From Reclinomonas americana ATCC 50394 (taxonomy: Eukaryota), in the NCBI GenBank assembly GCA_048213135.1, contig PS015032.1, positions 35,838 through 81,553 on the forward strand: a DNA stretch of 45,716 bases, in the 5' to 3' direction. The notes below the pieces were generated by a model that was not told where the DNA came from, did no database searches, and saw nothing but the letters and a program-made list of their open reading frames with translations. Position 1 is the first letter of the stretch, and the number at the start of each line of letters is the position of its first letter. Position numbers and translations under genes: made by a program. Shown here piece after piece: positions 1-45,716 of this stretch.

Positions 1-262
1 GGGGGAAGAGCAAGGAGGGAGAAGCAAGAGGGGGGAGAGCAAGGGGGGAGAGCAAGGGGGATGAGAGGGGGGATGAGAAGGAAGAAGAGGAAGGGGGATG
101 AGAAGGGGAAGAGAAGGGAAGGGAGAAGAGCAAGGGAGAGAGAAGCGGGAGAGAAGGGGGAGGAGAAGCGAGATGAGAAGGGAGAAGAGCAAGGGGGAAG
201 AGCAAGGGGGAAGAGCAAGGGGGAAGAGCAAGGGGGAAGAGCAAAGGGGAAGAGCAAGGGAA
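1..262. repeat. Purine-rich minisatellite (about 13-bp GGGGGAAGAGCAA units)
   Basis: Repeated GGGGGAAGAGCAA units are directly visible. Confidence 0.85.
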
Positions 263-504
263 AGAATGGGAGAATCAACAACAGGCGTCAATGGAAAGAC
301 AGCAAACTCAGAGCACATGCGGCCAAGGAACCGAAAAAACACAAAGAGTGCGTACAGGAGGCGAATCACACGACAGAAGAGAGCACGTAGCAGAAACCGA
401 GGGGCGACAATGGAGGTAGCAGATTATCGAGCAAGACGAAACGCATGACACGGAGAGAGTGCGATCAGAGTGCAACGGAGTGAGCGACTGCAGAAAGCAC
501 TCAC

Positions 505-2497
<1,993 letters not shown>

Positions 2498-2572
2498 CTG
2501 TGTGAGGGAGTGGGAGAGTGAGAAGTGTGGGAATGTGAGTGGAAAGGCGGGAAAAGAGAACGTGAGGAAAGG

Positions 2573-2683
2573 TGTGTGAAAGAGTGTGCAAGTGTGTGCG
2601 TGAAAGAGTGTGTGTGAGTGTGTGTGTGTGTGTGTGTGAATGAGTGTGTGAAAGAGTGTGCAAGAGTGTGTACAAGAGTGTGC

Positions 2684-2719
<36 letters not shown>

Positions 2720-2942
2720 GTGTGTGAATGAGTGTGTGAAAGAGTGTGCAAGAGTGTGTACAAAAGTGTGTGTGTGAGTGAGTGTGTGTGAGTAAGTGTG
2801 TGAGAGTGAGTGCAAGTGTGTGTGTATGTGAATGAGTGTGTGAAAGAGTGTGCAAGAGTGTGTGAGAGAGTGTGTGTGCAAGAGTGTGAAAGAGTGTGCA
2901 ACAGTGTGTGAAAGAGTGTGCAAGAGTGTGTGAAAGAGTGTG

Positions 2943-2986
<44 letters not shown>
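2573..2986. repeat. TG-rich compound minisatellite (TGTGTGAAAGAGTGTGCAAGAG-like) plus (AG)n
   Basis: Directly visible repeated units. Confidence 0.9.
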
Positions 2987-2989
<3 letters not shown>

Positions 2990-3013
2990 TAGANNNNNNN
3001 NNNNNNNNNNNNN

Positions 3014-6000
3014 AGCTGTTGAAGCTGTGTCGCGCGACTGACCGCAAGCACTTGCTGCGTTCGGCGCAGGCGTTGGAGACGTATGCGGGCGATGGTGAGC
3101 GGAGAGATCAATGCGTGTCTCTCGGGAACATTATTAATGCGTTTCGAACATCCTCGCTGTTGCCTCGTATCATCTCCTCTCTCTCTCTCGTTTCTCGTGC
3201 CTCTTATCACAACAGCACCCTCGCCCTCGCTGCTTCGCCGCTTACTCGTCTTATCCTCTCTGACTCAGCGCGCTCACTCGCTCACTGCACTTTCGATCAC
3301 CTTCGCCTTGCTTCACATTACTATCTCTTGCATCCTCTCCCGGTTCAGCGCTCACTCGCTCGCTGCACGACTCCGATCACCACAGCACACTGAATTACTT
3401 TCGGCCTTGTTGCTTCACCGCTTGTTCGCTTCCGAGCCTCTTTTTTGTTGCTTCAAAGCACTATTCTTTTGTTGCTCGCATCCTCTCCCGGTTCAGCGCT
3501 CACTCGCTTTGCTGCACAATTCCAATCGGCACTCTTGATCACTATTGCCCTTGTTGCTTCACTATTTACTCGCCTGGGACTCCGAGCCTCTTTCTTGTTG
3601 CTTCATATATCACTGTTCTTTTGTCACTCGCATCCTCTCCTGCCTCAGCGCGCACTCGCTTGCTGCACGCCTCCAGTCACCACCATTCTAGTTTTCTAAT
3701 GCATCCCATACTCGCCATGGACCCGGAGCCTCTCTCTTGTTGTTTCATATCGCTGCTCCCTTCGTCGAAACTCTCGCGTCCTCTCTTCTCCCTCTCTCGG
3801 CTCCCTATAGCCGCCGTTTTAGCACTCCTGAGTGTCTTCTACTCTTTCTGCTGCATACCTTACTCGCCGCATCCTGTTGCCTAACAACGGTTTCGCTCTC
3901 GCTTCGTCCTACTCTCCATCGCAGTTGTTGGTCATCTCACACCCTTTCCTGCTTCTCCCTCCCTCCCTCTCCCTCCTCTACAGAGTCCGTTGTGCAGTAC
4001 CTTCTCGAAGACAGCTCCTGCCTGCAGCTGCTGGCCGACTTGGTGGACAGCGCCACCGATCCTCGCGTGCATTCATGCATTGGCAATGCCTGCAAGAAGC
4101 TGTTGATGGTGCGCACGCAGCCCCAGCTTCTTGCTCGTTGTCTGTCATGTTGCTGACACGTGTTTGCAGGCGGTGCCGGCCGACAAGATCGACAATCTCA
4201 TCTTTCCCGGTCTCTTTGGCACGCTGATCCGCTTGGCATCCAAGGAGGTGGTTAGCACCGCCACACTGGCCTTGGAGCTGGCCAATTCGATCCTGGATCG
4301 TGCGACCGACAAGAGTTGCGTCCGTGAGAGTGTGAGAGAGTGAGAGAGTGTGGAATGAGCTGACTTGTTCCGCTGCAGATCGCGCCGTCAAGGCATTGCT
4401 GACGTCACATCCGAATCCAATGGCCGTGTTGTGCGACTGCCTGCCGCGCACAGAACGTCTCGCGCGCACCGTGTTGCCGGCGCTGCGCATACTGTACATT
4501 ACGCTGACCAATGAGCAGGTGTGTGTCGGGAATGGAATCTGGGCAAAGGGATCCTCTTTTGTGATGCTTGTGACGAAGATGTTTCAAGCTCTTGCTTGCT
4601 GGATATCTTTCTCATCTTCACGCCATCTTGCAGTTCTGACTTTCAGTATTCCCTTTCGTTTTCCTTTGTCCGCGCGCAGGCTCTCCTCAGTCTCCATGCC
4701 ACTCGTCCTCGCCGATTCCCTTCCTCCCCTTCCCTCTTTAAGTTCTTCTCCAGATCACCCCTAATCATCTTTACTACTCCGAGTTCTCGCTCTCTCCCCT
4801 GCATCACTCTTCTTTTCACTTTGTATGTTTCCTCCCTCCCATCGCCTCTCTCCCACCTCCTCCTTCCATTCGCTCCGTCCTCTCCACCCACCGTCTTCAT
4901 CAGTAACTATATCAAGTATTCAATCTCCTTGTTCGCTACCTTTCGTGTCCCCACCTACTCTGATTCCTTCATGTCAACCCTCTCCTGTACCACATTTTTC
5001 TTCACTCTCATCGTCCTCCTCATCATTCCGAGTTCTCGATCTCCCCGCTTTCTCCTTTTCCTTGATGTCTCGATTCTCTTCCTCTCTCCCACTTCCTCCT
5101 TCCATTCGCTCCGTCCTCTCCACCCATCCTTTTCATTCCAATTTTTTTCGATCTCCTTGTTCGCTGCCTTTCCTGCCCTTGCCCCTCGCCCTGTCTCTTG
5201 CTCGCCTACTCCGTTTTCACCTTACTATTCCGAGATTTCGATCCTTCCCTCTCGCCCAGTCATATTTCCTCGCCGGCTCGGTTCTCTTACTCCTATCCCA
5301 TTCCCTCTCTCTCTCTCCTTCGTGTCCTCTCTCTGCATCACTTCTTGTTCTTTCTCTGAGTCTCCTCACTTTTTCCTTGATGTCTCCATTCTCCTTTTCC
5401 CCTCAACCCTTCTCCTCTTCACCCTCAGGCCCGCATGTCCTTCTTCGCCGCCGACGGCGCCACCAAGCTCGTCTCCCTCCAATGCCCATTCACCGAGGAG
5501 ATGACCATGGACGGCATCCTCAACGTGCTGCTCCTGCTGTCGGGCACCGACGCCGTGGCACAGCGCACCATGGGCAGCCACCCACAAGTGCTGACGTTCC
5601 TGATTGACATTTTCACGCAAGAGTCGCTGCCGCGGACTCGTGTGTCGACCGATTCGTCCCTGTCGTCGTCGTCGGTGCGCCATGTCCACGCAGATGATTA
5701 CTAAGTGTGTCGCTGTGTCTTACGTCTCTCTCTCTCTCTTTCTCTCTCTCTCCCTCTGTGTGTGTGCGTGCGTGTGACAGTCCACGGGCTCGCTGAGTTC
5801 GCGCACCACGAGTAGCGTGAAGCCGCTGTTCCTCTGCCAGGTGTCACACAAGGCGGGACTCATCCTCGCCAACATTTTGCGTGAGAGTTGCGTGCGCTCG
5901 GTGGATGCACTGCACAATATCCAGCTGTGCTCATTTTTGTGCGACAGCCGACATTATCTTTCCGATCGTGCGCAAGCACGGACCGAGTCTGTTCCGTCTC

Positions 6001-9000
6001 TTTTTGTGTTCGCGGGAGGAGCAATGCCGTGCACTCGGATTGCAGGTGTGCATCCTCCGCATGAGCTCTTGTCGGTGCCACACTCTGATGGGTTGCGCAG
6101 GGCTGGCGAATTTTGTACGAAATGTGGATGGAGGAGTACATTCATCAGTGCGCGGCACTGAAACGAGATCATAGCCTCTCCAACACGCACCACGCGAGGC
6201 TCCCGAGTGAAGGTCTGTGTAGAGCCACGCAATCAAAGAAGAGCTGCCTTCTTCTCATTCACTGCTGTGCAGCCGAGCGTATGGTCCACGATCTGGTGGT
6301 CGACGGGGGAGTAATGGCGCTGCTGCACGTTCTAGTCGGCTCGCCGGGCTCTGCATCGGAGCAGGAGCGTGCAATTTTGACGTTGAAGAATCTGGCCACG
6401 AATCGTTGCGTGATCGGCGGGTTCCTCCTATTCTCTCATTGCTCACCACGATTGCTGCGCAGGAGAGATTCAGGCCGAGTTGACAACAAAGGCCGCCTCC
6501 GATGCCCTCTCGTACCTGCTGCGCAATGGCGATGAGTTGTTGAAGCTGGCGGTGGCGGACATTATCGCGACAGTCACGCGCAATGGTGCGTCTTGTCCAT
6601 TCATTGCTGACGATGTTGTCTGTCTTCTTCTTCCACTCTTTCTCCTTCTCCGCACCCTGTCTCCTTCTTGTTAGCTGTGCTCATTCACTTCCTTCTCGTC
6701 GCCTCAATAGACGAGCTCGGCCGACAATCCGTCGCCGCCAAGTTTGGTGAATTCGGCTGGTATCTCGTGCAGTCCGTGGATACGGAGCTTGTTGTGCGCG
6801 GTCTCGAGATCTTGCGCAACCTGTCCATACTGCTACATCACAATCGAGGTGAGCATGTGTGCTCAAATGTGTGAGCTCTGTCGTTTAGTCTCACACTAGC
6901 ACCAACGACAGAGTGGGGCGAGTATGATGCGCAAGGCTCGTCGTCGGATGAGCACACCGACGGTTTCGTTGAACGCTGTGAGGTGGTTCTCCTGTGACGG
7001 TGATGCTTACTGTGCTTTTCGTTCTTCAGAGGCCGGCCAAGGCACATGCCCCGCCGACATTCTCACACGCGCGGAGGTTACAAGGACATTGATTCGAGCC
7101 GGCCGCACCATTCACACGGATCAGCGTGTGCAGAGTCACGTGGCGCGGTGTTTCGCGAATATTACGACTGATGGTGAGCGGAATGGGAGGGAAGGAAGAG
7201 GGAAAAGGGAAGAAGGAAAGGATAGGGAGAGAGAAGAGAAATAGTGGAATTGTCGGTAGATTTTGGAGGGAGAGAGGAGTGTGCTTCGTTGGGGAAATAA
7301 GCGGCTGGTGCGAGACAGGAGTGGGTGAGTGAGCGGACAGGATGTGCTTTCGTGAGCAAACCAGTGACGGGTGAGAGTAACGAGTCATGAGCGATAATGG
7401 AGGAGACTTGTGAGCATGTGCATGAGCGAATACAGGGAGAGGTGAACGGTGTATGTGTGAGGTAGCAGTGACCGGTGAGGAGTAACGAGAGAGTGGGTGA
7501 GTGAATCGTTGTGGGTTAGAGTAACGAGAGTGGGTGAGAAGGCAGATAAGATATTTGAGTGACAGAGAGAGAGCGAGAGAGAGAATCGGCGGCGGGTGAG
7601 AGGAATGAGAATGAGTGCATGAAGAGAGATTGGGGAAGGGTACGTGTGTAGCGTATACAGCAGTGAAAGCAGCGGTGTGTTAGAAGAACGAAAGGAGAGA
7701 AGAGCTTGGTCGGTCATTCAGCGGTCTGTGTGTGTGAGAGAGAAAGAGAGTGAGAAAATCAGTGGCGGGTGAGAGGAACGACAGCGGTGGGCGAGAAATG
7801 AGAGCTGCAGAAAAAAAGAGAAGAACTTTTGCTGCGAAACGGTGATCTCACTTCCCCCCCCCCCTTCCCATCCCTTCCCCCCTTCCCCCCTTCCCCCCTC
7901 ATCTCCCCCCTCCCCCCTCCAGTGCTCGACTCCCGCCTGATGAACCAGCTGGCGGAGGACGGCCTGCTGGACTTCCTCATCGAGGCCGCCCTGCTGTACC
8001 AGGAGAATCCCTCTGTGCGACTCGACTTTCGCTTCGACATTATGCGCACGCTCAACCAGTTGTCCACTGACGGTGTGTGCAGCAGATGATGAGATGCGCT
8101 GTTGTTCTCGCCTTTGTCTCACCGCGTTCCCTGTAGAGTCTATCGTCATGCAACTGATCGAAAAGAACGTGGTGGAGGTGTTGCGAAATGTCGTGCAATA
8201 TAGCGACTCCACTGCGCTGGCACAGGCTGCGTCTTGTGTGGAGCGCATGACGGAGCACGGTTGCGTCTCTTGTCCTTCCACCTCTTCCTTCTCCGTGCAT
8301 CAACTGAATATTCTGCGTCGGCCAGCTTCGTGTCGCGGACCCATGCTCGAGCACGGCGCCTTGGAGGCGCTGGGAGTCATGGCGTCGGCCACACAGGCCG
8401 ATATTCAGCGAAATGTCGCGAAGGCGCTCAATGCGCTCTCCGTGTGCGGTGCGTCGAGAGTCCTTGGTGTGGAGGGTGAATCGAGTCACTGACAGTTGAC
8501 TTGCATCACAGGAGAGCACTATGTAAACTACTTTATCACAGACCGCGCTCTGGAGGCACTGGTGCAGCTCGGCCACAGTGCGGAGGATAGTGTTCGCACG
8601 CATGCCGCGGTGGTCTTTTCCAATATTTCGTACCTCTGCAAAGGTACGTCGCTTTGTCTCCGATGTGAGCGAGTCATTTCGCTCACTCATTTCTTCTACG
8701 TGCAGCGAATGCCAAGTGGCGCATTGCCAACATTGCGTTGGAGACGCTGGTCGAGCTGGCCCAGTCGCAGCAGAATCCCACGACGGCGCGTTTTGCAGTC
8801 AAGGCACTGGCCAATCTGACCATGGGTGAGTCCATAGAGGGAAAGGCAGTCGCATTCTGTTGGTCTCTCTGTTGCTTTCACATGCAGTCCATCAGCGTGT
8901 CCACCTATCTTCGCTCTCTTTCTGTATGTCTCCATTCTGTGTGCCTGCCACTGTGTATCTTGCGTCCTGNNNNNNNNNNNNNNNNNNNNNNNNNNNNNNN

Positions 9001-12000
9001 NNNNNNNNNNNNNNNNNNNNNNNNNNNNNNNNNNNNNNNNNNNNNNNNNNNNNNNNNNNNNNNNNNNNNNNNNNNNNNNNNNNNNNNNNNNNNNNNNNNN
9101 NNNNNNNNNNNNNNNNNNNNNNNNNNNNNNNNNNNNNNNNNNNNNNNNNNNNNNNNNNNNNNNNNNNNNNNNNNNNNNNNNNNNNNNNNNNNNNNNNNNN
9201 NNNNNNNNNNNNNNNNNNNNNNNNNNNNNNNNNNNNNNTCCTCCTCCTCCTCCTCCTCCTCCTCCTCCTCCTCCTCCTCCTCCTCCTCCTCCTCCTCCTC
9301 CTCCTCCTCCTCCTCCTCCTCCTCCTCCTCCTCCTCCTCCTCCTCCTCCTCCTCCTCCTCCTCCTCCTCCTCCTCCTCCTCCTCCTCCTCCTCCTCCTCC
9401 TCCTCCTCCTCCTCCTCCTCCTCTCTCTCCCTCTCCCTCTCCCTCTCCCTCTCCCTCCCTTTGCCCGCCATTTTTCCTCACAAATCCTCTCTCCTCCTCC
9501 CTCGGCAGGCCACGGCGACGAAACCAAGATCCGCGTGAAATGCAGCTACGCTGGCCACACCACCATGATGCTCTTGCATCGCAACATTACCTACAGCGAG
9601 CTGATGCACACGATGATCCAGCAGTGCGTTGCCACACTTCTCGCCCGTCCCAGCCATGTCCTTTGTTCCAAACCTCCCCTTTTCCCTTCCTGCCACAGCT
9701 ACGGCTTCGACGACTGGCGGGTGTTTTACTTGGACCTCGACTACCGCGAGTGCCCCATCACCAACGACGACGAAGTGCAGGACTGCATCTTCTACATGGA
9801 CCGCAACGGTCTGGCCAGCATGCGGCTGAATCTGAAAAAGTCGGATGGCATGGGTATCATTCGCTCGCCTGGGGTGAGTCTCCTTGTTGTGAGGGACCCA
9901 TCGCAGCTTTTTATTCACACGCTCCTGCCTGCAGACTTCACATCATCGCTCTCCACTGGCTCCGCACGCCAAGCCGCCGCCCAAGACTTTCCGATGGAAG
10001 CAAAGTTGTGGCCGCGAGCAATTCGTACCGCCTTGCTGCTTTCTGCTGACACCTGCTCGTGCAGTTCAAATGATCGGGCAAGGCGCCTTTGGTCGTGTCT
10101 TCCTAGCACTGAACGAGGACACTGGTGGCTTCATGGCGGTAAAGCAGCTCACGCTGAACAATCTCAAAAATCGGGCGGTTCGTATGTCGCCTCCCCGCGG
10201 TTATTTTATTGTGTGTGTCGCTCACTGACGGCGCACGCGCAGGATGTGCACGTGCTGCAACGCGAAATCAAACTCATGAAGCGACTGGATCACCCGAATG
10301 TCGTGCGCTACCTGGGTACGGAGCGCCGTGGCGATGTGCTCAACATTTTCATGGAGCGCGTTCCCGGTACGTTTCGCCAGTGCACGAGCGGAGCGACAGC
10401 ACCTATTGATCTCACTGTTGTTTGCATAGGTGGTTCTATTCAGGCTCTGTTGAAGCGCACTGGACCATTCGAGGAGAATGTGATTCGCTTGTACATGCGC
10501 CAGATCCTGCAGGGGTTGAAGGTGTGTGGTCCGAGTTTTCGCTTGCGTGTCGCTCTGAGAAGCTCACGATGGCCGCAGTATCTGCACGACAACAATATCA
10601 TCCATCGAGGTAACTCTCGTTCCCATTCTTGCTCCTCACTCAATCCGCTCCTCACCTCATCGTCAACCCTCACGCAGACATCAAGGGTGGCAACGTGCTT
10701 CTCGCCGACGACGGTCGTGCCAAGGTGGAGATTGTGTTCAGATGTGATCAATTGTGGTTGGTTATTGACACTCGTGTGCAGCTGGCCGATTTCGGAGCCT
10801 CCAAGTACATTCGACCTCCGCCTTCGTCGCACCCGCGAGGTATGTCACGCTCCCACTCACTTCCCCAACAGCACTGTCCCTCTCCTCACACCACCCGACC
10901 ACCGACAGCTTCGGCGTCGGCGACAAATCATGACAGTAGCGCCGGCGGTGGCAACGATGACGACAGTGATTTCATTGACCTGTTGCGCACGTCATCACTG
11001 GAGGCTGAGAGTGGCGTGAACTCGGCCACGGAGAGCCCAGTCGGCACGCCACGCCGTCAGTCGCCCACTCGCAATCGTGGAGGAGCGGGTGCTGGTGTGT
11101 CAATTGCTCTGCGCTCCCTCTCTCTTCTCTCTCTCTCTCCGCTCTCGTCCTCCCTCCTCTCTCTCTCTCCCTCTCTCCCTCTCCCTCTCTCTCCCTCCCT
11201 CTCTCTCCCTCTCTCTCTCTCTCATCTCATCTCACCGTCACATGGCAGGTCACACCAGCGAGGGCAACACCAGTCACTCGTTTGTCGGCACGATTGAATT
11301 CATGAGCCCAGAACTGATTCGGCAAGAGTACAATGACACGTGCGTTTTTGCGCATGTCACACCCTCCCTTGTCGCTCATCCTCCTCCACTGACACCTCTG
11401 CTGTGCGCAGCACTCCCGACATTTGGTCGTGTGGCATTCTGTTTTACGAAATGGCGCACGGACACCCGCCTTTCCAGCAGTTCTCCAACGACTTCACCAA
11501 GACGTTCATCATTGCCTCCAACTCCATGCCGGAGCTGACGCTGCCGGCGAACATGTCGAGCGAGGCCCACGACTTTTTCCGCAAGTGCCTCACGCGCGAT
11601 CCACGTGCGCGTCCCACAGCGGGCATGTTGCTCCAGCATCCGTTTGTGCAGGTCGACGAAGATCGCGCCCTGCAGCGGTTCGTATGTCAGTCACCACGCC
11701 ATTGTGTGATGAGACGAGAGTACTGACTGCGAGCGCGTCATTGCAGGGTGCGTGAGAGTGAGAATATTGGTCGCGCGCTGCAGGAGACTCGGCGCACGAA
11801 CCTGAAGGAGATGACAGAACTCACTGGTGTGATCCCATGAGTCTTGCTCGCATCATCGTTGCACTCTCCTTTTCTAATCTCCGTCTCTTTTCGCAGAGGA
11901 TCCCGACTTCCACACTCTGCTGGAAGAGGCGACAGACCGTGCCTTCACTGACATGGAGGCGGCCACAGCGTCTGACGATGAGGATGCCGATGACCTGTGC

Positions 12001-13966
12001 TCCGACGACATGAGTGTGGCCGCGATGAGCGTTGCTTACTCTGCCGATATTGCTGATGCGGTGTTCCCGGTGGTGGTTGGTCCGCGCTCCGGCACCGCCA
12101 CGCCCGACGTGTCCTCGCGGCCGCACACGCCGCTGCACGCCTCAGCGACACAGTCTCGCGCGTTGAATGAGGTCGCTGCTGCTCAAGAGCGCAAAAGGGT
12201 GAGCCAGGCAACACTCGTTCACTTTTCTTTCCCCTTGCTCACCGTTTCCTGCAGGCATCGTCAACCATTGGCTCCTCTCACATGTCGGCCTTCTCGCTGA
12301 CAGAAGAGTCGCCGCTGTCGCTGATGGAGTCATCATTGCCTCTGCCGGGCCGGCATCGTGCGGTTACCACCGTGAATGGCATCCCGCAGGGTCAGTTCTC
12401 GGACGACGGCAAGGCCAGCGAGTCGCCCGTGGAGCGTCTCTCCGACAGTCAGTATGCGGAAAGCCTGGGGTGAGTTGTAGTGAGAACGCTGCTCTTCTCC
12501 CGCCCGTATGCTTCTCACCACCCTCTGCTCAGTTCACCCGACCTGGAATCCAATCCGGACTTCCCACTGCCTCTCCGCCTGCCGCCCGACATGCTGCCGC
12601 CACTGATGGACGGACAGCTGCCGGCGGCCATGATGGACTCGACACAGTCGATGATGAGTTCCGGCTCCAGCTCGTCGTCGTCGGTGGTGTCGCCAGGTGT
12701 GGTTGCCGTGGCGCCGTTGCGTGGTCTGACCACGGGCACGGCTCTCGACGACGCACCGCTGCTGCTGCGCATGGGTCTGCAGGCGGCCTCGTTGCAACAG
12801 TCGCGGCTGGAGATTCGTGTTCCGCAACGCAGCATGCAAGCGCCTCACACAAATCGCCGTCGGTCGCTCTCCACGCAGCGCATGATGCCGTCGTCGCACA
12901 ATTTCGCGCACTCGAATACCGGTGGTGCGTTACTCTGTCACACACACAGAGCCAGCATTGGCGACTTGAAACACAACCTGTTGACCTCCGTTGTTGTTTT
13001 TCTGTAGGTACGCCCGGTGTCGAAGGTCTGCTTGCTCACCACCCCATGGCTCCATCGGTGACCAGCGCGCGGCAGAGTCGACGCAGCTCCGGCACGGCGA
13101 GTTTGGTGCTGCCGCACAGCCAGGTGTCACGCGGCTCGCAGTTGCGACACGGACTCGCCGGCAAGGTCGGTGTGTTGCCGCGCGCGCCTGCAGCCACCAG
13201 TGCACCGGCTCCGGGGGTCAGCACCGGCGGCAGTCCTCACATGCACGCCTCGCCACCAAGTCACGGCTCAGAGGAGCGACGGCGGTTGCGCCCCAGCGGC
13301 AATAGCACCGATGATTTGTCCCGCGCGGGAGGTAACCTTGTGACACTTCCATAACTTGTTTTGTGTGATTGTTGGTCTGAACTGTGCCACAGACATTTTG
13401 CATCTGGACGTGCCGCGCGGCAAGCGGAGTGAATTCACGGGTTCGTTCACCGACGACGCCTCGTCCTATGTTCTCACGATTGGGAGTCTCGATGGAGAGG
13501 ACACGACGGTTTGCATGTCGATTGCGTGACTGTCGTGGTGTGAATCACTGACCTGGCTTTTTTTCTTGTCCAACAGGATGAGGCCACGACTCCGCAGGAT
13601 ACGCAGGGTCCCTCGTTTGCGGGTGCTGAAGACGGCGAGCGTGAACCGACCACCGGCACAGCCACTGGCTCAGGCACTGGTACCGGCACGGATAGTGACG
13701 GCTCGTTGGATTACAAGCGCCGCAATCGCACGCCGCCGACGAGCCAGGGGACCGCAGCTGCGGATGGGATGACGGTTCCAGTGCTCAAGGAGGCCACGGG
13801 CGTGGTGGATGTCGTTGAGGAGGAGGATGAGGAGGAGGAGTTGGATGAGGAAGAAGAGGAGGAGAGTGAGAAGGATGAGGTGGAGGTCCATGTGGAGGTG
13901 ACGGGTGTGGGTGACGATGATGGCGACGGCAATGTGCAGATACCAGCCGCCGTTGAATCATGTTGA
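3014..13966 (+). CDS. ARM-repeat + PB1 + STE11/MEKK-like Ser/Thr kinase (MAP3K-like) with long low-complexity tail; 5' end in gap
   Basis: The spliced product has ARM-like repeats (GGVMALLHVL...AILTLKNLATN; GALEALGVMA...VAKALNALS; ALEALVQLG...AAVVFSNIS; LETLVELA...AVKALANLT). A PB1-like domain follows (IRVKCSYAG...WRVFYLDLDYRECPITNDDEVQ, 9509-9873). Kinase motifs are IGQGAFGRVFLA, MAVKQL, EIKLMKRLDHPNVVRYLG, IFMERVPGGSI, HRDIKGGNVL, DFG, GTIEFMSPE and DIWSCG. Stop TGA ends at 13966. Confidence 0.9.
9239..9421. repeat. (TCC)n microsatellite, intronic
   Basis: Pure trinucleotide run before the acceptor at 9508. Confidence 0.95.
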
Positions 13967-14093
13967 TTTTTTCTAGTGCCACTGTTTTTTTTCTTTCTGT
14001 TGTTTGTTTGTTTTCATGTTAATAATGCTCTGTGTGTCGTTTAATGAAATTGTTGTTCCTGCTTGTGTTAGTTTGTGTGCAGCACTGGCTGCC

Positions 14094-17000
14094 TCACACA
14101 ACTCCAGTCTTGTCTTGCAGGTAGCGCAAGTGACGGTTGGCACGAGTGCACGGCGGTGCGTCGACTCCCGGCTGGCCACAGCAGGACCACTACGGCGTGC
14201 AGAATTCAGCAGAGTGCGCCACACGTGAGCGTGACAGCGACGGGCATTACTTACAAACTGCGCACAATACACACAAGGCATCGTTAGCATCAAGACGGTG
14301 CACAACGAACAAGGAAGACGACACGCAACATTCTATGATGCGGACGCAATGGGGCAGGATTAAAGAGAAGGGAGATGAGCTTTGGTAGGTGAGGGAAACA
14401 ACGGGCCGGTGAGTGCGTACCGTCTGCATCAGAGAGCAACATGTGAGAAACAACAATCATAGTGAGTGCAAGAAGCGGATCGTGATGATGCACTCACATA
14501 CTGCGCGGTGTCGCAAGCAGAATGGGAGGGAAGTAGCGATGGTGAGACATGCAGTTGGAGAAGCGGTGCGACATGAGGGCAGAGCAACTCACTCCCGTCT
14601 GCATACGGAGGGGTCATCAGAGAGGAAGAGTGAACAGAGTGGAGCAATCATCGTTGAACACACCAGCTGATTCCAGAAGCCAAGGAGCACGGGAGACGAA
14701 CAATGAGTACAAAAGCGAACTACACAGCAATAAAGACGACAAGAGACAAATGCAGGCATCGAAACCGACCGTCTGCAAAGAGAAGTGTGAGCAATACGAT
14801 GAGCAGCGAGAAACAGCATTCGTCACCAACAAGACGCACATACTGCAGAAACAATGACACAGTGAGCAAAATAACACAACACACGCGGTCAGGAGTGCAC
14901 TCACATTCTACAGGCGCGGCGAGGTGGATCGTCGACACAAAACAGTGAGTTGCCTGCATGTTCACGATTCAATCGACAAGCAGACACACAAACGCACCCC
15001 CTGCAGCTGAAAATCAGCATGCAGAACAACAAAGCAATGACAGCAATGGGACGGGACGCACAAACTGAGAGGATAAGTCGAGCCGCGCACGGAAACTGTG
15101 AGAAAGACAACCGACGTGAAGGAAACGACACTCCACGCTCACCTCCTGCAAAGAGAAACAGTGAGTCATCATCACGAGCACAGTAATCAACAGAAACACT
15201 CCTGCCACGCACTCCCGGATGCCAGTAGCAGTTCGCAGTGTCCACATTGAACGACGACTTGCCGCACCGCTGGCACGTCCATGCCTCGTATTTCAGCGCG
15301 TGCTCCACCAGCGCTTTCCGCTGCGGCGGCCAAGAAATCGAATGAGTCCTTGAAACCAGCATTAGAATTCTTGTAATAGACACACACCTCGGCTTCCTCA
15401 CGCTGTCGCTTCTCCTCCTCTCGTCGACGGTACTCTTCGAGGAGAGCTTCTTGCCGTCTCCGCTGCACCACGAGGCTCTTCAATACACAAAGATCAATGG
15501 AAAAAGTAAACATCGCCCCCGCACCTCATCCTCTTCAGCCCGGCGTCTCCTCTCCTCCTCGGCGTCGCGCTGCGCCTGCTCTTGCAGCTGGCGATGTCGC
15601 GCACGGATGGCTTCGTTGCGCGCTCGCTCCAGTGCATGGCGCTGCTCTTGCAGTCGTTGAATCTCGAGTTGCTGTGTGTGTGCGCATAAACAGTCAGCAG
15701 CACGCTACCTTGTCGCCGCCAGTGCCGCGCAATACAACTCACACGTCTCATGGCATCCTCGCGCTCCACCTGCTCGATAGTCGTGGACACCTCATCCTCC
15801 AGCCGCTTGTTCTCGGCCTCCAAGCGATCGGCCTGCGACCACTCGCGTTACTCACCACCATGCGCACAACAATCTCAGTCTTTCTCTTGCTATGCTCCAT
15901 GACCAACCTCGCTCTTGATCCAGTGCTCCGACTGCCGCTTCAACGCTTCCAAATTCAACTCCATCTTCTTCACCTTGTCGGCCATGCGTCCCTCGAGGTC
16001 CTGGATGGCGAATTCGGCCTGCAGTCTTGCTGTGCGCGCCTCCAGATCCTTTTGTCGCATGTGCATGGCCAGCGCCGTCTCCTATGCACGCACACGCGCG
16101 GTGAGCAGCGCTTCGATAGTCAGCGTGATAGAGTCACGCAACATCGTCCTCCAGCGACTGCAACTCGCTCTTGATGCGCGCCTCCTCCAGCACGAGTTTC
16201 CGACGGCGTTCACGCAACTCCAAGTCTCGCACGGTCTGCTGTCCGACCGCCTCGGGGCGCAAGTCAGTCCGACGATCCGAGTCGAGTTGGCGGAACTGGG
16301 TGTCGACGACGTGGGTGTCAGCGAAGGCGCAGAAGGGGAGGAACACGACGAACAACGCACAGCTTCCTCCAGCCGCACAAGCTCGTGATTGAGCCAGCGG
16401 CACTCCTCGTCCAGCCGATCGCGACGCTCACGCAGGTGGAGATTGCGCTGCATCTTGAGGCGCTCAGTGGTGGCCTCCACCAGCAACAATTCGGCGTTTC
16501 CCAGCAACTCCGAGCGCTGCGCAAGTGCAGTGCAATCAGCAGGGGTAGTGTTAAAGGGGCAGGGGAGGAGAGCGCACCTCTCGCTCCAGCGTCGACATGC
16601 ACTCGGCCTTCAGCCGCTCCACGTGGACTTCGCGATCGCGCAGTTCCTCCACGGTTTTCTCGGCCTGGTGCGAGAGGGAAGGGGGAGGGAATGAGAAGGA
16701 GGAGGAGGAGAAGGAAAGGAGGGAGAGGAGGAGGAGGAGGAGGAGGAGGAGGAGGAGGAGGAGGAGGAGGAGGAGGAAGAGAGAGAAGGAGAGAGAGGAG
16801 GAGAGAGAAGAGAAGAAGGAGAGAGGAAAGAGGGAAGAGGAAGAAGGAGAAGAAGGAGAAGAAGGAGGAGGAGGAGAAGAAGAAGATGAGGAGGAGGAGA
16901 AGAAGAAGAAGAAGAAGGAGGAGAAGAAGAAGAAGAAAAAGAAGAAAAGGAAGAAAAGAAGCAGCAACAGGAGACGATGATGAAGAGGAGGAGGAGGAGG

Positions 17001-17742
17001 AGAAGGAGGAGGACGAGAAGAAAGATGAGGAGAGGGAGGAGGAGGAGAAGAAGACAGACTGGAGAGACGAAGAAGAGAAAGAAGACTGGAAGAGAGGAAG
17101 AAGAAGAGAAACAACAAGAAACCAACAAGAAGAAGAAGAAGATAAAGAAGATGAATGCAGACGACGACGAGGAGTAAGAAAGAGAACAGCCAACACGAGA
17201 GAACAGCGTCAACAAAGAGGGGAAAAAAGGGAGCAGATTTCGATAGCACAGCAGAATCTTCTCTCTCAATCACCCACCTCCACACTGAGACGATCCATGG
17301 CTCCACGCAACCGGCGGAACTCGACATCAATCAGCTCCTGTCGATTCTTCACACTGACATCGACCGCCTGCCACCAAACACGCATGAAATCCCGACCAAA
17401 ACCTCACCAAAAAAAGGGAGAGTAGAAAAAAAACCCGACGCACCGCTTGCTCCAGCACAAGCTTATCCTCAACAGTGCGTTGCGTCTCGTGTTGCAGAAA
17501 CTTGCGCAATTCATACTCATGTCGCGCCTTTGTTTTCACAGGAAAAAGGCACCGGTTTAGTGAGAAAATCAGGGACCGCAAAATGCATTGCAAAACAAGC
17601 GATGAGTAGAGTGATAATAGTGTTTGTGACAGTGTGTAAGTGTGAGTGAGAGTGAGAGAGTGTGTTAGTGTGTGAGAGAGAGTCAGTGTTTGCAAAATAC
17701 CTCTTCATAGAGTGGCGTGTGCGGGAATTGATGCGAGGCCAT
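14094..17742 (-). CDS. Coiled-coil protein with C-terminal Cys/His zinc-finger (Btk/CHORD-like CxxC...CxxHPG...WSCC...C...H) assembled through micro-exons
   Basis: ATG at 17742 (MASHQFPHTPLYEE), followed by E/R/Q/L-rich heptad-like exons that are all phase 0. Exon 15320-15213 ends WTCQRCGKSSFNVDTANCYWHPG. Twelve micro-exons follow, then last exon 14189-14094 (WSCCGQPGVDAPPCTRANRHLRYLQDKTGVV-stop). Confidence 0.8.
14190..15212 (-). other. Array of 12 in-frame micro-exons (11 x 3 nt, 1 x 6 nt) separated by 13 canonical short introns
   Basis: Micro-exons in transcription order: 15145-15143 GAG, 15064-15062 TTT, 15000-14998 GGG, 14907-14905 AAT, 14842-14840 TAT, 14772-14770 ACG, 14666-14664 CTG, 14598-14593 ACGGGA, 14500-14498 TAT, 14423-14421 ACG, 14332-14330 AAT, 14257-14255 TTT. 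Each is flanked by YAG and a GT donor of the type used elsewhere in the window. Confidence 0.85.
16690..17160. repeat. Mixed (GAG)/(GAA) purine low-complexity tract, intronic
   Basis: Lies between two exons (about 17275 and 16664) of the minus-strand coiled-coil gene. Confidence 0.85.
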
Positions 17743-17869
17743 GTGCAGTGTTCGTCGTTTGTGTGTGCGTAGAGAGAGAGGGCTCTGAGTGCACGCAAAA
17801 TCGCGGAAGAACACACAGAGGACAGCGGGACTTGCTTTCTTGCGCGACGTTTCTTTTCGTTGCTCCACC
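17743..17869. promoter_or_regulatory. Putative compact bidirectional promoter
   Basis: Only 127 nt separate the divergent ATGs at 17742 (-) and 17870 (+). Promoter function is inferred from geometry; no motif was identified. Confidence 0.45.
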
Positions 17870-19557
17870 ATGAAGGAGAAGATCATTGAGCGGCGTCTCC
17901 CGTGCACGCCGGAGCAGTTGCTGCACACGTACATGTACGACACTGAGTTTAAGGTGAACGTCGCAACGAAAAGACACATGAGGAAAGGCTTGTCTCCTGC
18001 CTCACTGTGTGTGTGGCACACTCAGACTCGTTATCATGAGAGTCGAGGAGAGTATGACATTCAGATTGGCGAGTGGCAAGTGGTGGAACCCGAAGGTCGG
18101 TAACACACACGCACACACACACACACACACACACACTTGTTCACTGCGATGTCACAGGAGAGACGACTTGCACGTGGCGCAGAGACTTGAACTTCACCAA
18201 ACCTCTCAATGTTACGTGCTGTTCTCTCTCTGTGTGTGCGTCTGTATGTGTGTGCTCATTCAGAGCGTGTGCACACAGATGCCCAAGTTCATCATGAAGG
18301 TGCTTGTGAATGATTGATTGATTGCGTTTGCGAAAAGTTCTCACATGTTGTTGTTTTTTCGCAAACAAGATCCTCGGTCGCAGGTTTGCTTGTTGTCGTT
18401 GAGTGTATATGCATCGTGCTGACTGTGTGTGCCACAGCACCTCCACCATTCGCGAAACGTTGCGTCTATTCTTCCTTGTCGCGTTTCGTTATGATCTGTG
18501 CGACTCACTACTCTCTCTGCGCAGGCAACTCGTGGATCCTGAAGGTTGTGTGCTGTCTCTTCTCCTCTGTTCAATGTCTCTATTCTTACTGTGTTCGCAG
18601 GGCTGACGCGCGATCCGTCGACGGTGCTGCATGAGCACGTGATTCAGACGCGATACGATCCCGGCGTCATGTCCAAGTACTTTACCCTCGGCTCCCGGTG
18701 GACCATGCGGGATGTTGCGCTTGTGCACGAGCGGCCTTCTGCGTTTTGTCAGTGTTCTCAACTTGCGACAGGGGAGAGAATCACCCGAAGACCCGCCCTC
18801 CACCCTCTTGCGCGTGTGTGTGCGAGTAAGCTGCAGCATTTTCCTTGTCGGTGGACTCTTTGAGGTCAGTTGGCGCGAGGAAGACGAAGGGGAAAGGGGA
18901 TGCAGCGACAGAGAACCGAGAGCAACAGCGAGAGGGGGNNNNNNNNNNNNNNNNNNNNGAGCGACTGGAGAGGGGGAACGGAGAGCGACAGCGAGAGGGG
19001 GAACGGAGAGCGATAGCGAGAGGGGGAACCGAGAGCAACAGCGAGAGGGAATCCCGAGAGCAACAGCGAGAGGGGGAACCGAGAGCAACAGCGAGAGGGG
19101 GAACCGAGAGCGACAACGAGAGGGGGAACCGCGACTGCATCAGCGAGAGGGGAACTGAGAGCCACAGCGAGAGGGGGAACCGAGGGCGACAGCGAGAGGG
19201 GGAACCGAGAGCAACAGAGAGAGGGGGAACCGAGAGCGACAGCGAGGGGGAACCGAGAGCGTACGTATCGCGTTCCTATTGCCTCTCCTCTCTTCCCCTT
19301 TTCCTTCCCTTACCTTCCCCATTCCCACCCCCTTCCACCTCCACCCTCTGCAGTCCCACCTCGCCAAGATGAGCCGCCAGGGCTCCAACGAAATCATGGA
19401 CGCCTTCGAGGCGCACTTCACCGGCCGCGAGCAGGTGCATCGCACAGCCTCTGCCGACGGCGGCGTCGGCGCAGAAGACGACGAAGAGGTGGCCGACGAT
19501 GCCGTCGACGATACTGTCGTAGCGCAAGCGACAGCCGCGGCCTCCGGATCGCAATAA
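17870..19557 (+). CDS. Small VASt/StART-like lipid-transfer-fold protein, multi-exon with several 14-21 nt exons
   Basis: Spliced: MKEKIIERRLPCTPEQLLHTYMYDTEFK|TRYHESRGEYDIQIGEWQVVEPEG|ETTCTWRRDLNFTKPLN|MPKFIMK|ILGRS|TSTIRET|QLVDPEG|...SKYFTLGSRWTMRD|...LLRVCVRVSCSIFLVGGLFE|SHLAKMSRQGSNEIMDAF...stop 19557. The pattern resembles VASt (Lam/GRAMD1) domains; family assigned by eye. Confidence 0.65.
18905..19260. repeat. About 25-bp minisatellite (GAGAGCAACAGCGAGAGGGGGAACC), intronic
   Basis: More than ten imperfect tandem copies inside the last intron of the VASt-like gene. Confidence 0.9.
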
Positions 19558-19814
19558 TGAAGAAATGAAGAAGAAGAAGAAGAAGAAGAAGAAGAAGAAG
19601 AAGAAGAAGAAATGAGCGATATTCCGATCGATATCGGGACTTACAGAACGGCGCGCGTGAAGCGGATGCGAATCAAAGTAGCCAACAAGCTCCTTGTCTT
19701 CCTTGTCCACCCTCGGCACGACACGAAAGCCTTGTTGATCTATGCATGTCCTGCGCAACTGTGTCCGCGATCGTTCATTGTTGTCTGTCCGCCTGCGTGT
19801 CATCGTGTGTCGCG

Positions 19815-22800
19815 ATGGGCACTGTTGCCTCACAAGAGCGACTCACTGATGGAGTCGTGCGCCGGTTCACCACACGCGACGATGATTGTGTGATTGAGGT
19901 TCCGTTTCTCAACACATATACACACTCTTCTTGTTCTCTCACTCACACTCTTCCTCTCTCTATCTCTCGTGCAGATCCGACGCGGCTTCATACTCGAGTC
20001 CGGTGTCATGGGCATTGTGCACCCCACCACACCTCTCTTTGTGTGGAGTCACAGTTGCATGACTGTCCGCCTACCTCCTCAATCTCAGAGACTCACTCTC
20101 TCTCTCTCACACACACACACACAGACGCCATCTCTGACGCGATCGCCGACGCTGGTGGAGACGACCTGATCGACGCATGCGAGCTGCATGTCGACTCAGT
20201 CGGGCCTTTGCACCCGGGACAGGTGACAAGCAGCAGCAAAGGCGACAAACAGACTATTGCTGACACTCACTCTTCGTTGTTCACAGGTTCTCGTCACCAC
20301 TGCCGGCAATCTGCCGTTTGAGGCTGTGCTGCACACTGGTGAGAACAGGCCTCTGTCTATTCATGCACGAGCTGTGCTTCTCATTGACCAACGAACGGGC
20401 AGTGGTACCCGGGTTCGGAGAGTGTACGACCTCGGCGACGATTGGTCACGAGCTGAAGCAGTGCGTCGGTCGCGTGTTGTCGACGGCGGACGCGCATCGG
20501 CTGTCGTCGCTGGCCATGCCGCTGCTGATGATCCGCAGTGCGGCGGAGAAGGGTGCGGCGGTGGCGTCCATGGTGGCGTCGGCGTCGCCGGAGGAGTGTG
20601 CGCTGCGCATGGTGGAGGCTGTGGCGGAGTTTTTCCGATTCCGTGACGCTGCCACGGCGTGTTTGCGGCGAGTGTACTTGGTGTGCGACACGGAGCACGA
20701 TTGTCGGTGTATGAGCCGTGAGGTCTGCTGCTTCTGCTTGCCTTCTTCTGCCTCGTTTCTTGTTATTGATGGCGGCCGCACGCAGTTTGATCGCGTGGCG
20801 GCCACGCTGAGCACTGCCGAGACCGGTGAATCCGCCTCGCCCACTCCTGCACTGCAGCGGGCCCTGCGACGGTCTTCGTTTGTGCTTTCGCAGGTGCGTC
20901 AGATATTGTCGTGGTTTCTCACTTTTTCGCCACTCATGCATGTTGAATTGCCGTGCAGTCGGCACGAAGTGCGTGCGCCGAAATGCCGCCTGACATAGCG
21001 CGCAGCACTGCGATGGTACAGTCGGCGACGTTGGCAGTCGCGGCGGCAGCAGCAGTGGCTGCAGCAACAACGCAGCCGACGGCAGCGGCGCCCAGTGCAT
21101 CCGTCTTCGTAACCGCAGCAGCACCGGCACCAGCAACAGCAACACCGGCACCGGCACCAGCACCAGCACCAGCGGCAGAGCGCGAATGCGCTGTGCCCGT
21201 GGTCGCCGCCGTGCCGCAGATGCTGGTGGAGTGTTTTGGAGGCCGACAGTTGCATGCGGCTTTGCTTGGAATGTCCCTCTCCCACTCTCATACACTCACT
21301 ATCGCGCGCTCAGAATCGTGAGGCCCACGGGCACCGCCAAGCGAGTGTGGCGGGTGCAGGTGCAGGCCACTGCGACGGCGGCCGCGGGGAGACCATTGCT
21401 GGCGCTCTCCGTCGCCGATGTGGACATGATCGACTTCGGTCGTTTCCGAAGCGACTGCGCGTACTGGATCACTGCGACGCACCCAGAAGACGATGACCGA
21501 CGGTTGCTGTTTTGCTGGCTCGGCGCAGCACTACCGCGGGTGACGATCATCTTCTCCCCCTCTCTTTCCTCAGTCTCACTCTTCTTTACTGACCTCCGAT
21601 GCAATGCAGGATGCACGTGGTGCTGTCGTGTACACGGTTCCGTGGCTGGCTCGCTACCTCGAGGTGCAGCACGGTCTGTTCACGGAGATGGAAGAGGAAG
21701 AGTCAGAGTTGTTCATGACGTTTTTCCGGTCGTCATACTCTGTGGCGTATGCACCACCACCGCGTGCCGAGGTGGTGTTGCGCCCGCCGCCCGCGAGTGG
21801 CGTGTTCTCGTTGGACGAGCTCACCAACGGTGACATGTTCCCGCATCGCTTGTGGCAAGTCAAGGGCAGCAACTTTGCCAGTGTGCATCACATCCCCATG
21901 ATGGAGGCACTGGTGCACTCGGGCGATGTGTTTGTGCTGGAGGTGCCAGAAGCCGTGGTGGTGCGGTTCGGCGCCACGTGCAACAGAAGAGAGCGTGCGC
22001 GCGGTATTGAGTGGGCCCTGCTGCTGCACGAACGGCGACCACGCGTCAAGTACATGGCGTTTGGTGAGTGTGCAGAGGTCATGGTCGACGTCAATTCTGT
22101 TGTTGCTCATCAGTGCGCGGTGGGTGGGCGGGTGTGTGTAGACGAGGCCAGCGACGACTGCGAACCATTCATGAGTTTGCTGCGCAAGCACGCACCTTCA
22201 TGTCCACTGTACGCCCGCCGATCGACGGCTGCCTCTCCTGCGGCGGCTGCGGCGCGCGAACCCGATTCGTCGGCGGCGATGGAGGCACTGCACGAGTCGG
22301 CGGCTGCGGTCGTGGACGCGGTGCGGCACGACTTGGTGGTCTTGCAGTTGTACTGCGTCTCGTTTGACGACAATGGATTCCTGAGCATCGGTACACTGTG
22401 TCTCGTTCACGTGTGCGTGAGCGTCGACTGATTCTTGTTGGTGTTGTTGTTGTTGCTGTTGGTCACAGTCAATGTGTTTGAAGGACTGCCGTCACGGTTC
22501 ATTCTCGACTCCCGCTGTTGCTACGTGTTGGACATGTGCAGTGAGCTGTGGCTGTGGGTCGGCTCGGAGGCCACCGAAGAACTGCGTCGACGATCAATGG
22601 AATCGCTACGAGTTGCGACTGAGCGGTCGAATCCCATATTCCAGTCTCGTCCATCACTAACTGTGCATCGTTGTGCGTCTGCATCTTGCAGCTGTTCGGC
22701 TCGTTTTACGACTTGCATCAGTGCATGTCGACCTTTGTGGTGTTTGAGCGCGAAGAGCCGTCAATGTTCAAGGCCTTCTTCTGGGACTTTCCGCTCAACT

Positions 22801-25166
22801 TGTTCCATCGGGGACTGGATTTCGTGATCGACGGTCGTCGGTTCTCGTCGCCATTGGTGCGTCTGTGTGCGTAGTGGATGCACAGTCGCTGTTCCTCATC
22901 TCACTCTTTCGTCTTCTGCGATGCGCAGCCGCTGGCCGCTCTGGGTGAAGCACCTCCGCCAAAGGTGAGTCGTGCAGGCAATGCAAGAGCCATGATACAC
23001 CGCTGACAGTCTGCTTTGCGTAAACGTGCAGTGGTTGCCGGCGTCCGACCTTGTCTCAGCGCAGACCGCCGCCGCTTCCGGTGTCTCAGCTGCTGCGTCG
23101 CCTGTGACAGACTACGGAGCGCCCTCCGCCCTCCTCCTCAAGCGGCGACAGCGAGCCGCCTTTGTTCTCGTCAGTGGTTTGTGCGACTGTGTCCGGCGTA
23201 TGTGCCGCGTGCTGTGTGCAAGACACCAACCGCGTTGAGTGTGCAGCGCCGGAGCCCGACGAAGAAGACAAGCGGATGGTATTGTCGCCATTGTCGGCCA
23301 TCGAGTCGGCGCTGGCCAGGAAGCGTGCCAGTGTGGTCTCGTCGCCGCACATGCAGCGCATCGGGAGCGTGTATGTGAATCGCCGCCAGTCGGATCGTCT
23401 CCAAACCGTCAATGTCGAACAGATTCTCGACCGTGGCGACGACGCCGGTGTGGTGGAGACGGTGGAAACGCTGGAGGTAGACGACGGACAAGGAGCCGTG
23501 CAGGTTCTGCGCGCCACCACTAGCGTCACTGGCGAGCGATTTAAGAAAACTCGTGCTCATCACGTCTGGCGCAGATCTGGCGATTGGACGGTGCGACACT
23601 GTGCGCGGTGCCCGAGTCCAGCTTTGGCGTGTTCTACTCGGCCGAGATGTACCTCGTGCTGTACGTGTGGACCGAGGAGATGCAGATCGACACCTTCTCC
23701 ACCTCGATCATGCGCGAGAACCGACAGCGTACCAAGACACACGCCTTGCTGTACATTTGGGAGGGGAAGCACTGTGGCAAGGGTGCATGGTTGGCCTGGA
23801 AAATGGGCACCGAGACCACCGTGTCGGACCGCATTCGACAACAGACGGGCGCTCTGCCGCGCATGGTTTGAATGCGCGCCATTGCACCACCAACAAAGGT
23901 GCATGCGCTCACTCGTCCCTGTGTGCCACAGAAACGCATCCACCAATTCCAGGAGCCAACACATTTCCGACAGCTTTTCAACGGCGGCATCGTCATTCGA
24001 CGGGTACGTGATGCATGACGTGAAACGATGAACGGCTGTGCTCACTCGCGCACAGGGCAAGCTGTCCGTCCGCGAGGCCGAGTGCACGCTCGCCTCCTTG
24101 TATCACGTACGCGGAGAGACCATGGACAACACCATGGCCGTCGAGGTGGCACTGGTATGCCAACCGATGACCGTGCCTGCCAAGTGCCTCTTACTGATAC
24201 TCCTTGTGTGTGTGCGCGCGAGCAGAGAATCGACTCGCTGAACAGCAACGACTGCTTCGTGCTGCAGACGCCAGACTGTGTGTACGCGTGGCTCGGCGTG
24301 GGCTCGAACGACACGGAGCGTGAAGTGTGCCGCGACATTCTGCCCTTCTTCATGGACGTGAGTACCCCTCGTGTGCATGGTGCGCACTGTCCTTCGTCGC
24401 TGCGCTCACCGTAATTGTGAGCAGGAGGGCGCCGATCTGCCAACAACAGAGGTGGAGGAGGGCAGGGAACCGGCCAAGTTTTGGAGTGACTTTATCGAAC
24501 TCATGGGCATGGCCATGGAGCATCCTGTGAGCAGCCAGCGTCTTCTCTCTCTTTTCTCTCCACCGATGAACCTCACCGACAATCCTCTGTGTGCGTGCGC
24601 AGAATTCCGCCGCGCTGGTGGATGAGCTGCAAGCTGCCGGCACTGACAAGTCGCGCTTCTACGCCTCCTCCGAGCGCTTGCGCCGCAGAGATGCACCGGA
24701 GCCGCGGCTGTACTGGTGCAGCAATGCCACCGGCAGCATGCAGGTGCATGAGGTGCTGCACTTTTCGCAGAGCAGTCTGCGCTCGGAGGATGTGATGCTG
24801 TTGGACACGGTGTCGGAGATTTTCGTGTGGATCGGCAGCGGCGCAACACCGGAAGAGCGACGACTCTCCATCCAGGTGGCACATGCCTTGGTTCGTGCCT
24901 CTGGTCGACCTCAGCAGCTGCCCGTGCGTCTTGTGCAGGAGGGTCACGAGCCGTTGTTGTTCTCGTGCAATTTCATCGGCTGGGAGCGAAGCACCAGCGA
25001 AACGCCCGCGTGTGCGCCAGAGCCGCAGCGCAGGCGCGTGACGGGGCGAGTGGTGGAGGAGGAGGCGCCAATCATTGCCGCGTTTCCCCTGTCCCTCAAG
25101 GCGCGCGCGTGGCGGCACCTGGTGGAACAGTGTGCGCACGAGAGCGGCAAGCAGCAGCGTACGTAA
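19815..25166 (+). CDS. Macro domain + gelsolin/villin-like repeat protein with putative N-myristoylation signal
   Basis: Starts MGTVASQE. Macro-like segment: IEIRRGFILESGVMGIVHPT...AISDAIADAGGDDLIDAC...GQVLVTTAGNLPFEAVLHTVVPG...LSSLAMPLL. Gelsolin repeats: RLWQVKG...SGDVFVLE, LDSRCCYVLD...LWLWVG, DDGQGAVQIWRL...FYSAEMYLVLY, SLNSNDCFVL...YAWLG, PRLYWCSNATG...DVMLLDT...IFVWIG...EGHEP. Stop TAA ends at 25166. Confidence 0.85.
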
Positions 25167-25239
25167 GTAATAAATGAATGGCGTGGGTGAGAAAACGCGC
25201 AAACTATTCATGAGACACTGATTCGGGTGTGTCCGCTGC

Positions 25240-25986
25240 TCATTCGTCTCCATCCTCGTCCTCGCCGTCATCGTCACCTCCGCCAGCGCCCTCGTCGTCG
25301 TCGTCATCGTCGTCGTCTCCGAGTTCATCGTCGTCCAAGTCGAAATGCGGTCCCTCAGCGTAGTACTGGTACGCGTCCGGGTACACATCCTCCTTGATGC
25401 AGTCGGCCACCGCGTGGTGCGGGTTGTGGGTGACAAACATGCTGAAAATCGAGGCATCCTCTGCCTCATCGTCGTCGTCGTCCTGCATCAGCTCTCGTGG
25501 GCACATGCCGGGCTACGCATTGTCAGAACTGAATCCTGTCAACGGGAGGAGGTGGGAAGACACAGGCAGACANNNNNNNNNNNNNNNNNNNNGACCTTCC
25601 ATGCGATCCCGGAGCAGTCGACCGAAGCCTCGCCCGCGTCCGTGAACTTGGCCTCAAAGGACAACTCCGAGTCGGCTGAACGAGAAGGGGGGGTAAGTGT
25701 CAGCAGCAGTGGAAGGAAGAGGAGAAGGAGGAGAGAGGGGTAGAGTTACGCACAAAAGTAGGGATTCGCCTTGAATCGCATGGTGATCTTGTAGCCGGAC
25801 TTGATGTCGGGCGCAATGTCGACCTTGAGCGTCGAGAGGTGCTCCAGAATGCCAATGTCTCCTTCCGAGACCATTTGCGCAATCGTCGGGTGCGAGAGGA
25901 TCTGCGACAGGAGAGTGAGGGGGGAAAGTGTGTAACAGGGGACTGGGGGAGAACAAACAGACCGCTCGAGCCCAGAAGCCGTCGAC
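25240..25986 (-). CDS. NAP/SET-family nucleosome assembly protein (histone chaperone), 3' part
   Basis: Exons give VDGFWARA|ILSHPTIAQMVSEGDIGILEHLSTLKV...GYKITMRFKANPYF...SGIAWK...SIFSMF...VADCIKEDVYPDAYQYY followed by an acidic tail. The N-terminal dimerisation helix is not visible and is probably in the gap at 26268-26318. Confidence 0.85.
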
Positions 25987-26318
25987 CTGTCGGTTATCAA
26001 GGGCAGAGTGAGTGACGAGAGGCACTTCTTCACTCAATCTATGGGAAAAGGGTAGAGAATCAGTGATTCCAGTCTATTTCTCTCTTTCTTGCGAGTCTCC
26101 GTGCATGCCTGGCGACAGACAATGCGCATGCAACGCATGAAGCCTCGACGCACTCTCTGAACCTGTCTGTGTATAGGCAAAGCACTTGCAAGGTGACGAG
26201 TTGTCTCTCTCTTTTTGTGGTAGCATGTATGTCAAGTGCAGGTCAGGCGCTCCCAAGCCTCGAGTCCNNNNNNNNNNNNNNNNNNNNNNNNNNNNNNNNN
26301 NNNNNNNNNNNNNNNNNG

Positions 26319-29304
26319 GTCATCGCCGTTGGCGTCTGCGAGCGTCTTGGTGGACGCGGCACTCCGCCGCCGACCAGCGTGTACGTCCCGTTGGGCGTGG
26401 CGCTTCGAGTGCCGGCTGGGGTGGCACTCCGAGGTGCGGTTGGCGGGCGAGTCGATGTGCCGGTCCGTGAGGGGGCGCGTGGTGGCGGTGGCGGAGGGGT
26501 GCCGGCACTGCGCGTGCGGCTCATGGTGGGCCGCGGCACCGGTGCGCGCTTGGCGGCGGATGCAGCAGGCGCTGCCGAATGCCGACTGGCCACACTGGCC
26601 ACCGAGCCCACACTGGTGTTCAGTGGATTGCCGGTGGTGGCAGAACGACGGTGCGTCGTCGTTGTTGTTGTCGTTGTTGCCGTCGTTGGAGTCGGTCGCG
26701 GCGGCGCCGGTGAAGCGCGCGCGACGGGTTTTGCCGTGGTGGCAGTGGATGCTACACTCACGCGACGCCCGCCACTGGCGCTTGTTGACCTGGTGGTGGT
26801 CGGGGTCGGATTGCGCGCATTGGTGGTTGTCGGTGAGGCAGTTGAGGCGGCTGGTGTTACTCGACCGGAGGGAGTCGGAGCGCGCGCAGTGACCTTGGCA
26901 GTGGGCGTGGCGGATCGGCGAGTGGAAGTGGCCGAGGTGGGCGCAGGGGTGGGCACAGTCGGTGGGCGACTGGCCGGTGCCATGGAGCTCACCGACAAGC
27001 GCGCAGACGACTGCCGCGAGGGGCCGGTGGTGGAGTTCATTGTCGTGGCGGATGTCGGTCGATCACCGGCTGGCAAAATGCGAGCAGTTGTGGCGTTGCC
27101 GATGGATCCACGCGGGCGACCCAGTGGTGNNNNNNNNNNNNNNNNNNNNCCGGCGTCTGGCGTCGTTGCGAAGTGAGAGCAGCGGCGGCGGCGACGGCAG
27201 CCGTGCTGCTGACCGACAGCCGATGACCCTTGCCCGCAGCAGCGGTAATGGACGGACTCGGTGCTCGCACATGCGTCGGCTTGGGCGAAGCAGGGGCATT
27301 CTGCGGCCGCCCCAGCAGGGGACGACGACGCGTCGCCGAGGTGCTCATCGCGGCGCGCTTCTGGGCCTGCGGCGACGACGACGACGACGCAGCAGCTGCA
27401 GGTGAGTCGGGCGCCGGCGTGGGAGCCCGATTGCGCGACGGCACCATGCTCGGTGACGTGGGAGCGCTCATCGCCGGTGCGGCAGGCAGCGACAGGAGTG
27501 ACGTGGGTCCCGGCGGCAACTCGGCCGGTGGCTCATCGCTCTCCCACAACACCTCCTTGATGCTCTTGAGAATGAACTTGCCACGCTCGATGCGACGCTG
27601 GTACTCCTCGTCGTCCTCGCCGGCCGCGGGTGTGGCAGTGCGCACTTTCTTCTCCACGGCATCGGCACAGGCCTTGACCCACGAAGCCGACGATGGCGTC
27701 GTCGGCGCCGGCGGCTCGGACGGTGCAACCACCACAATCGCTGCCTCCGGCTTTGTATCCGCCACGGAAGCCGACGCCTCCGCCGCAGCAGTCAGCACCT
27801 GCTCATCGTCAATCCACAGCTGCAGTTCCTCCTCGTTGAGCGGCACCCCGTCAAACAGACCAATGCTGCGTCGCTCCTTCTTGCGCTTCGACTTGGTTCG
27901 CTTCACCGCCGGCGACACACCNNNNNNNNNNNNNNNNNNNNNNNNNNNNNNNNNNNNNNNNNNNNNNNNNNNNNNNNNNNNNNNNNNNNNNNNNNNNNNN
28001 NNNNNNNNNNNNNNNNNNNNNNNNNNNNNNNNNNNNNNNNNNNNNNNNNNNNNNNNNNNNNNNNNNNNNNNNNNNNNNNNNNNNNNNNNNNNNNNNNNNN
28101 NNNNNNNNNNNNNNNNNNNNNNNNNNNNNNNNNNNNNNNNNNNNNNNNNNNNNNNNNNNNNNNNNNNNNNNNNNNNNNNNNNNNNNNNNNNNNNNNNNNN
28201 NNNNNNNNNNNNNNNNNNNNNNNNNNNNNNNNNNNNNNNNNNNNNNNNNNNNNNNNNNNNNNNNNNNNNNNNNNNNNNNNNNNNNNNNNNNNNTGCCGGC
28301 TGCAGCTTGTTGCTGGCACCACCACCAGCGCCGAGAATGCGATTCGTCTGCTGACTGGCACCGAGCACATGCGACGACAGCAGTCCGCCCATCGGTTGCG
28401 CCACGATGCGCTTGCCGACCACCGCGTTGAGTGCCATCTCGTCATCATCATCGTCATCGTCGTCGTCGTCGTCATCGTCGACATCATCGTTGGTGGGAGC
28501 GCTGCTGGCTTGGTTCTCGGTGTTCTCCTCGTTCTGCTGCTGCTGCGTCATGCGCTCCATGAGCAGAGAGCTCAGTCGGCGACTCAAGCGCTTCTTGGTC
28601 GTCGAGCGTGAGGAGGGCACGGCGGGAGAGCGCAGGGACTCGGCCATGGGCACAGGCGACGAGTGCAGCGGCGGGCGAGGTGGTGTGCCCTTCGAGGCCG
28701 AGCGCACCAGCGCAGCGCGACTGAACAGAGGTTCCTCGTCGGTGATGACATCCACCTCTGAGACGGAGAGGGTGAGACGACACAAACACGCACAAGAGAG
28801 AGTATGTGTGTGTATGAGATAGAGACCTTGCAGAATGCGGAGGTCCTGTATGGCGCCGGGTGAGTGGCACTCGCCAGGAGGACGAGTGTCTGCAAAGAGA
28901 AAACACCAACAACGATCGCTGATGAGCTTCGGTGCAGGGAGAGCGCAAGAAGGGGGGAGGGCGTGGATGCCAATAGTATGAGAAGTGCAAGAGGCAATTA
29001 ACGCACCCATAGACATGATTGGACAGCAGCAACGAGCGAGACCTGCCTTCTCTCGCAAAAATGTGCAAAAGATAAAACGGTCGTCCGGTATTTCATGCAG
29101 CGTCGGTTGCCAAAGTTCGATGCCACGGAGGAGAGAGAGAGACGTGTCTCTGTCGCCTTGCATCCCACTGCCCATTATGTCTGCCTCGCGCCTGCATTCC
29201 TCCTTCACTTCGCAATCGATTTCTTGTGATGCACGTGTCACAATATTGTTCGGTCGTATGCGTGCGTTCCCGTCCGCCACCAGCCTTGCCAACATGCTCC
29301 TCAT
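26319..29304 (-). CDS. Hypothetical low-complexity Ser/Thr/Pro/Ala/Arg-rich protein (boundaries uncertain, interrupted by gaps)
   Basis: Long GC-rich open frames (KKRLSRRLSSLLMERMTQQQQ..., EYQRRIERGKFILKSIKEVLWE, S/T/P-rich tail) with short GT-AG introns near 28760-29040. Start could be 29304 or 29175. No recognisable domain. Confidence 0.55.
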
Positions 29305-29568
29305 CGCTACGCGGGCAAGGCGGCAGAGGGAGGGAACGCAGAGATGAAGCAGGGCGCTGCGGACGAATTTGAACTCGCGATATCGATCGAACACGTTCGC
29401 AAGCACACAGCTACCGCAGTGCAAGCGATGCACGAAACTGCGACCGAGCGCCACGGCGGCGACCACCGGCAAGAGCGATCGCCGTGACACAAGAGCGTTG
29501 TACATGACCGAAAGTCAAAATTCCGACTCCCGCCAAAAAATCACAGGAAACCCTTGCATTTTCGCGTG

Positions 29569-29908
29569 ATGGCGCGCTCTCTTCCCCTCGCACTCCTCCT
29601 CCTCCTCCTCCTTGTGGCATGCCTCGTCACAGTCAAGGCGGCGGTCGATGAGCTGGAGGAGGCGCGTCGCCACCGAGTGTATGAAGTTGAGGTGGAGGCG
29701 ACTGGGCTCTTCAGGCACAGAAGCAACCGAACTCCAACGACGATCCGTGTGTCGTGGAAGGACCCAACCATCAAAACTATCGAGCAAGCAGGTGCGCGTG
29801 TGTGTGTTGAGTCTGCTGGTTTCGCGTGTGTGTGAGGGGGGAGAGAGAGAGAGAGTGCNNNNNNNNNNNNNNNNNNNNCTTCTTCTCGTTTCGTTCGTCT
29901 CTTCTTCT

Positions 29909-29958
<50 letters not shown>

Positions 29959-31849
29959 GTGCAGTGCGATGAGAGCGATTCGAGTTCGTCACAGTCCGAG
30001 AAATGCATTCTTGTTCACCGTCTCACTGCGTGTCTTTTATGCTCAGACATCGCATTCGCCGTCTCAGCAGCGGCGGCGCGTGGGTCTACTCGTGCGTGGG
30101 CGTCTGCATTTGCTGTCGATCGCCAACGACGGCTCGGATGTGGACCTTGTTGGTGAGTTTGTACATCCAGTTGCCGCACACGCACTGTTGTTGCTGATGG
30201 GTGAGTGTAGCCGAGGATTTCGGAACAACCGAGCAGCTGGAGAGTGCGTTCATTCCGGCCATGGCGATGGCCATGCGTCTGCAGTTGGAACGCAGCATGC
30301 CAGAGGCGAGTATAGGTGCCTCCCCATTGCCAACCCTTTCACTGTCGCTCACTGCATTCTTTGATGCTTGCGCAGCCGACGCCAGTGGAGTCTCGCTTGT
30401 CACGGCTGGAGTACCTGCGCAAGGGATTCCGCATTCCAGTGCCCGCCTTTGACACCACTTTCCTCGACTTCCCTTATGCTATTCCCGGGTGGGAGTTACC
30501 AAGTATGCTCAATTTTCTCTTACGTTTACCTATTCTGTATGTCGCCCTCAAACCCTCTTTTCCTCTCGCTCTCCAACAGGTCCGACCCTGCCAGACGAGT
30601 TCCCCTCGTTCAGCATGCGAGACAACAACAACAATACGACTTCTCATCAACCTATCGTTGTCCGAGCCGCTGTGGAGCGCTGCATGGAGGAACCAGAGGT
30701 GCGTATAGATAGTCAACTTTGGAATTCCGCAAGTTTTCTTACCTCTCCGCGTGCATCGCGAAGCTCATCGCCTGGTACTTTGTGGTGCGTCACTCACTCG
30801 CAAGAAGAGCTTGCCGTGTGTCACTGTCTCCTCACCATTGTACGTAGCCACCCTCCACCGTGCACGAGCGCTTCTTGCCACCACCATTGCCGCCACCGCC
30901 CGAGTGGGCAGGCGATGTCGATGGACTCGTTTCCCTTCGCTTGCCTGGACCCTTCGAGCGCATGCGCTATCGACATCCGCAGCCGGCTCCAGCACCTGTG
31001 CAGCGCGGCTTCATCATGAACTCGGGTCGCGGAGAACCGCCGCTTGTCGAGTGCACCGTGTGCGGATCGCGATTTGTGCGCGCCCATCCACCGCCGCCAC
31101 TCGGTCCGCGAGTGCGCATTCTCATTGCGGCGTGGTGCGGTGATGTGGAACGCGAGGCGCGTGACAATGTGCGCCAGACGTGGATGCGCTACCGCAACGT
31201 GTACCACGCACAGCACAACCCGCACGGCTCACTACAAGTGATCTTTGTGATGGGTCGTCCTCGCTCCGCCGCCACGCGGCAGGCGCTGCACGAGGAGTAC
31301 TTGCAGTACGGTGACATGGCGCTCCTCGACATCCGCGAGAACATTTACAACGGAAAGAACCTGGAGTGGTCAAAAATGGCGCACGACACGTACGGGCGCA
31401 GCCAGACGCTGCGGTACGTTGGGCGAGTGGACGTGGACGTGTTCTTCCGTCCTCTGAAGATGGAACACGAGTTGCGACGGCTTCCGCGTGAGCGTCTGCT
31501 GTGGGGACATACCATCTTTGGGTACCGTGGACGGCGGATGTTTGAGTACCCTCTCGGGCCGGCGTACTTTGTCAGCTGGGATCTGGTGGTGTTCCTGCGC
31601 CGCACGACTTCAATCTCGGCAGTCGACCGGATGGGAAGCGAGGACTGCGGCTTCACGCACTACTTTGTCAAGTCCGACCTGCCGGTGCACTTGGCCTCCG
31701 ACATGCGGTTCCACGATCTCCAGGGCCACCGCCGTGGCCTGTTTGTCGAACCAACGACCGACAAGTCCATCAACATTCATCGTGTGCGCGACCTGGCGCA
31801 GCTGCAAATGTTTATGCAGCGCTTCCCTGACGGGTTGTACGCTGTTTGA
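29569..31849 (+). CDS. GT31-family (beta-1,3-galactosyltransferase-like) glycosyltransferase, tandem copy A
   Basis: Hydrophobic N-terminus (MARSLPLALLLLLLLVACLVTVKA). Last exon has ARDNVRQTW, VIFVMGRP, LHEEYLQYGDM, a DxD motif (RVDVDVF), EYPLGPAYFVSWDLV and SEDC. Confidence 0.8.
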
Positions 31850-31973
31850 GCCGTACGTAGTGAATTTGTTATGCGTTCGCTGAAGGCAGTGATAATCGTG
31901 AACCACCACGCAGCTGCAGCCGACTCGAACTTCGAGATATGTCCTTGCGCACTTTTTTCAGGACTTCCGTCGC

Positions 31974-33246
31974 ATGCAACCGCCGCGGAGAGTGGTGGTT
32001 TCGCGCCTCGCTCTCCTCCTCTTTGCGGCATGCCTTGTCACTACCACCACGGCGGTGGTCGATGAGCTGGAGGAGGCACGTCGGCAAGGCGTGCACCTGG
32101 TAGAAGTGGAGATGAGGGGCATCATTGCGGGCCGCCCCGAGATTCCAGTGGCCGTGGCCGTGTCGTGGAAGGACCCAGCTATCAAAACCATCCAGCAGGC
32201 AGGTGTGATAGCGCGTCAGCTTGCATGCATGGTGCATTTTGCGTGTCACTCATGTGGTGGTATGCGTATCCATTATTGTTGTGCAGTCGCGCGAGCTGTG
32301 GGCGAGGTCGAGGCCTTGGCGTACCCACCGAGGCAGCGCAAACTCATGCATCTCGCGCAGATCGCGTTGGTGGAGAAGGGACTGTGGGCTCCCTCCAGCA
32401 TGCATCGGCGACTGTTGTCATTCACGACTGTGGTGCGAGAAGCGGTGAGTCTCGTGTGCGCACGATGCACACTTTTCGTGTCCGTCCAGTGTGTTTGCAT
32501 ACCTCTCTCGTCCACCACGGCCACACGGCATTCACCGTCTCCACTTGCATGTGTCGTACTTGCCGCCCTTCCCTCCTTTTCCTGCTGTACATGTGCACGT
32601 GATTGCCTGCTCTTCGTCGTTGTTCTCCGAGGTTTCTTCCATCCTTTCTCTCACGAGGCACGCACAATGTGTGTGCGTGAGAGATATCGTTCCTCGTCTC
32701 ACCGTCTTTCCATCGTCCACCTCGACACAGCCCACCCGCGTGAATTCGCCGTCCCTGCTGCGTCGCGTGGGTCTGCTCGTGCGCGGACGTCTGCACTTGC
32801 TGTCGATTGCCGCTGACGGCTCGGATGTGGACCTTGTTGGTGAGTTTGCGCATACACTCGTCCACTCGATCGTTGTGCTGATGTGTGAGTCCAGCCGAGG
32901 ATTTCGCAATAACCGAACAGCTGGAGAGTGTGTTCATTCCGGCCATGGCGATGGCCATGCGTCTACAGTTGGAGCGCAACATGCCTGAGGTGAGTAGGTG
33001 TTCTTCCAGAACCTTTCTCCTCCCTCTCTCAATGCCGCCAATTGCTCTCGTGCAGCCCAAGCCGATCAAGTTCGACTTGTCACGACTGGAGTACCTGCGC
33101 AAGGGATTCCGCATTCCAGTGCCCGCCTTTGACACCACATTCCTCGCCTTCCCGTTCGCAGTGCCCGGGTGGGAGTTATCATGTGCGTCCACTCTTCCCT
33201 CCCCGCTTCCCTGCATTGCACGTGATACTTAGCCTCTCTTTCTCTC

Positions 33247-33288
<42 letters not shown>

Positions 33289-33409
33289 NNNNNNNNNNNN
33301 NNNNNNNNAGTGCCGGGTCGGGAGGTTATCATGTGCGTCCACCTCCTTCCCTTCCCCGTCCTTCCCTTCGTCATTGTCACGTTATACTTACGTCTCTCTT
33401 CTCTCTTCT

Positions 33410-33452
<43 letters not shown>

Positions 33453-34765
33453 CTCTCTCTCTCTCTCCCTCCCTCCCTCCCTCCCTCTCCAACAGGTCCG
33501 ACGCTGCCTGACGAGTTGCCCTCATTCGGCATTCGCGACCACAATCCAATCACCGGCGCCCATCAGCCAGCAGTCGTTCGTGCCGCCGCGGAGCGCTGTG
33601 CGCACGAACCAGAGGTGCGTACCCGATCCCCAGCTTTTTTCAACTTCTGTGAGAATTCTCATCTCTCCCGTGCCGCACACAGCTCATCGCCTGGTACTTT
33701 GTGGTGCGTCACTCACTCGCAAGAAGAGCTCGCCGTGTGTCACTGTCTCCTCACCTTTGTACGTAGCCACCATCCACCGTGCACGAGCGCTTCTTGCCAC
33801 CGCCATTACCGCCGCCGCCCGAGTGGGCAGGCGATGTCGATGGACTCGTATCACTTCGCTTGCCTGGACCCTTCGAGCGCATGCGCTATCGCCACCCGCA
33901 GCCGGCTCCAGCACCTGTGCAGCGCGGCTTCATCATGAACTCGGGTCGCGGAGAGCCGCCGCTTGTCGAGTGCACCGTGTGCGGATCGCGATTTGTGCGC
34001 GCCCACCCGCCACCGCCACTCGGTCCGCGAGTGCGCATCCTCATTGCGGCTTGGTGCGGCGACGTGGAACGCGAGGCGCGTGACAATGTGCGCCAGACGT
34101 GGATGCGCTACAGCAACGTGTACCACGCACAGCACAACCCGCACGGCTCACTACAAGTGATCTTTGTGATGGGCCGTCCTCGCTCTGCCGCCACGCGGCA
34201 GGCGCTGCACGAGGAGTACCTACAGTACGGTGACATGGCGCTCCTCGACATCCGCGAGAACATTTACAACGGAAAGAACCTGGAGTGGTCAATCATGGCG
34301 CACGACACGTACGGGCACAGCCAGACGCTGCGGTACGTTGGGCGAGTGGACGTGGACGTGTTCTTCCGTCCTCTGAAGATGGAACGCGAGTTGCGACGGC
34401 TTCCACGCGAGCGCCTGCTGTGGGGACATACCATCTTTGGGTATCGTGGACGGCGGCTATTCGAGTACCCTCTCGGGCCGGCGTACTTTGTCAGCTGGGA
34501 TCTGGTGGTGTTCCTGCGTCGCACGACATCAATCTCGGCAGTCGACCGGATGGGAAGCGAGGACTGTGGCTTCGCACACTACTTTGTCAAGTCTGACCTG
34601 CCGGTGCACTTGGCCTCCGACATGCGGTTCCACGATCTGCAGGGCCACCCCAGAGGCCACTTTGCGGAGCCGACAACTGACGAGACAATCAGCATTCATC
34701 GTGTGCGCGGTCGGGTGCATCATGACTTCATGGAGCGTTTCCCTGACGGGTTGTACGCTGTTTAG
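31974..34765 (+). CDS. GT31-family glycosyltransferase, tandem copy B
   Basis: Same exon structure and motifs as copy A; catalytic exon nearly identical to A. Confidence 0.8.
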
Positions 34766-34858
34766 CCGCAATGAACTTGTTATGCGTTCGCTGAGGGCAG
34801 TGATAATCGTGAAATCACGGCAGTCGAACCTTGCGCACTCTTTTCAGGACTTCGTCAC

Positions 34859-37832
34859 ATGCAACTACCGCGGAGAGCGGTGGTGGCACGCGTCGCTGTC
34901 TCGTTTCTCATTCTCAGTGCCCTCTTTCTCCTCGTTGCGACATGCCTCGTCACTGCCAGCGCAGTGACGATCGATGAGCTGGAGGAGGCGCGTCGGCAAG
35001 GCGTGCACGAACTGGAAGTGGAGATGAGGGGCTGGATTGCAGGCGTGGACATCCCAGTGCTTGTGCTTGTGTCGTGGAGAGACCCAGCTATCAGAACCCT
35101 CCAACAAGCAGGTACGCATTGAGCGCGGAAGATGTTGGCGGCAATCAATGTCTTTCCTCTCTCTTCTCTCTCTCTCTCTCTGTCTCTCTCTCTCTCTCTC
35201 TCTGCACGTCGCTTTCTCTTTCTCTCTGTGCACATCTCTCTTTCTCGTGATTCCTCTGGAAAGCTGGGATGCGATGCAGCAATCTGTCTCACATCTCGCT
35301 GTCTGTTGCCTTGCATGCAAACCGGTTCAGTCGAGCAAGCCGTCGGCAAGGGCGACATCGTGGTGAGTCCACCGCGACAGCGTCAAGTGATGAGTCAGCT
35401 GCAGCTCGCTCTGATGGAGAAGGGCCTGTGGGGCCCGTCCAGCTGGCGACAGTTCGTGCCATTCTCGTCCACAATGCGACCGGTGAGTGTCTCGCCACGC
35501 AGCATTTGGTGTCTGTTCTTCTGCTGGATGTTTGCATGCACGTTGTCTTTGTTGTTCTTCCTCTTTCCTCTTTCCTCTTTCCTCTTTCCTCTTTCCTCTT
35601 CTTCTCTCAATCTCTCACTCTCTCTCTCTCTCTCTCTCCCCGCTGCGGTGCGACGAGGGCTGTGTGGTGCGTTTCCATGGGAGACGGAGAGATGTGCAGA
35701 GAGGGAGGGAGAGCGGGGTTCATTCGCTCATCTTCTCAACTTGATCCACTCTTGACAGCCGCCTCGGCCTGCTCCTCTGCCGCGCCGACGAGTTGGCCTG
35801 CTCGTTCGTGGACGCCTGTACTTGCTGTCGGTCGCTGCTGACGGCTCGGATGTAAGCCTTGTCGGTGAGTTTGCACATCCTGTTGCCGCACACGCACGTT
35901 GTTGCTGAAGTGTGTGTGCAGCCGAGGATTTCGCCAGAGCTGAACAGCTGGAAAGCGTATTCATTCCGGCCATGGCAATGGCCATGCGTCTGCAGTTGGA
36001 ACGCAACATGCCTGAGGCGAGTGGTTGTGCATGCCACTCCATTGCCAACCCCTCCTCCGTCTCTCAATGCACCCTTTGCTCTCTCATGCAGCCGAAGCCA
36101 ATCAAGTTTGGGTTGTCACGACTGGAGTACCTTCTCAAGGGATTCCGCATTCCAGTACCCGCCTTTAACACCTCGTTCCTTGCCNNNNNNNNNNNNNNNN
36201 NNNNNNNNNNNNNNNNNNNNNNNNNNNNNNNNNNNNNNNNNNNNNNNNNNNNNNNNNNNNNNNNNNNNNNNNNNNNNNNNNNNNNNNNNNNNNNNNNNNN
36301 NNNNNNNNNNNNNNNNNNNNNNNNNNNNNNNNNNNNNNNNNNNNNNNNNNNNNNNNNNNNNNNNNNNNNNNNNNNNNNNNNNNNNNNNNNNNNNNNNNNN
36401 NNNNNNNNNNNNNNNNNNNNNNNNNNNNNNNNNNNNNNNNNNNNNNNNNNNNNNNNNNNNNNNNNNNNNNNNNNNNNNNNNNNNNNNNNNNNNNNNNNNN
36501 NNNNNNNNNNNNNNNNNNNNNNNNNNNNNNNNNNNNNNNNNNNNNNNNNNNNNNNNNNNNNNNNNNNNNNNNNNNNNNNNNNNNNNNNNNNNNNNNNNNN
36601 NNNNNNNNNNNNNNNNNNNNNNNNNNNNNNNNNNNNNNNNNNNNNNNNNNNNNNNNNNNNNNNNNNNNNNNNNNGGCCATTACCTCTCACTCGCGTGCTA
36701 TGGTTTCTGATCGCCCTCTGTGTCCGTACAGCTCATCGCCTGGTACTTTGTGGTGCGTCACTCACTTGCACCAGATTACCAAACCATGCATGTTCCTTCC
36801 TCTCTCCTTACCCTTGTCCATGCACGGCACGCGCAGCCACCCTCCGCCGTGCACGAGCGATACTTGCCACCACCACTGCCGCCACCGCCCGAGTGGTCGG
36901 GCGATGTGGACGGACTGGTTTCACTTCGCTTGCCTGGACCCTTCGAGCGCATGCGGTATCGTCGCCCACAACCGGCTGCGGCATCGGTAAGGACTGGATT
37001 CATCATGGACTCGGGCCGTGGAGAACCGCCACTTGTGGAGTGCACCGTGTGCGGCTCGCGATTCGTGCGCGCCCACCCACCGCCACCACTTGGTCCGCGA
37101 GTGCGAACTGTTGTGGGTGCCTTGTGCGTCGATCTGGATCGTGAGGCGCGTGATCGCATGCGCCAGACGTGGATGCGCTACAGCAACGTGTATCATGCGC
37201 AGCACAACCCGCACGGCTCGCTGCAAGTGATCTTTGTGATGGGTCGTCCTCGCTCTGCCGCCACGCGGCAGGCACTGCACGACGAGTTCCTGCAACACGG
37301 TGACATGGCGTTCCTCGACATCCACGAGAACGTACACAACGGCAAGAACCTGGAGTGGCTGTTTATGGTGTACGACGCTTACGGGCACAACCAGATGGTG
37401 CGGTACGTTGGGCGCGTGGACATGGACGTGTTCCTTCGACCGGTGAAGATGGAGCGCGAGCTGCGACGACTTCCGCGCGAGCGTCTGCTGTGGGCGCACA
37501 CGATTCTCGGGTACCGTGGTCGACGGTTATTCGAGTATCCTCTCGGGCCGGCGTACTTTGTCAGCTGGGATCTGGTGGTGTTCCTGCGTCGCACAACATC
37601 AATATCGGCAGTCGACCGGATGGGAGCCGACGACTGTGCGGTGGGATACTACTTTGCGAACTCCGACCTGCCGGTGCACATGGCTTCCGACATGCGGTTC
37701 CACGATCTCCAGGGCCACAAAAAGTCGCTCTTCGAGGAGCCCACAACCGACGAGTCCATCAACATTCATCGGGTGTCCGATCTGCCGCAGCTGCAGGCAT
37801 TCATGGAGCGTTTTCCGGACGGGGTGTGGTGA
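34859..37832 (+). CDS. GT31-family glycosyltransferase, tandem copy C (internal gap)
   Basis: Same exon structure; DxD is RVDMDVF and the SEDC motif reads ADDC. Confidence 0.8.
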
Positions 37833-37941
37833 CTGCTGTGACGGCTGTGAGGGTGGGATGGAGCGTAATAATGATAGTGAAGTGAGTGCGGCCACAGTGC
37901 AAATTCGTTGTTTCGCGCTCTCGGAAAACTCTATCTTGCAC

Positions 37942-42195
<4,254 letters not shown>

Positions 42196-42293
42196 AGGTG
42201 TGTAAAAATGCAACAGATACACTTGTGGGGGGTATTGTTGGGCAGTGGGAACTTGTGAACTCTTTCTCTTCCTCCTCCTCGTCAACGTCGTCG

Positions 42294-43989
42294 TCAGTCA
42301 CTTGTTGGACTCTGCAGAGTCAACGTGTGGGGCTGCACGTTGACGTTTCCGGTCTGACTCGTCGGAGTCGCTGGCATTGTCTGTACGGCCAAGGCGGATG
42401 TACGGTAGAGCAGCTCCCCTTTCTTCCCCCTAGTTCCTCCCCTTTTCTCCGACCNNNNNNNNNNNNNNNNNNNNGGCGGGGGCGGCGGGGGCGCAAGCAG
42501 GTCAAGCGCCTCCTGCAGTCCCACCGCCAAGGTGCGAGTGGCGTTGCGCATGGCAAAGTCGCGAATGAGGCCAAACTTCGCAGTACTTTTGTGAGTCGCC
42601 TGCGTTATCAAGATCGCGCGCAGAAGTCAGTCGCAACAGCAGTTTGGAACGCATCTGCTCTGTAACCACACTCACCGGGATTCCGTCGAGGACAGCCTTC
42701 TCGGCACTCGCAGGATCCGAAATGCCGCGAATGTGAACCATTGCAACCGTACTCGTTGGATGAGCCACTTCAAAGGCGTACTGTGCTCCGAGCGCCTCCA
42801 TTTCGCACGCGAGAATGTTCTTCCCGGCACCGGATTCAGCCAGCCGGCTTGCAAAATTCGGGCTCTTGACGACGAAGGGTACGCTGGCCATTTCGCTGTT
42901 GAAGTGCACGAGGTCGATGTTTTGCTGATCTGAGTCCGCAGGGGCCCATGTGCCGACCTGGCCAATAATCAAATTCAAGTCGGCCTGATCACGAGGGAGA
43001 CCAAACGGTGAGAACGGCGGTCATGATTACGAAGCAACTGCAAGTGCACGATCATCAGTATTGCAAACCTCTTTCTTGTCGAGCTTGTCAAGCGTCTCCT
43101 TGCTCGTTCGAGAACCTCTTTTGCAGGCTCTATCGACTGCGCTGGCTGCCTTCGCAAGTGCCTCATCAAGAACAGCCATAACGTCCGCGTAGTGCATCCC
43201 GGCTCTGAGAATCGCACCGCGGTTCGTGGTTACCGAGCTGAGGAGACCGCAAAAGACACCTCCCTCAACGAGCAACCGAGAAGTGGTGAACTTGTTCACG
43301 GTGAATCCTTTGACGACTGCTTTCGGTTTCGTTTTCGGTTTCGCGTCGTCTTCTTTCTCTTTCTCGTCAATGTTAACGTCCACGATGTCCGACCGGTACA
43401 AAGGATCGACAATTGTCTTGGGAATCACCACGTCTCCCAGCTGCATGGAATGCGACCAGGAACAATAAGGGAAAAATAAGCAGAAGCGTGGAGCTCGAGA
43501 GAGCGCGATCTTCAAACCTTCGCGTCGCTATTTAGCGAGCCGGCAATGCCGACCAGATACACCACTCGCAGCTCTTCGCTCATGCGCATTGCAGAGTGCA
43601 CGAACTTCTGCATCGACAGAAAGCCCTGGTGGTTGACGGTTGAGAAGGCAATCGTCTTGCACGGCGACAAGGTGTATCCATATCCGTTGTCATCATACAC
43701 TGTCGGAGACTTCTGATGATAGAAGTTACAAAGTCAAACCCTGCAGCGCACGACATTTTGCTTCGCAGCCAAGCAGCAAACCTCTCCAAGCAGGTTCGTT
43801 CCGAACTCCTCCAAGCGAGACATCCCGCGGATCTCGTCGAGAAGAACTTGGTACTCAGCCGTCATGGCAGTAACAACGACGATCTTGACATGTGAAAGGG
43901 CCTCGCGAAGCTCTGAGATATCGATTTACGCAGTCATGATCAGTGAACAGCTCTGCACGCAGCGAAGAGGTGCAACTGTGAACACTCAT
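42294..43989 (-). CDS. PNP/UDP-1 superfamily (MTA/SAH nucleosidase-like) nucleoside phosphorylase-domain protein; both ends uncertain
   Basis: Spliced motifs KIVVVTAMTAEYQVL, VVYLVGIAGSLNSDAK|LGDVVIP, ILACEMEALG, HIRGISDPASAEK and RDFAMRNA. Tentative ATG at 43989; the C-terminus crosses a gap. Confidence 0.8.
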
Positions 43990-44463
43990 CGACCAGTGCA
44001 CCAATGCCCCTGTGCTCACACAGATCTGAGAAGGAAGCGAACAATAATGTTGTGTGCAAAACTGACTCTCGCTGTGGCAATGGATTGCCGGCGCCGGTAC
44101 ATGCGATACGAATGACGCCAGCGAACTGATACCAGTATACAGGTCAAGCCCATTCATCGAAGCGTGCGCGTGTGTGAGTGCGGCACGTGTGCAGTGCAGA
44201 GAGAGCCAGTAACAGTGCGAGAACATTGTGCGTGTCTGATTGAAATCTTGCACGCTCAGCAGCGAAGGCATTTTGTGTGCGTGTATGTGCATGTGCTCTC
44301 ATAAACAAACCAGTCGCTCGGCTGCGGACGCCAGATCCAGAAGCAGCGTTACTGGAAGAAGCCATAGCACTCTCTCACAAAGCAAACAGAAATGGCCAAG
44401 AAACTGAAATGAGCGCCAACGCAACCAACCAACCAGGCGACGAAAAACTTGACACACTCACAG

Positions 44464-45716
44464 ATGGCTGACGCAGAGATCGGCCAACGCCTCGCCTCGC
44501 GACTCGGGCACAACGGTTCGTACCACCTCACACACACACCCACACCAGAGCACGCATGCATCCGCGACAGCAGACGTCCAGAAAACAGTGTGAAAGTTGT
44601 TGATGCACATTCACATCAACGACCTGCACCACACACACTTTTTTCCTCCCCCGCCGCCTGCTCATCTCCGTGACACAACAGAGCGCGAGGAACGCGATGC
44701 AGCAGTGAAAGCGCTCTTCCAGATGTTCCAAAAGGTCGACTCGATGACCGACGCCGAGATGCTGGTGATCTGGAAGGGCCTCTTCTATGGTGAGTCCTCT
44801 TCTCTCTCTCTTTCTCTCTCCCTCGCCTCTTGCCACCCTCCTCTCTCTCTCTCTCTCCATCACAGTTTCCTTCTCTCTCTTTTGTTTTCCTCCTGTCAGC
44901 TTCACTTCTCTAGGACTTCCTCTCTTTGTTTCTCCTCCCTCTCCCTCTCCCCCCTTCTCACCCCCTCCCTCCCTCACCTGCCCTCAGCCATGTGGTTCTC
45001 CGACGGAGTCCCCGTCCAACGCGAGCTCGCCCAGCGCATGGCCCAGCTGATGCATGCATTCCCGACACTGGAGCTGACCATGCGCTTCGCGGAGACATTC
45101 ATGCTGACCATGCAACGCGAATGGCCGCGACTGGACCACCTGCGTCTGGACAAGTACTACCACCTGGTGGAGTGTGTGGTGCGGGAGCTCTTGTCGCTGG
45201 TGTGCACGGCCGAGGAGACCTTCCGCGAGCAGCAAGATGGTGATGATGACGAGGGGGATCGTCAGCTGAACCCGGTGGCTGTCGATGTGGCCAATCTGTT
45301 GTACGAGCACGTGTTCCGCGCCACGGCTGAGCCGCTGCGTAGTGATGTGGAGGATGCTGCGTTGGTGGTAAATGGCGACGAGGAGGCGGAGGAAGCCGTC
45401 GTCGATGACGACGAGGATGAGGAAGAGGAATACGACGATGAAGTTGAGGAGGAGGAGGAGGAGGAGGAGCAGCCGAAGAAGAACAAGAACAAGAACAAGG
45501 GCAAGAAGGGCAAGAAGGGCAAGCGTGGCACCTCTGACGAAGGTTTGTTGCTGCAGCATCCACTTGCTCCTCCACCACCGCCATCTCACTGTGTGTGCTC
45601 AGAGGCCGAGCAAGGCTTGAGTCGCGCCCAGATGCGTCAGCTGACGAAGCAACGCATTGCCGCCAAGCGCAGACAACGCAAAGTGGTGAGCGACTTTCTA
45701 ATCCATTCCCGCGATT
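44464..45716 (+). CDS. RRP1: Ribosomal RNA processing protein 1 (Nop52 family), 3' end beyond window
   Basis: MADAEIGQRLASRLGHN|ERE.RDAAVKAL...IWKGLFY|AMWFSDGVPVQRELA...TMQREWPRLDHLRLDKYYHLV matches the conserved Rrp1/Nop52 N-terminal motifs. Confidence 0.9.

Follow-up and report, generated by a model that had tools for sequence, protein, structure and literature searches.

The minus strand of the 45.7-kb stretch of Reclinomonas americana DNA analysed here (the window) contains 1,023 nt, from 15212 to 14190, that are tiled exactly by 13 GT-AG introns of 61–103 nt, which are set apart by eleven exons of 3 nt and one of 6 nt. Judging from the DNA, we consider it probable that these are 13 real short spliceosomal introns and that the 12 tiny exons are kept in the mRNA, mostly constitutively. 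This array stands between 11 ordinary exons and the last exon of an inferred gene. The original prediction had proposed the tiling, in phase 0 and free of stops, and re-cutting the sequence at the proposed lengths reproduced it: every array intron is in phase 0, none of the 12 micro-exons is a stop codon, and the frame stays open from exon 15320..15213 through the micro-exons and exon 14189..14094 to the TGA at 14096..14094. The features are as follows.

14094..17742, minus strand: inferred whole gene, from the exon chain and its continuation through the array; ATG at 17742, stop codon at 14096..14094
15213..15320, minus strand: exon 11, 108 nt, 36 aa; first half of the predicted finger (C-x2-C, C-x2-H, then PG)
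15146..15212, minus strand: intron 1, 67 nt, GTGCGT...CAG, CTCAC 16 nt from the 3' end
15143..15145, minus strand: micro-exon 1, 3 nt, Glu
15065..15142, minus strand: intron 2, 78 nt, GTGAGC...CAG, CTCAC at 34; length a multiple of three, no in-frame stop
15062..15064, minus strand: micro-exon 2, 3 nt, Phe
15001..15061, minus strand: intron 3, 61 nt, GTGCGT...CAG, CTGAT at 13
14998..15000, minus strand: micro-exon 3, 3 nt, Gly; the strict filter (see below) also passes donors 4, 8 and 12 nt downstream
14908..14997, minus strand: intron 4, 90 nt, GTGCGT...TAG, CTCAC at 38; in-frame stop at codon 12
14905..14907, minus strand: micro-exon 4, 3 nt, Asn
14843..14904, minus strand: intron 5, 62 nt, GTGAGT...CAG, CTCAC at 20
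14840..14842, minus strand: micro-exon 5, 3 nt, Tyr
14773..14839, minus strand: intron 6, 67 nt, GTGCGT...CAG, CTCAC at 15
14770..14772, minus strand: micro-exon 6, 3 nt, Thr
14667..14769, minus strand: intron 7, 103 nt, the longest of the array, GTCGGT...CAG, CTCAT at 37
14664..14666, minus strand: micro-exon 7, 3 nt, Leu
14599..14663, minus strand: intron 8, 65 nt, GTGTGT...CAG, CTGAT at 18
14593..14598, minus strand: micro-exon 8, 6 nt, Thr and Gly; the sole two-codon exon of the array
14501..14592, minus strand: intron 9, 92 nt, GTGAGT...CAG, CTCAC at 42
14498..14500, minus strand: micro-exon 9, 3 nt, Tyr
14424..14497, minus strand: intron 10, 74 nt, GTGAGT...CAG, CTCAC at 20 and 39
14421..14423, minus strand: micro-exon 10, 3 nt, Thr
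14333..14420, minus strand: intron 11, 88 nt, GTACGC...TAG, CTCAT at 43
14330..14332, minus strand: micro-exon 11, 3 nt, Asn
14258..14329, minus strand: intron 12, 72 nt, GTTGCG...CAG, CTAAC at 26
14255..14257, minus strand: micro-exon 12, 3 nt, Phe
14190..14254, minus strand: intron 13, 65 nt, GTAAGT...TAG, CTCAC at 36
14094..14189, minus strand: last exon, 31 codons and TGA; second half of the predicted finger (WSCC at the start, C 9 residues on, H 5 further)

Intron signatures and non-randomness of the array

At the DNA level, the 13 segments have the features of U2-type GT-AG spliceosomal introns. All of them begin with GT and end in YAG (CAG in 10, TAG in 3). Twelve of the 13 carry G at donor position +5, compared with 8 of 10 control introns, which were taken from further upstream in this gene. 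A CTNAY motif lies 8–50 nt from the 3' end in all 13 array introns, versus 7 of 10 controls and 30% of 5,000 shuffled introns, and pyrimidines account for a share of 0.60–0.75 of the last 20 nt. In base composition the array segments (T 35%, A 13%) are similar to the controls (T 31%, A 18%) but not to coding sequence (G 36%, T 15%). Their lengths fall within the local range, where 8 of the 10 controls measure 61–76 nt. The earlier claims that all segments are intron-like, of a size usual for this locus and mostly equipped with a branch-like motif were thus borne out, the last of them in every intron. The unusual donor hexamer GTTGCG is common to array intron 12 and upstream intron 6 of the gene.

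The 12 predicted exons have what defines a micro-exon: a length of at most 30 nt, an intron on both sides and a frame that is kept. They are richer in A than their introns (11 of 39 nt versus 13%, P=0.010) and poorer in C (4 of 39 versus 28%, P=0.007). However, 7 of the 12 micro-exons end in T just ahead of the donor, whereas 7 of 11 large exons end in G; the exon-side donor context of the micro-exons is therefore poorer, which counts against the array reading.

Several searches addressed chance. In the window as a whole, the minus strand has 13 occurrences of the pattern YAG-NNN-GTRNG, 9 of which fall inside the 1-kb array stretch; the plus strand has 12, none inside it. Dynamic programming was used to build chains of GT..YAG introns of 55–110 nt linked through exons of 3 or 6 nt that are free of stops. 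Started at 15212, it recovered exactly the first 12 introns of the proposed tiling; for the 13th a later acceptor was chosen, and the chain then continues by chance through the coding exon. Elsewhere in the window no chain rose above 4 on either strand. Dinucleotide shuffles of the region (n=1,000) gave longest chains of 1–5, with 5 seen once, against 13 in the real sequence, and two long introns of the same window, taken as controls, gave 1 (613 nt) and 3 (about 748 nt).

A strict search with tighter intron criteria and exon length left free at 0–15 nt again recovered each of the 12 micro-exons with a length of 3 or 6 nt; at two junctions it accepted a few alternative donors as well, which give 7, 11, 12 or 15 nt. 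In the rest of the window it returned four distinct sites only, with candidate exons of 0–11 nt, none of them 3 or 6. Each of the 12 exons has a length divisible by three, though this search could have returned others. The pattern of the array far exceeds chance: tiling, intron signatures, open frame and non-randomness are all present in the DNA.

A gene with a divided zinc finger

Upstream of the array, the exon chain comprises 1,206 nt in an open frame with 10 introns, all in phase 0; one of these introns is 173 nt long. The array supplies 39 of about 1,340 coding nt. At about 446 residues, the predicted product would be a coiled-coil protein with a C-terminal Cys/His zinc finger. By eye, its N-terminus and body look coiled-coil-like and a signal peptide is not obvious; the nine other ordinary exons gave only coiled-coil matches in Pfam, all sub-threshold. 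No Pfam family was detected in the open frames of the array region on either strand, a result in favour of the array reading, and no Rfam families or tRNAs were found. Among the other searches, that for homologues of a galactosyltransferase ORF had no hits, and Nop52 hits were distant only, from animals and plants.

HPG closes the exon upstream of the array and WSCC opens the one downstream, so that the two flanking exons hold two halves of one Cys/His motif, with no other partner nearby. Pfam profiles for BTK and CHORD were scanned against single-exon fragments. On this basis the last exon matched BTK (PF00779) with E=0.035 and 14.4 bits (cut-off 24 bits), its residues 1–18 aligning to profile positions 12–29 of 30 with the W at position 12. 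Its nearest Atlas cluster (score 0.88, 202 of 256 features common) has BTK in 13% of its members. The downstream exon bears a weak likeness to a BTK-type zinc motif, of which it would form the second half. Exon 11 gave a weak, zinc-ribbon-like match to Ribosomal_L37e (E=4.7e-4, 20.6 bits, cut-off 27.6 bits), and neither fragment matched the CHORD profile (PF04968) at E up to 10.

The insert predicted between HPG and WSCC has 13 residues and is rich in Thr, Tyr, Asn, Phe and Gly. With all codons included, the spacing from H to CC would be 17, and with none 4; it is about 10 in BTK and 14 in CHORD, which has eight Cys/His in the order C-C-C-H...C-C-C-H. A loop of 13 residues exceeds what the BTK profile accommodates ahead of the W, so that the codons would extend the canonical loop rather than merely fill it; both this excess length and the sub-threshold BTK score count against the array reading. 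The proposal that the micro-exons fill the loop of a Btk/CHORD-like finger therefore stands in part: the HPG/WSCC context and the sub-threshold BTK match agree with it, whereas the loop is extended and the likeness to CHORD is one of spacing only.

We also looked for relatives of the finger. A word-index search with the upstream exon and a few flanking codons, among proteins of 75–2,000 aa, found no homologue. Searching 1.84 billion representatives with the 36-aa exon (phmmer) gave five hits at E up to 0.001; we rejected them as relatives, since all five are multi-stretch zinc-ribbon repeats in which HPG and W-x-CC never occur together. One locus (L001) emerged from a metagenome scan, and its translation is an unrelated C-x2-C peptide. 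Weak matches to generic zinc ribbons and one lectin repeat were all that a search of solved structures returned, and an Atlas search with the upstream exon gave generic zinc ribbons only, at 0.80 or below. No paper joining the CHORD and BTK motifs was found in the literature.

Splicing of the array and alternative readings

How would such an array be spliced? Local introns measure about 57–100 nt, and at this length recognition would probably take place across the intron itself, with donor, CTNAY branch motif, pyrimidine tract and YAG acceptor forming one unit and the codon between two introns carried along passively. Since an acceptor and the following donor lie 3 nt apart, neighbouring introns would probably not be engaged simultaneously. 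Removal would then proceed sequentially, one intron after another, in a manner like recursive splicing that leaves a 3-nt in-frame footprint at each step, and the outcome would be 13 residues added between the halves of the finger. From the DNA we infer splicing at all 26 sites, the order of removal and constitutive inclusion. Acceptors and donors at this distance are expected to impede each other, which counts against the array reading.

Alternatively, the whole 1,023 nt might be removed, the inner pairs serving for stepwise (nested or recursive) shortening or being bypassed, so that HPG joins WSCC or few codons remain. The window does hold introns of 613 and about 748 nt, and a single intron of 1,023 nt is therefore not impossible, a further point against the array reading; yet neither of these two introns is subdivided. 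Long introns are probably hard to handle for a machinery tuned to 60–100 nt, and their stepwise removal is known from animals. Without introns 2–12 the remainder would be 171 nt, much like the upstream intron of 173 nt. But the regenerated donor needed for discarding a spacer is absent, as none of the 12 begins with GT, and whole removal offers nothing to keep 12 spacers at multiples of three or to make them A-rich and C-poor relative to the introns. Each flanking exon brings four possible zinc ligands, and a direct join would not be obviously non-functional; it would, however, leave 4 residues from H to CC, far below the spacing implied by the BTK profile. We regard whole removal as unlikely.

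The original prediction had put forward combinatorial skipping, in which the micro-exons are real but skipped in many combinations to yield zinc fingers with loops varying in length and sequence. All exons being multiples of three, any subset could be skipped in frame. Pairing a donor with the next-but-one acceptor would create introns of about 125–200 nt, and the gene has one of 173 nt. Schistosoma micro-exon genes, which vary their proteins by differential splicing of short symmetric exons, provide a precedent. The DNA nevertheless bears no sign of regulation: the splice sites are at least as strong as those of the constitutive-looking upstream introns, and exon skipping is expected to be rare where short introns are recognised as units. 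The product, moreover, looks by eye like a cytoplasmic coiled-coil protein with no apparent secreted or surface role. We thus consider combinatorial skipping quite improbable and prefer the extreme constitutive arrangement, which the same prediction had named as its alternative. Very improbable, too, is an array acting as a diversity generator, in which neighbours compete for overlapping sites and each transcript carries a different subset of the codon-exons, giving a zinc-finger family.

Finally, the 3' end of the gene may be non-functional as drawn, a decaying or unexpressed remnant or a transcript end inside the array, with the pattern as a historical trace; the searches for homologues of the finger found none and the assembly is a draft (though none of the 14 N runs of the window falls in the region), but the 26 splice sites, the 13 branch-like motifs, the open frame and the Cys/His pattern of the last exon are all intact, features that unselected sequence would lose, which makes this reading highly doubtful.

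Implications and comparison with known systems

Spliced as drawn, the array would far exceed in length every run of single-codon exons that we found on record. Such splicing would mean that the spliceosome can handle thirteen introns whose acceptors and donors lie 3 nt apart; the order of removal would be forced, and steric competition between neighbouring splice sites could be studied here in a natural setting. In gene prediction and RNA-seq alignment the gene would be annotated wrongly, with its zinc finger truncated or broken, and similar arrays could therefore lie hidden in other poorly sampled eukaryotes. A diversity generator, if real, would turn one gene into a large zinc-finger family.

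The array also bears on intron gain. Of the 14 codon boundaries in and around the 39-nt stretch, 13 would hold an intron, which would call for a very local gain process or for growth by unit duplication. Conceivably, though very improbably, a unit of 'codon plus intron' was duplicated again and again, and this would be a previously undescribed route to lengthen a protein loop residue by residue. Introner elements, transposon-derived introns that multiply in a genome, would explain many gains in a small space. An origin from introners or from tandem-duplicated introns is unsupported here: similarity among the 13 introns is at chance level (mean local score 14.6 versus a shuffled mean of 13.1, SD 2.5; best score 22 versus a shuffled maximum of 28), and no tandem repeats were detected in the array region (TRF).

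In recursive splicing at ratchet points, an acceptor is directly followed by a donor, and the intervening RNA is removed piecewise in an order that matters. Such zero-length exons leave no trace, whereas each step in the array would leave 3 or 6 nt in frame; the strict search found no zero-length AG/GT junction in the array region, all 12 junctions having 3 or 6 nt. The predicted finger would share with BTK and CHORD the HPG, the W-x-CC and a C after 9 residues, and its Cys/His order would be that of CHORD. Unlike BTK and CHORD proteins, it is joined to no PH or CS domain and ends a coiled-coil protein.

A literature search covering exons of 3 nt and the shortest exons, micro-exons in succession or in tandem, and closely spaced introns returned no comparable array. 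Schistosoma micro-exon genes (MEGs), in the portion of the source drawn on here, have exons of 3–81 bp and long introns and encode secreted proteins (PMC10526429). They share with the array runs of short frame-keeping exons, down to 3 bp (PMC10526429). Their introns, as described there, reach 5 kb, compared with 61–103 nt here, and their exons span 3–81 bp where nearly all of ours are 3 nt. In the MEGs described, a small secreted protein is encoded for the most part by micro-exons, while the array would contribute 13 of about 446 residues to the zinc finger of a coiled-coil protein. Coding mostly by micro-exons, long introns and secretion, the marks of a Schistosoma-type MEG, are thus not what we found, and we expect no sequence relation between the two.

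Closer are the isolated micro-exons of plants and animals. Those of 1–15 nt include 1-nt exons in APC11 and VPS55 and adjacent exons of 5 and 12 nt in a peptidase M1 gene (PMC8831610, PMC11096116, as excerpted); RPS24 has three, of 3, 18 and 22 bp. Like the array, the examples in these excerpts are tiny coding exons with ordinary GT-AG introns and strong donors that standard aligners and annotators miss (PMC8831610, PMC11096116). Such micro-exons stand singly or at most two to three in a row, whereas here there are twelve predicted exons, eleven of one codon, with short introns throughout. The predicted array would be an extreme form of a known phenomenon, the micro-exon, and what would be new is that there are twelve consecutive ones.

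Intron character of the array segments

We cut the 1023-nt array (minus strand, 15212..14190) at the intron lengths of the original prediction. Each of the 13 pieces has GT at its 5' end and CAG (10) or TAG (3) at its 3' end, and the spacers between them are 12 exons, eleven of 3 nt and one of 6 nt. No micro-exon contains a stop codon, no intron interrupts a codon and the exons join into an open frame, which confirms the exact tiling into 13 GT-AG introns and 12 stop-free phase-0 micro-exons. The 13 codons specify Thr three times, Tyr, Asn, Phe and Gly twice each, and Glu and Leu once each. Eleven of the 13 introns would break the reading frame if retained, ten because their length is not divisible by three and the 90-nt one because it contains an in-frame stop. 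The two remaining introns, of 78 and 72 nt, are divisible by three and lack an in-frame stop.

Features flanking the array and a nearby gene used for comparison
15320..15213, minus strand: upstream finger exon, with C-x2-C ... C-x2-H-P-G at its end
14189..14094, minus strand: last exon, W-S-C-C at its start; 31 codons, then TGA
9241-11016 and onward, plus strand: gene whose product combines PB1 and protein kinase domains

As a control set, the array gene was rebuilt from the ATG at 17742 to 15213, giving an open frame of 1206 nt spread over 11 exons, with 10 introns between them (173, 76, 613, 61, 65, 61, 75, 71, 62 and 67 nt).

Array introns compared with the control introns
Donor +5 = G: array 12/13; controls 8/10
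CTNAY 8-50 nt from the 3' end: array 13/13; controls 7/10; 5000 shuffled introns 30%
Pyrimidine share of the last 20 nt: array 0.60-0.75; controls 0.35-0.90
Base composition: array T 35%, A 13%; controls T 31%, A 18%; coding G 36%, T 15%

The presence of CTNAY in every array intron bears out the branch-like motifs that had been claimed for most of them. The unusual donor GTTGCG is common to array intron 12 and control intron 6. Introns of the PB1/kinase gene, read by eye, measure roughly 57-68 nt and carry CTCAC-type motifs.

All ten upstream introns of the array gene, and 23 of 23 in the whole gene, are in phase 0; the upstream exons (15213-17742, minus strand) are all multiples of three (42, 84, 90, 87, 156, 153, 174, 90, 147, 75 and 108 nt). 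Since the kinase gene mixes introns of phase 0 and phase 1 (again read by eye), this uniformity is not a genome-wide rule.

Chance controls and the micro-exons as probable codons

With intron length left flexible, a GT..AG tiling alone is not especially unlikely, and several controls were therefore run. Across the 45.7-kb window, the minus strand has 13 instances of YAG-NNN-GTRNG, nine of them within the 1-kb array stretch; the plus strand has 12, all outside that stretch. We then searched by dynamic programming for chains of GT..YAG introns (55-110 nt) separated by stop-free 3- or 6-nt exons. On both strands of the window, no chain longer than four was found outside the array. Started at 15212, the search retraced the first twelve array introns exactly; for the thirteenth it chose a later acceptor, from which the chain extends by chance across the last exon. 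In 1000 dinucleotide shuffles of the array region the longest chain ranged from 1 to 5 and reached 5 once. Of two other long introns in the window, the 613-nt one gave a chain of 1 and the one of about 748 nt a chain of 3.

In a stricter search an intron had to combine a donor of the local type with a YAG acceptor, a CTNAY motif and a tail rich in pyrimidines, and exons could have any length from 0 to 15 nt. This recovered all 12 micro-exons at 3 or 6 nt, plus lengths of 7, 11, 12 or 15 nt from a few alternative donors at two array junctions. Outside the array the window held only four distinct sites, whose candidate exons span 0-11 nt and never measure 3 or 6. The scan for YAG-NNN-GT arrays that had been proposed earlier, run on the window, thus found the pattern concentrated in the array and no comparable chain elsewhere.

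The two long introns differ in makeup. The 613-nt one, third in the array gene (16665-17277, minus strand), is almost pure C+T low complexity (C 42%, T 47%) without an internal intron chain. The other (about 7173-7922, plus strand, about 750 nt, in a different gene) is purine-rich, and its degenerate repeats of the type GGTGAG-AGTAACGAG create a local cluster of cag-NNNNNN-gtgag matches.

All 12 micro-exon lengths are multiples of three, although the strict search could return others. Compared with the surrounding introns, the micro-exons are rich in A (11/39 versus 13%, P=0.010) and poor in C (4/39 versus 28%, P=0.007). T is the third base of 6/6 Phe, Asn and Tyr codons, versus 8/22 in the large exons (Fisher P=0.016), and the base preceding the donor is T in 7/12 micro-exons versus G in 7/11 large exons. 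By length and by these differences from introns and large exons, the micro-exons look like a distinct class, in which amino-acid-defining positions would be selected and third positions are intron-like. We consider the micro-exon reading probable, and most of the codons are thus probably present in the mRNA.

Origin of the array and its surroundings

An ancient duplication of 'codon plus intron' units is compatible with the array: some codons recur (Tyr-then-Thr order twice, Asn twice, Phe twice), which hints weakly in this direction. The alternative is twelve separate intron gains inside 39 nt. A recent duplication or an introner family is unsupported, since TRF found no tandem repeat in the array region, direct repeats there are splice junctions only, and local alignments of the 13 intron cores score within shuffled controls (mean 14.6 versus 13.1, SD 2.5; maximum 22 versus 28).

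Other features of the window
30848-31846, 33767-34762, 36711-37829 and 40939-42192, plus strand: tandem family of Galactosyl_T (Pfam) ORFs; three scanned, E 2e-12 to 4e-14
44594-45715, plus strand: ORF with a Nop52 (rRNA processing) domain, E=8e-27

The galactosyltransferase copy at 33767 shares its first 40 residues identically with the copy at 30848; a word-index search returned no homologue of a galactosyltransferase ORF. The best database relatives of the Nop52 ORF show only 39-48% identity across about 15-20% of the query. At 18900-19270, tandem copies of a roughly 27-nt unit (ggttccccctctcgctgt...) are broken by a 20-N gap. The window has 14 N runs (20-671 nt), as in a draft scaffold, none in or near the array. 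An acidic-tailed plus-strand ORF ends at 13966, 127 nt from the array-gene stop (14094-14096), so the two convergent genes must have 3' ends that are very short or overlapping.

Finger loop, splicing and known micro-exons

The 402 upstream residues of the product are coiled-coil-like and Glu/Arg/Leu-rich, with sub-threshold coiled-coil matches only in Pfam. The upstream finger exon is similar to a zinc-ribbon knuckle (sub-threshold match to Ribosomal_L37e, E=4.7e-4); queried against protein, metagenome and Atlas collections, it returned no relatives. A search for transcripts over 13900-16700 likewise gave none. The last exon alone matches positions 12-29 of 30 of the BTK profile (E=0.035, 14.4 bits, cut-off 24 bits), and in its nearest Atlas cluster (score 0.88, 202/256 features common) 13% of the members carry BTK. 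We treat these two matches as leads to a possible BTK link, not as membership. The His-to-CC spacing is 10 in BTK and 14 in CHORD; here it would be 17 with all thirteen codons and 4 with none. Judged by this spacing, including most of the codons would fit a BTK/CHORD-like finger better than a direct join, and the full 13-codon loop would exceed the canonical length. Rather than simply fill such a loop, as had been proposed, the codons would lengthen it.

If the micro-exons are spliced as read, each short intron would be recognised as a unit. Because an acceptor and the next donor lie 3 nt apart, neighbouring introns would not be engaged together and would be removed in turn, every removal joining a codon onto the growing exon. 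Such splicing would resemble recursive splicing, but each step would leave a 3-nt in-frame footprint. If a donor now and then paired with the next-but-one acceptor, whether as noise or under regulation, one codon would drop out in frame.

In the plant examples considered from two studies, micro-exons stand alone or, at most, in adjacent pairs, as with the 1-nt exons of APC11 and VPS55 and the neighbouring 5-nt and 12-nt exons of a peptidase M1 gene (PMC8831610, PMC11096116). RPS24 has three micro-exons of 3, 18 and 22 bp. A curious parallel to one-codon exons in a CHORD/BTK-like finger gene comes from plants, where RAR1, a gene with CHORD domains, is reported to have a 3-bp second exon in peanut and Arabidopsis (PMC8430224). 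Full-text literature searches on 3-nt exons, consecutive or tandem micro-exons, closely spaced introns and shortest exons yielded no comparable array. Schistosoma micro-exon genes contain series of exons of 3-81 bp, separated by introns as long as 5 kb, and encode secreted proteins (PMC10526429); the exon runs are like the array, but the introns are long and the products secreted. We class the array as a new, extreme form of micro-exon gene structure.
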